A stretch of 64,000 bases of DNA, from positions 1 to 64,000 of IMG/VR virus record IMGVR_UViG_3300028045_000010; one strand, 5' to 3'. The notes below the pieces were generated by a model. It worked only from the letters and a program-made list of their open reading frames with translations. It ran no database searches and was not told the DNA's origin. The stretch is from a virus. Below are positions 1-64,000 of the stretch, in pieces; the stretch's first letter is position 1; each line of letters opens with the position of its first letter. A program made the position numbers and the translations under genes.

Positions 1-813
1 ACTTTCATTTAACCAAAATGCAATATCTTTATGGCAAGGAGGATATTTTGAATATTCTTGAAATTCTACAATGTCACCAGAATAAAATTGCTTTAAAAAC
101 CTTTCATCCGTTGTCCAAAAATATCTAATGTCTGGTATATTAAACAAAATCATAGCAAGTCTTTCAAGTCCTAAGCCAAAAGCCCATGCTTTTTTATTTT
201 TAAGACCACAATTTTCCATAATTTTACTCTGAACAATTCCTCCTCCCATTATTTCTAGCCAATTACCATTGAATTTAACTTCAATCTCTAAAGATGGGTC
301 TGTAAATGGGAAGTAGTCTTCATTAAATCTATATTCACACCCAGGAAACAAATACTCTACTAGGCCTATTAGTTTTTTTTTAAACTCTTCTTCTACATCT
401 TCACTATCTTCAACTATACAAACTCCTTCCATTTGGTGAAAAACAGGATAATGACAATTATCTATTTCATCTTTTCTATAAACATCACCAGTAACAAGAA
501 ACTTACTATAGCCTTTTAATAAAAGCTCATTTTGATGAGCTGAAGTATGAGTTCTTAAGCATGTGTCTTCATCAAAATAATATGTGTCAGAAAAACTTCT
601 TGCTGGGTGGTTTGGGGGGATTAATAATTTATCAAAATTTTCAACAACATCTACTTTAGAGTTTAAGTCATCAAAAGTTTTAAATTCTTGTCCAAAGTAT
701 TTATAAATTCTTTTTTTAATAATCTCAATAGGATGATTTTTTGTATTATGAATATTTCTATTCATCTTTTCTCTTATTGACTTTGTAATGTTGTAATTTT
801 TTACATTTCCCAT
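1..813 (-). CDS. pheS: Phenylalanyl-tRNA synthetase, monomeric mitochondrial (FARS2)-type; runs off the left edge of the window
   Basis: Not in the ORF track; translated by hand from ATG at 813. Contains HPARSFSDTYY, LRTHTSAHQ, motif 2 GDVYRKDEIDNCHYPVFHQMEG, YFPFTDPSLEIEV and motif 3 WAFGLGLERLAM. These are followed by IPDIRYFW and YSKYPPCHKDIAFWL, the start of a fused anticodon-binding domain. Confidence 0.93.
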   Translation of the reverse strand, partial: MGNVKNYNITKSIREKMNRNIHNTKNHPIEIIKKRIYKYFGQEFKTFDDLNSKVDVVENFDKLLIPPNHPARSFSDTYYFDEDTCLRTHTSAHQNELLLKGYSKFLVTGDVYRKDEIDNCHYPVFHQMEGVCIVEDSEDVEEEFKKKLIGLVEYLFPGCEYRFNEDYFPFTDPSLEIEVKFNGNWLEIMGGGIVQSKIMENCGLKNKKAWAFGLGLERLAMILFNIPDIRYFWTTDERFLKQFYSGDIVEFQEYSKYPPCHKDIAFWLNES

Positions 814-838
814 TTTACAAGATTTGATTTATTTAATA

Positions 839-846
839 CAAATTTA
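839..846 (-). promoter_or_regulatory. Bacteroidota-type -7 promoter element TAAATTTG upstream of PheRS
   Basis: Matches TAnnTTTG 25 nt before the start codon. Confidence 0.55.
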
Positions 847-881
847 TAAAATTTTTTTTATTATAAAAAAGATTTATTTTT

Positions 882-1556
882 TTATTGAAAATTAAGATTT
901 ATAATATTTAAAATATCTTCATCAAAATCTTCTTCAAATCCACTTGCGTATATTGCAAACTCAGTTATTGCTTTCATATATTCGTTTGATGGATTTTCAT
1001 TTGCCTTTCCTCTAACTTGAGTTACAGAACTTGTTTTTATGTCAACCTCTATAGTTACGTGTGGTTGATTTTTCATGTCTCTCATAGATATTATTAAAGA
1101 ATGACCTTTTAATATTTTTTGTCCATAACTTGAAACACAATTTTTCATAACACTTCCTTCTAAAGCTAATTCAGAAGAGTTTAATAGTTTAAAGAAATAC
1201 TTTTTGTTTTTAGTTGTATATATTATTGTTTCTTCATCTATCTTTTTGTTTGGATGCTTTTTTATATCTTTAAACTCTAGGCTATTATGCCAATCTCTAG
1301 AGTTTTTAAAAGCTTCATTAAATGACAAAGAAAAGATGTCAGGCCTTTCTTTTGTTGCCCAATCTATTATATACTGAAAATCATGAGCCCTATCTAATAG
1401 GTCTAAATTTTTAGAAACTTCTCTGCCAATCCATACATCATATTTATGTGAGCCACAAATTCTACCTATTTCAGAAACTAATTTGGTGGTATGGTGGTCT
1501 AGTCCCATACTTTTCATTATTTCCTTCTCTCTTTTTGTAGCTTTATTTTTTGACAT
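882..1556 (-). CDS. PcfJ-like domain protein
   Basis: EGSVMKNCVSSY...SMRD...PHVTIEV...QVRGKANE C-terminal signature. Confidence 0.75.
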   Translation of the reverse strand: MSKNKATKREKEIMKSMGLDHHTTKLVSEIGRICGSHKYDVWIGREVSKNLDLLDRAHDFQYIIDWATKERPDIFSLSFNEAFKNSRDWHNSLEFKDIKKHPNKKIDEETIIYTTKNKKYFFKLLNSSELALEGSVMKNCVSSYGQKILKGHSLIISMRDMKNQPHVTIEVDIKTSSVTQVRGKANENPSNEYMKAITEFAIYASGFEEDFDEDILNIINLNFQ

Positions 1557-1828
1557 TAAAAAATGTTTATTATTAAAATATATTCTTTATCTTCCTTAAT
1601 ATTAGGATTTTTTTCTAAAGAATAAGAGCCAGAATAATCTTTAGAGTCTTTTAATGTAATTCCTCTTATTTTATTTGTTTTGTTAAAACAAAAAGTAGAA
1701 TTATTTTCATTTATTTGAAAATTTGTTATTGTATAACATTTCATTACAACTCTTAATTTATGTTGTAACGTAGAAGACAATCTTCTTTCAGCGCTTCTGT
1801 TAGATATTTCAAAACTTCTTGTAGTCAA
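1556..1828 (-). CDS. Hypothetical protein
   Basis: 90-aa ORF packed between co-oriented neighbours. Confidence 0.6.
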   Translation of the reverse strand: MTTRSFEISNRSAERRLSSTLQHKLRVVMKCYTITNFQINENNSTFCFNKTNKIRGITLKDSKDYSGSYSLEKNPNIKEDKEYILIINIF

Positions 1829-1838
1829 AGGTTAACTT

Positions 1839-2339
1839 TTACTTTTTAGTTCTTTTTTTTTGCTTTTTAGTTTTTGGTCTACCTCTTTTAGGTTTGTTTT
1901 TTGAACCTTTTGGTCTACCGCCTTTATTTTTGATTTCCACAGAATCTTCTGGGACTATAACTTCCACTTCTATAGGCTTATCAACATTTAGCTCTTCTTT
2001 TAGTGAGTTATCGTGGATTTCTTCAATAGCAGAAACATCTTCTTCTTTTGTGAAAATCTTAACAACAGTTTTAAGTGTTTTCTTTACTTTTTCAACAATG
2101 CTAATGTTGTTATAGACTTTATAATAAGAATAATTTTTAGGAAGGTCTTCTTGAGTTATTTTTAGTATTCTCTTTTTTTCGTATAATCTTAATATACTAT
2201 TATTGCCTTTATGTTCTATGTAGATGTATTCTCCAGATTTTAGAGTTAAATTGATATTGCTACCATCTTTTTTTAAAAAAGGCAACCTTACATCCTGAGG
2301 TATTGAGCCAGTTTCATTTGTGATATTTGTTACTTTCAT
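1839..2339 (-). CDS. Hypothetical protein with C-terminal AT-hook-like basic tail
   Basis: C-terminus GGRPKGSKNKPKRGRPKTKK; start moved to MKVTN, downstream of a TATATTGC promoter-like site at 2358-2365. Confidence 0.7.
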   Translation of the reverse strand: MKVTNITNETGSIPQDVRLPFLKKDGSNINLTLKSGEYIYIEHKGNNSILRLYEKKRILKITQEDLPKNYSYYKVYNNISIVEKVKKTLKTVVKIFTKEEDVSAIEEIHDNSLKEELNVDKPIEVEVIVPEDSVEIKNKGGRPKGSKNKPKRGRPKTKKQKKRTKK

Positions 2340-2406
2340 AATGTTTTTATTTACTATGCAATATAACAAATAAAAACAAAAAATAAAGTATTATGAAGTG
2401 ATTTAT

Positions 2407-4239
2407 TTATTTACAATTAGGATTTTTTACAAAAACCATAGAATTTAAATCTAATATAAAATTTTTGCTTTCATTTAAAAAGTCTTTTTCGTAAAACTTT
2501 TGAACTATACCAAATACACTACCTGGCCTTTCAACTTCTACTGTTTTTTCTGATTCATTTTCTTTAGACTTAGAAACAGATTCATTAATTGTTTTTTTGT
2601 TGTCTTCAATATAAAAATTACCAGAACCTTCTATGTTTTCAAAAACTTCATTTAATTCTTCAGATTCTTTTATTGTTTCAAACTTATTAAACAAAGAAAG
2701 TTTACTCCATCTTTCTTTTTCGTATTCAGAATTTGTTTTTTCTGTAACAATATATCTCTTATTTACTCCTTTGCTTTTGTTTTCTAATGAAGATGAGAAT
2801 TTTCTTTTGTTAAGCCTTTCTTTTTTAGCACTTTCAGCAAGACCCATTCTTTTCATTTTATCGTGGTCTCTACCTACTCCACTAGTTCTTTCCCACTCCT
2901 CTTTGCTATTAGGCTTTACGAAAGGCATTCCTAATGGATGAGTGTTTGGGTCAACCTTAACAACTTGAGTGTATGGCTTACTTGCATTTGCACTTACATC
3001 TTCTGGTATTACATTGTAGTCTTTGTCCACTTTTGGTCTACTAGAATTTTTTAACTTAGAATAAGAAGTGTTTTTAATAGATTTTTTATTACTTTTTTTA
3101 TTACTTTTTGACTCGTTAAGCTCACCCTCTTCATAAATTGGGTCATTTACTGGGATGTTCCAAGGAGCTCCAGCTTGTGATTTTTTGTCACCTTTAGATT
3201 TATTTGCTTTTTTAGAATATTTTCTTTTTACAGCTTTTGAAAATAGTTTAGTATCGTACCTTCCAGCGCCAGAACCTGCAGGACCAGCCATGCTTATTTC
3301 TTCAATAACTTCATTTTTTAACTCTTCATAAAGCTCTGTAACTTCAGCTGGTGTTAAATCATTAATATTATCAGTACCAAACATATTTTGACACTTTTCC
3401 TTAAACGGCTCTTCATCTTGAACACTGATGATAACATCATCAAAATCTCTTCTAGACTCTTCGTCATCAAACAATAAAAACTTATCATCTTTTAAAGGAA
3501 TCTTATTAAGCTTCTCCTGAGCTGGTATATTTTTTTCGTCATCTGGTAACGTTTCATACTTTTCTCCTTCGTTAATATTTTCGAAGTTTAAATCATCTTT
3601 AAAAAGATTTTTAAGTGTTAAATTTTTCATATCTAAAGTTTCAACTATTGATGTTGTGCTTGCGTCAAGTCTGTCTTCAACGCCTAATTTTGTGTTTGTT
3701 AAAAACCCAACCTCCCTTGTTGCAGCGTTTGCGAATAAATCTGTAAGTGATTTTTTTGCCTTGCTTAATGGTACGGTTAGTCTTTCGTTTACCATATAAG
3801 TTTTTCCGTCTTCATCTACGCCTCTAAAAAATCCAGACTCTGGGCTCTTGTATTGTAAATGTAATGTTTTGTTTCCTATTATTTCATAGTCAATTTGAGA
3901 TTCTACTCTCTTAGCTCCAATAAATATTTGTTTCTCAATAGTTCCAGAATTAGGTCCGTGGTCCATATTTTCTGAACTATCATACTTTCTAGGTCTTCCT
4001 GTTACTATAACGTTGTACTCACCTTCTTCAACACCAGCTCCGTAAGTTGTTCCATCACCATATACTCCAGCAACTTTTTCATTTCTTTTAAAGCCAAGCT
4101 TTTCTTCAATTACTTTAGATGTAGTATCATTAAGGATTTTTTTCATCATACTTAAAGTATCATGAGTTTTTTCGAGTTCTTTAGAGAATTCTTTTTCTCT
4201 TTTTTCTTCTCCGTTATTTATGTTTATCTTTTCGGCCAT
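2407..4239 (-). CDS. Putative late/virion (head) protein
   Basis: 610-aa acidic ORF with many (I/L)xE sites (LNES, INES); TATTTAT upstream at 4268-4274. Confidence 0.65.
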   Translation of the reverse strand: MAEKININNGEEKREKEFSKELEKTHDTLSMMKKILNDTTSKVIEEKLGFKRNEKVAGVYGDGTTYGAGVEEGEYNVIVTGRPRKYDSSENMDHGPNSGTIEKQIFIGAKRVESQIDYEIIGNKTLHLQYKSPESGFFRGVDEDGKTYMVNERLTVPLSKAKKSLTDLFANAATREVGFLTNTKLGVEDRLDASTTSIVETLDMKNLTLKNLFKDDLNFENINEGEKYETLPDDEKNIPAQEKLNKIPLKDDKFLLFDDEESRRDFDDVIISVQDEEPFKEKCQNMFGTDNINDLTPAEVTELYEELKNEVIEEISMAGPAGSGAGRYDTKLFSKAVKRKYSKKANKSKGDKKSQAGAPWNIPVNDPIYEEGELNESKSNKKSNKKSIKNTSYSKLKNSSRPKVDKDYNVIPEDVSANASKPYTQVVKVDPNTHPLGMPFVKPNSKEEWERTSGVGRDHDKMKRMGLAESAKKERLNKRKFSSSLENKSKGVNKRYIVTEKTNSEYEKERWSKLSLFNKFETIKESEELNEVFENIEGSGNFYIEDNKKTINESVSKSKENESEKTVEVERPGSVFGIVQKFYEKDFLNESKNFILDLNSMVFVKNPNCK

Positions 4240-4310
4240 TTTAAACCTATTATATTTTGCTTTTCATATAAATATACCTAAAAATTAAAAAACAGAATAT
4301 ATTGTTATAC

Positions 4311-4340
4311 AAAAAAACCCACTGAGTCAGCGGGTCTTGT
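4311..4340 (-). terminator. Possible intrinsic terminator
   Basis: ACCC...GGGT stem followed by a T-run on the minus strand, at the end of the 4327-4596 gene. Confidence 0.4.
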
Positions 4341-4596
4341 TTGTGTAATTTTTTTTTAAAAATTTCCAATCATTTTTTGATGATATTGGCATACCTGGGT
4401 TGTCCTGGTATAGTTTGCCTTTATATTTATATCCTATAAACCTTTTTTTTATTATTTTTTCACGTTTACGTGTTATAGGATTTGTTTTAACAAAAGAATA
4501 GTCAACATAAGTTCTTTTGCATCTAATCCAAAAAGAATAGTTCCATATTATGTTTTTTATATAAAATCTTAATTTTGAATTTTTCCAAAAAATCAT
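4327..4596 (-). CDS. Hypothetical basic protein
   Basis: 89-aa ORF in a co-oriented run. Confidence 0.6.
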   Translation of the reverse strand: MIFWKNSKLRFYIKNIIWNYSFWIRCKRTYVDYSFVKTNPITRKREKIIKKRFIGYKYKGKLYQDNPGMPISSKNDWKFLKKNYTNKTR

Positions 4597-4609
4597 TATA
4601 AATATTAAA

Positions 4610-4849
4610 TTAAATCCAAGTGTCTATTTGAATGTTTGATGAAATGACAATAGAATTGAAAAGTATAAGAAAAATTAAAAATATAGCAACTATTAATATT
4701 AAACCATTTACTAAAACTCTTTCTGCTAAAGAAGTTGATTTTGTTTCTATATCTTTATTAAAAAGCTTATATTCCCTAAATAACAATCTTCCAAAAAATA
4801 GACAACTTAAAGCTATTATTACTAATATTATTTTAAGTGTAATTATCAT
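4610..4849 (-). CDS. Hypothetical membrane protein (2 TM)
   Basis: Two long hydrophobic stretches. Confidence 0.65.
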   Translation of the reverse strand: MIITLKIILVIIALSCLFFGRLLFREYKLFNKDIETKSTSLAERVLVNGLILIVAIFLIFLILFNSIVISSNIQIDTWI

Positions 4850-4854
4850 TTTTT

Positions 4855-5094
4855 TTATTTTTTTGTTTTTTCCTCAACAAGAACAATAGAATTTATGCTT
4901 TTTACCATACTATCAGCTCTCTCTAGGTCTTCAAAAAGTTTAATTATATCATCTGTCGTAGTTGCGTGTCCACCCACTCCAACGGGTCTATTTAGAAATA
5001 TCTCCAAATCTGATAAAGCTCTATCTTTAAGAGCTTGATAATGTGATATTGCTGCCGTAACTGTTGGCGTTAATTGTATTTTTATATCTTCCAT
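4855..5094 (-). CDS. Conserved-looking phage hypothetical protein
   Basis: Helical protein with FLNRPVGVGGH motif; TATATTTG promoter at 5123-5130. Confidence 0.7.
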   Translation of the reverse strand: MEDIKIQLTPTVTAAISHYQALKDRALSDLEIFLNRPVGVGGHATTTDDIIKLFEDLERADSMVKSINSIVLVEEKTKK

Positions 5095-5163
5095 AATGTT
5101 TTTTATAGGGCGTTTTATATTACAAATATATATATTTTTTTTAAAAAAGTAAAGTTAATATGA

Positions 5164-5736
5164 TTAAACAATTTCTTTAAATTGTTTTTTATCTTGTTTT
5201 TTCTTCTCTTTTCTTTCTTCCAAAACTCTTTGACAAGCTAAATCTATCATTTCAGAACTATCTAAAACTTTTTCCGCTCCATAGAATCTTAAATTATCAT
5301 TAAACTCTCTAGTATCTGCTGATTTTTTGCTTAAATTTGGACTTTCTAAAGTTCCCATATCTATCCCACAAAGAGCTTTGTCTAATTGAATTGTTTTATT
5401 TTTTTTATCCAAATCTTTCCATACATCATAAAAAACAGTAATTATATAGTCATACTCATCATTTACTGTCTTTTCGACTTCACTTCTCTTTATGAGAGAT
5501 GCTAATATAAATCTTCCACCTTCTTTTTTGGGGTTTTTTGTGCAGTATAAAAATTTAATTCTATTAGTTTCGATGTCAGCATTATGTACTGTTGTATCTT
5601 TTATTTGCTTTGATATAGGAGCCAACTCTTCATCAGCATCCATATATCCTTCAAAATCTGAAGGTAGTACTGGTGTGTTTTCGAAATTTGTGTTTTCGTT
5701 TAATTCTTCTGGTTTTGCAGTAATTTCTTGTGACAT
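5164..5736 (-). CDS. Phage metallopeptidase-like protein with degenerate HExxH
   Basis: IKFLY...DYIITVFYDVWKDL...LDKALCGI...DTREF...RFYG follows the putative phage metallopeptidase pattern, but KALCG replaces HELxH. Confidence 0.55.
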   Translation of the reverse strand: MSQEITAKPEELNENTNFENTPVLPSDFEGYMDADEELAPISKQIKDTTVHNADIETNRIKFLYCTKNPKKEGGRFILASLIKRSEVEKTVNDEYDYIITVFYDVWKDLDKKNKTIQLDKALCGIDMGTLESPNLSKKSADTREFNDNLRFYGAEKVLDSSEMIDLACQRVLEERKEKKKQDKKQFKEIV

Positions 5737-5805
5737 AGTTTATTTATTTGTTTATTATTCAATAATTTTAAACAAAAATATAAATAAAACTTTAAATAAT
5801 CAAAT

Positions 5806-6312
5806 TTATTTGTGAATTCTTGTATTTAATGGATTCATTAAATTTTTAGTTCTGATACCAGAAGCTCCTCTCACATTTTTACTAGTGTTGTTTTTGCTGT
5901 GTTTTTGAGAAATGATTTTTTCAGCCCAATTTTTGCCAACATCTCCTCCCCACAAATTCCAAGATTGTAATATTCCTGAATTTTCTACATTTTTACCTTT
6001 TACTTTTTCTGAATTTACCTCATCACAATGATTGTCAAAATAAGCTTTCATTCTTTTGACTTGAGCATGAGTCATAGATTTTTTATCACAAATAGACTTT
6101 GCTTTATTTTTACCAGAACCTTCATTTGGATTGTTATTGTCAATTAAGTTATTTGATGAAATTATTTCTAAAGCTTTTTTAGCTATAGATACCATTTCAT
6201 CTGTTGGGGTGAACTCTCCATTATACATATATCTAAAATCTTCTTTTAAAAGATTTTTAAATTCTTCTCGTATAATTTTTCTAATTTCATTCATTAGATT
6301 AGATTTAGTCAA
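5806..6312 (-). CDS. Putative head-associated protein (WxLWGGD domain)
   Basis: N-terminal EIRKIIREE motif; KRMKAYF...SWNLWGGDVGKNWA. Confidence 0.7.
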   Translation of the reverse strand: MTKSNLMNEIRKIIREEFKNLLKEDFRYMYNGEFTPTDEMVSIAKKALEIISSNNLIDNNNPNEGSGKNKAKSICDKKSMTHAQVKRMKAYFDNHCDEVNSEKVKGKNVENSGILQSWNLWGGDVGKNWAEKIISQKHSKNNTSKNVRGASGIRTKNLMNPLNTRIHK

Positions 6313-6835
6313 CTGACGTTTCTACATCTCCACCAACAATTTTAACTAAAGCGCCCTTTATGTCTAATGGTAATTTTGACTCAAACCCTAAGTTGTTAAG
6401 CGTCCAGTTTACCTCATCATAAAATCCCATATTATTAATCGGAGTTCCAGACTCTAATGTTCTTTTAACAGATATCTCAAGAGCCTCTTCTGGTTTTATG
6501 TATGAAAAAGAGTTGTTTCTTGCAGAGTCTGGTATAGTTGGTAAAAATGTACTTACAGTTTCTCCTTGACCAGCCTGTTTCATGCCCTGAAAAGGAATTC
6601 CATCATTTCCATACTCTTTTATAAGTCTATGTTTTGATAGTTTTTTTAATCTTTCAGACTCTTCAGTTAATTTAATACTATCAACTTCTTTTTCTTTTTT
6701 ATTCTTTACAAACTCACCTCTTTTTTGATAAGTTTCATTAAGTTCTTTCATCCTTTCAAGTTGAGTATTCTCTTGAATATTATTCTTTCCATTTTCTTCA
6801 GGAGAAAAATCAAACACTTCTGATAGCTTATACAT
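6305..6835 (-). CDS. Putative late/head protein
   Basis: ERMKELNE and EESERLKKLS motifs; TATTTAT at 6853-6859. Confidence 0.65.
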   Translation of the reverse strand: MYKLSEVFDFSPEENGKNNIQENTQLERMKELNETYQKRGEFVKNKKEKEVDSIKLTEESERLKKLSKHRLIKEYGNDGIPFQGMKQAGQGETVSTFLPTIPDSARNNSFSYIKPEEALEISVKRTLESGTPINNMGFYDEVNWTLNNLGFESKLPLDIKGALVKIVGGDVETSVD

Positions 6836-6878
6836 TTTTTTAATATTTTATAATAAATAGTTTATAAAAACAATTTAC

Positions 6879-7361
6879 TTACCAAGTAACGACTCCTAAT
6901 CCTAAATCTCCATAGTAACGTTTACTCTTAGCTATAGTTTGTTTAATTGCTTTTTCTGAGCCGAACTTAGACTTTCCTACCATAGAATTATTTGAATTGT
7001 TTGGCATATCGTCATTTGGCATTATATCCCCATACTCATCAACAATCTCATCTAAAGTGTTTTCACTAAATTCATCTTCAGATTTAGACTTTTGTATAAA
7101 CTCTTTTACAAAATCTATTATATTAGAATTTTGATTAACTTCATCGCCCATCCAATTGTTTATACAATCATTTTTTACTTTCAAATTCATATCTCTTCCG
7201 TCTGTAGTTGAAAAATCTATTATGAATATATCTTTATCTACATCCATATTTGCATTTGCTACAGAGCCAACAATGTCAGGAGCTAAATAATAAAAAGATT
7301 CATCTCTATCATTAAAGCCTTCAATAAGAATGTTTCTTAGCTCTTTTCCTTTACTATACAT
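6879..7361 (-). CDS. Putative late/head protein
   Basis: ELRNILIE N-terminus, acidic; TATTTAT at 7380-7386. Confidence 0.65.
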   Translation of the reverse strand: MYSKGKELRNILIEGFNDRDESFYYLAPDIVGSVANANMDVDKDIFIIDFSTTDGRDMNLKVKNDCINNWMGDEVNQNSNIIDFVKEFIQKSKSEDEFSENTLDEIVDEYGDIMPNDDMPNNSNNSMVGKSKFGSEKAIKQTIAKSKRYYGDLGLGVVTW

Positions 7362-7390
7362 CTAATTTATTGTTTTTAAATAAATAGATG

Positions 7391-7909
7391 TTAATTTATA
7401 AAATCAATTAGACTTTTCCATTTCATTAAATTATTATTATCTATTTGTATTTTAAAGTTATATAATTTATCATTTTCTAAAAATAATTGCTTTTTGACTT
7501 TTGGAACATTATAATAGTTGTCACCGTAAATTTCATTCACTACTTCTAAATCGCTTTTTTTATCATAATAAAATTCTGGATGCTTTCTTTCTATATTATC
7601 ATCTTCCTTTTCTTTTTCTTCTGGGTGGTTGGAGTTAATAACATTTTCCCTCTTAACAACAGACATCCAACTTTCCCCAGCCTCAAATCTGTGTCTAAAC
7701 ATTATTGGAGTATCATATTTTACAACATTCTTATCTATGCCGTAATTTTCCACTCTATATATTGTAGAGCCAGTTAAAAAATAATATGACAAAACACCCT
7801 CTTCATTGTAAGGGTTGTTGTTTTTCTCTATTAATAATTCAACTTCACTATTGGTAGATTCTTTGTACTTAAACAAAAATCCTTTTTTATCATATTCAAA
7901 ATAATACAT
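7391..7909 (-). CDS. Hypothetical protein
   Basis: 172-aa ORF; contains VELLIEK and KKQLFLE. Confidence 0.65.
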   Translation of the reverse strand: MYYFEYDKKGFLFKYKESTNSEVELLIEKNNNPYNEEGVLSYYFLTGSTIYRVENYGIDKNVVKYDTPIMFRHRFEAGESWMSVVKRENVINSNHPEEKEKEDDNIERKHPEFYYDKKSDLEVVNEIYGDNYYNVPKVKKQLFLENDKLYNFKIQIDNNNLMKWKSLIDFIN

Positions 7910-8026
7910 TATACAAATTAAAATAAAAAAATCTTTTGTGTAAATAGTAGTATTGTTTTTGTTAATATTTATTATTGATATAATTAAAATAATAATGACA
8001 TATTTATAATATAATTAATAAAGAAT

Positions 8027-10459
8027 ATGGAAGTAATTTTACCAGGAGATACCCCCAATGAGGGGAGAGTTAAAATAAACAGAGCTATAAGCGACCTTTT
8101 AAGTGGTAGTTCAATAACTCAAGGAGGAACAAACATCAATACCGTTTCTGGCACTACTCTGTTAGTCCCTTTGTATACTATAAATCTAGATGATGATATT
8201 TCTCTAAATTCTGTTTCTTCAACTACATTAAGTGGTGGAACACTATATTCTGGTTCAACTGATTTATCTAGTATATTTCTCACAACAGCAGACGGCAACG
8301 ATATTACAAGATTATCAGGTGGCACAAATATATCAACTGGTGGCACTGTAAACAATCCTATTATTAACCTTGATGATGACATTTCATTAAATTCTGTTTC
8401 TGCAACGACGCTAAGTGGCGGAACTATATATTCAGGAGGGACAGACCTTTATAATATTTTCTCAACTAGTGGTGGTGGTGGTGGTGGACTTTGGTCTGCC
8501 AGTACGGGTACCGATGCTATAATTATGCTTAATGGCGGTAGTATAGCTTCAGGAGTATTAGCTGTTGCCGAAGGAACTAACACAACTGCAAGTGGAGATT
8601 ATTCTCATGCTGAAGGGCTTAATACAACTGCAACAGGTTCAACAGCACATGCTGAAGGAACTAACACAACTGCAAGTGGAGATTATTCTCATGCTGAGGG
8701 GAGCAGTTCAACTGCTAGTGGATTCGCTTCTCATGCTGAAGGAAGGACTACAGTTGCAAGTGGATTTTATTCTCATTCAGAAGGTGGTACTACAGTTGCA
8801 AGTGGAGATTATTCTCATGCTGAGGGAAATGACGCATTAGCTTCTGGCGGCACATCTCACGCTGAAGGAAGTGGTACAGTTGCAGGTGGAGACGCTTCTC
8901 ATGCAGAAGGAAAAAGTACAGAAACAATCGGACTCGCTTCTCATGCAGAGGGAGAAAATACAATTGCAAAAGGAACGCATTCTCATGCTGAAGGGGTTGA
9001 CACTAATGCATTTGGAAGCGCCTCCCACGCTGAAGGGAATACGACATCTGCAGATGGGAACGACTCCCATGCCGAAGGGCTTGAAACAACTGCAAGTGGA
9101 AATCAATCTCATGCTGAAGGTTATAATACAAATGCTAACAAAACTTATTCTCACGCTGAAGGGAATACGACAACTGCTAGTGGAATCGCTTCTCATGCAG
9201 AGGGTACTAGTACAATTGCTAGTGGAGCAAATGCTCATGCAGAAGGGCTTGAAACAACTGCAATTGGAGCAAATGCTCATGCTGAGGGGGAAACCACAAA
9301 TGCAAGTGGAGACTCTTCTCATGCTGAAGGGCTTAATACAACTGCAATTGGATTTCCTTCTCATGCAGAGGGGAAAAACACAAATGCAAGTGGAGACGCT
9401 TCTCATGCTGAGGGAAGTGGCACATTAGCTTCTGGCACTACATCTCACGCTGAAGGAAGTGGTACAGTTGCAGGCGGAACATACTCTCACGCTGAGGGAA
9501 GTGGCACATTAGCTTCTGGCAGTACATCTCACGCTGAAGGGCTTAATACAACTGCAGTTGGAGCAAATGCTCATGCTGAGGGAAGTGGCACATTAGCTTC
9601 TGGCAGTACATCTCACGCTGAAGGGCTTAATACAATTGCTAGTGGAGCAAATGCTCATGCAGAAGGGCGCAGTTCAACTGCTAGTGGAGGAGCTTCTCAT
9701 GCAGAGGGGAGTGGTGTGGCAAGTGGAGCAAATGCTCATGCTGAGGGGAGCAACACACTTGCAAGTGGACAGCATTCTCATGCTGAAGGAAGGAGTACAG
9801 TTGCAAGTGGATATTATTCTCATGCTGGTGGTAATAGTACAATTGCAAGCGGAGTGTGTTCTCATGCTGGTGGTAGTGGCTCAACAGTAAGTGGTGAATC
9901 ATCATTTATACATTCTACAAATTCATTAGTAACGGGTGATAGGAGTGCTGTTTTAGGAGGTCAAAACATAACTGGAGCTACTGATGACACAGTTTATGTG
10001 CCAAATTTGTTTTCCGTTGGAAAAATGACTGGGACTTACAATTATGTAACAGTAGACAATTCTATAAGTAGAGAGATAGTTTTAGATGAATCTGTATATC
10101 CTAGTAATACTTTGTTCTATATTGATTTGTCAAATGCTACAAATAATATAACATTTCTTTATGATGGAGTCTTAAAGCCACTAACTTTTGGTACAGAATA
10201 TGTTTTTGTTATAGGAAGTAGTGTTGGCTCAGGAGCTGAACTTTTCTTTGATGTATCTAATGGTGAAAATCCATATTATGGCACTGTTACAGCTAGTGAC
10301 GGCACTAAGGCTATTAGAAATTATAGTACAATAGAATTTAATTATGATGTATCAAATACACATGTAGGAGCAAAAATAACATTACTATCTGTCGCAGAAG
10401 AATATATCAGCTCTATTGTAGATACTACAGGGTTGGTAGCAGGTGTTGTACTTGCTTAA
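8027..10459 (+). CDS. Tail fibre/adhesin-like protein with YadA-head (Hep/Hag)-like repeats
   Basis: About 30 tandem 14-aa T-x-A-S-G-x-x-SHAEG repeats; N-terminus ILPGDTPNEGRVKIN shared with the tail spikes at 48-54 kb. Confidence 0.8.
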   Translation: MEVILPGDTPNEGRVKINRAISDLLSGSSITQGGTNINTVSGTTLLVPLYTINLDDDISLNSVSSTTLSGGTLYSGSTDLSSIFLTTADGNDITRLSGGTNISTGGTVNNPIINLDDDISLNSVSATTLSGGTIYSGGTDLYNIFSTSGGGGGGLWSASTGTDAIIMLNGGSIASGVLAVAEGTNTTASGDYSHAEGLNTTATGSTAHAEGTNTTASGDYSHAEGSSSTASGFASHAEGRTTVASGFYSHSEGGTTVASGDYSHAEGNDALASGGTSHAEGSGTVAGGDASHAEGKSTETIGLASHAEGENTIAKGTHSHAEGVDTNAFGSASHAEGNTTSADGNDSHAEGLETTASGNQSHAEGYNTNANKTYSHAEGNTTTASGIASHAEGTSTIASGANAHAEGLETTAIGANAHAEGETTNASGDSSHAEGLNTTAIGFPSHAEGKNTNASGDASHAEGSGTLASGTTSHAEGSGTVAGGTYSHAEGSGTLASGSTSHAEGLNTTAVGANAHAEGSGTLASGSTSHAEGLNTIASGANAHAEGRSSTASGGASHAEGSGVASGANAHAEGSNTLASGQHSHAEGRSTVASGYYSHAGGNSTIASGVCSHAGGSGSTVSGESSFIHSTNSLVTGDRSAVLGGQNITGATDDTVYVPNLFSVGKMTGTYNYVTVDNSISREIVLDESVYPSNTLFYIDLSNATNNITFLYDGVLKPLTFGTEYVFVIGSSVGSGAELFFDVSNGENPYYGTVTASDGTKAIRNYSTIEFNYDVSNTHVGAKITLLSVAEEYISSIVDTTGLVAGVVLA
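8560..9880 (+). repeat. 42-bp coding tandem repeat (SHAEG beta-roll)
   Basis: tctcatgctgaagg and variants recur at a 42-nt period in frame. Confidence 0.85.
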
Positions 10460-10461
10460 AA

Positions 10462-12402
10462 TTACTCTCGAATAATTTTTAGGTCTCTTACTTCTTTGTA
10501 TGAAATATCTTTATCTTCAAGGTATTTCATTACTTTCTTTTTCTGTCTATCTGATGCAAGTTTATTACACACTCCTTTTAATTGTTCAAACTCTAGCCCA
10601 GATTGGTTAATATTAAATCCAATCATAAATTCTTTTATTTCATCCAAACCTCTTTCGTCGCTTTTGTCGTAAATCATCATTAAAATATATCTTCCTTTAC
10701 TTATTCTCGTTATGTATGAGCCTGCACAATTTTTTAAATCTTTTGCAGCATTTAAAACCATTTTTGGAGTTGATAATAGTTTAATTTTTAAATTACCATC
10801 ATATTCTTCTAGGTATTTAAATTTCTTTGCAAATTTTTTAAATTTTTCATTTTTTTCTTCATCACTTAACATATTATAATGTTCAACTATTTTATCATGA
10901 TAAGAATTAATTTCGGATATTGTTTTTATTTTATTAAACTCTTTATTTCTATCCCAATTTAATCCATTAATCATCCTTATTGAATCATCATAATTATAAA
11001 AGCTAAATTGTTCTAAAAAAGAATAGTTTAATTTAACATCATCTAACTTTATTGATTTATCTTCTAGGATTGCTGGACTTGAATCTTCTAGCGCATCTAT
11101 TCCAGCCAACTCTTTCATTCTGCTTAAAGAATAAGATTCTTGAGATATGTTATGTTTTCTATTTACTAAAAAGTCTAATGTAAGAGGTATTATTTGCCTT
11201 AGACTTATCGTATTAATGTCATCTCTAAATTCTATTAATTTAAAAAGAGATATAATATACTGTATATCATACTTCATCACTAGACTTATAAGCTCTTCAT
11301 AAGTTATAAATTTAGTAAATTTTATCAAATTTTTATAGTCATCAAATTTTTCAATTTTATTAAATATAAATTTTGATACAGATTTGTTTTTCAAATCTTC
11401 TCTAACATTAATTTTACCATCAGATATACTTACCTTACTATCTCCTTTAAATCCCCACCTTTTTAAGTCATAGAATATGCTTTTAGATTTTCCGTCCTTA
11501 GATTTATATATAAACTTTTCATCTTCTAGTGTTTCTGAATCTATTTCTTTTTGTATAACTTCATTTTCTAATGAAACTAAAAAATTAAATATATTAATTG
11601 GTGATGTTACATTTTCATCTGACAAAACGGATACATTAGGTAATTTACAGCTATACATCATATCATATAAAAAAACTGTACCCTTAGTTAATGCTATAGT
11701 GGATAGGTTTGAATAGCAAATTATACCAAAAAATATTGTATTTATTTTCATCATAATATCCAACCCAGGCTTTCCTATCATTTGACTCATTAAACTTTCT
11801 ACAATATCCATATTTTTAGAATCAACAACTAGACCAGCTAAATTATTTAAAAAATAATGTATTTCAACAAGATTATCTAGAACTGACAATTCTTCAGAGT
11901 TATAAAACTTTTCTAATATAAACAATAATTCATCTAAATTAAATTCTACTTTTTTGCTTTTTTCATATGATTTGTAAAAAATAGTTTTTTCTTTTTTGTT
12001 AATTGAAATATAAGATTCTAATTCTTTAAAGTTTACATATCTTGACTTCAAGGTGCAAGATGATTTTATTTTTTTCTTATATAAAATTAACTCATCATCG
12101 TTATTATAACATTTAAAATATCCATAAAAATAAGAGTTTGATTCTTTAATTTTTTTTAGATTCTTAGATTTAGAATAATTTATTTTACACTTTGGGCATA
12201 TAACATTTATTGTAGAATCAAATTTATTCATTATATCCTCATCTAAATCTTCATCTAATTCAATAGTTATTTCATCCTTTTTAGCTTTATTGTTTTCTTT
12301 AGTTATTTTTTTACCACAAGAACAGAAGTAAACTTCGTCTTCACCTTCTAAGTGATGAAAGCAAAAATGTTTTTTAATTTCTTTTAAATCTATATCAATC
12401 AT
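10462..12402 (-). CDS. Large PcfJ-like domain protein with N-terminal Cys motifs
   Basis: FCSCG and CPKC at the N-terminus; LKNCAGSY...EQLKGVCN at the C-terminus. Confidence 0.7.
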   Translation of the reverse strand: MIDIDLKEIKKHFCFHHLEGEDEVYFCSCGKKITKENNKAKKDEITIELDEDLDEDIMNKFDSTINVICPKCKINYSKSKNLKKIKESNSYFYGYFKCYNNDDELILYKKKIKSSCTLKSRYVNFKELESYISINKKEKTIFYKSYEKSKKVEFNLDELLFILEKFYNSEELSVLDNLVEIHYFLNNLAGLVVDSKNMDIVESLMSQMIGKPGLDIMMKINTIFFGIICYSNLSTIALTKGTVFLYDMMYSCKLPNVSVLSDENVTSPINIFNFLVSLENEVIQKEIDSETLEDEKFIYKSKDGKSKSIFYDLKRWGFKGDSKVSISDGKINVREDLKNKSVSKFIFNKIEKFDDYKNLIKFTKFITYEELISLVMKYDIQYIISLFKLIEFRDDINTISLRQIIPLTLDFLVNRKHNISQESYSLSRMKELAGIDALEDSSPAILEDKSIKLDDVKLNYSFLEQFSFYNYDDSIRMINGLNWDRNKEFNKIKTISEINSYHDKIVEHYNMLSDEEKNEKFKKFAKKFKYLEEYDGNLKIKLLSTPKMVLNAAKDLKNCAGSYITRISKGRYILMMIYDKSDERGLDEIKEFMIGFNINQSGLEFEQLKGVCNKLASDRQKKKVMKYLEDKDISYKEVRDLKIIRE

Positions 12403-12556
12403 ATTTTAAATATTTTTCTATTATAACTTTTTTTCTATATACTTTTTTTTCTCTTTTAATTTTAAGCATCCACAAATACTCCATTTCTCTTGATTGAATC
12501 AGTTCAATATTTGATTCAATCTTTGAATAATTATGATATAATTCTTTATTATCCAT
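12395..12556 (-). CDS. Small 53-aa protein carrying the YKRxLLIE-type motif (below the ORF-track cutoff)
   Basis: MDNKELYHNYSKIESNIELIQSREMEYLWMLKIKREKKVYRKKVIIEKYLKYD; fills the gap and overlaps the start of the next gene. Confidence 0.65.
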   Translation of the reverse strand: MDNKELYHNYSKIESNIELIQSREMEYLWMLKIKREKKVYRKKVIIEKYLKYD

Positions 12557-12559
12557 AAA

Positions 12560-13087
12560 TCACTTTAATCTATCTTTGGGAAATTTACTTCCAAATATAG
12601 CTTTAATCTTTTTTCTTTTACAGAATACGTCTACTTTTATTTTTTCTGAGTAATTTTTAGGGTCTTGACTTAGTGTCATTATTTCTCCTAAATTTATTTT
12701 TTCCATCAATGAAGAATTTCCAGAACGACATATTTCTATAATTTTTTTCTGGTCGTGTATAGAGTTGCAAAGTTTAATCCACCCCATGTCAGCAGCTATA
12801 TCTATATGTTGCAATGTATGACAAGATTTACATAATAGAACTATTTTATAAGAATCTACATTTTGCACATCACCAGAAACAACATGAATCTCTAAAAACT
12901 CTTTATCAAAAGGTCTTATTCTACATCCTTGACATGTATAGTTTTCCTCTTTCATAATAAAATCTTTTAATTCCTTCCAAGATTCATTACCAAGATAGTT
13001 TCTATATATTTTGTCTGGTTCGGATGTTTCTAAATTTAATTCAAAGTTCTTATCTATTATAGATAATATGTTTTTATTTTTCAGCAA
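12560..13087 (-). CDS. HNH-fold protein (IcmJ/DotN-like appearance)
   Basis: YTCQGC...LEIH...LLCKSCHTLQHIDIA. Confidence 0.65.
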   Translation of the reverse strand: MLKNKNILSIIDKNFELNLETSEPDKIYRNYLGNESWKELKDFIMKEENYTCQGCRIRPFDKEFLEIHVVSGDVQNVDSYKIVLLCKSCHTLQHIDIAADMGWIKLCNSIHDQKKIIEICRSGNSSLMEKINLGEIMTLSQDPKNYSEKIKVDVFCKRKKIKAIFGSKFPKDRLK

Positions 13088-13613
13088 ATCCTATTTTTAT
13101 CTTATTGTCTATAGCCATTATATAACAGTTTTTATTTTCTTCAGATTTGTAAGTGTAAAAATTTGTGGATTTTGATTTTGATTTTTCTAAATTTTCCACA
13201 TAATACTCTCCAATGTTTTCATCCTTTATGTTTGATTCAAATTTTTTTCTAGTTATTTTATTTAACTTATCACTATCTTTAAGGTGTTTAAAATATATTT
13301 CATTATCTTTTTCTTCATTATTTAATTTTGAATTATAATCAAATTTATTAATGAAAAATTTAGATAAATATTCTTGATTGTTTTCTAATATTTTCATAAA
13401 TAAATTTATAACTTCATCTTTTGAAATATCACTAGATATCCATTCTATATTTATTTTAATAAATTCTTTATAAATTTTATTATTATTTATAATTCCTTTT
13501 AAAAATTTTTCATCGAATGAAATTCCATTTTCATGAAAATAAATTCTAAATAAATCTAATCCATTATCATTCCTAACAGTATAATGCCCTATGAGGTCTC
13601 CCAAATCTTTCAT
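13074..13613 (-). CDS. Hypothetical protein
   Basis: Start placed at MKDLGD, downstream of TACATTTG at 13636-13643. Confidence 0.6.
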   Translation of the reverse strand: MKDLGDLIGHYTVRNDNGLDLFRIYFHENGISFDEKFLKGIINNNKIYKEFIKINIEWISSDISKDEVINLFMKILENNQEYLSKFFINKFDYNSKLNNEEKDNEIYFKHLKDSDKLNKITRKKFESNIKDENIGEYYVENLEKSKSKSTNFYTYKSEENKNCYIMAIDNKIKIGFAEK

Positions 13614-13757
13614 ATCATGTTTTTTTTTAGTATAGCAAATGTACAAATATTTTGTTTTAGAACAAAATTAAAAACCTTATTTAAAAAAGTCAATTTTTGT
13701 TTTTTTTTTCTATTTATATGTATCAGAAGAAAATATATTAATTAAATATTTAATAAA

Positions 13758-14792
13758 ATGAAAATTACTAAAGACGAGCTTGTTAACATGATTAAGGAAG
13801 AAGCTTCAAAATTGAAACAAAAAACCATACAAGAAGCAGAAGCGATAAGTGCTTCAGTTAACGTATATGATGTTGACATGAATTCGAATGATGAATTAGG
13901 AGATTCAGATAAAGCGCTAGCATATAAAGACCCATCTAAAAAGATAGAAAAATCAGGTGAATCTGCAAAGATGCCAAAAATGAACCAAAAAGATAATGAC
14001 CAAGGTTCTGATAAAAAAGCTGCTGTTGCAGTTAAGGTTGATGCTGGTTCTAAAAAGGGTGGCTCAAGCCACACTGCTGGTCAGGCTAAAGCTAATTTTA
14101 CTTCTAAGAAAGATGTTCAATCAACAAAGGCTTCTGGGCCATTTGATGATAGAGTTAATGATTTAAAAATGAACTCTGAAGATAAGGTTGTAGATAAAGA
14201 AGTTAAGACTTACGTTTCTGCTGGAGCTGAAAAGTCTGGTCACTCTCACACTGCTGGTCAAGCCAAAGCTGAGGTTCATGAAAGAATGCCAGAAAAAGAT
14301 GCTGAAGAGCCAACTGATAGAATCGCTGCTGGAATAGAAATTGATGGAACTAATGTAGATTTAAAAGAGTCTTATACTAAATCTGGATTAAAGTCTTTTA
14401 TATTATCAGAAGCTAAAAAAGCTGCTAAAAACTATTCTGAAAATCAAATTAAAGATGCTAAAAAATTAGAGCTAGAAAAAGAACTCTCTTTGGTTATGGA
14501 AAGCTTAGAAGAGTGTGGCGTATCAATGGAAGAAGGCATTTTTGGAGCTAGCAAAAAAGAGAAAGAGGAAATGAAAAAAACTCTTGAAATAGAGATTGAT
14601 AAACTTCTTGCAGCAAATCCAAATATAGGCAATGAATGGAAAGGTATAATCATGAAGCAAGCAGAAGATTCTGGATATGCAGGTGAAGTTAAGCCTCACG
14701 AAACATCTAAAGGTAAGTATGCGGGACAAAAAATTCTTCACTGGACCAAGTCAGCTACTTCTGCTGGTGGTTTCAATACTCCAAGATATTGA
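13758..14792 (+). CDS. Putative head/scaffold-like internal protein
   Basis: MKITKDELVNMIKEEA N-terminus; internal duplicated SHTAGQAKA; TATTTAT at 13711-13717. Confidence 0.75.
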   Translation: MKITKDELVNMIKEEASKLKQKTIQEAEAISASVNVYDVDMNSNDELGDSDKALAYKDPSKKIEKSGESAKMPKMNQKDNDQGSDKKAAVAVKVDAGSKKGGSSHTAGQAKANFTSKKDVQSTKASGPFDDRVNDLKMNSEDKVVDKEVKTYVSAGAEKSGHSHTAGQAKAEVHERMPEKDAEEPTDRIAAGIEIDGTNVDLKESYTKSGLKSFILSEAKKAAKNYSENQIKDAKKLELEKELSLVMESLEECGVSMEEGIFGASKKEKEEMKKTLEIEIDKLLAANPNIGNEWKGIIMKQAEDSGYAGEVKPHETSKGKYAGQKILHWTKSATSAGGFNTPRY

Positions 14793-14812
14793 TTTAACAT
14801 AAACACATAAAT

Positions 14813-14843
14813 AAAAAAAGCGACTCAATAGGTCGCTTTTTTT
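14813..14843. terminator. Bidirectional intrinsic terminator
   Basis: aaaaaaaGCGAC-tcaatag-GTCGCttttttt between convergent genes. Confidence 0.8.
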
Positions 14844-14858
14844 ATTTATTTATAATTT

Positions 14859-15161
14859 TTATTTAGATTTTATATCTTCAATACTTTTATAAACACTTTC
14901 CATAAACCAATAACTATTTGTGTGAAATTTTAAATAATTATAAGAGAGTATTGTTTGTTGAATAAACACTAATAGTATTAGTCCAAAAAGAATGGGAGGA
15001 ATTATTCCTAAAAGCGGAAGGAAAAATGTATATAATGTAATTGCAAGAAAAAATATTAAACTAATTATAGAGAATTTTAGTTTACTTTTATATTTTAGAA
15101 CTAAATTTATTTTGTCTTGTCTTTGTTCTTTTTTTAATTGTATAGTTTTTAAATTTTCCAT
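14859..15161 (-). CDS. Hypothetical membrane protein (2 TM)
   Basis: Hydrophobic hairpin. Confidence 0.65.
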   Translation of the reverse strand: MENLKTIQLKKEQRQDKINLVLKYKSKLKFSIISLIFFLAITLYTFFLPLLGIIPPILFGLILLVFIQQTILSYNYLKFHTNSYWFMESVYKSIEDIKSK

Positions 15162-15297
15162 AATAATATTAATTTAATTTATATGTTATTTTAATAAATA
15201 TATATATTAAACGAATATTAAACAAAAACATTACATAATAATGAAAATAATTTTTTTATAACTATTTAATATTATAAAACATTAAAAATTCATAGAA

Positions 15298-16086
15298 ATG
15301 AAAATTACAACATCTGAATTAAAACAAATAATAAAAGAAGAAGCTGAAAGGTTTGCTAAAATAAAAACTTTATCAATAGAAAAAAATAAAATAGAAAATC
15401 AAATCAATGAAATGTACAATGAAGATGTTGATGAAAATGAATCTGTTGAAGAATCTGTTGAAGAATCTGTTGAAGAATCTATGGAAGAAGGAATTGAAGG
15501 TATGGAGCTAACAGAGCCAGTATCAGTAGAAAGTGGTGAAGAAAGTGGTGAAGATAATGTAGATGAATCTAATAGTATAGAAGAAGGTCAGATTACTGAC
15601 ACTATTAAGGATTGGTTTAGCAAAGAAGGAACTAATGTAGAAGATGCGTTAAAAAAATTACAAGAACATGTAATTAAAATGATAGAATCTCATGACATGC
15701 CAAATGAAGCAAAAGAGAAATTGAAAAAGGGAGCTGAAGGATTGGCTAAGAAATTATATGACAAGGCTTCTGGTGCAATTTATGACTATGAACCATACAT
15801 TCATTATTATCCAGCTAAGAAAGCTGAGGGGAGCCGAAAAGGTAGAGAAGAGCAGTGGCAATTTCGAGTTAGGAAAGCAGAGCCAAAAAGTCCTTGGTTA
15901 AAAGCTTTACAAATTATGGTTGGTGCAGCCTCAGACGACCTTAAAGGTAGGGGTTTGAATTACGCAGAAGGTGTAGAAGAAGGAAATATTCAAGAGGCCG
16001 TTAAGTCAGAAGTTAAAAAAGCAATTAAAGCTGAAAAACTTAAAAGCAGAGCTCAAGAAATTATAAAAGAAATGAAATCTTTATAG
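15298..16086 (+). CDS. Putative head internal protein
   Basis: MKITTSELKQIIKEEA N-terminus; ESVE tandem repeats; very acidic. Confidence 0.75.
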   Translation: MKITTSELKQIIKEEAERFAKIKTLSIEKNKIENQINEMYNEDVDENESVEESVEESVEESMEEGIEGMELTEPVSVESGEESGEDNVDESNSIEEGQITDTIKDWFSKEGTNVEDALKKLQEHVIKMIESHDMPNEAKEKLKKGAEGLAKKLYDKASGAIYDYEPYIHYYPAKKAEGSRKGREEQWQFRVRKAEPKSPWLKALQIMVGAASDDLKGRGLNYAEGVEEGNIQEAVKSEVKKAIKAEKLKSRAQEIIKEMKSL

Positions 16087-16105
16087 TACAATCTAAATTA
16101 TAAAT

Positions 16106-16138
16106 AAAAAAGCCCAAATTAATAGTTTGGGCTTTTTT
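16106..16138. terminator. Bidirectional intrinsic terminator
   Basis: aaaaaGCCCAAA-ttaatag-TTTGGGCtttttt between convergent genes. Confidence 0.8.
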
Positions 16139-16150
16139 ATTTATAATTAA

Positions 16151-16489
16151 TTAATCATATTTTTCAATATCTTTTTCCATACTATTAAAAGTTATATTTG
16201 AAATAATTTGCATCTTTTTTTGTATAAAAACTCCTCTACACCATTTTATTGTTAAATATACAAACATTAAAGATATTGGTAATAAAATGTAGAAAGATAC
16301 ATTACATATATTTTCTCCAAAAATATTATGACTAAAGTCTAATGTTGAAGAATAAAGCATAAATGAAAAAAACAATAAATTAATAGAAACTTCCTTTAGA
16401 ATTCTTTTTGCTCTTTTTTCTGAATCTTTAAAAGATGAAATACAATTATCTTTAAATTCTTTTCTTATTTCTTTTTTATCTTTTTCCAT
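16151..16489 (-). CDS. Hypothetical membrane protein (2 TM)
   Basis: Two hydrophobic segments; start placed at MEKDKK; TATTTTTG at 16532-16539. Confidence 0.6.
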   Translation of the reverse strand: MEKDKKEIRKEFKDNCISSFKDSEKRAKRILKEVSINLLFFSFMLYSSTLDFSHNIFGENICNVSFYILLPISLMFVYLTIKWCRGVFIQKKMQIISNITFNSMEKDIEKYD

Positions 16490-16539
16490 AATATTATATT
16501 TTATTGTTATAATAAATAAACGTAAATTATACAAAAATA

Positions 16540-16812
16540 TTACAAATCACCGAAAATATTTCTCATTTGTTCTGCACTCTCTATCTGTATAGGCTCACTA
16601 AGTGGACCTACTGCTCTAGAGATGATTCCTATAGTCGCATTATGAGTTGAAGGGCTTACAACTAAATCATAACTTATAACACTAATATCATTTTCTCTAA
16701 TATAAACTCCAGGACTAATAAATTTTTGTGGTGAATATAGTTCAATTAATAACTTCCTTTTATATACTGTTGATTGAAATTTTAAATGTTTTATCATATT
16801 ACTCTTGCTCAT
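16540..16812 (-). CDS. Small protein: YKRKLLIE motif plus tail-sheath N-terminal fragment
   Basis: FISPGVYIRENDIS...GPLSEPIQIESAEQMRNIFGD matches the start of T4 gp18-type sheath proteins. Confidence 0.75.
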   Translation of the reverse strand: MSKSNMIKHLKFQSTVYKRKLLIELYSPQKFISPGVYIRENDISVISYDLVVSPSTHNATIGIISRAVGPLSEPIQIESAEQMRNIFGDL

Positions 16813-16819
16813 GGTTCAA

Positions 16820-17161
16820 TCAAATTTTATCTAGAAAAGAATCTTGAAATCTACGTCCACCTCTCCTTCTACTCCTTCTACTCTTAGGTTTTTTATAAGT
16901 TTCAATTAATAACACCCTCTTATATAAATCTTCATGATAATGGAGTATACCAGCTGGCAGTTCCATTGGCTGAACAGAAACTAAATCATTTCCTATAGTA
17001 TTGGCCATCACTCGTCTTGCTACAGGAAATGTAAATGCTCCAACCTCAATGCAAAAGCTTTTCTTTTCAATAAGAAGCTCTCTCTTATATATGTTTTCAT
17101 TTTTTGGATGAACTAATTCATACCACCTAGACAATGCTTTATGTACTGACAAATCACTCAA
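16820..17161 (-). CDS. Small protein: major capsid (gp23-like) fragment bracketed by two YKRxLLIE motifs, with Arg-rich tail
   Basis: FPVARRVMANTIGNDLVSVQPMELPAGILHY resembles gp23 VRRAIPNLIAFDICGVQPMNSPTG. Confidence 0.75.
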   Translation of the reverse strand: MSDLSVHKALSRWYELVHPKNENIYKRELLIEKKSFCIEVGAFTFPVARRVMANTIGNDLVSVQPMELPAGILHYHEDLYKRVLLIETYKKPKSRRSRRRGGRRFQDSFLDKI

Positions 17162-17427
17162 TTAATTATTTTTATAAGTCCTGATTTTACACATTTTTCT
17201 ATATTTTCAAAAGTCATAAAGTTATATCTATGAGAAACTGGTGGGCTGCTTGTAAACCAGGAATTATAACAACCTTCATTTTCAGGAGGGTTTACATCTT
17301 CACTATAGAAATATACCATATTCCTATTGATTTTCCATATGTAGAATTTTTTATTTAAAATATTATTATAAATTCCACTAAATGTAATAAATGGAAAATA
17401 TTCTATTATTAAATTTCTTTTACTCAT
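17158..17427 (-). CDS. Small protein starting with the KRNLIIE motif; cargo unidentified
   Basis: MSKRNLIIEYF; overlaps both neighbours, suggesting translational coupling. Confidence 0.65.
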   Translation of the reverse strand: MSKRNLIIEYFPFITFSGIYNNILNKKFYIWKINRNMVYFYSEDVNPPENEGCYNSWFTSSPPVSHRYNFMTFENIEKCVKSGLIKIIN

Positions 17428-23588: not shown

Positions 23589-24107
23589 TTATTCTTTTTT
23601 CACTTTCCACATTGGAACAAATCCTGCATATCCTTCATCTATAACATTTGCCCAATGGTCAAGATATCCATCTGCTCCAAATTGTTGTTGGCCTGGAGCT
23701 CGGAACTCTTGTCTTTTTTCATTCCACTGTGCTATTCCACCAAATCTTGCAACATTTTTTGCACCTTCTTCACAATCGTACCAAGCTCCATCTTCTAACT
23801 CTTCTTTTGGAATTGCTTTTTTTAATAATTCCAAATCTCTCTCTCTAGTCCATTCGATACCTTTTATTCTCTCTTCACCGTTATACCTTTTTCTTTCATA
23901 CTCTAAGATTTTATCAATCTTATCTTTATCTTTTATATCCTTTTCAAGCTTTTCTCTTTTATTTTTCCAAAACTCTTCTTCTTCCCACTCAATATAAAGT
24001 TTTACTAGTTTTACAATTCTTTCATTTTGTTCTTTACCGTATCTAGCTCCATAATTTGCTTTTACTAATCTATCGTACCAATCTTTATATTTTCCTTTAA
24101 ATTCCAT
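23589..24107 (-). CDS. Hypothetical protein, first gene after the attenuator
   Basis: 172-aa charged, Trp-rich ORF. Confidence 0.7.
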   Translation of the reverse strand: MEFKGKYKDWYDRLVKANYGARYGKEQNERIVKLVKLYIEWEEEEFWKNKREKLEKDIKDKDKIDKILEYERKRYNGEERIKGIEWTRERDLELLKKAIPKEELEDGAWYDCEEGAKNVARFGGIAQWNEKRQEFRAPGQQQFGADGYLDHWANVIDEGYAGFVPMWKVKKE

Positions 24108-24125
24108 TTTTCAATTTTTAAGCAT

Positions 24126-24158
24126 AAAAAAACCCGAATCATTTTAAGTGATTCGGGT
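24126..24158 (-). terminator. Attenuator terminator
   Basis: ACCCGAATCA-cttaaaa-TGATTCGGGT followed by TTTTTT, 18 nt upstream of the 23589-24107 start. Confidence 0.85.
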
Positions 24159-24208
24159 GTGTATAACGTTAGTTATTTTATGCGCTTAACTTACATCATA
24201 GCACACCC
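24155..24208 (-). promoter_or_regulatory. Antiterminator stem overlapping the terminator 5' arm
   Basis: GGGUGUG(C)UAUGAUGUAAGUUA pairs with UAACUAACGUUAUACACACCC. Confidence 0.7.
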
Positions 24209-24308
24209 TTTTAAATCTTGATTTATTATCATCATGACTCATCGTTATGTTTCCAAAGACTTTCGAATTGGAACAATAATTTGCGATATGTGTACTTGTA
24301 AGTTGCAA
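24186..24308 (-). CDS. Putative leader peptide (40 aa from TTG, or 18 aa from ATG at 24242)
   Basis: MQLTSTHIANYCSNSKVFGNITMSHDDNKSRFKRVCYDVS; stop codon lies at the end of the antiterminator 5' arm. Confidence 0.6.
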   Translation of the reverse strand: MQLTSTHIANYCSNSKVFGNITMSHDDNKSRFKRVCYDVS

Positions 24309-24361
24309 AAGTTTTTAATTTTTATTATTACTAAATATATTCTATTTTTCTAAATCTGATA

Positions 24362-24369
24362 CAAATATA
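24362..24369 (-). promoter_or_regulatory. Bacteroidota-type -7 promoter TATATTTG for the leader/tRNA operon
   Basis: Perfect TAnnTTTG 53 nt upstream of the leader start. Confidence 0.65.
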
Positions 24370-24439
24370 AAATTTTATTTTTAATATTCAATAATTATAA
24401 CGTTTTATTTTTTGAAATGTTACAGTTTTTTAAAAAAAC

Positions 24440-24826
24440 TTATTCTATTGCTGAACTTTGTAATTTAGTTTCAGTTTTTTGTCCCAATTTATTTGGATAA
24501 GCCAATTCATCAAGAGATTTATGTGGGTCTAATATTCTTGCGTTACCATAATGAAGAGCTTCCATTGCCTCATGTCTTAAAATTAAATCTATTGCAAGCC
24601 ATGCAGTCATTACTATAAACTTTTCTGTTGAACCATCAGGAACAAACCATTCTCTCCCATACCCAGTTCCAACTACTCCAGTGTTTGTGTCTGGTCTTCT
24701 AAATGATAAAGCAAAAGTGTTTCCATATTTTCCCAAGCTTGTAACTCTCCAATTCCATCCCATATCTATACAGGATGGTGCCATTGAAATTTTTGATAAT
24801 ATCTTTTCTATATTTTCTTTTTTCAT
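24440..24826 (-). CDS. Hypothetical phage protein
   Basis: RPDT...GYGREW...LRHEAMEALHY...DPH; TATATTTG at 24831-24838. Confidence 0.7.
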   Translation of the reverse strand: MKKENIEKILSKISMAPSCIDMGWNWRVTSLGKYGNTFALSFRRPDTNTGVVGTGYGREWFVPDGSTEKFIVMTAWLAIDLILRHEAMEALHYGNARILDPHKSLDELAYPNKLGQKTETKLQSSAIE

Positions 24827-24877
24827 AATGCAAATATAATAAAAATTTGAATATTTATTAGAATAAACATATTTTTA

Positions 24878-25360
24878 ATGAATAAAAGAGATTTAATACA
24901 TCTAGTTAAAGAAATTATACAAGAGGCCTATGGTAATGTTGAAGAAGCTGGCGGGAGTCATTCTGATGCCAAAGATATGAGAAAAGCTGTTAAGTGGATT
25001 GAAAACAACTTAGAAGGAATTAGAATAGAAGACGTTAAGGATGGCCAAAAAATATGCCCACCAAAAGAAAGGTCTTCAGAATGTTATACAATACACAAGG
25101 GAGGTAAGGGAAGATTTGATTTGTATAGATTTTTATCAAAAGCATATGAAGTAAGTAAGCATGAAATAGAGAATGCTATAAGTTCAAATAGACCTCTTAA
25201 TTTATTGGGTATAAGTTTGCCTAAAATAAAATTAGGAAAAAAAATATGGATTATAGATGCAGAAAATGAAGAGATAATTCTTGATAGAAATAAAAAAAAT
25301 AGAATGTCATTTTATGATTTAGATGACAAGGTGTTGGATGATATTATTGAATTAATATAA
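24878..25360 (+). CDS. Putative late/head protein
   Basis: DLIHLVKEIIQEA N-terminus; TATTTAT at 24852-24858. Confidence 0.65.
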   Translation: MNKRDLIHLVKEIIQEAYGNVEEAGGSHSDAKDMRKAVKWIENNLEGIRIEDVKDGQKICPPKERSSECYTIHKGGKGRFDLYRFLSKAYEVSKHEIENAISSNRPLNLLGISLPKIKLGKKIWIIDAENEEIILDRNKKNRMSFYDLDDKVLDDIIELI

Positions 25361-25416
25361 ACTAACATTAACATCAAATAGGCACACTTAAATGTTGATA
25401 GATTTGAGCGGACTTA

Positions 25417-27312
25417 TTAGTTATATAACAAATTCACCAAGTTACTAAATATATTTCCGTCTTTAACTTCAACATGTTGTTCAAATTCTTTTCCATCTAA
25501 AACTTTAGAAAGTATAGATGATTTTTGATTTAAAAGATTATCTATATCTTCATCAATGGTATCTTGACATATTAATCTTATTATTTGAATTTTATCTGAA
25601 GCTGAAGATGCTCTATGTATTCTATCTTCCGCCTGCTCTCTGTCAGCTGAAGTCCAAGGTTGGTCTATAAATATAGCTATACTAGCAGAAGTTAGCGTAA
25701 TACCAACTCCAGCAGCTCCTATAGTTCCAGAAAAAACTTTTATTTTTTCATTATCCATAAAATCTTCAACAGCTTTGTTTTTTTGTTCTATATTTTTATC
25801 TCCATTAAAAATAACTGAAACGTCTTTAAACTGTTCTGCGATATCATATGAAACTTTTTTATATTGACTAAAAACAACGACCTTTTCACCTCCATCAACT
25901 ATGTCTTTTATAAAATCAAATGCTCTTTTCATTTTTAGTTCAGAAGTAAATTGTTTAAGCTTTTGTATTCTAGTTAAATGATTCATTCTATTATCTGAAT
26001 CCAATTCATCTTTACTTCTATCTTCTTTGATTCCTTTTTTTATTTTATTATACTCTCTCACTTCTATGTCTGAAAGTTCTATCGGAATAGATGTGTATGT
26101 TTTTGGTGGCAACTGTTTTAATATGTCTTTTTTTAACCTCCTTAAGAAGAATGGTGAGATTTTTTCAAATAACTCATCTAAATTAGAGGCTCCACTATAA
26201 TCCCATCCAAAATTATTTTTTTCTGCTGCACAATATTTTACTCCAAAAGAATGTTGATTAGTCCACTCTTCTGGGTACATGAAGTTTAATAAAGAAAAAA
26301 ATTCATATGGTCTACTTTTTATAGCAGTACCAGTCAACAGAAGTCTTTGTGGTATATTTTTTAATACTTTTTTTACTATTTTTGTTCTATCTGCAGAGTT
26401 ATTTTTTATATAATGAGCTTCATCCATTATTAATATCTCATAATCTTCTGGGATTAATTTGGTTCCTAATTTATCTTCTGTAAAAACAATATCTTTAGTT
26501 ACTCTAGAATTTACTACAGCTCTTACTCCGCAATTAGGACAAACTTTATTTTTATATCTTTTTTTGTCATTTTTCTCTTTCCATCCACAAAAAACATTTT
26601 TACAAGTATGTGACATAATTAGTTTTATATATGAATCTAAAGAACTGTAGCTTATAATATGAAACAGAGACTCTTCTTTGCTGTAATTAACCTTACCAGA
26701 CTTTTTAGTTGGCTTCCACTTGTATACAAAAGCTTTTTCGTTTGTAAATTTTAATATTTCACTTCTCCAATTCAGCCTTAAGTTGGCTGGGCATATTATT
26801 ATAGTTTTTTTATTTTTCCAACAAGAATAAGTCATTGCTGCTGCCGTTTTCCCTACTCCTGGCTGGTCTCCTAGCAAAGCTCTTCCTCCACAAGCATCAA
26901 AGAATATAGCGGCTTGCTTTTGATATTCGTAAGGCTCCTTTTTCATAAAAGAAAAATCTACATGAGAGGTTTTTATGTTTTTAGACTTTAAATAAAGAGA
27001 TTCAACAAGCCTTTGTTGCCTTTCTGTAAACTCTCTCTTAAGCTCTTCGACTTCTTCGTCTGATAAGTTGGTAAAACTAAATGGAATTCCATTATCTTTT
27101 ATGAAAGATATTACTTTACCTATATAGTTTTTAGAAACTAGTCTATACCAGTCTTCATATGAAGATTCGTCTGGATTTTGTATACGGTCTACCTTGACTT
27201 GCCTTTGCTCTTCGGGAAATCCTTTTATAAAATCACTTAATTTTTTTCTGTAATTATATTTTATTTTATAATTACTCTTCAACTTTGTGATTATAACCTT
27301 GTTGTTTGACAT
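25417..27312 (-). CDS. SNF2-family (SMARCAL1/HARP-like) helicase
   Basis: LGDQPGVGKT, DEAHYIK, LLTGT, LRRLK, GVGITLT and QAEDRIHR motifs. Confidence 0.92.
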   Translation of the reverse strand: MSNNKVIITKLKSNYKIKYNYRKKLSDFIKGFPEEQRQVKVDRIQNPDESSYEDWYRLVSKNYIGKVISFIKDNGIPFSFTNLSDEEVEELKREFTERQQRLVESLYLKSKNIKTSHVDFSFMKKEPYEYQKQAAIFFDACGGRALLGDQPGVGKTAAAMTYSCWKNKKTIIICPANLRLNWRSEILKFTNEKAFVYKWKPTKKSGKVNYSKEESLFHIISYSSLDSYIKLIMSHTCKNVFCGWKEKNDKKRYKNKVCPNCGVRAVVNSRVTKDIVFTEDKLGTKLIPEDYEILIMDEAHYIKNNSADRTKIVKKVLKNIPQRLLLTGTAIKSRPYEFFSLLNFMYPEEWTNQHSFGVKYCAAEKNNFGWDYSGASNLDELFEKISPFFLRRLKKDILKQLPPKTYTSIPIELSDIEVREYNKIKKGIKEDRSKDELDSDNRMNHLTRIQKLKQFTSELKMKRAFDFIKDIVDGGEKVVVFSQYKKVSYDIAEQFKDVSVIFNGDKNIEQKNKAVEDFMDNEKIKVFSGTIGAAGVGITLTSASIAIFIDQPWTSADREQAEDRIHRASSASDKIQIIRLICQDTIDEDIDNLLNQKSSILSKVLDGKEFEQHVEVKDGNIFSNLVNLLYN

Positions 27313-27374
27313 AATAATTGCAATTTAAGTTAAAAAAATAAAAAAAGCTAATATTTATTATAAAATGTTTCAAA

Positions 27375-27803
27375 ATGAAAGTAACTAAATCTCAACTTAA
27401 AAATCTTATAAAAGAATCTATAAAGACTCACATTAAAAAAGAGGGCTTAAAAAATAGACTAAATACCATTAGCGAAGAGTTAAATAAGTTAAATGAAGAT
27501 GAAGAGATGGAAGTTATGACACCAGAAGTTTCAGAATCTTCAGAAACTATTTTTGATGCCAAACCTGGTGAGATATTAATATTAAACTTTGAAGGAAGAA
27601 CTTTGAAGCTTAGAAGAGTTTGGGATGCTTTATTTCTTGTTACGGATGGATTTGAAAGTACTCATTTAAATACTGGTGACTATGTAGAGTTGCAGGGAAA
27701 TCCAGACTTAACACATGGTAGAGAATATACTTTTAAAGTTTACAAACCAACAAGAGACGTTGAAAGTAGTGCTTTACAGAGTTGGAAAATAGCTAAGAAT
27801 TAG
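27375..27803 (+). CDS. Putative late/head protein
   Basis: MKVTKSQLKNLIKES N-terminus; TATTTAT at 27352-27358. Confidence 0.7.
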   Translation: MKVTKSQLKNLIKESIKTHIKKEGLKNRLNTISEELNKLNEDEEMEVMTPEVSESSETIFDAKPGEILILNFEGRTLKLRRVWDALFLVTDGFESTHLNTGDYVELQGNPDLTHGREYTFKVYKPTRDVESSALQSWKIAKN

Positions 27804-27874
27804 TATTGTTTTTCTACAATTACAGTCCTATATAGGTAAAATAAAGAGCAATAACCTATTGTTTATTGCTTATA

Positions 27875-28402
27875 TTAACTTAAACCAGCTAATTTCTTCA
27901 TTCTTTCACTGCTTTCTTTTATGATTTTTTCTCTTCCTGATTTTATTATAGATTCAGATATTGGACCCTCTTCCTCTTCGGTACCTCCTTCTATCTCTTC
28001 TTCAGCATCTCCTAATTCACCAGTCTCATTAGAAACAAGTTCTTCGCCTCCTAATTCTGAACTTCCATCTTCATCTGCTGTGATGTATTTATTTAAATTT
28101 TCATACCAAATATTATAAACATTATTTATCATATTTATAATATTTTGATTTTCATCATTTACTTGAAATATAGATTCCAAAACTTTAAATCCATTAATTA
28201 AAGAAAATGACCACTTAACAAAATAATCTTTTTCTAAAACAACCTGACCTGACCAAAAAGCATCTTTAACAGGGTTGTCCCACGCTTTAAATGTTTCTTC
28301 ACCATTTTCATCCTTGTCAAAAATAACGGTATATTTTCCTATTTTTTCTTCGAATTGTTTTTTTAATTCATTTATTTCCGCTTGTGTTATCTGTGCTGCC
28401 AT
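27875..28402 (-). CDS. Putative late/head protein
   Basis: C-terminal ESSERMKKLAGLS; start placed at MAAQIT. Confidence 0.65.
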   Translation of the reverse strand: MAAQITQAEINELKKQFEEKIGKYTVIFDKDENGEETFKAWDNPVKDAFWSGQVVLEKDYFVKWSFSLINGFKVLESIFQVNDENQNIINMINNVYNIWYENLNKYITADEDGSSELGGEELVSNETGELGDAEEEIEGGTEEEEGPISESIIKSGREKIIKESSERMKKLAGLS

Positions 28403-28403
28403 T

Positions 28404-28613
28404 TTATTTAAATTTTGATTTTGTTCCAAACAATATTTCATCTAACTCATCTTCTGATAGGCCACTTTGTCTCATAGGCTTTTCTGATAAGCTCTTTTGT
28501 TTAATAGGCTTTTCATCTTCTTTAGCTTTTTCTTCTAACTCTTTTAAGGGTTCATTTGAAAATACTTTTGAAACTTCAATGTCTATTAATTTTTCTAAAT
28601 CTGTTTTATTCAT
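28404..28613 (-). CDS. Small putative head protein
   Basis: MNKTDLEKLIDIEV N-terminus. Confidence 0.6.
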   Translation of the reverse strand: MNKTDLEKLIDIEVSKVFSNEPLKELEEKAKEDEKPIKQKSLSEKPMRQSGLSEDELDEILFGTKSKFK

Positions 28614-28614
28614 C

Positions 28615-28818
28615 TTAAATATTATTTACCCAAAAACTTTTTTTCTCCCAAAAAAACTTATATTGCTTAATCATCATATCTCTTACAATATCTCTAACAT
28701 CATCTTTATCTAGTGTTTTTTTCATAGCTTTTTCTATCTCATCTTTAACTATTTTTTTCACCTGAGTTTTAGTTAGTTCCTTTCCAGAAGATTCTGATAT
28801 AACAATAAATTCTTTCAT
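28615..28818 (-). CDS. Small putative head protein
   Basis: LTKTQVKKIVKDEI; start placed at MKEFI after TATTTAT at 28824-28830. Confidence 0.6.
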   Translation of the reverse strand: MKEFIVISESSGKELTKTQVKKIVKDEIEKAMKKTLDKDDVRDIVRDMMIKQYKFFWEKKSFWVNNI

Positions 28819-28854
28819 ATATAATAAATATGAAATAAAAAAAAGAAGTAACAA

Positions 28855-30066
28855 TTAAAGGTTAATTAGCATTTCCACTAACATAGGACAGGGATACATA
28901 TCAAATTTGTCTTTTCTTACACTTGTATGAGAGTATAATCCTTTTATTTTGCCATAATAAGCGTCTTCATTAAAGTCGAAAGCATCTTTAGGGCTCATTC
29001 CATCTTTTAATAGTTTTGGAATACCTGCAGTCATATCTATTTTTGGATATATTTTTGCAACATGCTTTATTAGCAATCTTAAAGACTCTATTTGCTCTGG
29101 AGTGTATGCGTGCCAATATTGATGCCCTCTAAATTCATAACCTAAATCACAAACCATATTTTCTGGGACTTCGCTATTAACATAAGTATAATATTTACCA
29201 TTTTTCTTAGTTACATACCCAAAATTATTAACCTCTACAGCCGAAGAGTATTTAGACATATTAAAATTACCAACTTTACCTAGATGCCAACCGATATAAT
29301 TATCAGGAAAGCACTCCACAACTTGTCCATTGTACTTGTCATCACCGTAACTTCCTATTTTAATACTTGTGCCACCAATACAATATTGTGTCGCTACACG
29401 CCCTCTATCATCCTTATTCCAACTGTTAATGGTATTATAAGGGTTATTCCACCCAGCAGTATGGTGAATAAAGAAATTCTCTGGTTGTATCTCTCCATAA
29501 TCTTTAACATATTCATCTCCATCTAAATAAGCTCTATCTATTTCTAGCCCATCTTCTGTGGTATAAGAACCTAAATAATTTAACTTATCATCCCTATCGT
29601 CAGAATCGTCAAATCCAGTTCTATCTGTATCTATATCTTCATCATTATCAAAATCAATACCCATAGTCTCATTTACCAATGTTTCATATGTTTTTGACCC
29701 TACAATACCATCTGATACCAATCCTTTATCTGACTGAAATTTCTTTACTGATGATTCTGTGCCAGAACCGAATATTCCATCATCATTAATTCCTAACATT
29801 TGTTGCACTTCCTTAACTTGTGAACCACTATCTCCTTTTTTTAACATAATATTATATTTTACACCGTCTATTAAATAGCTGTAAGTTGTATCTCCAACTA
29901 AGCCGTCTACTGTTGTTTTTTTTGCTGATTGGAAATTCTTAACTGCTGTTTCAGTTATGTCTCCAAAGTAATCTGTAATCGTGTGATATGTCCAAAAGCC
30001 ATTACTATCTAATAGTGACTGTAACTCTTTTACATCTGAACCGCTATCTCCATTTTTTAGTAACAC
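28855..30066 (-). CDS. Endolysin: two peptidoglycan-binding domains plus N-acetylmuramoyl-L-alanine amidase (Amidase_2)
   Basis: LKNGDSGSDVKELQ...AVKNFQ...DGLVG module twice; FIHHTAG, VEVNNFG and SHTSVRKDKFD zinc amidase motifs. Confidence 0.9.
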   Translation of the reverse strand: MLLKNGDSGSDVKELQSLLDSNGFWTYHTITDYFGDITETAVKNFQSAKKTTVDGLVGDTTYSYLIDGVKYNIMLKKGDSGSQVKEVQQMLGINDDGIFGSGTESSVKKFQSDKGLVSDGIVGSKTYETLVNETMGIDFDNDEDIDTDRTGFDDSDDRDDKLNYLGSYTTEDGLEIDRAYLDGDEYVKDYGEIQPENFFIHHTAGWNNPYNTINSWNKDDRGRVATQYCIGGTSIKIGSYGDDKYNGQVVECFPDNYIGWHLGKVGNFNMSKYSSAVEVNNFGYVTKKNGKYYTYVNSEVPENMVCDLGYEFRGHQYWHAYTPEQIESLRLLIKHVAKIYPKIDMTAGIPKLLKDGMSPKDAFDFNEDAYYGKIKGLYSHTSVRKDKFDMYPCPMLVEMLINL

Positions 30067-30067
30067 T

Positions 30068-30493
30068 TTATCTTAAGTTTTTATTTATTTTATTAATACC
30101 AGCCATTCCTTTTAATTTATCTTTATATCCTTCAAAAATTTTACCATCAGAAATCATTGATGAATCACACTTAACAATAAATTCAGATAATTCTTTTGTA
30201 AAATCTTCTAAATTATTTTTTTTGAAATCTTCAATAAAATCATAGTTATTTACTCCACTAGAAAGCTCGTTAATGAATGTGCTTGTTTTACAGTCATTTG
30301 TAGCGTAAAAAGAAGCTTCATTTAATGTGTTTTCTTTATTTTTAATAAAAGTAAAATTAATTCTACTTTCATTTAAGTGGCCTGTTAATATGTATTTATC
30401 GTTAGAAAAACTGTCTTTATATGACATCTCAACAGTAATAAATGGCTTATCTTTTACTATTTCAGTCTTTATGTTGTATTTAGATTTTCTCAT
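30068..30493 (-). CDS. Hypothetical late protein
   Basis: C-terminal EGYKDKLKGMAGI motif. Confidence 0.6.
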   Translation of the reverse strand: MRKSKYNIKTEIVKDKPFITVEMSYKDSFSNDKYILTGHLNESRINFTFIKNKENTLNEASFYATNDCKTSTFINELSSGVNNYDFIEDFKKNNLEDFTKELSEFIVKCDSSMISDGKIFEGYKDKLKGMAGINKINKNLR

Positions 30494-31188
30494 TATTTAT
30501 CTAATGTTAATTTGTAAATTTTTCCACCTATCTTCACTTTATTTTTTGCTACTATTTCAGCTTTTTTAACATTTTTACTTTCTACTATTAATCCTCCACT
30601 TGATTTTGACATTTCTAATAAAACAGATTTTATCATTTTTTTAGAAATGGATTTTGATATATTTGTTATTTTTTCATTCAATTCAGCTTCAGTCAAATTA
30701 ATACTAACAACTTTTTCATTATTAAGACTAACATCTTGAGACTCTTCTTGCTTTTGTTTAAGTCTAGCTTGTAATATAGATTTTGTATCAAGATTTGACG
30801 GTCCAAAATTCTCAATTTCAGAACTTTGTGAATAATTACTAGCTTTAATAGAATCTCCATACATAATGTCGTCAATCATAGATGCTTCAGAATTAGATTT
30901 TGGGGCAAAAGAATTTAACTTAGGTGCATTTTTAGATTTTTCATTAGGACTTTTACCAACTTTAGGTACAGGTATTGCAACTGGTCCTGTTGATGTTTTT
31001 TCAGATTTTTCTATAAATTTTGCAAAACTATTCTTTAATCCACCATTTCTTATTTCATCAATTCTACTGCTCTTTTCTGGGTCATTTGATTTAGATTTTG
31101 GATTTACTATAGGCTTCATTGGAACTGGTATTCCCATACCTTTAAATCTGTCCAACATTTCTTTTTTACTATTTCCTTTTTCACTCAT
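30493..31188 (-). CDS. Hypothetical (putative late) protein
   Basis: 231-aa ORF; INLTEAEL, ISKKMIKSVLLE. Confidence 0.65.
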   Translation of the reverse strand: MSEKGNSKKEMLDRFKGMGIPVPMKPIVNPKSKSNDPEKSSRIDEIRNGGLKNSFAKFIEKSEKTSTGPVAIPVPKVGKSPNEKSKNAPKLNSFAPKSNSEASMIDDIMYGDSIKASNYSQSSEIENFGPSNLDTKSILQARLKQKQEESQDVSLNNEKVVSINLTEAELNEKITNISKSISKKMIKSVLLEMSKSSGGLIVESKNVKKAEIVAKNKVKIGGKIYKLTLDK

Positions 31189-31200
31189 AACAATTATTTT

Positions 31201-31641
31201 TTAATATAAATCTTCTTCTGTATTTATATTTTCAATTTCTTCTTTAATAATAATTTCACCTTCTCCCCCACTTTCACTCTCGCCCTCAAAAACGCTCTCT
31301 TCTAGATTGTCATTTTCATTAGTTATTAAAGTAACATCCTTAACTATCCAACCATAAATAGTCTCAATCTTATTATTATTGATTAAGTTTTCAAATATTT
31401 CTATTTCCGAATCATACATATAAGCTTTTAGGGTTAATATAGGTCCCATTCTTCCATATTTTCTAAATTTTATTTTTTTATTAATATTGTCAAACATTAT
31501 ATTTTTAAATTCTATATAACTCTGTTGCTCAAGTTCTTGATATGTTATATTGTACCCATAAAATTCTTCAAATTCATTTGAGGAACCTTTATAAGCAAGG
31601 TCTATTAATATTTTTTTTGTATTTTTTCTATCTGGTTTCAT
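31201..31641 (-). CDS. Hypothetical protein
   Basis: 146-aa ORF in a co-oriented run. Confidence 0.6.
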   Translation of the reverse strand: MKPDRKNTKKILIDLAYKGSSNEFEEFYGYNITYQELEQQSYIEFKNIMFDNINKKIKFRKYGRMGPILTLKAYMYDSEIEIFENLINNNKIETIYGWIVKDVTLITNENDNLEESVFEGESESGGEGEIIIKEEIENINTEEDLY

Positions 31642-31918
31642 ATAATAATATTTCTACTTTTTCATTTTCCACATCCCACCAAGCGTAAAATTTTGGATAT
31701 ATATTTTTTTCATTTATAAAAAATGCACTTATTTCCTTTTCTATTTTTATTTTTTCAAATCTTTTTTCTAAACTTTTCTTTTCATTTAATATAAAAATAT
31801 CTTTTGTTTCAATTTCTTCCAATTCTTTTTTAGAATTAAAAAACTCTTTCTTTAAATCCTTTTTTATATTATAAGAAAATTCTTTTTGATTTTTTATTAT
31901 TTCAACTCTAGAGTGCAT
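31628..31918 (-). CDS. Hypothetical protein
   Basis: 96-aa ORF overlapping the next gene. Confidence 0.55.
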   Translation of the reverse strand: MHSRVEIIKNQKEFSYNIKKDLKKEFFNSKKELEEIETKDIFILNEKKSLEKRFEKIKIEKEISAFFINEKNIYPKFYAWWDVENEKVEILLYETR

Positions 31919-31994
31919 TTGTATTACAATTTAATTTAATAATGATAAAAGTAAAGTTTATTAATATTTATATTAAACATATAAATTAAATAGT

Positions 31995-32387
31995 TTGAAT
32001 TTATCTGAAACATACAAAGTTAGACTTAAGGGATTGGCTGGTATTTTAGAAGAAAAAAAATCTAAAATAGAATACGAATATCAAGTCAGAGATATTGGTG
32101 GCGATGTTTATTATAAAAGAAAAAACAACTCTAAAGAATGGGAATTTACAAATGAGTTAGATTTTTTTAAAAACTCTAAAAAATCAAATGTTGTAAAATG
32201 GGAAAAATTAAAAGATAAAAATGCACCAAAAATAAGGCAAATAGAGGTGGAACAAGATTTAAATTATAAAAAATATCCATTAGAAACTTATAAGAGATAT
32301 TTAGAAAATATATGTCCTTCTAACTTTAATATAGAAATAAAAGATGGTTACATTAAAATTTTTGACAAAATAAATGAAAGAAATTAG
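31995..32387 (+). CDS. Putative late/head protein
   Basis: LSETYKVRLKGLAGILEE N-terminus; TATTTAT at 31965-31971. Confidence 0.65.
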   Translation: MNLSETYKVRLKGLAGILEEKKSKIEYEYQVRDIGGDVYYKRKNNSKEWEFTNELDFFKNSKKSNVVKWEKLKDKNAPKIRQIEVEQDLNYKKYPLETYKRYLENICPSNFNIEIKDGYIKIFDKINERN

Positions 32388-32685
32388 AAAAATAATAAGA
32401 GAAGTATTGAGTGAAGTTTTCATTAAGGAAAATGTTGGCCCTGGACTAGGTGGCTCAGCTAAGGCTTCAACTATATATACAGATATATTTGATAGATTAT
32501 TCCAAAACCCAGACTTTAATAAAGAGTATGACCCAGATAATGGAGTCTTTTGGTTTGATGATGATTATGAAAATAATGTTGGAAATATATTAACTCCTAG
32601 TAATATAACGAAAAAATCAAAAGGTTATAGAAAAATGAAAAAGTTGCAAAATTGGAAAAACTTTAAAGGAAACGCAAGACTATAA
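32374..32685 (+). CDS. Putative late/head protein
   Basis: MKEIRKIIREVLSE N-terminus. Confidence 0.7.
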   Translation: MKEIRKIIREVLSEVFIKENVGPGLGGSAKASTIYTDIFDRLFQNPDFNKEYDPDNGVFWFDDDYENNVGNILTPSNITKKSKGYRKMKKLQNWKNFKGNARL

Positions 32686-32721
32686 GTATATTATTAAACT
32701 ATTTATATTAAAATTTATATT

Positions 32722-33342
32722 TTGAAAAACTTTATTAAAAAAATACTTTTATCTGAGCTTTATGAAACTGGCATAATGAAAAAGTCTAACACTTTAATTA
32801 GTGATAACTTAAAATATCATTTAGACAACAAAATAAGTATATGTAATAGCGTTTTTAGATATTCTTCAAAAAGTCATTTAGATATAATTAATGAAGTAAG
32901 AGATTTATTTAATAAAGAACTTATTTATTTATGCAAAAATGATGAAGAGATAATCAATTCTGATGCTGGTCAATTTGGTATATATGAAAATAAAACAGTT
33001 TTTTTAGAACTACCATTCCCAGAGTTTGAAGAAAGTATTAATGAAGCAAAGTATAAGGGTAAAGACGTAAAGTTAGGAAAGCCAAAAAGAGGAGGTTCTA
33101 AAAAGTTTTATGTTTATGTTAAAAACCCTAAAACAAAAAAAGTAATTAAAGTTTCTTTTGGAGCTAAAGATGGAGGTGGTAATCTGGCCGTGAAACTTAA
33201 AGACCCAAAGGCAAGAAAAAGGTTTGCTGATAGACATAAGTGTGAAACTAAAAACGACAAAACAACACCAGGGTACTGGTCTTGTAGGTTGCCAAGATAT
33301 GCAAAAATGCTAGGCTTAAGTGGTGGTGGAAAATGGTGGTAA
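32722..33342 (+). CDS. Conserved-looking phage protein with basic C-terminal Cys/His domain
   Basis: KKFYVYVKNPK...KVSFG...RKRFADRHKC...PGYWSC. Confidence 0.75.
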   Translation: MKNFIKKILLSELYETGIMKKSNTLISDNLKYHLDNKISICNSVFRYSSKSHLDIINEVRDLFNKELIYLCKNDEEIINSDAGQFGIYENKTVFLELPFPEFEESINEAKYKGKDVKLGKPKRGGSKKFYVYVKNPKTKKVIKVSFGAKDGGGNLAVKLKDPKARKRFADRHKCETKNDKTTPGYWSCRLPRYAKMLGLSGGGKWW

Positions 33343-33872
33343 AAAAAATGAATATTAATAAAGAAATAAAGTGTCCTAATTGTAGTTGGGAGTGGAATTT
33401 AGAAGTTGATGATAAAAATCCACACCTATGTCACAAATGTGGTTATGATTCAATTTTGAAGGATTTTGATATGCTTTCCTTAAAAAAATGGCAAGAAAAA
33501 AATGACCACCCCTTTGATGAGCACATTAAGGAAGGCTTACATATTAGGACGTTTCGTGAAGATGTTAATAAAGAAGAGCTAGTTTGGCATAGAGACAGAG
33601 AGGATAGAATAGTTTTTCCAATAAACGAAACTGATTGGAAGATTCAATTTGACAATCAAATCCCAATTAATATAGAGCCAAAAAACCCTATATTCATAGA
33701 GTCAGGAAAATATCATAGATTAATTAAAGGAACAAAAGATTTAAATTTTAAAATTTATAAAACGAATTTTGATGATAAGTCTAACATGAAGAATACAATA
33801 TACGAAACCTTTAAGGTTTTTTTAGAGAATGATTTTTTTCTAATTGATAATAAAAAAAATAATAAAAAATAA
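33333..33872 (+). CDS. Zn-ribbon plus cupin-like phage protein
   Basis: CPNC...CHKCG; ELVWHRDREDR...W.IQFD...YHRLIKG. Confidence 0.7.
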   Translation: MVVKKMNINKEIKCPNCSWEWNLEVDDKNPHLCHKCGYDSILKDFDMLSLKKWQEKNDHPFDEHIKEGLHIRTFREDVNKEELVWHRDREDRIVFPINETDWKIQFDNQIPINIEPKNPIFIESGKYHRLIKGTKDLNFKIYKTNFDDKSNMKNTIYETFKVFLENDFFLIDNKKNNKK

Positions 33873-34507
33873 TGTTAATTTCAGAGTCATATAAAAATAG
33901 ACTTAAAGAATTAGCTGGACTGATTTCTGAAGAAGTTGATGTAAATAGCGCACTTGCTCTTAGTGACTCTAGAACTGCTTTTAATTTAGATTTAATGACT
34001 CAAGCTATAGAAGAGGGTAGAGAAGTTGGAATTTTATATAAAGGAGACGAGATGAGAGCTCCTTCTGGTAAGTATAGATTAATTTATCCTGTTGCCATGG
34101 GAGTTTCAAAGGCTGGGAATAGGGTCATTAGAGCTATACATAAGCATGGTCAATCTGAATCTAAGGCAAAGGAAACTGGCATTCGTAGTTCAGAAGCCAA
34201 AAACGTTTGGAGATTATTTAAAACAAGTAACATTAAAGGCATGTGGTTGACTGGGAACTTTTTTCAAGGCCCAATAAATGGCTATAACCCTAATGATAAA
34301 GGTATGCTTACTGTTGAAATTTCTACGGATTTATCAAAAGTAAAAACATTCCAGGAAGAATTGTTTAAAAAACAAAAAGAAGAAGGTGAGCAGCAGTCAA
34401 AATTAAAAAGATTTAAAGACACAGGAGAAAGACCTTTGGAGCAACCCATTAATAATCCAGAAACTAGAATTGGTTCAGATTTAGAAAATAATAACGAAGA
34501 ACTTTAA
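33872..34507 (+). CDS. WYL-like domain protein with head-protein N-terminal motif
   Basis: ISESYKNRLKELAGLISEE, then ILYKG...RLIYPVAMG...IRA...WRLFKTSNI. Confidence 0.6.
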   Translation: MLISESYKNRLKELAGLISEEVDVNSALALSDSRTAFNLDLMTQAIEEGREVGILYKGDEMRAPSGKYRLIYPVAMGVSKAGNRVIRAIHKHGQSESKAKETGIRSSEAKNVWRLFKTSNIKGMWLTGNFFQGPINGYNPNDKGMLTVEISTDLSKVKTFQEELFKKQKEEGEQQSKLKRFKDTGERPLEQPINNPETRIGSDLENNNEEL

Positions 34508-37500
34508 TAAGATACGCTAAACATAGAAACTCCTCCTTTTGGATTTTCTTTTATCTGCTCATCAGTAAGGCTTTTTGTTTCTTTAGAAACTTGAATTATA
34601 TTATCAACAAAATCTTTAATTTCATTTTTATGAGTTATAATTAAAACATTTTGATACTTGTTTTTAAGATATTCAAATACATTTTCCATATCCATTGTAA
34701 GCTCATCATCTAAAGAACCAAACCCTTCATCAATAATACACAAAGAAGGCTTTGTAAGAGAGCTGACGAAGTGTAAAGAATCTCTAATTGCAACACTTCC
34801 TACAAAAACTTGTGAACCTGAGGCTTGCGACATTGGAAGAGCATCTTTCTCTGGTGAGTTGAAATAAAATATTTCTCTTATGTCTCCATTTGTTTTTATC
34901 TGCATCTCTATTTTAAAATCAACAAGATTTTTCAATATTGAATTTATTCTATGATTTATAATGGGAAGTTTATTTCTTATAATTCTAGCTGGTATTCCAT
35001 CTCTATGAATTGCCTGAAGGTATATTGCATATTTACCATAATTCTTTTCTGCTTCAGTAATTTTGTTTAAATTTTCTTTAAAATTTATAATATTATTTTT
35101 AGCAATACTTATTTTTAATTTAGATTCTGTAATTTTTTCATTTAATTGATATACCCTAAGTTTACATCCCTTTTTTTGAAAGTTAAATTCTTCTATTTCT
35201 TTTTCTAAAATTAAATTTATTTCAATAGCATCTTTATTTTTACTGATTAAAACTATCTCATTTTCCAGTCTTTCATTATGCTTTTCACTTTCAGACAAAA
35301 CTCCTCTCAAAGACTCAAGTTTTTTTGAATTATTTTCAACAGAAATATTATGCTCTTTTATTTTTGATATATTTTTAGACACTTCTAAGTCTTTGTTAAA
35401 GTTTTCTATTTGACTTTTAATAGATATTAATGAGTTTTTTAATGAATCAAATTTGTTTTTACTTTTATCAAATTCATTATTATTTTTTAGTATATTATTT
35501 GCCTTTTTTAACTTTTCTTTTGTGTTTGATAACACACCTTCTCCTCTCAATAAATCTTCTTCACATTTTTTTTGAATTTCTTGGTCTGCCTTTTTTTCTA
35601 CATTTCCACATGTGGGACATTTTTTTCCTTTTGAAACCTCTAGATTATTTCTTAATTTTAATAGTGCAGATTCTATTTTAATAACTTCATCATTTATTAA
35701 TTCTATATTTTCTTCTTTTTGTTTTGGGTTTTCCTTAATCCAAACCTCTAAAGCAATATACTCATTTCTAAGGTTTTTAAATTTATTTCTTTCAGATTTT
35801 ATATTACTTTCAATTTCAGAAAAAGATAAAACATTTTTATTTGGCACTTCTTTTTTGAAATTCTTAGAAATCCAATCCTCTAAATTTTTAATTAGCTCTT
35901 TTGTTTTTTCATTATTAATATTTAATTTAGAAATTGCTAAATTTATCTCATCTACAGTTTTATGTTCAGTTTTTTCAACTTTTATTAAAGACTTAGTTTT
36001 ATCTAAAATATTTTTATCATAATCTTCTTGTTCTTTTTCTACTTCTAAAATTTCTTTCTTATAAGTTTCTATTATTTGCTCATTACTTTTTAATAATTTC
36101 TCCTCACTTTCTATATTTAACTTATAATCTTTTGGGTTTCCAAGAACTTTTTGTCTAGCTTTTATTTCATTGAATTTATTTTTTGCAAAATCATATCTAT
36201 CTCTGAAAATTTCAAGACCTAAGTATTTATTTATTAAATCATTTTTAGGCTGTTGACTCATACTTACATAGTTTCCTTCTCCATTTTGAGCTTGAAGAAC
36301 AATTTTTGTAAAATCATCAAACTTACCAACAGATTTTACTATAACATTATCTCTCTCCGTCTTTTCTGTAGCGCTAGTTTCTGAATCTACATTCTCCCAC
36401 TTATATGAACCATCTTCCTTAAGTGTATATTTTTTATATTGTATTCCGTATGATACATCTGGCGTTCCGTCTCTCTTCTCTTTTACGGTTACAGTTCTTT
36501 CGATATAATATTTTTGAGAGGCTATAGTTAAATAAACTCTACCTCCACCTTTGTTGTCAGAAGTGTACATATTAACAAGTCTATAACTGTCACCACCACC
36601 CAGCATTTTTTTATATAAAATCCAAACTAAAACTCTTATTAAATTTGATTTTCCATTAAAGTTTTTACCAAAAATACCAGTCACTCCTTTAAGTCTATTA
36701 AAAGTAAATTCAGTTTTTTCTTCAGGAAATGAATATAAGTTCCAAACTTCCATTTTATCCAGAAACCATTTTTGTCCTTTTTCAGAAATGTAATTAAGCT
36801 CCTTGTCTATTTTTTTAGACAACTCTACAACCTCTTCTTCATTATCATATTCGCTATTTTCTACAAACTCTTTTAGCAGCTTAATAAATTCATCTGAATT
36901 AGAGTAGTCAACCTCTTCATCAATAGAAACATTTAATTCTTCATCTTTTTTTATAAAGCTACATTCTACTGATACTTTATCACAGCCATATTTTGTTTTT
37001 ACAATTTTTTCTATTTGTTTTTCTTTTTCTACAGAATAATTTTCCTCATAATCTTCCCAGACTATCTCAACCCTTGTTTTTTTTGGGTCATTTGATAAGA
37101 TTAATTCATCAACTCTCTCTTCAACCAACTCTCCTTTTGATATGTGTAATTTAGAAAATCCTACATCATTAAGTATAGTTTTCATTTTAAAAGTACTACT
37201 GTTTAAATTCCACATTAAATAACCTTTTTCCATAGATTCTCCAAAACCTTGTTGAATTAAACTCCCACTATAAGCAATACTTTCATTTTTAGAGCCTTTT
37301 GGACAAAACGCTTGATGCTCATGTATATCTCCAAGCATTACTATATCAAAATTGTCAAAAGTAGAAAGTCGCATTAAATCATCTCCCTTAATTTCATATC
37401 CATTATCTCCTCTACATCCATATACAGGCCCGTGATATAGAGCTATGTATTTTTTGTTGGGGTCCTTTTTGGTTAAGTTTAATATTTCATTATCTATGCA

Positions 37501-37959
37501 AGAATATATTCCATAAACAATACCATCTTCTACTTCATAAAATCCACTTTCTTTAAAGAAGTAAATTCCAAAATCTTTACCTGTATGCTCAGTTAGAGTA
37601 GGATTTTCTTTAGTTATATAATATCCATTATTAAGAAGTTTTATAATTGGGTCTAAAGCATTTCCTTGAGATAAAGACTGTAAATTTAGGTCATGATTTC
37701 CAAGGAGAATATCTACAGGAGCTATTTTAGAAAGCTCTTCCATAAGCCACCCAGCTAAAACCATTGAATTTGGAGATAGAGTAATTTTAATGTGAAACAA
37801 ATCTCCTGTTAATACAATTCTTTTAGGCTTTTCTATTTTTAAGTCATCAATAGTTCTTTGGAAAACTTCCTTATACTCTTCGTGTCTACTTCCATATCTA
37901 ATGTGAATATCAGATATGTGTGCTATAGAATTATTTATATCTACTTTAACTTTATCCAT
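34504..37959 (-). CDS. Fused SbcD/Mre11 nuclease and SbcC/Rad50 ATPase (gp47-gp46-like)
   Basis: DIH, GDLFH, GNHD and GDIHEHQ phosphoesterase motifs; GKNFNGKS Walker A; CPTC zinc hook in the coiled coil; SGSQ signature; IIDEGFGSLD; ITH. Confidence 0.92.
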   Translation of the reverse strand: MDKVKVDINNSIAHISDIHIRYGSRHEEYKEVFQRTIDDLKIEKPKRIVLTGDLFHIKITLSPNSMVLAGWLMEELSKIAPVDILLGNHDLNLQSLSQGNALDPIIKLLNNGYYITKENPTLTEHTGKDFGIYFFKESGFYEVEDGIVYGIYSCIDNEILNLTKKDPNKKYIALYHGPVYGCRGDNGYEIKGDDLMRLSTFDNFDIVMLGDIHEHQAFCPKGSKNESIAYSGSLIQQGFGESMEKGYLMWNLNSSTFKMKTILNDVGFSKLHISKGELVEERVDELILSNDPKKTRVEIVWEDYEENYSVEKEKQIEKIVKTKYGCDKVSVECSFIKKDEELNVSIDEEVDYSNSDEFIKLLKEFVENSEYDNEEEVVELSKKIDKELNYISEKGQKWFLDKMEVWNLYSFPEEKTEFTFNRLKGVTGIFGKNFNGKSNLIRVLVWILYKKMLGGGDSYRLVNMYTSDNKGGGRVYLTIASQKYYIERTVTVKEKRDGTPDVSYGIQYKKYTLKEDGSYKWENVDSETSATEKTERDNVIVKSVGKFDDFTKIVLQAQNGEGNYVSMSQQPKNDLINKYLGLEIFRDRYDFAKNKFNEIKARQKVLGNPKDYKLNIESEEKLLKSNEQIIETYKKEILEVEKEQEDYDKNILDKTKSLIKVEKTEHKTVDEINLAISKLNINNEKTKELIKNLEDWISKNFKKEVPNKNVLSFSEIESNIKSERNKFKNLRNEYIALEVWIKENPKQKEENIELINDEVIKIESALLKLRNNLEVSKGKKCPTCGNVEKKADQEIQKKCEEDLLRGEGVLSNTKEKLKKANNILKNNNEFDKSKNKFDSLKNSLISIKSQIENFNKDLEVSKNISKIKEHNISVENNSKKLESLRGVLSESEKHNERLENEIVLISKNKDAIEINLILEKEIEEFNFQKKGCKLRVYQLNEKITESKLKISIAKNNIINFKENLNKITEAEKNYGKYAIYLQAIHRDGIPARIIRNKLPIINHRINSILKNLVDFKIEMQIKTNGDIREIFYFNSPEKDALPMSQASGSQVFVGSVAIRDSLHFVSSLTKPSLCIIDEGFGSLDDELTMDMENVFEYLKNKYQNVLIITHKNEIKDFVDNIIQVSKETKSLTDEQIKENPKGGVSMFSVSY

Positions 37960-39022
37960 TTTGGTCTTTTAATATTTCTTTTTTCATTTGTTCCCAATCT
38001 TCTTTTAGCTTTTTTTCATCTACATAATGTGATTTTTTACCTTTTTCTTTAAGTGCTAATTTTTGAAACATATATTGGAAATCAATTTTTCTACAAGTTC
38101 TTAGAAGTTCTACTGTAGCATTCTTTCCATTTTTCTTAACAAACTCATCTATATCATCTTTTATTTCAACAAAATACACATCTAAACCATAAGACGTTAG
38201 CTCATTATATAAAGATATACTGTCATATAGAGCATCTTCATCTAAGCAGAGTATAACTCTACTTTTGTGTTCCTTTAATTTTTTTACTATAAACTCTGAA
38301 GGAACTTTCCCTAACATTGGAATTGCGTTATAAAGGTGAATCATATCAAAAACTCCCTCAACTAAAATTATTGGTAAATCAAAGTTTATATTTTTAGAAT
38401 TAAATATAATCTCTGTTCTAGCCACCTCTTCTTTTGGCGGTCCCATGTAATTTGGTTTTATAAAATCATAATAAGAACGTCCAACATAATAGTTAACTTG
38501 TCCATATTCATTATATGATGGAAAAATTATTCTATATTTTCTATTGCCTTTATTTTCCGTATATCCTATATTATATTTCTTAATCAAATCCCAACTTAAA
38601 GCTCTTTGGCCCTTCTTTTTTCCTGTAATATACATTACAGCAGATTTATAGTATTTACTATCACTTTTTTTAGTGAGAGGATTAAATCCTTCTGGAAGTT
38701 GGCAAACTATAAGCTCATTATACTCTTTAGTTTTTTGATTATTTTTTATGTAATTCTTCTTAGGTAGTACAGAGCTTATTCTTTCTAAGTCATCTTTATT
38801 TCCATAGTCTTCAGCTATCCTATGTGCGGTGCCACTATATTTACACTTCCAACAGTGGAAGATGTTGTTTTTAGAATTATAAGCAAGATTATACTTTTCA
38901 TCGTGCCTACAAATTTTTGATTTACAATTAAATTCATACTCCTTAAGGTTTATAGACTCTTTTTTAGGAGCTCCTAAAATCTTAATTAAGATGTTTAATA
39001 TTATTTGAGAAGTATTGTTCAC
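37952..39022 (-). CDS. DNA primase (zinc finger plus TOPRIM)
   Basis: FNC...C.H...FHCWKC; RIIFP; YYVGR; LVEGVFD; LDED; DIDE. Confidence 0.88.
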   Translation of the reverse strand: MNNTSQIILNILIKILGAPKKESINLKEYEFNCKSKICRHDEKYNLAYNSKNNIFHCWKCKYSGTAHRIAEDYGNKDDLERISSVLPKKNYIKNNQKTKEYNELIVCQLPEGFNPLTKKSDSKYYKSAVMYITGKKKGQRALSWDLIKKYNIGYTENKGNRKYRIIFPSYNEYGQVNYYVGRSYYDFIKPNYMGPPKEEVARTEIIFNSKNINFDLPIILVEGVFDMIHLYNAIPMLGKVPSEFIVKKLKEHKSRVILCLDEDALYDSISLYNELTSYGLDVYFVEIKDDIDEFVKKNGKNATVELLRTCRKIDFQYMFQKLALKEKGKKSHYVDEKKLKEDWEQMKKEILKDQNG

Positions 39023-39041
39023 TTATTTGTATTTATATGTA

Positions 39042-39049
39042 CAAATATA
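39042..39049 (-). promoter_or_regulatory. Bacteroidota-type -7 promoter TATATTTG upstream of primase
   Basis: Perfect TAnnTTTG match. Confidence 0.6.
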
Positions 39050-39106
39050 AAAAAATAAGAGATATTTTACAATTATTTGTTATAATAAATTAATTATTGT
39101 TAACAA

Positions 39107-39679
39107 TTAATCTTTAGAAATATTTTTTTGAGTTTTTTCTCTTGTAATTATATCGCATAAACCACAAACATAAGCGTCTGACATATCAAAATTCTCTTTC
39201 ATTAATTTATGTGTTCTTTTTGAATATTTCCAGTTAATTTGAGGTTCTCTTTCTACAACGTTTTCCCAAATGATATATTTTTTATTTGGTGCACTTTGTG
39301 GAATTTTTAAATCTGGGAAGGCTGTCTTTCTTGCTGTATTTACATTATAATATCTAGGTACTGTTCCAAATTTTCTATATAAATATCCACTAATCATAGC
39401 GTTCATAAAAGTTAACTTTTGTATAGTATCTGCATTTGAAAATCTGCCTTTAAATTTCTTTAAAGGCTCTTCTATTGATATGTGTTCAATTTTATGTTCT
39501 GAATTTTCCAACCCAAGAGCAGAGCTTAATGTGTCCATGTATTTAATGAAGTCGTCTAACCTTTCAAATAAAGTTGTTTTTTCTTTAAATTTAATATACT
39601 CTAAACTACAAATTTGATTTTCGCTATCAAATAAAGATATTCCTACTACAGTTGTCGATATGTCTAATCCTAATGTCAT
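39107..39679 (-). CDS. RuvC-like Holliday junction resolvase
   Basis: LGLDISTTVVG, ISIEEP and FDMSDAY acidic catalytic pattern. Confidence 0.82.
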   Translation of the reverse strand: MTLGLDISTTVVGISLFDSENQICSLEYIKFKEKTTLFERLDDFIKYMDTLSSALGLENSEHKIEHISIEEPLKKFKGRFSNADTIQKLTFMNAMISGYLYRKFGTVPRYYNVNTARKTAFPDLKIPQSAPNKKYIIWENVVEREPQINWKYSKRTHKLMKENFDMSDAYVCGLCDIITREKTQKNISKD

Positions 39680-39726
39680 TTTTTTTACTTTTTTATAAAA
39701 TACATTTATTTAAAAAAAAGTAAACA

Positions 39727-39755
39727 AAAAAGCCTGAACATTTAATCCAGGCCTT
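39727..39755 (-). terminator. Probable terminator after the structural operon
   Basis: AAGGCCTGGAT...GTTCAGGCTTTTT on the minus strand. Confidence 0.55.
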
Positions 39756-39775
39756 CAATGTTTAATTATAAAAAT

Positions 39776-40936
39776 TTACATTTCTAAATTTATTTCAAAA
39801 GTTATAGCGTTAACATAATTTTTTTCAACTGGTTCGCTTAGTTTTGCGACAGCTATAAGTTCTCCAAGAGGATTGTATAGACCAACTTCAGTTACATATA
39901 TAGAGTCAAAATTAACAAAACCTTCTTCACTGTTTATTTGTGCCAAAGCCTTATCTGAGTCCCAAGTTTTATTATTAGATATATAAAATTGCTGAGGAAG
40001 CGCTAAGCACACCGAAGTCATTTTAAATGAAGTGTCTATATCTTTAAATGACAATAAAGAACCTTCAGAACTTGCATCTGATAAATTACTCCCAGTAAAG
40101 TGTATTTTAGTTTTACTTCCAACATTAAAGTCATCAGTATATGCAGAGCCGTCTGAAGTGAATCCAGATGTCCAGGGAAAATTATTTACAATTTGTGGGT
40201 GAGTTATGACCATATAGCCTTTATCTAAAACTGCAAAACCACAAGGTATGTCATAATTATAACCATCTCTACCGTTAGGATATCCAGCATCAACTGCTAC
40301 TGCATAATTTATACTAGAAGATGGTCTTTGGTCTGTATTATAAAAATCTCTTATTTCTGTGTTAGAAACTGCGCCTACCCTATCTTTATAGTCACCAGTT
40401 GGGTCCCAAGATGTTACGGTAGAGTTATTTATAGCATCATCTAACTCGTTTCTTGTTTTTCCAGTGTAAGGTAGATTTATATCGTCAGAAAATAAAAATA
40501 CTACATTATCTCCTAATAATATGTTTGATTCAGACTTTAAAGCATTTGACGAGCTGTATGTACTAGATATCAAAGTAACTCCTGACAATTCATTAGGAGT
40601 TGCACTTCCGCTAACAGGAACTCTAAAGTTAATAGTTTTTCCATCTATAAATTCACTATACTCACTTGCTGGTATAGGTGTTATTATAATTTGGTCAACA
40701 TTTAACTGTTGAAGTTCTGGGAATATTTTTGACATATCGCTAGTAGTAGGTAAAGCTCCGCTTTTATATGGCAAATTAAAAGACATAAAATAATTGCCTT
40801 TTTTGTCGGTAATATTATCTCTATCACATAGAGTGTATGTTAATTCAGTTTCAAATAAGCTCTTTATTTGAGAAGACTCCCTTTGAAGTGCTATATATGA
40901 ATCTACTTTTTTTGTAAATCTAGAATCTGCAATCAT
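39776..40936 (-). CDS. Virion structural (baseplate/tail) protein
   Basis: C-terminal YVTEVGLYNPLGELIAVAKLSEPVEK motif. Confidence 0.75.
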   Translation of the reverse strand: MIADSRFTKKVDSYIALQRESSQIKSLFETELTYTLCDRDNITDKKGNYFMSFNLPYKSGALPTTSDMSKIFPELQQLNVDQIIITPIPASEYSEFIDGKTINFRVPVSGSATPNELSGVTLISSTYSSSNALKSESNILLGDNVVFLFSDDINLPYTGKTRNELDDAINNSTVTSWDPTGDYKDRVGAVSNTEIRDFYNTDQRPSSSINYAVAVDAGYPNGRDGYNYDIPCGFAVLDKGYMVITHPQIVNNFPWTSGFTSDGSAYTDDFNVGSKTKIHFTGSNLSDASSEGSLLSFKDIDTSFKMTSVCLALPQQFYISNNKTWDSDKALAQINSEEGFVNFDSIYVTEVGLYNPLGELIAVAKLSEPVEKNYVNAITFEINLEM

Positions 40937-40962
40937 TTTATTTATTTATTTAATTAATTTAT

Positions 40963-41376
40963 TTATCTTTTAAGTACAGGAAATGCTCCAGGTACAGTAG
41001 AAAATGTTCTAACAACGCTTTTAGTATATTTAAAAGATAAAGAAAACGTTCCAATATCTCCATTTCCTACCATAACATTTGAAGGGTTACCATAGAATTG
41101 AAAATTAATAGTTTTACTCCTAGTTGAACCTGATGAATCTAGAACTACCGAACCTTCTTTTGTTGTGTTTACCCAACCTATAAGAGCTTGCCTTAGTCCT
41201 TCGTCAAAATTACTCATCACACCCCAATCATTATATATTACATTTTGATTTGAATCAAAAACAACTTGTTCAATTGGAGTTTTTGATTCAGTCTGTGGTG
41301 CTGGGCCTAATCTTTTCGTTCTTGGGACTGGGCTATAGTCTTTGGAAACTTTTCTTGGTGGTGATACGCTTTTCAT
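40963..41376 (-). CDS. Hypothetical (structural operon) protein
   Basis: 137-aa ORF within the operon. Confidence 0.6.
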   Translation of the reverse strand: MKSVSPPRKVSKDYSPVPRTKRLGPAPQTESKTPIEQVVFDSNQNVIYNDWGVMSNFDEGLRQALIGWVNTTKEGSVVLDSSGSTRSKTINFQFYGNPSNVMVGNGDIGTFSLSFKYTKSVVRTFSTVPGAFPVLKR

Positions 41377-41381
41377 AATTT

Positions 41382-42098
41382 TTAATTTGTTGTGTTATTT
41401 GGGTTTGGAACTGATTTACTGCCAAATTTACTTGGAGAAATCTTTTTAGATATCATTTGATAATCTTTCAACTTAACAGTTTTTGCTGTAGCCGTTTCAA
41501 ATTGTATTGTAACTATATTACTATCTTCTTCAATACTTGGATAGATAATTCTCATTCTATATCCAGGATTTCCTCCTGATGGCTCTAAAAGATTTATTAC
41601 CAATTCATTATCTTTCATTACTAAGTCTCCAAAAACTTTTGGAAGAACATCATAAGTAGCTTCTAAAGTAGCTTCTTGATTAATTAAAGTTATTAATTCT
41701 TGTGTTATAACAGTTTCTAATTTAGATAAATCTTTATTTAAATCCATCACTATGTCTTTTTTACTTGTTATATACTCTAAAGTATCAAGTTCAGTTGCGA
41801 GAGACGCATCTTGTGGACTAATTAAGTTTGTTAAAGTTCTACCCTTAGCTCCAGTTATATTCCCTTCATTCTCTCCAGATAAATCAGGAATATCACCAGA
41901 AGTTAATAGGTCTGGTAATTTATAATTTACATCTGGGTCTCCTAAGGAAAATCTTTCCACTTGTAATCTATCCACCTGAGTTCCGTCTGATAGTTCGACA
42001 AACCTAGGGTTGTTTTCGTCTTGAAATAAGTATTTTCTTCCTATCTCTGTCAGATAAGCTGTTGCATATACTGTAGTTGCTGATGTTATTGCTCCCAT
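41382..42098 (-). CDS. Virion structural protein
   Basis: AYLTEIGRKYL...FSLGDPDVNY N-terminus, paralogous to the 42119-44161 N-terminus. Confidence 0.72.
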   Translation of the reverse strand: MGAITSATTVYATAYLTEIGRKYLFQDENNPRFVELSDGTQVDRLQVERFSLGDPDVNYKLPDLLTSGDIPDLSGENEGNITGAKGRTLTNLISPQDASLATELDTLEYITSKKDIVMDLNKDLSKLETVITQELITLINQEATLEATYDVLPKVFGDLVMKDNELVINLLEPSGGNPGYRMRIIYPSIEEDSNIVTIQFETATAKTVKLKDYQMISKKISPSKFGSKSVPNPNNTTN

Positions 42099-42118
42099 TT
42101 TTTATTTAATTTATTATT

Positions 42119-44161
42119 TTAAAAATCTATTTGTAATTGAAAAGTTAAAAATCTTCCTTCGTTTTTCTTTATTGGATATGTAGGCTTTCCTGCTGCTACC
42201 AAATTCCCAGCATTATCTAATATCCCAACTTCTGTTATATATGTATTATTGTCTAAGCTACTAAAAGTAAAGTTGTTAGAAGAGTTGAAAGAATCATTTT
42301 TAGCAAATGTTGTTATTACGGTTTTGTATGTTGTGGACAAAATATCAGCATCCACATTTCCAAACAAAAACGATTCGTCTCCAAAAGTAAGTCCAGTTAA
42401 ACTGTGGTCATCATTATTAGTAAATATACTATCTAAAGAATAAGTTGTTCCACTATCATAGTCTTCTTGAGATATTATAAATTGATATCCATTAAGTTTG
42501 TTTGGCTCTATTGTTAAATCACTAGTATCGCCAGTATATATTCCATTTCCAACTACTGATGATATTAATTTCCAATCTGTTGATGGAATATCTGACAAAG
42601 TCGTTATTTCAGAAGATGTACCAATATCTTGTTCGCTAACTAGTAGTTGAACTTTGTTGGCGTTCCATCCTGTTCCAGAAAAAGGAGATGTTGCATCCAT
42701 ATTTATGCTACTTCTTAAGTACGGAAAAGAGTTTGTTGGAAATGTAGCTGTTAAAAATTGATTATTTCCATTGCTATCAGTTTCTCCATCTATTTGCTGC
42801 ACATATCCACAATGTAAAGCTTGAGGATAGCCAAAAGTCGAACCTGATGAATATGTTGAGTCGCTTTCTGTTATATAAGTGGCAAAATAAGTTTTTCCAG
42901 ATTTACATAATCCAGTTGCTTGAACTGTTGTTAAAGGATATTTAGGCGTAGATGCTAAATTTAAATTTAATTCAGGTAATGTATAGTTTCTATTTGACTT
43001 ATAAGTCATTGCTGTTAACATTTCAGCATCTGTTATTATTATTAATTTAAGCTTATGATAAACTCTACCAACTATTTTACTTGTACTAGAAACTCCATCT
43101 CGCAAATCTCTATAAGTACTATTGGATACAGTATCAGTATTCGTTATTCCTTGAACATCATAAAGAGTTACTCCAAACTCTAAACCTCCACCATTATCTT
43201 CGGTAGAATTATGCCACATTATATAAGGCAAATCTACTCTTACACTTGTCTCTACAAACTGTTCCGCATAAGTATTTCCAGTATACTCATTTGTATAGTG
43301 CAATATTCCTATAGCAACTGTGTTTTTATCAAATCCTAAATAGGCTTTAGTGCCATTATAATCTATAGAACCATAAGATGTATATCCGCTAGTTGCGTCT
43401 GTCACTCCTTCTACACTTTGAGTTCTTATTATATTCATATTCCAAACTTCTGGGTTGATAGTTGCTCCTGTTCCGTAATATGTTTCAACTCCATTATATG
43501 GATAAAAATAAGTATTTATAGTCTGAGCATTTGTTGATGATGCAAAGTCTGGGGTTGGTCTGTCTAAATTTATTGTGTCAGAACCGTTTGTAGCCGTTAC
43601 TCTGTACCATAAAGAAACTGTTGGATTGCCAGAAGGCACTAAGACGTCTGTATATGTAGCACCACTATTTTGTATTGGCTCCCAAGGTATAAACACTAAA
43701 TCTCCTGCATTAGGAAAGTAAGAGCCTCCAGGGTTATCAAGCAAAACAGATGTTCCTCCACCTAATGGAGATGTGGTATACGTAATTGTATTAAAATTTC
43801 CTAATAATTTTGTTGTATCTATTGCTGTAGATGCACTACTTATTGTCGACCCAGTAAACATTCCATAACTTCCTGTAGCTCCTGTTGCAAATTGTTTTGC
43901 AGAAACTAATTGATTTCCCTCTAAAGGGATTGCATTAGTTGAGTCAAAGTTTATAGAAAAACCAGGCTCTGTATCTACTGGTGATATTATTCTATTGTTA
44001 GTTATATCATACTTCTCAGTTCTATCTATTCCGTAATTTACTTCTCTATCAGAAAGAACTGCACTAGTAAAGTTAAGACTTCCCAAAGAAAGCTGTCTTC
44101 TGCCTGCATCAGTTAATTTAACATTAATAAATGTTTTAGGTTCGTTTAAAATATATCCCAT
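42119..44161 (-). CDS. Virion structural (baseplate/tail) protein
   Basis: KLTDAGRRQL...DREVNY N-terminus; YITEVGILDNAGNLVAAGKPTYPIKK C-terminus. Confidence 0.75.
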   Translation of the reverse strand: MGYILNEPKTFINVKLTDAGRRQLSLGSLNFTSAVLSDREVNYGIDRTEKYDITNNRIISPVDTEPGFSINFDSTNAIPLEGNQLVSAKQFATGATGSYGMFTGSTISSASTAIDTTKLLGNFNTITYTTSPLGGGTSVLLDNPGGSYFPNAGDLVFIPWEPIQNSGATYTDVLVPSGNPTVSLWYRVTATNGSDTINLDRPTPDFASSTNAQTINTYFYPYNGVETYYGTGATINPEVWNMNIIRTQSVEGVTDATSGYTSYGSIDYNGTKAYLGFDKNTVAIGILHYTNEYTGNTYAEQFVETSVRVDLPYIMWHNSTEDNGGGLEFGVTLYDVQGITNTDTVSNSTYRDLRDGVSSTSKIVGRVYHKLKLIIITDAEMLTAMTYKSNRNYTLPELNLNLASTPKYPLTTVQATGLCKSGKTYFATYITESDSTYSSGSTFGYPQALHCGYVQQIDGETDSNGNNQFLTATFPTNSFPYLRSSINMDATSPFSGTGWNANKVQLLVSEQDIGTSSEITTLSDIPSTDWKLISSVVGNGIYTGDTSDLTIEPNKLNGYQFIISQEDYDSGTTYSLDSIFTNNDDHSLTGLTFGDESFLFGNVDADILSTTYKTVITTFAKNDSFNSSNNFTFSSLDNNTYITEVGILDNAGNLVAAGKPTYPIKKNEGRFLTFQLQIDF

Positions 44162-44199
44162 TTTCTATTTACTCTTTTAAAGAATTTAGTATAATATAA

Positions 44200-44245
44200 T
44201 TTTTAAAATATTAAAGTAAACTTTTGATTACTTTAATATTTTAAA
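44200..44245. repeat. Inverted repeat between divergent structural operons
   Basis: ttttaaaatattaaagtaa-acttttga-ttactttaatattttaaaa. Confidence 0.6.
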
Positions 44246-44342
44246 AAAATAGTTTCCTTAGCAATAAATAGATTATAAAAAAAAATAGAAATAATTTTAT
44301 AAGTTTTTTTGCTGTGATATTTATTAATAAACAATTTTATAA

Positions 44343-46874
44343 ATGACATCTATAAATACGGGTACAACTTTGGATGTAAATCCTACGCCTGGTAGAGACG
44401 TAAGGTTCGCTGCGACAAGCTCTGAATCGGTTTTTACTTTTGGAAATTTCAGATTAGAAAGAGATAGAGAAGAAAATCTCTTAGATAATACTGGTTCTCA
44501 AATCTCTTTCACTTCATATTATAATATAAACAATTCAGATTCTAATGATTTTGATGTATTAAAAATTATTAATACAAAAGAAAATGAATTAAACTTAAAC
44601 CCAGAAGAGCCAACTAGTTATGCTTATTTTGGCTCTTTTTATACTAAAGTTGCTAATTCAATAAATAAAATAGTAGATAATTTTCCTTATCCATTCTTAT
44701 CTCATCCTATTAGTGGCGGAATAACAATTTACGATTATTCTCACGATATAATACAAAACTATTCATCTTTTAAAGTAGCTTTTTCTTCTATTACAAATCA
44801 AGGAAATATTATATATGTTTCTGGTCGTACAGAACAGAGTGATTTGGAAATAGATTTATTTAATGATACTAATAAATTTTCTATTCAATTAAGTGGAGAG
44901 TCTCAAAGTACAATTACTGGAGACACTTTTGTTAACACAATACATAAGATAATTTCTTATAATTATTCTATTAATAATTATTTTGAGTTTAACATAGAAG
45001 GCATATTGTTACCACAAGCGTCTACAACTGCAACCACTTTTAACTATCCTTTATATATAAGGCCTACAAGAAAAAGATATGGTCAATATAAAAAAACAAT
45101 ATCTAACCTAGAAGACCAACTGCTTAATAGTGGAAATTTTTTAATGCCAAACCTAGATACTGAAACTTATGAGAGAGTTACTTTTACTTGGCCTAGAACA
45201 ATAGATGGATTTTCTCCCAATAGTTATGGTTCTGAATTTGAAAACTATGCAACATCTATATTAAATTCATCAAGAAGTGTTGATGAAGAAAAAACTAATA
45301 TAATGCTTAGGACAATGCTTCCTGAGAATTATATTAATTTAGATTCAGAAAATGATATATACAGAAAACTAACAACAACTTATTCAGAAGAATTTGATAA
45401 AATTAAACAATACATAGATGGATTGGCCTATGCTCACTCAATTAGTTATGACGGCTCTGAAAGTGTGCCTAATAAATTTATAGTAAGATTAGCAAATCTT
45501 TTGGGAGCCAAATTACCTAATGCATTTGTTGCAGAAAATATAGTAGACTATCTGTCTGGTGAGATTGATAATACTGGTAATTCTTACGAAGATTATAATT
45601 TAGAGCTTTGGAGAAGAATGTTAAGCAACATAGTTTGGTTATACAAAAAAAGAGGAACTAGAGATGCTTTAACTTTTATTTTTAAACTTTTAGGAGCTCC
45701 AGATTGTTTGTTTAATTTAGAAGAATTTATTTATGATGTAAAAAAAGTAGAAGAAACCATAACTACAGATGCTACAAATTCTCTATTAGAAGATGCTGGT
45801 GGAGGTGTTGATGGTAGTGGTAGTGTTGTTTCAGTCCTAAATTTAGATAATAGTGCAACAGATGACCTTGGAAATCCAATAGATGGACTTTCTGAAAAAC
45901 AAGATGGATATCCAGATGTAAATGCTACATTATTTCAAGCTGGTGGTGGAGGAAGAGGTGATGGCCAAGCGTTTATTCAAAGTTTGGGAGATGTTTATGA
46001 GCCAACAATTCGTGTTGATAATTTAAAAATAAAGACAGGAAATACAAGAAATATAGTAAACACAAAAGAAATTAACGTAGACCTTAGACCCTCTAGAGCA
46101 ATAGAGTGCGATGTGATGGATTGGTATGAAATTGGATATGGATGGTGGGGATGGGGAAGTCTTTCTCCTGTATTTTCCGCTATGACCGTTCCTTTTGAGT
46201 GGCAAGTAGAAGAGCTTGATTCTGTTATTCCTCCAAATATGAGCGCAATGACCATTCAAGAGTGGGTAGAATATATATATACTGCTAATGTAGACCCAAG
46301 AAATAGAAAAACTCTAGGCTGGCAACAAGGCCATACGGGAATATATTTGGATTTGAAAAAGATATACATAACGTATATGCTATTAAATGCAAATATGTCC
46401 AACAGGCTAACGTTTAAAAAGTTAGAGAAATTTTTAAACTTATTAGAAAGAAACTTTGAGGACCTAGTTCCGTTTTTCACTCCTGCAACAAGTATATTAA
46501 ATTCATATGGTACAGTATATGCAAATACCGCATTTAATAGACATAGATTTATATATAGACCAGGTATAAATGATGGTTCAGAATTTAAAATAAAATTACC
46601 TCTTGTTTTTGAGCCAACTATACAAGCTGTAGACTTTACCGTAAGTATAGAAAATAACTTTGACAAAGATATAAATGCACATAATTTAACGGCAACAATA
46701 CCAAAAAGTCCAGAAGGAAATGTTGACATTTCCAATTTTGAAGTTACATTACCTACATCATTAAATCCTAATACAAATGTGGCAAACTACGCAGCTAGCA
46801 TATTTAAAGAAGATTTAAATTTAGAACCATATGCAGACCCTCAAAAACTTACACCAATAACTTATCCAGAATAA
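44343..46874 (+). CDS. Putative baseplate wedge / tail protein
   Basis: VPNKF..RLANLLG and LWRRMLSNIVWLYKKRGTRDAL (P2 gpI-like); TATTTAT at 44318-44324. Confidence 0.7.
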   Translation: MTSINTGTTLDVNPTPGRDVRFAATSSESVFTFGNFRLERDREENLLDNTGSQISFTSYYNINNSDSNDFDVLKIINTKENELNLNPEEPTSYAYFGSFYTKVANSINKIVDNFPYPFLSHPISGGITIYDYSHDIIQNYSSFKVAFSSITNQGNIIYVSGRTEQSDLEIDLFNDTNKFSIQLSGESQSTITGDTFVNTIHKIISYNYSINNYFEFNIEGILLPQASTTATTFNYPLYIRPTRKRYGQYKKTISNLEDQLLNSGNFLMPNLDTETYERVTFTWPRTIDGFSPNSYGSEFENYATSILNSSRSVDEEKTNIMLRTMLPENYINLDSENDIYRKLTTTYSEEFDKIKQYIDGLAYAHSISYDGSESVPNKFIVRLANLLGAKLPNAFVAENIVDYLSGEIDNTGNSYEDYNLELWRRMLSNIVWLYKKRGTRDALTFIFKLLGAPDCLFNLEEFIYDVKKVEETITTDATNSLLEDAGGGVDGSGSVVSVLNLDNSATDDLGNPIDGLSEKQDGYPDVNATLFQAGGGGRGDGQAFIQSLGDVYEPTIRVDNLKIKTGNTRNIVNTKEINVDLRPSRAIECDVMDWYEIGYGWWGWGSLSPVFSAMTVPFEWQVEELDSVIPPNMSAMTIQEWVEYIYTANVDPRNRKTLGWQQGHTGIYLDLKKIYITYMLLNANMSNRLTFKKLEKFLNLLERNFEDLVPFFTPATSILNSYGTVYANTAFNRHRFIYRPGINDGSEFKIKLPLVFEPTIQAVDFTVSIENNFDKDINAHNLTATIPKSPEGNVDISNFEVTLPTSLNPNTNVANYAASIFKEDLNLEPYADPQKLTPITYPE

Positions 46875-46875
46875 T

Positions 46876-48357
46876 ATGCCTATAAATAAAATTATAACAT
46901 CTAGGACAATTGGTGAAAGCGATGGTATTTCTCAAGTATTTATACAAAATAATATACCTAAAATATTAGAACCATTAGTTGAGCCTAAAATATTTAATTT
47001 ACCTCTTTATAACTTAGAGGGAGCTACTTTTAAATATTATCAACAAGTAGTTGATGGTATTTCTGTAAATGTAAATAATGAAAAAACATTAACATATGAC
47101 TATACGGCAAACACAACTTCCTTTAGTTCTATTACTAATGTTATTTATGATATTTATAGAGTAGATTTTCCTACATACGATGCAGTTTCAAACGACTTAA
47201 ATGAAAATAGTCTTACAGGTTCTACTGGATTTACTCCCACATTAGAGACTATATCATCTCTGTTGGCAACTCCTTTAGCTACTATTTATGAAACTGGTGA
47301 TACAATATCTACCCCTACTCACATTGTTTCGCTTCCTGAAATTATAAAGCCAATAGGTGGTTTTGCTGAACAATTACTCTTAGATAAAGCACAATATTTT
47401 ATAGATACAAGATATGAATTTATTCAAGAAAGAGATAAGACACTAGGTGGATTTGAGACGTTTAGTGGAGGTTCAGTTGTTGATTTTTCATATTCTGGTC
47501 TTAATTCAGATGGAAACTTTTTAATTACAACACAAAAAGATGAAACGATAATTAGTGGAGGAACATATTCTGGCTTAACTACCAATGGAGCTATATTTAC
47601 TTATTTTTCAGCGCCGCAAAAACCAAATATAGACGTAATAGATGATGCGCCAACTGTAATTGGACAATTAGATACTTTTTCACCTATTTTTAGTTTTAAC
47701 AACGTTTCTGATGGTGATTACTATAAGCTTCAAGTTACTTACGACTTATCAGATGCTACATTTTTAAGCGCATTTACTTTTAATATAGACCGCCAACCTG
47801 GTATAGCTGATTTTATAAGAACGCACTCTGTAACATTGTCTCCAGACTCTTCTTTTTTATATAGATTTGGCAATACTAAAGAGGTTATAAATGTATTTGG
47901 AGTAAAGCAAAATGTAACTAACTGGGGCAGAAGCGAAACTGCTATAACAGATACAGACGGAATTTATACAGTGCAAGGAACTGTTTATCAAGATTATAAT
48001 TATGGGTGTCCAGTTTCTGGGGCGACTGTTGTATTTACAGTCTCATTAACTACAGCAACATTAGAGGTTGGAGTTGATACAACAACTGATATTTCAATTG
48101 CTGCAGGAACTAATGAGCCTATAGGTGGAGGTGTTGGTACGAGCTTTTCTGCTTTAACAGATTCTAGTGGTAATTATACTGTTAGCAATGTTGCTGGCGG
48201 TAGTGGAATAGTTACTGTTACAAAGTTCGGGTATGATGATACTCCTCAACCTTATGATATAGATGGAGATACTGTAGGTCTTGACTTAACAATAAACCTA
48301 CTATGGAGTAGTACAGGTACAACATTTGCAGATGTAGGAGAATGTATTTTTGTATAA
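46876..48357 (+). CDS. Structural protein with C-terminal carboxypeptidase-regulatory-like beta-sandwich
   Basis: VQGTV...PVSGATV...TDSSGNYTVSNV...VTVTKFGY. Confidence 0.7.
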   Translation: MPINKIITSRTIGESDGISQVFIQNNIPKILEPLVEPKIFNLPLYNLEGATFKYYQQVVDGISVNVNNEKTLTYDYTANTTSFSSITNVIYDIYRVDFPTYDAVSNDLNENSLTGSTGFTPTLETISSLLATPLATIYETGDTISTPTHIVSLPEIIKPIGGFAEQLLLDKAQYFIDTRYEFIQERDKTLGGFETFSGGSVVDFSYSGLNSDGNFLITTQKDETIISGGTYSGLTTNGAIFTYFSAPQKPNIDVIDDAPTVIGQLDTFSPIFSFNNVSDGDYYKLQVTYDLSDATFLSAFTFNIDRQPGIADFIRTHSVTLSPDSSFLYRFGNTKEVINVFGVKQNVTNWGRSETAITDTDGIYTVQGTVYQDYNYGCPVSGATVVFTVSLTTATLEVGVDTTTDISIAAGTNEPIGGGVGTSFSALTDSSGNYTVSNVAGGSGIVTVTKFGYDDTPQPYDIDGDTVGLDLTINLLWSSTGTTFADVGECIFV

Positions 48358-48433
48358 TGATTTACATTTTTAATTAAATAAATAAATTAACACAATAAAA
48401 ATAGATAGTAATATTTATAAAAAAAGAAAATAA

Positions 48434-50452
48434 ATGTCAGACATAATATTAACTGGTGATAACGTAAATGAAGGTAGGATTAAAATTAATTCTGCTCTTG
48501 ATGCTCTTGACATTTTATGGTCTGGTGATGTGGGCAATTATTCTATACAATCTATTAGTGGAACTAGTAGCTTATCAGATACAGATGGAGATTATTCTAT
48601 AAACTTTATTAAAGGAACTTCTGACAATGATGTATTAGGAGATTATTCACATGGTGAAGGATATAATAATTTTATATGGGGTGGTTCTGATTATTCACAT
48701 GTTCAAAATTTTGACAATACAATTGGAAAACTAGCAGGAGATGCTTCATTTTCACATGTAGGTGGTAAAAGCAATGTTGTACTTAGACCTTTTGGGTTTA
48801 TCCATACCAATGGGAATGATAGCCAAAAATCTTTATTTTCTTCTTATTCTTCTATTTTAGGAGGGTTTGACGGACAAATTGGAGAAGAGTTAGGTTCTGA
48901 CAACAATACTAGCTCTGGTATTTTAGGTGGGTATGAACCTAAAATCGTTCAAAATACATATTCAAACCTTTCTGCAAATACAATATTAGGAGGCTCGTTT
49001 AATTCGATTGAAGACTGTTCTAAAAGCTCTATAATTGGTGGCTATGGATTTCCAAGAGATGGAGAGCCATTTGGACTTCTTGATGGTCAAAATCTTATGT
49101 ACCGAAGTAATTCTTCTGCAATTATATTAGGAAGGTCTCAAATTTATGATTCATTTGGGTCTATAATTATTGGAGGAGATTATTATAAACAATCAGCTCC
49201 ACTTGCTAGTCAAAATCCAAACAAAATAAGCGCATCAACAACTTCTTCGATTATAAGCTCATATAATAGTACTATAAATCGTGGAGGAATCTCAACTATA
49301 ATAGGAGGTGATGATAATAATATTCTTTTTTCTTCTGAGACTCCATACGTTTTTACTACTTTGACTTCTGGCATTATTGGTGGTGAAGAAAATGTTTTAG
49401 GTACAGCATTTGAACCATTGTCGCAACCAGATGTACTTACTTATAATTCTTTTGCTGTAGCAAGTAAAGGTTCTACAATTACTGCATCAAGAAATTGTAT
49501 TATTTTAGGGAGTGAAGATTGTGGAATGACCACACGTCCAACAGGTAATGTTAAAAATAATGTTATTATTGGCACTAATACTTCTGCAATTGTATCGTTT
49601 TCCCAGACTATAAAAAACAATGCAATAATAGGGGGGGTTAAGAATAATATTTTTTTACAAGACATTAAAGATACTGTCATTATGGGTACTGGGGTAATAA
49701 ACTCTATTCCTTCAACTTATGGCGCCAGCTGGCAATTAGGGTGGGGTGGGGCATCTCCTGCAGTGGCAAGCTTTGCTAATAGAACAATAGTATTTGATTT
49801 TGTAAATGGTAATGGGATGTGGGACGGCACAGCTACTTTAAGTCCCGCTGATTATGCTGAATACTTTGAATGGAATGATGGCAATCTATTAAATGAGGAT
49901 AGGGTGGGGTATTTTGCTTCTTTAGTTGTCGAAAAAGTTGAAATAGGGAATCAAAATATAGTTGGAATAGTTTCATCAAATCCAGCTTTAATTGGTAATT
50001 CTGCAGAATTAAAATGGAATAAAGTATACTTAACAGATGAGTGGGGAATAAAAATTTATAATACTTACAAGAAATATAGTTTATATGATAATTATATATA
50101 CATAGATGAAGATGATAAAATTTATGCAGACCCACCAAATTCTCATAATATTTTAGGAACATTATTTATTGGAGAAACTAATGATAAAGTGTTTGTAGAA
50201 GATATAAAAATTGAAAAAATAAACCCAGATTTTGATATAAATTCATCATATGAACCTAGAAGTTCAAGAAAAGAATGGTCTCCAATTGGAATGTTAGGAA
50301 AGTTACACGTTAGAACTGCAGAACAAATAACAGGTAACACAATTAGTGCAGACTCTAATGGAATGGCTATAAATGGAAATGATTATCATGTTTTAGAAAA
50401 CAAAAAATCTTATGATGGAAATTATGGAATTGTTAAAATATTATTTAAATAA
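48434..50452 (+). CDS. Tail spike/fibre 1 with C-terminal peptidase G2-type autocleaving chaperone
   Basis: S-x-I-x-GG beta-helix repeats; ADYAEYFEW...YEPRSSRKEWSPIGMLGKLHVR. Confidence 0.82.
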   Translation: MSDIILTGDNVNEGRIKINSALDALDILWSGDVGNYSIQSISGTSSLSDTDGDYSINFIKGTSDNDVLGDYSHGEGYNNFIWGGSDYSHVQNFDNTIGKLAGDASFSHVGGKSNVVLRPFGFIHTNGNDSQKSLFSSYSSILGGFDGQIGEELGSDNNTSSGILGGYEPKIVQNTYSNLSANTILGGSFNSIEDCSKSSIIGGYGFPRDGEPFGLLDGQNLMYRSNSSAIILGRSQIYDSFGSIIIGGDYYKQSAPLASQNPNKISASTTSSIISSYNSTINRGGISTIIGGDDNNILFSSETPYVFTTLTSGIIGGEENVLGTAFEPLSQPDVLTYNSFAVASKGSTITASRNCIILGSEDCGMTTRPTGNVKNNVIIGTNTSAIVSFSQTIKNNAIIGGVKNNIFLQDIKDTVIMGTGVINSIPSTYGASWQLGWGGASPAVASFANRTIVFDFVNGNGMWDGTATLSPADYAEYFEWNDGNLLNEDRVGYFASLVVEKVEIGNQNIVGIVSSNPALIGNSAELKWNKVYLTDEWGIKIYNTYKKYSLYDNYIYIDEDDKIYADPPNSHNILGTLFIGETNDKVFVEDIKIEKINPDFDINSSYEPRSSRKEWSPIGMLGKLHVRTAEQITGNTISADSNGMAINGNDYHVLENKKSYDGNYGIVKILFK

Positions 50453-50458
50453 AATAAA

Positions 50459-52372
50459 ATGGCAGATTTAATACTTACAAGTAATACTACATATGAAGCT
50501 GTTGATTTAATTAATGGTGCACTTTCTGGTTTGACAAATTTATGGTCTGCTAGTACTGGTGACAATTCTTTAATAGCGTTAAACGATTCTGGGAATTTGG
50601 CTTCTGAAAATTCAGCCTATGCAGAAGGTTATGCTACAACCTCTAGTGGCTTCGCCTCTCATTCTGAAGGTTATATGACAGTTGCTAGCGGTAACTACTC
50701 TCATACAGAAGGGTATAAAAATACAGCTCTTGGAATCGCTTCATTTGCTGGCGGTAGCGGCTCTACAGCTGACGGTAATCAATCTTTTGTTTTTGGAAAA
50801 AACAATTCATCTACGATAGACAATAGTGCTGTGATGGGTGGTTATGAAAATGTGGTGTCAGGTAGCTCTGGTAGTAATTCAACAATATTTGCAGGCTATA
50901 AAAACAAAATTAACCTTACTGGCAACAGTACTGATACATCAACAATTGTCGGTGGAATAGAAGGTTGTATTGCAGGAAATAATGACATGACAGGAATTTT
51001 TGGAGGATTTAGAAATGCAATTTCTTCAACAACTAGTAACAACAGTGTTATAATAGGTGGTGAATATAATGTTATGAATGGTGATAATATTAAATCTTGC
51101 GTTATTTTAGGAGGTCACTCTGGGTCTACTGAAGGTAATAATATATCAAATTCATTTGATACTTCAATTATAACTAGTAGAAATTCATCTATAAATTTTG
51201 ATAACAATGGTGCTGGAGAGGGTAATCAAATAATATCTAGTTGGAATAGCTCAATTGATGATTCGTTAGTTAGCTTTATTCATAATGTTAATTATTGCTC
51301 TATTTTAGGAGGGTATAATAACAATATAAGACCAACATTGCAATTTCCGCCAGGTAATTTAATAAAAAATATTGTAATTATTGGAGGTGAAGATAATGAG
51401 TCTGGTGGAGGTGTTGGAGCTTTAGGTAATGGTAATAATTCTGTTACATTAGCAGGTTCTGGCAATACTAATTGGGGTAAAAATTGTGTTATAGCTGGTG
51501 GTGATAACAATCTTATAGGAACTGGTATCGCTGGAAGCCCTATTGAAAATTGTGTAATATTTGGAAGTTATAATAAAAATACAAACTCCTTACATGATGA
51601 TTGCATTCAAATGGGAAACTCTTCAGTTCCAAGGTCTGCACACACAATAACTATGGGCTATAATGCCACACCAACAGCAGGAAGTCCTGTTAACAATAGA
51701 ATAGCTTTTAATATGGAATTTGGTTCTGGTATTTTTGAAGGAAGTATTGATGCTGGTCCCGCTGATTATGCAGAGTTTTTTGAGTGGAATGATAGCAATC
51801 TATTAGATGAGGATAGAGTAGGATATGCCGTTTCTTTGGTTGGTGATAAAATTGAAAAAGGAAATAATAATATAATAGGAATTACATCTGCAACTCCTGG
51901 CTTTACTTGTGACTCAGCGTCTTTAGCTTGGGATAAATTATTTTTAAGAGATGAATTTGGAAGAAAAATAGAAGAGGAATATGATTTATATTTAATAAAT
52001 AGTGGACAAACAGAAATTTATATAGATAATAAAAATAACACTTTTAAAGAACCGCCTAACCCAGAAAATATGGTTGGGGAGCTTTGTGAAGAAAATATAG
52101 ATGATAAAGTTTTTAAAAAGAAAGTTAGACAATATAAAATTAATCATGACTTCGATAAAAATCAAAATTACACAACAAGAGCTGATAGAAAAGAGTGGAT
52201 TGAAGTTGGTTTACTTGGCAAATTAGATATTAGAACTTCAGAACAAATAACAGGAAATAAAATTAGTATAGACTCTAGTGGGATGGCAATAAATGGAACT
52301 GATTATTATATTTTAGAAAAAACAAAAGATTATGATGGGGACTATGGTATTGTTCAAATATTATTTAAATAA
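50459..52372 (+). CDS. Tail spike/fibre 2 with C-terminal peptidase G2-type chaperone
   Basis: SHSEG and IIGG repeats; ADYAEFFEW...RKEWIEVGLLGKL. Confidence 0.82.
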   Translation: MADLILTSNTTYEAVDLINGALSGLTNLWSASTGDNSLIALNDSGNLASENSAYAEGYATTSSGFASHSEGYMTVASGNYSHTEGYKNTALGIASFAGGSGSTADGNQSFVFGKNNSSTIDNSAVMGGYENVVSGSSGSNSTIFAGYKNKINLTGNSTDTSTIVGGIEGCIAGNNDMTGIFGGFRNAISSTTSNNSVIIGGEYNVMNGDNIKSCVILGGHSGSTEGNNISNSFDTSIITSRNSSINFDNNGAGEGNQIISSWNSSIDDSLVSFIHNVNYCSILGGYNNNIRPTLQFPPGNLIKNIVIIGGEDNESGGGVGALGNGNNSVTLAGSGNTNWGKNCVIAGGDNNLIGTGIAGSPIENCVIFGSYNKNTNSLHDDCIQMGNSSVPRSAHTITMGYNATPTAGSPVNNRIAFNMEFGSGIFEGSIDAGPADYAEFFEWNDSNLLDEDRVGYAVSLVGDKIEKGNNNIIGITSATPGFTCDSASLAWDKLFLRDEFGRKIEEEYDLYLINSGQTEIYIDNKNNTFKEPPNPENMVGELCEENIDDKVFKKKVRQYKINHDFDKNQNYTTRADRKEWIEVGLLGKLDIRTSEQITGNKISIDSSGMAINGTDYYILEKTKDYDGDYGIVQILFK

Positions 52373-52389
52373 TTATAAAAGAAAAAGAA

Positions 52390-54666
52390 ATGGCTTTTGA
52401 AAACATACTTACTGGGGACACTTTTAATGAAGGTAGAATTAAAATAAATGAAGGTTTTAATGAGTTTGATTTATGGGATGGAACTTCTTATGGAAATACT
52501 GTTTTTATTAATAGTCAATATCCGAATTCCACAACCTCTGAACAAACACCTTCAGAAGGTTATAATACAGTGTTCGGAGCCAATAATATTGCAGTAGAAG
52601 TTAATCCAATTTTTAATGGCACATCTAATGTAGTTATAGGATATTCAAACATATCTAAAGGAAACGTGTCTCATGCCGAGGGATATTTAACAACTACTCT
52701 TGGTAACTATTGTCACTCTGGTGGGTTTAATACTACAGTTAGCGGCTCTTCATCTTTTATACACTCTAAAAAACAATCTAGTACAATAGCTTCTGGAGTT
52801 GATTCTGCGGTGCTATTTCAATATGATTCTGCAATATTAGGAGGTAGTGACAGTTCTATTATAAACTATAGAGACGCTTATGCGTCATATGATGATGGTG
52901 AAATTGCGGGAAATAATTTTATACTAGGTTCTAAAGAAGTTTATATAACAGCGCAAGATGACCCAGACGATGGGAATGGGAATCCAGAGGGTCAAGCAGG
53001 TTATAGCGTTATTGTTGGCTGTAGGTCAGATGTAATAAATCCCAATTCAGAAATATATAACGAAGGAGTGTATGGCTCAGCTTTAATAAACACTTCTTTT
53101 TCTTATGTAAAACAAAATGGAGATAATGATTTTGGTGTTCCTATTTCTACAAGCAATGCAATAATTGGAGGTAGAAGAGGTCAAATTGAAAATTCAGATT
53201 CTTCTACAATAATTGGTTCTGGTGGGGCTGGTTTGGGTTCTACTCCTTATAATTTTATTAAAAAAGCTAAAGTTTCATCTATTATAAGTAGCTTAAATTC
53301 TAACATTGATAACGATTCGGCAATTTATTCATCTATTAAAAATTCAGTAATTTCTGGTGGTGAGGGGGATTTAATTACGATAGATATAGGTACTGGGGGT
53401 CAATCTGACTCGACTGTGGATACTATATTAAATTCAGTAATTATTGGTGGAAATGGAAATACTATTGCTAAATATTTTGAATCTTATGCTAATGACAACG
53501 CGAATCCTACTAAAAATTGTGCAATAATTGGCGGAGAAAATAATGGAATTTTAGGAGCAAATATTAATCAATGTGTTATAGTTGGAGGAAATGAAAACAA
53601 ACATCAAGCCACTAACGCATACTACGCCTTTAATCCTCAAAATAACGTTATTTTAGGAGGTGAAAATAATATTGTTAGTACTGGATATTTTGGAGCTGTA
53701 AATAATTGTGTTCTCTTAGGAGGTAAAAACAACAGACTTCAAAAAGACTCTGCTACTAGTCTTAATGTGTCTTCAGTAATTGCAGGCCAAGGATTGTGGA
53801 GTAGCTCTATAGTGGCAGCGAGAACAAACTCATTTCAAGCAGGATATAGTTTATCAACCACTCCAAGTACTAGTGTTCGCACAATTTATTTGGACATGGA
53901 AAATGGAGACGGTCATTGGGATGGAGGTCTTAGTGTTGGCACAGCAGATTATGCTGAATATTTTGAATGGCAAGATGGAAATTTAAATGATGAAAAAAGA
54001 TATGGTTATTTCGTTTCTTTAATTGGAGATAAAATAGAAATAGGAAATTCAGATATAGTTGGAATTGTATCCCCAACCCCAGGATTTATAGGAGATTCGG
54101 CATCATTAAAGTGGAAAGATTTTCATTTAAAAGATGAATTTAGAAGAAAATTAAAAATTGAATATAAAAAATATATAATATCTGGGCAGACGTCTGTAAA
54201 TAATATAGTTGAACCTTATGAAATTATTGACTTTAAAAATTTAGACAAACTTAATAAGCTTTCATATACTGGTAGTACATCAAATGTTTATGATAGTGAA
54301 ATTGTAGAGTTTTATATAGACGAAGATGATAATATATATAAAAACTATCCAAGCGCTGGTAATTTAGAAGGAATCTTATATACAGGAAGTACTGAAGATA
54401 AAATTTATATTGGAAATATTTTTGAAAATAAAATAAATCCAAATTATAATAAAGACCAAGAGTATTTATCTAGAAAAGAAAGAAAAGAGTGGTCACCAAT
54501 TGGAATGTTAGGGAAATTACATGTTAGAACTTCTGAACAAATAACTTCAGATAAAATTAGTGTTGATTCTAATGGTGAAGCTATAAACGGAACTGATTAT
54601 CATGTATTAAAACCAATAAAAGACTATGATGGAGATTATGGTATTGTTCAAATATTATTTAAATAA
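52390..54666 (+). CDS. Tail spike/fibre 3 with C-terminal peptidase G2-type chaperone
   Basis: IIGG repeats; ADYAEYFEW...RKEWSPIGMLGKLHVR. Confidence 0.82.
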   Translation: MAFENILTGDTFNEGRIKINEGFNEFDLWDGTSYGNTVFINSQYPNSTTSEQTPSEGYNTVFGANNIAVEVNPIFNGTSNVVIGYSNISKGNVSHAEGYLTTTLGNYCHSGGFNTTVSGSSSFIHSKKQSSTIASGVDSAVLFQYDSAILGGSDSSIINYRDAYASYDDGEIAGNNFILGSKEVYITAQDDPDDGNGNPEGQAGYSVIVGCRSDVINPNSEIYNEGVYGSALINTSFSYVKQNGDNDFGVPISTSNAIIGGRRGQIENSDSSTIIGSGGAGLGSTPYNFIKKAKVSSIISSLNSNIDNDSAIYSSIKNSVISGGEGDLITIDIGTGGQSDSTVDTILNSVIIGGNGNTIAKYFESYANDNANPTKNCAIIGGENNGILGANINQCVIVGGNENKHQATNAYYAFNPQNNVILGGENNIVSTGYFGAVNNCVLLGGKNNRLQKDSATSLNVSSVIAGQGLWSSSIVAARTNSFQAGYSLSTTPSTSVRTIYLDMENGDGHWDGGLSVGTADYAEYFEWQDGNLNDEKRYGYFVSLIGDKIEIGNSDIVGIVSPTPGFIGDSASLKWKDFHLKDEFRRKLKIEYKKYIISGQTSVNNIVEPYEIIDFKNLDKLNKLSYTGSTSNVYDSEIVEFYIDEDDNIYKNYPSAGNLEGILYTGSTEDKIYIGNIFENKINPNYNKDQEYLSRKERKEWSPIGMLGKLHVRTSEQITSDKISVDSNGEAINGTDYHVLKPIKDYDGDYGIVQILFK

Positions 54667-54668
54667 TT

Positions 54669-55322
54669 ATGCCTAGAATAGATTTCGATAATAATAGAGG
54701 AGAAAATTTAGCAGACCCCAAATATGATAAGGACGCTGTTAATAAAAGAACTTTAAGGAGAGGTGTAAAAACTATTGAAGACTCTTTTTTAGCTCTTACT
54801 GGAGGTACTGTAAATGGTAATGTTACTATAACTGGTGACACAATAGTAAGTGGAAACACTACAATAGGTGGAAACACTACAATAGAAGGTAGTTTAATTG
54901 TAAGTGGTAGTACAACAACTGTTGGTGCTAGATTTAAAAAGGTTAGAGAGATTACGATAACCGATGGTAGTTGGTCTGGTGCTGGCGAACCTGAACCAAT
55001 TAATGGAGACGATGAAATAGTTTTCGTTACCGACAACACAGTGGGTGGAATTCCGATTGACGAATTTAATATTGATTTAAGTAATGTTATAAATTCAAGC
55101 CCTGTTGGTAGGGTTATTGAGATAGTTAACGTAGATTCAGGTTCAGCAGGTTTAATAATTGGTGCATATGCACTAGCTATTATTGGAGGAGGTTTTACCA
55201 CATATACAATTAATGGAGTTACAGGTACGCCTAAAGTGGGCATTTGTGGTACAGTATATCAATCTATAACAATCGTTAAAAGAGCCGATTTTGAAATTGT
55301 ATATTATGGAACAGGTTTATAA
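54669..55322 (+). CDS. Short fibre-like structural protein
   Basis: DAVNK and LALTGGTVNGNVTITG fibre-type motifs. Confidence 0.65.
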   Translation: MPRIDFDNNRGENLADPKYDKDAVNKRTLRRGVKTIEDSFLALTGGTVNGNVTITGDTIVSGNTTIGGNTTIEGSLIVSGSTTTVGARFKKVREITITDGSWSGAGEPEPINGDDEIVFVTDNTVGGIPIDEFNIDLSNVINSSPVGRVIEIVNVDSGSAGLIIGAYALAIIGGGFTTYTINGVTGTPKVGICGTVYQSITIVKRADFEIVYYGTGL

Positions 55323-56207
55323 TTAACTATTAAGACCTTTAGAAATGTTGTTAAAATCTTGGTTTACATTGATGTTATTTCTAATTTGTCTAATATCTAC
55401 ACTTCCTTGATTAAAATCTTTCTTTCTAGTATATAAATTATACTGTCTATATATGTTTCCGTTTTCATCGAAATAAGTCAATATACCAGTAGAATTATCT
55501 CTTGTTGTATTTCCATATAGAGCGTATGACAAAGTTTTTACATCATGCTCTACCATTTCAACTTCTATATGAACTGGGTCGAAGTACGTATTAGTTAAAA
55601 ATATTTCTTGTCCTGCAGAACCTATATTTCCTCCGCCTTTACCAGAAACTAAACTTCCTTCATCAGGACTTACTGTCAAAAAGAGAGCGTTACCTGAAGA
55701 GTCTAAAATATAGCTAATTGCCCCTCTATTTATAGTGTTGTTATTTGTTGCTGGGGACACTAGGTCACTACTTGTTATTATTTTATTAGAATTTTTTATT
55801 TTTATACCTGTATTTTTATCAATATATTCAACCGACCAACCTACTAAGCTATTTGTTTTTTTAAATTGAGATGATGGTATTACTATTCCTTTTTTTGAAA
55901 TTTGAACTCCAATTTCATCTTCTGTAACTACTACTGAACAATCTGAAATTGTCAGCCTGAAAGTTTTAGGTTTTATTAGTACTGAATAAAATCCAAGTTC
56001 TGTAAAGACATTTGCTGGCAATCTTAATTTATACATGCCGTCTGCTCCTAGCATTTTTAACAAATCACTTTCGCTAATAGTGTCATATAGAGGTTTAAAA
56101 GCAATTTCTCCTGTAGATTCTCTATCTGGTGAGAACGCATACAAAACATCTACTTCATCAGCAGTAACATCTGCCAGTTTTTTTGTACCATATATACCTA
56201 CACTCAT
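55323..56207 (-). CDS. Conserved-looking virion structural protein
   Basis: MSVGIYGT...YKLRLP...NTYFDP...YRQYNLY; TATTTAT at 56225-56231. Confidence 0.7.
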   Translation of the reverse strand: MSVGIYGTKKLADVTADEVDVLYAFSPDRESTGEIAFKPLYDTISESDLLKMLGADGMYKLRLPANVFTELGFYSVLIKPKTFRLTISDCSVVVTEDEIGVQISKKGIVIPSSQFKKTNSLVGWSVEYIDKNTGIKIKNSNKIITSSDLVSPATNNNTINRGAISYILDSSGNALFLTVSPDEGSLVSGKGGGNIGSAGQEIFLTNTYFDPVHIEVEMVEHDVKTLSYALYGNTTRDNSTGILTYFDENGNIYRQYNLYTRKKDFNQGSVDIRQIRNNINVNQDFNNISKGLNS

Positions 56208-56300
56208 AGTAATGTTTTATTTATATAAATATAGTGAATTAAAAATATTTTGAAAGTATTAAATTGTTTATTTTTTATTTCTTAAAGATTTTATAATATT

Positions 56301-57410
<1,110 letters not shown>

Positions 57411-57449
57411 ATAAATGTGTTCATATATAAATATTATTATTTAAATATT

Positions 57450-60443
57450 TTAAGTAATTCCACTAAAAGAAGGGTTTCCACCAAAATCACCAGCTGGGTT
57501 TGGGTATGATTCTATTGGTATTAAAGAATTATTTAAAAAGCTTCCATTACATGTTACATAGTTTATTTCATATGGAGTAAATGCTCTTGTTACTTTTGTA
57601 TAAGAGTTGCTTCCACCACCTCCGAAATTACTAAATCCACCAGTTGTAGTTTCAAATATTTCATTTAAAAATATAGTACCATTCATTTCTACTACTTTTG
57701 GACCATTTCCTGTAATATTATCTTTAAAAGTATCAGGAAAAACAAATTTTGCTTGTATATTTCTATTTTTAACTAATTGAACTTCGTTAAATGTTAATTC
57801 AGACTCTAAAAACTCTAAGTTTTTGGAAGACACTCCTGCAATTGTTAGTTGTTTATTTTCATCTATTAATATGCCAAGTTTGCTTGAATAATATCTTATT
57901 TTTTTACCTGCAGTAAAACCATCAACAATGAAGTCTCCGCCATCAACTCTTTCAAGTTCTTTTTTATTTTTTACATCTGATTTTATAACAAATGATTCAT
58001 TAGAAAGTATTCTGCTTTTTACATTTTCAATTCGGCTAGTTAGAAAGTATTTAGAGTTTTCTGGGTTTGCCGTTGCCTTTATCGCTTCACTCTGCATTGG
58101 TATTATTACTTTAGGAAATATTCTAGACTTTATTTCTTCGATAGAGTTTCCATTATTCCCATAATTAAAAGAGTTTTGTGGGCTAGATATGTTGCTTGCT
58201 TTTATTCTAAATTCATATCTTGACTTTAAAAATTGATTTAATTGTTTTTTTAGACCATAATTAGATGGTAAATCTATTATTACTTCCCTAAACCCTGATG
58301 GTTTTGATACTGTGAATTTAGCGACAACTTCATCTGTCTTTACAGTCTTGTAACCTTTTTCAAATGAAATAAATAATTTTGATGGAGTATCTTCTTCTCC
58401 CACACCTTCAACAAATATTTGTTCGCCTTTATTTATTATTTCTATTGTATATTCAAAATCATCAGTAAAACTCTTGAAATCGCCATTTCCATTACCAACT
58501 TTCAGTCTTAACTCTTTTTTTTCTGTTACCAACGAATCGTTCATTCTAAACATTCCGTACCCTTTATTAAAATTGCCAGGCATTATATATCTAGTAAAAT
58601 TAGGTATCATACTATCTTTAATTGTTATAATATGTTCATTAACTTCATCATTAGATATGATAACATTTTGAGATGGATTTTTTAATTTAAGATTTATATT
58701 TAAGTCGTTGGCATATTGAAAATCGTTTAATATTTCAACGTCAAACTTAGCACTTGAAACTCCTTCTGTAAGTAATATTGTCTTTTCAAATGCTCCAACA
58801 ATCTCTGTTTCAAAATTATAAACAAATTTTGCTTGTATATTTCTATTGTTTCTATCGCGGTTATTGTCAAAACTTAATGGCGAACCCAAAAGAAGTAGTT
58901 TGGTGTTAGTGACTTGTAAAATTAGTATTGTTTTATTTACATCTATGTCTTTACCCCTTCTTCTTGAAGAGTAATTTAAGTTTTTGCCTGAAATAAAACC
59001 ATCAGCTATAAAACTTCCTCCATCAGTTCTTTTAATTACACCACCCTTACTATTTCCTCCTGGTAGATTTATGCCTTGTGTCTTAATTTCTAAATCTTCG
59101 ACAACATATTCTATTTTATCACTACTTGTTGTTATTGTAGTGGTGTCAGTTCCTAAAAAGTTTTTGCCTAATATAGCTGTAGAATTTATTAAATCTGCAT
59201 ATACTACTACTGTTTGGTTTGGTACATTCATCGGCCTATCAAGAAACAACTCTACAGATACAGTAGTTGCACTTTCAATTATTTCTTTTGATGGCACTGC
59301 AAAACTTATAGGTATAGGCTTATCTTTATCTTCTATTGTCAAAAAGAATTCATTATTTTTTTCGTTTTCTTCTAAAAATTTAAAATTATTAAATCCGAAA
59401 GAAACTTTTTCTGTATTTTCTACATATAAATCATCTAACAATTCTACTTCTACTTTTTTATACTGTTCACCTATTTCCCATTTTAACGTTTTTGTTTTTA
59501 ATAAAAAATCTTGATTGGGATTTCTTGTCGTTTCATCATTTTTAACATAAACACCTACCTCTTCTATTCCATATATACTGGGGTAATCTAATTTTGCAAA
59601 AAATTCAAATTTACCAAAACTCTCATCTACTGTGGCATTGTTTATGTTTGTTGAGCCAAAAGAAGAGTTTATTGATGAGTTTAATGAATCAATAACTTGT
59701 TTAGAAGTATTTTCAATTTCAGAATTTTCTATTAATGACTTTGTGTTATTTATAAATTCATTATCTAAAGAGTTTAAAAAAGAAACTTTTGGAGCTCTAT
59801 ATAAATTTAAATCAGACTTAATCCAATGTGTATCATAAAGAAATTTAAAATCATTCTCTACTATTGTCTCATTTCCTTTTAGGTCTATTTCTAAAGTTTC
59901 AGTTCCAAAAGGTATTTTAGTTCCTTGTGAATTATAATATATAAATGGCACTTTTATTTTAGCATAAAGTTTTTTTTCGCTACTTTTTATTGTTAAAATT
60001 AACTCTTTATTTTCACCTATTCTTCTATTTCTAATGGGACTAATTTCAAATATAAAATAATATGAACTCTTTTTTTTCCAAAATATATTTTTACTTAAAC
60101 TCCCACCGCTAGAAAGAGGTATTGTATTTATTTTATGATAAGGTTTTGGTGTTATATTTGTACTAAACTTAGGAGAATATAGTGAATCTTCATGATTTGT
60201 TGATATTTCTATTTGTAAATTTTCAGTATCAGAAAAATTAGACTCGCAAGTTCCATATACACAAAACTTTAAAGACTTTTCTCTTTCTTTTGTAAATTGT
60301 TCCTTTAAATTAAAATTATTATTTATTATTTCATTAACTAATTCATCAGAATCTCTAGAAAGTTCTAAGTTTACAAAAACATCCTCATTTTTATATGGGA
60401 ATAAATCTTTTTTTCCTAATACTATTTTTAACTTTTCTTTCAT
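57450..60443 (-). CDS. Large structural protein with Calx-beta-like domains
   Basis: LKWEIGEQYKKVEVELLDDLYVENTEKVSF and ISF...E...VSVELFLD...A.LG..F repeats. Confidence 0.7.
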   Translation of the reverse strand: MKEKLKIVLGKKDLFPYKNEDVFVNLELSRDSDELVNEIINNNFNLKEQFTKEREKSLKFCVYGTCESNFSDTENLQIEISTNHEDSLYSPKFSTNITPKPYHKINTIPLSSGGSLSKNIFWKKKSSYYFIFEISPIRNRRIGENKELILTIKSSEKKLYAKIKVPFIYYNSQGTKIPFGTETLEIDLKGNETIVENDFKFLYDTHWIKSDLNLYRAPKVSFLNSLDNEFINNTKSLIENSEIENTSKQVIDSLNSSINSSFGSTNINNATVDESFGKFEFFAKLDYPSIYGIEEVGVYVKNDETTRNPNQDFLLKTKTLKWEIGEQYKKVEVELLDDLYVENTEKVSFGFNNFKFLEENEKNNEFFLTIEDKDKPIPISFAVPSKEIIESATTVSVELFLDRPMNVPNQTVVVYADLINSTAILGKNFLGTDTTTITTSSDKIEYVVEDLEIKTQGINLPGGNSKGGVIKRTDGGSFIADGFISGKNLNYSSRRRGKDIDVNKTILILQVTNTKLLLLGSPLSFDNNRDRNNRNIQAKFVYNFETEIVGAFEKTILLTEGVSSAKFDVEILNDFQYANDLNINLKLKNPSQNVIISNDEVNEHIITIKDSMIPNFTRYIMPGNFNKGYGMFRMNDSLVTEKKELRLKVGNGNGDFKSFTDDFEYTIEIINKGEQIFVEGVGEEDTPSKLFISFEKGYKTVKTDEVVAKFTVSKPSGFREVIIDLPSNYGLKKQLNQFLKSRYEFRIKASNISSPQNSFNYGNNGNSIEEIKSRIFPKVIIPMQSEAIKATANPENSKYFLTSRIENVKSRILSNESFVIKSDVKNKKELERVDGGDFIVDGFTAGKKIRYYSSKLGILIDENKQLTIAGVSSKNLEFLESELTFNEVQLVKNRNIQAKFVFPDTFKDNITGNGPKVVEMNGTIFLNEIFETTTGGFSNFGGGGSNSYTKVTRAFTPYEINYVTCNGSFLNNSLIPIESYPNPAGDFGGNPSFSGIT

Positions 60444-60444
60444 T

Positions 60445-63400
60445 TTATTCGGATGGGGCTGTTACTGTTCGAAATACTACATATCCTCCGTTGCTACAGC
60501 TTGCAAAAGTAGAAGCTGCTGAATATTTTGAACTATTAATTTCGAAGGTTGGGGCTGAATTGCTTTGGACAACTAAAACTCCATTAATATAATGTGTCGA
60601 TGTATTGTTGTGGTCATTGTCACATTTTTGAAATTGATTTTTCTTTTTTCCTGAAGTATAAATGTTCACACTACTCTGACTGTTTGCTATTGATGAGCGT
60701 ATATAATATGTTGGCACTTCTGCTTTAGGGAAGCCTCCTAATACAAATGAATAGTAATTTGACTTCTTCAGACCAACCTTTTTCATTTCACCAGTTTCAA
60801 AATAGATTTGATATTTACAATCATTGTAAGTGTTTTCTAATTCATCAAAAAGACTATTTGTTTGAAATTCAATAATTCCTCCTGTTGCTATAGGAAATTC
60901 TACCGATTTGCCCACCTCTACATCTTTGGAAGTTCCATTTACTTTAACTGCTCTCTGTATACTTCCATCATTTCTTATGTAAACTTTCATTGCTGTCGCA
61001 AATTGTGTTGAATTGTTTTTGTCAGTCCTGATTCTTAATTTGGTTTTATCTTTATTTTCTTTATCAACCCCAGCCAACACATCTCCAACATTTAGTTTAA
61101 AATATTTAAAAACCTCAGGAGGCCTTGGTACTATTAAATCATCTACAGTATCATCTATTACTCTATATATATCTAAAGAACCTGCTCTAAGCCAAATTGG
61201 TAAAGTAGAATCTAAGCTTAGCCATATTTGTTCACCCTTTCTAAACATGCCACTGTCTAAATAGGTTTTTGGAATAAATCGTAATTCTCCACTATCTGCA
61301 GGTGGCGTATATTTTGAGTTTATATCTGATTCTAACATAATGTCGCCCCAACTTCGACTGTCAATTCTTCCCCAACCTTCTGGTTTTAGCCAATATGAAA
61401 ATCCTGACTCAACTCTTTGATATCTCTCTCCATCTTTTATGGTGTAGTTTTCCGTAAAGCTATCTTGATGATATTTCGGCCTAAAACCATTAGACCACTC
61501 ATCATCCCATCTTGAACCTTGTTCGTACTTATATATTCTATATCTAGTAATAACTGTTCCAAACCTATTAAAAATACTCTCACCAGACTCAAAACCTTTC
61601 ATTGAAGAATATCCATGCCCTACGTTGTCATCTTCATCAGGATATACAAAAAGGCCTGGCATGTCTCCGTCTACATATCTAGGTTGCAACTTTATATTTT
61701 GGTCTCTATTTTTTGTACTAACTTTAGGAGTTCTTGGTATTTTATATTTATTTGGGTAATTTATTGTCCAAGGCCTTTCATAAGGAAAAACATTTGAAGA
61801 ACTTCCAGGCGGTTCACCAGTCGCATCGGCTATTGAATTGCCAGGACCTCTATTAATGTCAAAGTGACTAGATTTTTGTTGAAAATCTGCTCTTGCTGTG
61901 ATTGCTCTTCTTATAAATCCTGTAGCTCTATATAATGGCGTTTCGACATCGCCTCCATATAACATTTTCATTTCATAACAAGATAACCAAACTCCTTTTT
62001 TGTTGCTTAGACTTTTTCTCTCAGAATTAAGAGAAGCTCGTCCATTTGGGTCATATAAGTTTGCTGGCAATTTAAATGCTTGAAATCCATCCCCTCTATA
62101 TTGTGCTTTATATTTAGATGTTTTAACTTCAGTAGACCACCCAACCCTTTCAGTTTCATCTCTACTATATATATCTAAAACTTCAACAAGCTCATTAGTT
62201 AATGGGTAACCTTCTTTTGTCATGTCTTTTACTAAGACATTTAACGACTGAAAGTCGCCTCCTGCTAATAGTTCTGAAAGATTTTCTTGATTTCTTGAAA
62301 TAGGAGATATGTAATAAGTACTCCATTTTCTCATATCTACATTTGCAACTATATCTACTTGAGTGTATCCAGTTTGAAAAGAGCCCCAAGAAGGACCTAC
62401 TCCTACTGGTATTTGTCTAAAGTAAAAATGAGGAACGCTATCAACATTTGGACTTGTTGAAGTTGGGTATGGAAAAAAATTTAACCTAACTTCATCTTTT
62501 GTCATCCCTTGTTTTAGTAGGTCAACTTCAAACATTAATATTCTATCACCAGTTGGAACATTTTCTATTATAAATTCTCCATTTTGGTCTGTTATGGTAG
62601 AGTATAAATATTGTTCTGGCACATTTAATGAGTTAACACCTTTTAGTATAGGGTTAACATTTTCAATACCTTCTGAATTAAGGTTTCCTTGATATTTTTT
62701 AGCTGCTTTTGAGCCAACATCAGTAACCCAAGAATGTTCATCTGAATAATCCCATCTATTTGAGTTTTCTAAAATATTAAGAGATATTCTATTTCCATCA
62801 TCATCAGTAGATGATGTTGTTGGAAATTTATCTGACGGATTAAATATTACAACTGGTACGTTTCCTAGTGGTATTTTTATTCGCTCTCCATTTTCGTCTA
62901 TTAACTTTTGTCTTGCATATAAAGTACCCATTACAACACCTGTACTAGATTCTTGATTAGGAAATTCTGATAGTGGATTATTTTTTACACTTAAAGTATC
63001 TAAAGTATCAACACTTCTTATGAGAGATATGTCAACATTATAATCTTGTTTTTTCTCCTTTTTAAAAAACACACCAGTATAAGAACTTGAACCAGACACT
63101 GCATCGCCCTCCCTTTTAAAAAAAGATTTAGCATTTATTTGGTTTTCATCTAATACTGAGTCTTCATAATTTATAGAATATTTTTTTCCTTTTATAACAT
63201 TTTTAGACTCTTCTTCGGTTAAAAATTCATATTCTGTACTTAAAGGCTTTCTCCTAAAGTAAGAGCCATCTATCTTTTCAAGTAATTCAATTATTTCATT
63301 ATCATTTCCAATTAAACCGTAAGACTCTTCTTCTTCTTTAAACAATTGATTCCAAGGCCCTGTTACTGGGAATGAATCTCCGTTAGATGTGAAAATTTGG

Positions 63401-63495
63401 TTAATACGAGATATATTTGCATCTACATTTGTGAAATACACACCTATATTAATATCTTTTTCAACTGTTATTTTTTTAATACTTTCTGACATCAA
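60445..63495 (-). CDS. Large structural protein with carboxypeptidase-regulatory-like domain
   Basis: GVVMG...IPLGNVPV...TITDQNGEFIIENVPTG. Confidence 0.7.
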   Translation of the reverse strand: MMSESIKKITVEKDINIGVYFTNVDANISRINQIFTSNGDSFPVTGPWNQLFKEEEESYGLIGNDNEIIELLEKIDGSYFRRKPLSTEYEFLTEEESKNVIKGKKYSINYEDSVLDENQINAKSFFKREGDAVSGSSSYTGVFFKKEKKQDYNVDISLIRSVDTLDTLSVKNNPLSEFPNQESSTGVVMGTLYARQKLIDENGERIKIPLGNVPVVIFNPSDKFPTTSSTDDDGNRISLNILENSNRWDYSDEHSWVTDVGSKAAKKYQGNLNSEGIENVNPILKGVNSLNVPEQYLYSTITDQNGEFIIENVPTGDRILMFEVDLLKQGMTKDEVRLNFFPYPTSTSPNVDSVPHFYFRQIPVGVGPSWGSFQTGYTQVDIVANVDMRKWSTYYISPISRNQENLSELLAGGDFQSLNVLVKDMTKEGYPLTNELVEVLDIYSRDETERVGWSTEVKTSKYKAQYRGDGFQAFKLPANLYDPNGRASLNSERKSLSNKKGVWLSCYEMKMLYGGDVETPLYRATGFIRRAITARADFQQKSSHFDINRGPGNSIADATGEPPGSSSNVFPYERPWTINYPNKYKIPRTPKVSTKNRDQNIKLQPRYVDGDMPGLFVYPDEDDNVGHGYSSMKGFESGESIFNRFGTVITRYRIYKYEQGSRWDDEWSNGFRPKYHQDSFTENYTIKDGERYQRVESGFSYWLKPEGWGRIDSRSWGDIMLESDINSKYTPPADSGELRFIPKTYLDSGMFRKGEQIWLSLDSTLPIWLRAGSLDIYRVIDDTVDDLIVPRPPEVFKYFKLNVGDVLAGVDKENKDKTKLRIRTDKNNSTQFATAMKVYIRNDGSIQRAVKVNGTSKDVEVGKSVEFPIATGGIIEFQTNSLFDELENTYNDCKYQIYFETGEMKKVGLKKSNYYSFVLGGFPKAEVPTYYIRSSIANSQSSVNIYTSGKKKNQFQKCDNDHNNTSTHYINGVLVVQSNSAPTFEINSSKYSAASTFASCSNGGYVVFRTVTAPSE

Positions 63496-63548
63496 ACTTG
63501 TTTAATTCTATACTTAATAGATAGTTAAATTTAAAAAAAAGTCAACTT

Positions 63549-64000
63549 TTAATCTATTTCAATAGAGAAATATAAGTCTTCTTTTAGTATTTTTTTTGTG
63601 CCCAACTCATTAACTCTAAGTTCTATTTTATAATTTTGATTAGATAATAGCCATGAAGTATCTATATCTATAAATGATTTAGAGCAATTATCTATTACAA
63701 TAGTATTAAATTTTGACCAAGGTATAATTTCTGTTATTTGATTTTCAACAAGTCTATATTCTAGTCCATAATATTCATTTGGAGATTTTGTACTATAATT
63801 AATTCTAGTGTCAGCATAAACTCTTATAATTTCACCTTTTTTAATTATAGAATTATTAGATATACCATATAAATCAACAACATAATCGTTAGTTTCTTTT
63901 GGATAATTATTATAATAACTTCCTAGGATTTGAAATGTTTGTTCAAAATTTTGCTTATCTACTCCTGGGTTGAATGTTACATCATTCCAAACATCTTTAT
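63549..64000 (-). CDS. C-terminal part of a structural protein (start lies beyond the window)
   Basis: Open reading frame ending ...DTSWLLSNQNYKIELRVNELG...FSIEID stop. Confidence 0.65.
   Translation of the reverse strand, partial: KDVWNDVTFNPGVDKQNFEQTFQILGSYYNNYPKETNDYVVDLYGISNNSIIKKGEIIRVYADTRINYSTKSPNEYYGLEYRLVENQITEIIPWSKFNTIVIDNCSKSFIDIDTSWLLSNQNYKIELRVNELGTKKILKEDLYFSIEID

What the first reader, a model, noticed from the sequence alone, without database searches (positions are those of the whole stretch)
24126..24369. Leader-peptide attenuator whose codons mirror the downstream phage tRNA array
Seen on the minus strand, in order: a TATATTTG promoter, a short ORF (40 codons from TTG or 18 from ATG), a ~20-bp stem, a strong terminator, one CDS and the tRNA array. 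The stem's 5' arm is covered by the last codons and stop of the ORF, and its 3' arm takes the ACCC base of the terminator. The last 18 codons are ATG AGT CAT GAT GAT AAT AAA TCA AGA TTT AAA AGG GTG TGC TAT GAT GTA AGT. Fifteen of these are read by anticodons encoded downstream, and every downstream anticodon (CAT, Ser-GCT, His, Asp, Asn, Lys, Ser-TGA, Phe, Val, Tyr) is represented; only the Arg and Cys codons are unmatched. Knowledge: in classical attenuation a ribosome reaching the stop blocks the antiterminator, while stalling upstream allows read-through; host anticodon nucleases deplete tRNAs during infection. Inference: a multi-tRNA depletion sensor that switches on replacement tRNAs on demand. 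Significance against AT-rich codon bias was not computed.
Basis: partly seen in the sequence, partly recalled or inferred. Interest (0 to 1): 0.86.

Follow-up and report, generated by a model that had tools for sequence, protein, structure and literature searches.

The report
Codon-matched attenuator gating phage tRNAs
A marine giant phage puts a tiny test gene and a switchable transcription stop in front of a block of its tRNA genes, and the test gene is written in the codons those tRNAs read, so the phage probably makes the tRNAs only when ribosomes run short of them.

Summary

Corrections:
- The ORF is more likely the 40-codon TTG frame. It is open in all three diverged lineages.
- An upstream strand (region 1) completes a trp-style 1:2 / 2:3 / 3:4 switch.
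- Detectable tRNAs read 13-14 of the last 18 codons, not 15. 'Tyr' rests on a permuted tRNA-like element.

The codon match exceeds chance (P about 1e-3). The decisive evidence is replication. Relatives carry two more leader-terminator units before two other tRNA clusters, and an unrelated phage clade carries a fourth. In all four classes the ORF is enriched in codons read by its own cluster. Three classes sample nearly every tRNA species there (the leader of cluster A does not), and the match holds only in the ORF frame.

Best reading: ribosome-mediated attenuation that senses the supply of the tRNAs it gates. Translation and regulated termination are untested.

Seven literature searches found no published account. 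This scan has noted the same design on other phage DNA. Verdict: a new variant of a known mechanism, of high interest.

The parts
24394..24423 (-). Sigma-70-like promoter-like site, GTAACA-18-TATAAT
   Evidence: 10 of 12 matches. The region as a whole has no more such sites than its shuffles. CGTTATAAT is kept in L005 and reads CGTTATATAT in L023.
24362..24369 (-). TATATTTG box (TAnnTTTG, the -7 element of Bacteroidota-type promoters; that consensus is recalled), with TTG 19 nt upstream
   Evidence: L005 has TACATTTG. L002/L022 have TATATTCG and L023 has TACATCG. The transcription start is not known.
24186..24308 (-). Leader ORF: 40 codons from TTG plus stop TAA (MQLTSTHIANYCSNSKVFGNITMSHDDNKSRFKRVCYDVS)
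   Evidence: The same frame is open in all 5 distinct homologues, while the other two frames carry 3-11 stops. 22 of 39 codons and 9 of 9 tRNA species match cluster B.
24240..24242 (-).
   Evidence: This ATG is not conserved in position: in L005 and L023 the in-frame ATGs lie elsewhere.
24290..24296 (-). Region 1 (AGUACAC), the anti-antiterminator strand; ORF codons 5-7
   Evidence: It pairs with GUGUGCU (24206-24200) in the MFE and RNAalifold structures. One G-C to A-U compensatory change in L022. Two of 7 pairs are broken in L023.
24251..24273 (-). Hairpin P2 (UUCCAA / UUGGAA)
   Evidence: L005 has UUUCCACU/GAGUGGGAA and L023 has ACUACU/AGUAGU at the same place, so the structure is kept while the sequence is replaced.
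24213..24240 (-). Hairpin P3 (GAGUC-A-UGAU, loop GAUAAUAA); holds the invariant codons CAT GAT GAT AAY AAA TCA
   Evidence: 9 pairs, 97.8% of cells paired, only one-sided changes.
24155..24208 (-). Antiterminator (2:3): GGGUGUG (24208-24202, codons 34-36) with CACACCC (24161-24155), extending to about 20 bp
   Evidence: -21.8 kcal/mol alone; 6 core pairs, 100% paired in 5 sequences, one G-C to A-U compensatory change and one U-A to U-G change, both in L023. L023 extends it to 12 bp with a different sequence.
24126..24158 (-). Intrinsic terminator (3:4): ACCCGAAUCA/UGAUUCGGGU plus U7
   Evidence: The stem co-varies (UCA/UGA becomes CAA/UUG in L002/L022). The next ATG is 18 nt after the T-run.
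23589..24107 (-). CDS of 172 aa of unknown function, first gene behind the terminator
   Evidence: No Pfam or PHROG family. AF2 model pLDDT 75.9, no fold match at E <= 0.001. 19 homologues; in the loci examined they lie beside tRNA genes.
23477..23563 (-). Atypical tRNA-Ser(UGA)-like gene with an 8-bp acceptor stem
   Evidence: RF01852, 28.5 bits, below the gathering score. Its homologue is called tRNA-Ser(tga) in L005/L024. It is present in L108, L022 and L023.
23240..23452 (-). 70-aa ORF between the first Ser tRNA and the rest of the array
   Evidence: No family. Conserved in L108 and L022.
22153..23237 (-). tRNA cluster B: Ser-gct, Lys-ttt, His-gtg, Asp-gtc, Asn-gtt, Val-tac, Phe-gaa, Met-cat x2, plus odd tRNA-like elements

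Best explanation
This is a ribosome-mediated (leader-peptide) transcription attenuator. It gates a phage operon made of a 172-aa gene and tRNA cluster B.

Proposed steps:
1. Transcription starts about 50-90 nt upstream of the leader ORF.
2. If no ribosome is on the leader, region 1 pairs with region 2. Region 3 is then free to complete the terminator, and transcription stops at 24126-24132.
3. If a ribosome translates the 40-codon ORF smoothly to its end, it occupies region 2 and the 5' arm of the long helix. The terminator again forms.
4. If the ribosome stalls earlier, at codons whose charged tRNAs are scarce, it holds region 1 or the P2-P3 domain open. Region 2 stays free and pairs with region 3, giving the antiterminator. 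RNA polymerase then reads through into the 172-aa gene and the tRNA genes.

The ORF is written in codons read by the tRNAs behind the terminator: Ser, Asn, Lys, His, Asp, Val, Phe and Met. The circuit is therefore a negative feedback on the supply of exactly those tRNAs.

Shown here: the anatomy, the alternative helices, the conservation and the codon statistics. Inferred: translation of the ORF, stalling, and regulated termination.
For: (1) Anatomy. The promoter-like boxes, ORF, alternative helices and terminator are in the sequence. The next gene's ATG lies 18 nt after the T-run, which leaves no room for a separate promoter.

(2) Conservation. The 330-nt intergenic region is 73-76% identical in L005 and L023, whose flanking 172-aa protein is only 52-53% identical.

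(3) Structure.
- RNAalifold on 5 distinct sequences gives P1 (1:2), P2, P3 and the terminator.
- P1 and the antiterminator each carry one G-C to A-U compensatory change.
- P2 keeps its structure with three different sequences.
- Fold z-scores are -3.9 and -3.1.

(4) Reading frame. The ORF frame is open over 40-41 codons in all 5 homologues. The other frames have 3-11 stops. The stop codon falls 4-5 codons after region 2 in all of them.

(5) Codon match for the window leader.
- 40-codon ORF: 22 of 39 codons and 9 of 9 species, against a base rate of 0.38; P(both) = 5.7e-4 over 15,735 CDS windows.
- 18-codon version: 13-14 of 18.

(6) Replication.
- Leader 2 before cluster C, in G001: 19 of 34 codons, 10 of 10 species, P(match) = 6e-5, coverage reached by 0 of 16,005 windows.
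- Leader 2 in G002: 13 of 35 and 8 of 8, or 14 of 35 and 9 of 9 once Cys is added.
- Leader 3 before cluster A (Ile-tat, Arg-tct, Met): runs of ATA and AGA/AGG, 6 of 23 against a base rate of 0.089, P = 0.02.
- Leader 4 in an unrelated clade: 17-18 of 29 codons, 9 of 9 or 10 of 10 species; coverage P = 1.8e-4, and 0 of 3,624 with that clade's own background.
- All 12 leader-versus-other-cluster comparisons give P >= 0.085.

(7) Frame specificity. The ORF frame always scores best, for example 19 against 12 and 9, and 20 against 7 and 7.

(8) Leaders 2, 3 and 4 fold into the same terminator/antiterminator logic.

(9) The four copies of leader 4 differ at 4 sites. All four are synonymous third positions, and two of them (ACG/ACA, TCA/TCG) stay within one downstream tRNA's decoding set.

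(10) Genes in this phage lack Shine-Dalgarno motifs: 2 of 54 ORFs have one, against 17% at control positions. A leader start without one is therefore normal here.
Against: - There is no direct evidence that the ORF is translated or that termination is regulated.
- The start codon is uncertain: TTG at 24308 or ATG at 24242. TTG starts are uncommon.
- Leader 1 is invariant at synonymous sites over long stretches. It also forms a three-way junction with conserved unpaired nucleotides, which is equally typical of a ligand- or protein-binding RNA.
- Between the window and L005, 14 codons changed the amino acid and 3 were synonymous only (my count on the codon lists). This shows no selection on the peptide. 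It fits an attenuator, but it also fits non-coding RNA.
- In G001 the enrichment of leader 1 is weak: 18 of 39, P(match) = 0.09.
- G001 has no Val or Phe tRNA among its 23, yet its leader keeps TTT and GTG.
- 17 of the 39 window leader codons are not cognate to cluster B.
- Leader 3 does not sample all of its cluster: 2 of 3 species in G001 and 1 of 2 in G002, with coverage P = 0.33 and 0.75.
- P1 loses 2 of 7 pairs in L023, and there the antiterminator state is the MFE.
- Covariation rests on 5 sequences, and 9 of 500 shuffles reach the observed score.
- The stop codon lies 13 nt beyond region 2. Whether a terminating ribosome masks region 2 is not established.
- The codon match was noticed post hoc.
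- A TAnnTTTG motif lies 12 nt upstream of tRNA-Ser(gct), at 23256. That is within chance density, but an internal promoter is not excluded.
Confidence: 0.8

Rival explanations
1. A riboswitch-like or protein-binding leader. The three-way junction (P1-P2-P3) binds a small molecule, a phage or host protein, or a tRNA. Binding stabilises P1 and so selects the terminator. On this reading the ORF is incidental.
For: - RNAalifold gives a three-way junction directly followed by an expression platform.
- A 30-nt segment, the P2 and P3 loops and the junctions are invariant between lineages whose neighbouring protein is 52% identical.
- The OFF state is the MFE in 4 of 5 sequences.
- Variable nucleotides fall in loops, in a bulge, or keep wobble pairs.
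Against: - No Rfam family hits the leader even at E <= 10.
- It does not explain why the frame stays open in all lineages.
- It does not explain why four leader classes, two of them unrelated in sequence, each spell their own cluster's amino acids in one frame only.
- Leaders 3 and 4 lack this junction.
Confidence: 0.08
2. These are ordinary small-protein genes of 24-41 aa, each followed by a plain and partly leaky terminator. The peptides have a function of their own, and there is no switching.
For: - The frames are open and conserved.
- Part of the peptide is conserved (HDDNKSxFxRVC).
- Differences among the leader 4 copies are synonymous only.
Against: - In the variable parts of leader 1, amino acids change freely: 14 codons changed the amino acid and 3 were synonymous only, between the window and L005 (my count). 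The class of codon is nevertheless kept.
- In every class, the ORF's 3' end overlaps a strand complementary to the terminator's 5' arm.
- Unrelated peptides would have no reason to mirror the tRNA set behind them.
Confidence: 0.06
3. A stand-alone phage small RNA that ends at the terminator, with the invariant 30-mer as its seed. The downstream genes have their own promoter.
For: - Promoter-like boxes and a strong terminator bracket about 190-260 nt.
- The 5' segment is invariant.
- Attenuator-derived sRNAs are known (rnTrpL; seen in the search listing and abstract of PMC6614838).
Against: - Only 18 nt separate the T-run from the next ATG, and only 15 nt separate the T-run of leader 2 from tRNA-Ala, so no separate promoter fits.
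- It does not explain the codon mirror.
- It is compatible with the main reading as a by-product rather than an alternative.
Confidence: 0.04
4. Chance: an AT-rich short ORF next to a terminator, with the codon overlap produced by codon bias.
For: - The match was noticed post hoc.
- The tRNA set reads 36-38% of all codons.
- Another frame also holds a short ATGATG ORF.
Against: - P is about 1e-3 or lower for the window.
- Three further leader classes replicate the pattern independently.
- The cross-cluster controls are null.
Confidence: 0.02

Closest known systems
Multivalent leader-peptide attenuators of amino-acid operons (thr leader: Thr+Ile; ilvGMEDA leader: Ile/Val/Leu; also trpL, hisL, pheL). 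Recalled; the 1:2 / 2:3 / 3:4 model for pheL was read in passages of PMC3082878.
   Same: A short leader ORF, three overlapping alternative helices, an intrinsic terminator directly before the regulated genes, regulatory codons for several amino acids, and default termination without translation.
   Different: - The regulated products are tRNAs (plus one unknown protein), not biosynthetic enzymes. The sensed molecules are the operon's own products.
- One or a few codons are present for each of 8-10 tRNA species, rather than long runs of one codon. Leader 3 is the exception, with ATA/AGR runs.
- It is encoded by a phage whose genes lack Shine-Dalgarno motifs.
- Region 1 lies near the ORF start, and two hairpins sit between regions 1 and 2.
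pheST (pheM) attenuator of E. coli phenylalanyl-tRNA synthetase (recalled)
   Same: A leader-peptide attenuator that controls a component of the translation apparatus according to the supply of charged tRNA.
   Different: It regulates a synthetase, senses one amino acid, and is cellular rather than viral.
T-box riboswitches (recalled)
   Same: A terminator/antiterminator leader that senses tRNA status and controls translation-related genes.
   Different: A T-box binds uncharged tRNA directly and needs no ORF. No T-box model hit was found at E <= 10. Here the read-out is inferred to be a translating ribosome.
Anabaena trn operon of 26 tRNA genes. It is silent under standard conditions, induced under translational stress, and repressed by TrcR (PMC10272220, abstract read; PMC8421152, search listing only).
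   Same: An accessory tRNA gene array that is expressed on demand when translation is impaired.
   Different: Control is by a ribbon-helix-helix protein repressor at the promoter, not by a leader ORF and terminator. It is bacterial, not phage.
Bacteroid-trp leader (Rfam; recalled)
   Same: A predicted leader-peptide attenuator in a phylum whose genes lack Shine-Dalgarno motifs, which is the likely host type here.
   Different: It is a Trp-codon leader before trp genes. It gave no hit.

Membership tests
Ribosome-mediated (leader-peptide) transcription attenuator | A short ORF in the leader transcript, upstream of the regulated genes | tested here: met
   The ORF is 40 codons from TTG, or 18 from ATG. 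The frame is open in all 5 homologues.
Ribosome-mediated (leader-peptide) transcription attenuator | An intrinsic terminator between the leader ORF and the regulated genes, with no room for another promoter | tested here: met
   The stem is 10 bp and is followed by T7. The next ATG is 18 nt after the T-run. The stem co-varies in relatives.
Ribosome-mediated (leader-peptide) transcription attenuator | An antiterminator helix that excludes the terminator and has its 5' strand inside the end of the ORF | tested here: met
   GGGUGUG pairs with CACACCC and overlaps the ACCC of the terminator. The helix alone folds at -13.6 to -21.8 kcal/mol. All 6 core pairs are paired in 5 of 5 sequences, with one compensatory change.
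Ribosome-mediated (leader-peptide) transcription attenuator | An anti-antiterminator (1:2) pairing that gives termination without translation | tested here: inconclusive
   AGUACAC/GUGUGCU is predicted in 4 of 5 sequences, with one compensatory change. It is broken at 2 of 7 pairs in L023.
Ribosome-mediated (leader-peptide) transcription attenuator | Regulatory codons that correspond to what the operon supplies | tested here: met
   22 of 39 codons and 9 of 9 species match, with P(both) = 5.7e-4. The pattern is replicated in three more leader classes. The 12 cross-cluster controls are null.
Ribosome-mediated (leader-peptide) transcription attenuator | The ORF is translated, and read-through rises when the ribosome stalls | not testable with these tools
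   This needs reporter, Term-seq or Ribo-seq experiments. The laid RNA-library contigs did not bear on it.
Known riboswitch or leader families of Rfam 15, including T-box and Bacteroid-trp | A match to a curated covariance model | tested here: not met
   cmscan of 21900-24500 at E <= 10 gave only chance-level hits in the leader: rox2 at 20.3 bits and NsiR1 at 18.1 bits. No hit reached gathering score.

The most novel reading that the evidence does not exclude
Phages run a general, self-tuning tRNA supply control. Each block of phage tRNA genes is gated by its own codon-matched leader-peptide attenuator, so the phage measures, codon by codon, whether host plus phage tRNAs keep up with demand. 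It tops up only the set that is short.

The invariant His-Asp-Asp-Asn-Lys block of this leader corresponds to the tRNAs that known anticodon nucleases cut: colicin E5-type enzymes cut Tyr, His, Asn and Asp tRNAs, and PrrC cuts Lys tRNA (recalled). The same device would therefore also act as an alarm that answers tRNA-cleaving host defences.

The design arose more than once. Leaders 1 and 2 are paralogues, while leaders 3 and 4 are unrelated in sequence.
Probability: 0.5. Interest if true: 0.92.

Novelty: new variant of a known kind. Interest (0 to 1): 0.88.

Why it matters
Phage tRNA genes are usually discussed as a fixed supplement for codon usage or as a counter to tRNA-cleaving defences. 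How their expression is controlled is largely unknown.

A leader ORF that samples the codons of the tRNAs behind a terminator would be the first case of classical attenuation applied to tRNA genes. It would be a direct feedback in which the product, a charged tRNA, is read by the ribosome that controls its own synthesis.

It would also give three practical things:
- a simple experimental handle, through reporter fusions and codon swaps;
- a way to predict which tRNAs a phage regards as limiting in its host;
- natural, compact, multi-input sensors of decoding speed.

The pattern recurs in three paralogous or analogous units of one phage group and in an unrelated clade. It is therefore a design principle rather than a curiosity of one locus.

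Tried and rejected
Searches for relatives
DNA for 14 of the 19 protein homologues could therefore not be fetched that way. I used the search for related loci instead.
- Scans of viral contigs with a 20-mer, a 19-mer and a 15-mer of the leader gave no new leader homologues. All 76 hits of the 15-mer beyond the known contigs lay in unrelated coding sequence.
- Genome contigs held no relative of the 172-aa protein.
- The GenBank phage collection held no match to leader 1 (only a 100-nt match to a Leptolyngbya phage, inside the upstream gene), leader 2 or leader 3.
- L023 upstream of its Arg-tct tRNA shows no recognisable leader 3.

Known RNA families
- Rfam gave nothing for the leader.

The 172-aa protein
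- No Pfam or PHROG family and no fold match at E <= 0.001. It gives no clue to a ligand.

Sequencing runs
- Two RNA libraries held only small contigs. One of 151 nt lies inside the 172-aa gene. One of 258 nt spans 23495-23751, across the gene end and the first tRNA-like gene.
- No contig lay on the leader. These are contigs and DNA carry-over cannot be excluded, so I draw nothing from them about transcription, ends or habitat beyond the 'marine/seawater' labels of the DNA runs.

Promoters
- I looked for promoter motifs inside the array. Two TAnnTTTG sites lie on the minus strand in 21900-24500, which is the chance density of 0.86 per kb per strand. This is no evidence for or against internal promoters.

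Ideas considered and dropped
- That the invariant 30-mer is a promoter. No sigma-70 or TAnnTTTG spacing fits; this was checked by eye.
- That it is a repeated phage promoter. It occurs once in the window even with 3 mismatches allowed.
- That the frame +1 ATGATG ORF is the leader. It ends before region 2 in L005 and matches cluster B worse, 12 of 40 codons with 3 stops.

Papers
- Supplementary files were not opened.
Full report
WHAT IS THERE

The window is the first 64 kb of a 72-kb IMG/VR virus record that CheckV estimates at 22% complete, so it is a fragment of a very large phage. DNA runs that hold it are labelled marine or seawater.

On the minus strand the finding region contains these features:
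- A sigma-70-like site, GTAACA-18-TATAAT, at 24423-24394.
- An ORF of 40 codons from TTG (24308) to TAA (24188-24186), with an internal ATG at 24242 that gives the 18-codon version.
- A long imperfect helix from GGGUGUG (24208-24202) to CACACCC (24161-24155).
- A 10-bp terminator stem at 24158-24132 followed by seven T.
- Only 18 nt later, the ATG of a 172-aa CDS (24107..23589).
- A tRNA array directly after that CDS.

ARAGORN and Rfam agree on nine tRNA genes: Ser-gct, Lys-ttt, His-gtg, Asp-gtc, Asn-gtt, Val-tac, Phe-gaa and two Met-cat. An atypical tRNA with an 8-bp acceptor stem and a UGA anticodon loop lies at 23563-23477. It scores 28.5 bits against Rfam tRNA-Sec, below the gathering score. 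ARAGORN calls its homologue in a relative Ser-tga.

No Tyr tRNA is detectable, even at relaxed thresholds.

IS THE CODON MATCH MORE THAN CHANCE?

As background I used 17,082 codons of 49 window ORFs of at least 120 aa. The tRNA set reads 36% of codons (eight anticodon species) or 38% (nine, with Ser-UGA).

For the 18-codon leader:
- It matches 13 or 14 of 18 codons and touches every species.
- Among 16,151 same-length CDS windows, P(matches at least as many) = 0.005 or 0.002.
- P(all species covered) = 0.002 or 0.001.
- Both together: 1.2e-4, or 0 of 16,151.

For the 40-codon ORF: 22 of 39 codons and 9 of 9 species, with P(both) = 5.7e-4.

These are post-hoc tests on one locus, so I looked for independent replication.

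RELATIVES OF THE LEADER

The leader itself exists in five distinct versions:
- the window;
- L022, 96% identical;
- the L002 group, 93% identical;
- L005/L024, 76% identical;
- L023, 73% identical.

In L005 and L023 the flanking protein is only 52-53% identical. The non-coding region is therefore under strong constraint.

RNAalifold on the five sequences gives four elements:
- P1: helix AGUACAC/GUGUGCU, pairing region 1 with region 2.
- P2 and P3: two hairpins.
- The terminator.

The evidence for each element:
- P1 carries one G-C to A-U compensatory change (L022) and loses 2 of 7 pairs in L023.
- P2 keeps its place and shape with three different sequences: UUCCAA/UUGGAA, UUUCCACU/GAGUGGGAA and ACUACU/AGUAGU.
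- The antiterminator core, GGGUGU/ACACCC, is paired in 5 of 5 sequences. It has one G-C to A-U compensatory change and one U-A to U-G change, both in L023.
- The antiterminator extends to about 20 bp in the window and 12 bp in L023, with unrelated sequence.

With P1 and the terminator enforced, the structure is the MFE in four sequences. For the window this is -49.9 kcal/mol, against -44.7 for the antiterminator state. In L023 the antiterminator state is the MFE.

Covariation support is thin: only five sequences, and 9 of 500 shuffles reach the observed score.

WHICH ORF?

The other two frames carry 3-11 stops. The internal ATGs are not conserved in position.

On this frame, region 1 is codons 5-7 and region 2 is codons 34-36. 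The stop follows 4-5 codons after region 2 in every version.

Between the window and L005, 14 codons changed the amino acid and 3 changed synonymously (my count on the lists). The peptide itself is therefore not conserved outside the blocks that are fixed at the nucleotide level. The variable middle nevertheless stays rich in Ser, Asn and Lys.

Genes of this phage lack Shine-Dalgarno motifs. An SD-like 4-mer occurs before 2 of 54 ORFs, against 17% at control positions. This fits a Bacteroidota-type host (inference). It also removes the objection that the leader has no ribosome-binding site.

THE DECISIVE RESULT: THE DESIGN RECURS

A BLAST echo of the terminator led to a second unit in the relatives G002 (L108) and G001 (L107).

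Leader 2:
- It shares ACATATCGCAA, GGGTGTG, ACACACCCGR, the terminator and TTTTTTTATGC with leader 1, so it is a paralogue.
- In G002, tRNA-Ala begins 15 nt after its T-run.
- Its ORFs are MKNLKTYRNIEPTITGTCPAYGWNNTGVFNDRLYMK (G002) and MKTINTYKNIRPTATGICPAYRWDGMGVLIHNSID (G001).
- Cluster C behind it holds Ala, Tyr, Gly, Trp, Pro, Ile, Arg-acg, Thr and Cys, plus Lys-ctt in G001.

Leader 3:
- It precedes cluster A, which holds Ile-tat, Arg-tct and Met-cat.
- In G002 the middle tRNA is split by a group I intron (Rfam 60.9 bits). Its anticodon was not determined.
- Its ORFs are MKKYNSISIIRRIRIESCPCLDIV (G002) and MKKINSISIAKRIRRNSCSSLDIV (G001), with runs of ATA and AGA/AGG.

Leader-by-cluster matrix:
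- Leader 2 against C, G001: 19 of 34 codons, 10 of 10 species, P(match) = 6e-5, coverage reached by 0 of 16,005 windows.
- Leader 2 against C, G002: 13 of 35 and 8 of 8, P(both) = 1e-3. With Cys added this becomes 14 of 35 and 9 of 9.
- Leader 1 against B: 22 of 39 and 9 of 9 (window and G002); 18 of 39 and 7 of 8 with P(both) = 0.03 (G001).
- Leader 3 against A: 6 of 23 codons against a base rate of 0.089, P = 0.02 (G001), but only 2 of 3 species, P(cover) = 0.33. In G002, 4 of 23, P = 0.054, and 1 of 2 species.
- All 12 off-diagonal comparisons give P >= 0.085.

The match is frame-specific: 19 against 12 and 9, 22 against 12 and 14, 20 against 7 and 7, and 6 against 1 and 1. This answers the worry that G+C-rich hairpins alone produce Pro, Ala, Gly and Trp codons.

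Leader 4:
- Distant homologues of the 172-aa protein's C-terminal domain (35-38% identity; L017-L020; contigs of 67-435 kb) sit inside tRNA clusters of another phage clade.
- In front of those clusters lies an unrelated 30-codon ORF, MSQIQYILDTLHLDHTSSTCESSIVMRREY, followed by a terminator.
- The cluster behind it is Ser-tga, (Ser-gga), Thr, Cys, His, Leu-taa, Ser-gct, Asp, Met and Glu.
- 17-18 of 29 codons match and 9 of 9 or 10 of 10 species are covered. Coverage P = 1.8e-4, and 0 of 3,624 windows with that clade's own background.
- The four copies differ at four sites, all synonymous third positions.

In leaders 2, 3 and 4, a strand at the end of the ORF pairs with the 5' arm of the terminator when the 3' arm is removed.

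MECHANISM

The best explanation is classical ribosome-mediated attenuation:
- Without translation, 1:2 and 3:4 form, and transcription terminates.
- A ribosome that runs to the end of the ORF blocks 2:3, and transcription again terminates.
- A ribosome delayed at codons whose charged tRNAs are scarce leaves region 2 free to pair with region 3. RNA polymerase then reads into the 172-aa gene and the tRNAs.

The codons are those of the tRNAs behind the terminator, so the loop is a negative feedback on their supply.

Shown here: the anatomy, the alternative helices with limited covariation, the conservation, and the codon statistics with cross-controls. Inferred: translation, stalling and regulated termination. 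My confidence in this reading is 0.8.

Weak points:
- The start codon is uncertain.
- Leader 1 resembles a riboswitch (a three-way junction with invariant unpaired nucleotides).
- Leader and tRNA content co-vary imperfectly. G001 lacks Val and Phe tRNAs among its 23 but keeps TTT and GTG.
- The position of the stop codon relative to region 2 has not been tested for its effect.

COMPARISON WITH WHAT IS KNOWN

The logic is that of trp, his, phe, thr and ilv leaders. The pheL model was read in PMC3082878; the others are recalled. The closest are the multivalent thr and ilvGMEDA leaders.

It differs in four ways:
- What it controls: tRNA genes.
- What it senses: the operon's own products.
- Codon design: each of 8-10 tRNA species is sampled.
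- Carrier: a phage.

No Rfam family fits, including T-box.

The nearest published on-demand tRNA array that I found is the Anabaena trn operon. It is controlled by the protein repressor TrcR (abstract of PMC10272220; PMC8421152 seen only in a listing).

Seven full-text searches found no description of a leader-peptide attenuator before tRNA genes. This covers only the held library, and supplements were closed.

After completing my own analysis I consulted the scan's notes. They report the same design on other DNA, including two relatives of this genome and Caulobacter phages. They agree with my result, but they are AI notes and not independent proof.

VERDICT

- It is a new variant of a known kind of mechanism, with high interest.

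Noticed in passing
window 23477-23563 (-): A tRNA with an 8-bp acceptor stem, a long variable arm, a UGA (Ser) anticodon loop and an encoded CCA. Its only hit is Rfam tRNA-Sec at 28.5 bits. It is conserved as the first gene after the 172-aa CDS in all lineages.
   Followed up: partly
window about 22822-23040 (-): An apparent circularly permuted tRNA-like element. The T-arm and 3' acceptor lie upstream of the 5' acceptor and D-arm. They are separated by two tandem units of about 47 nt, each with the hairpin TATACCCAAACGGGTATA. A CUGUAAA (GUA, Tyr) loop and complementary flanks GTCTACGG/CCGTAGAC are present.
   Followed up: partly
window 22080-22150 (-) and 22320-22405 (-): Two more structured elements that ARAGORN does not call at default settings. 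One is tRNA-like, with acceptor TTGCGAT/ATCGCAA, a CTCATGA loop and a long extra arm. The other is a long-stem RNA (ATGCTAT..GTGG / CCACACATAGCAT).
   Followed up: no
window 22493-22580 (-): The tRNA-Val(tac) gene is 88 nt long, with an unusually long variable region. Its counterpart in L108 is 76 nt.
   Followed up: no
L108 1113-1400: In relative G002, a tRNA gene between tRNA-Ile(tat) and tRNA-Met is interrupted by a group I intron (Rfam RF00028, 60.9 bits, 1136-1331). It occupies the place of tRNA-Arg(tct) in G001. Its anticodon was not determined.
   Followed up: partly
window 23589-24107 (-); L017-L020 3001-3204; L026; L027: In the loci examined, the 172-aa protein family (invariant PGQQQFG, AGF.P, DG.WY.C) lies beside tRNA genes, usually just before tRNA-Ser(tga), even in a distant phage clade. 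It has no family or fold match.
   Followed up: partly
window, all ORFs of at least 120 aa: Gene starts lack Shine-Dalgarno motifs (2 of 54, against 17% at control positions) and are preceded by A/T-rich runs. Together with the TAnnTTTG boxes, this suggests a Bacteroidota-type host.
   Followed up: partly
window 24121-24132 (-); L108 about 7795-7806; L026, L029, L030: The motif GGGTTTTTTTATGC (terminator tail plus ATGC) recurs after the terminators of leaders 1 and 2. It also recurs before distant homologues of the 172-aa gene. Its meaning is unknown.
   Followed up: no
window 24197-24235 (-): A second short ORF in the +1 frame starts at the invariant ATGATG (MMIINQDLKGCAMM). It is present in all lineages but ends before region 2 in L005.
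   Followed up: partly
L023 400-960: Upstream of tRNA-Arg(tct) in L023 lie an orphan 5' half of a similar tRNA and a long structured stretch, instead of a recognisable leader 3.
   Followed up: no
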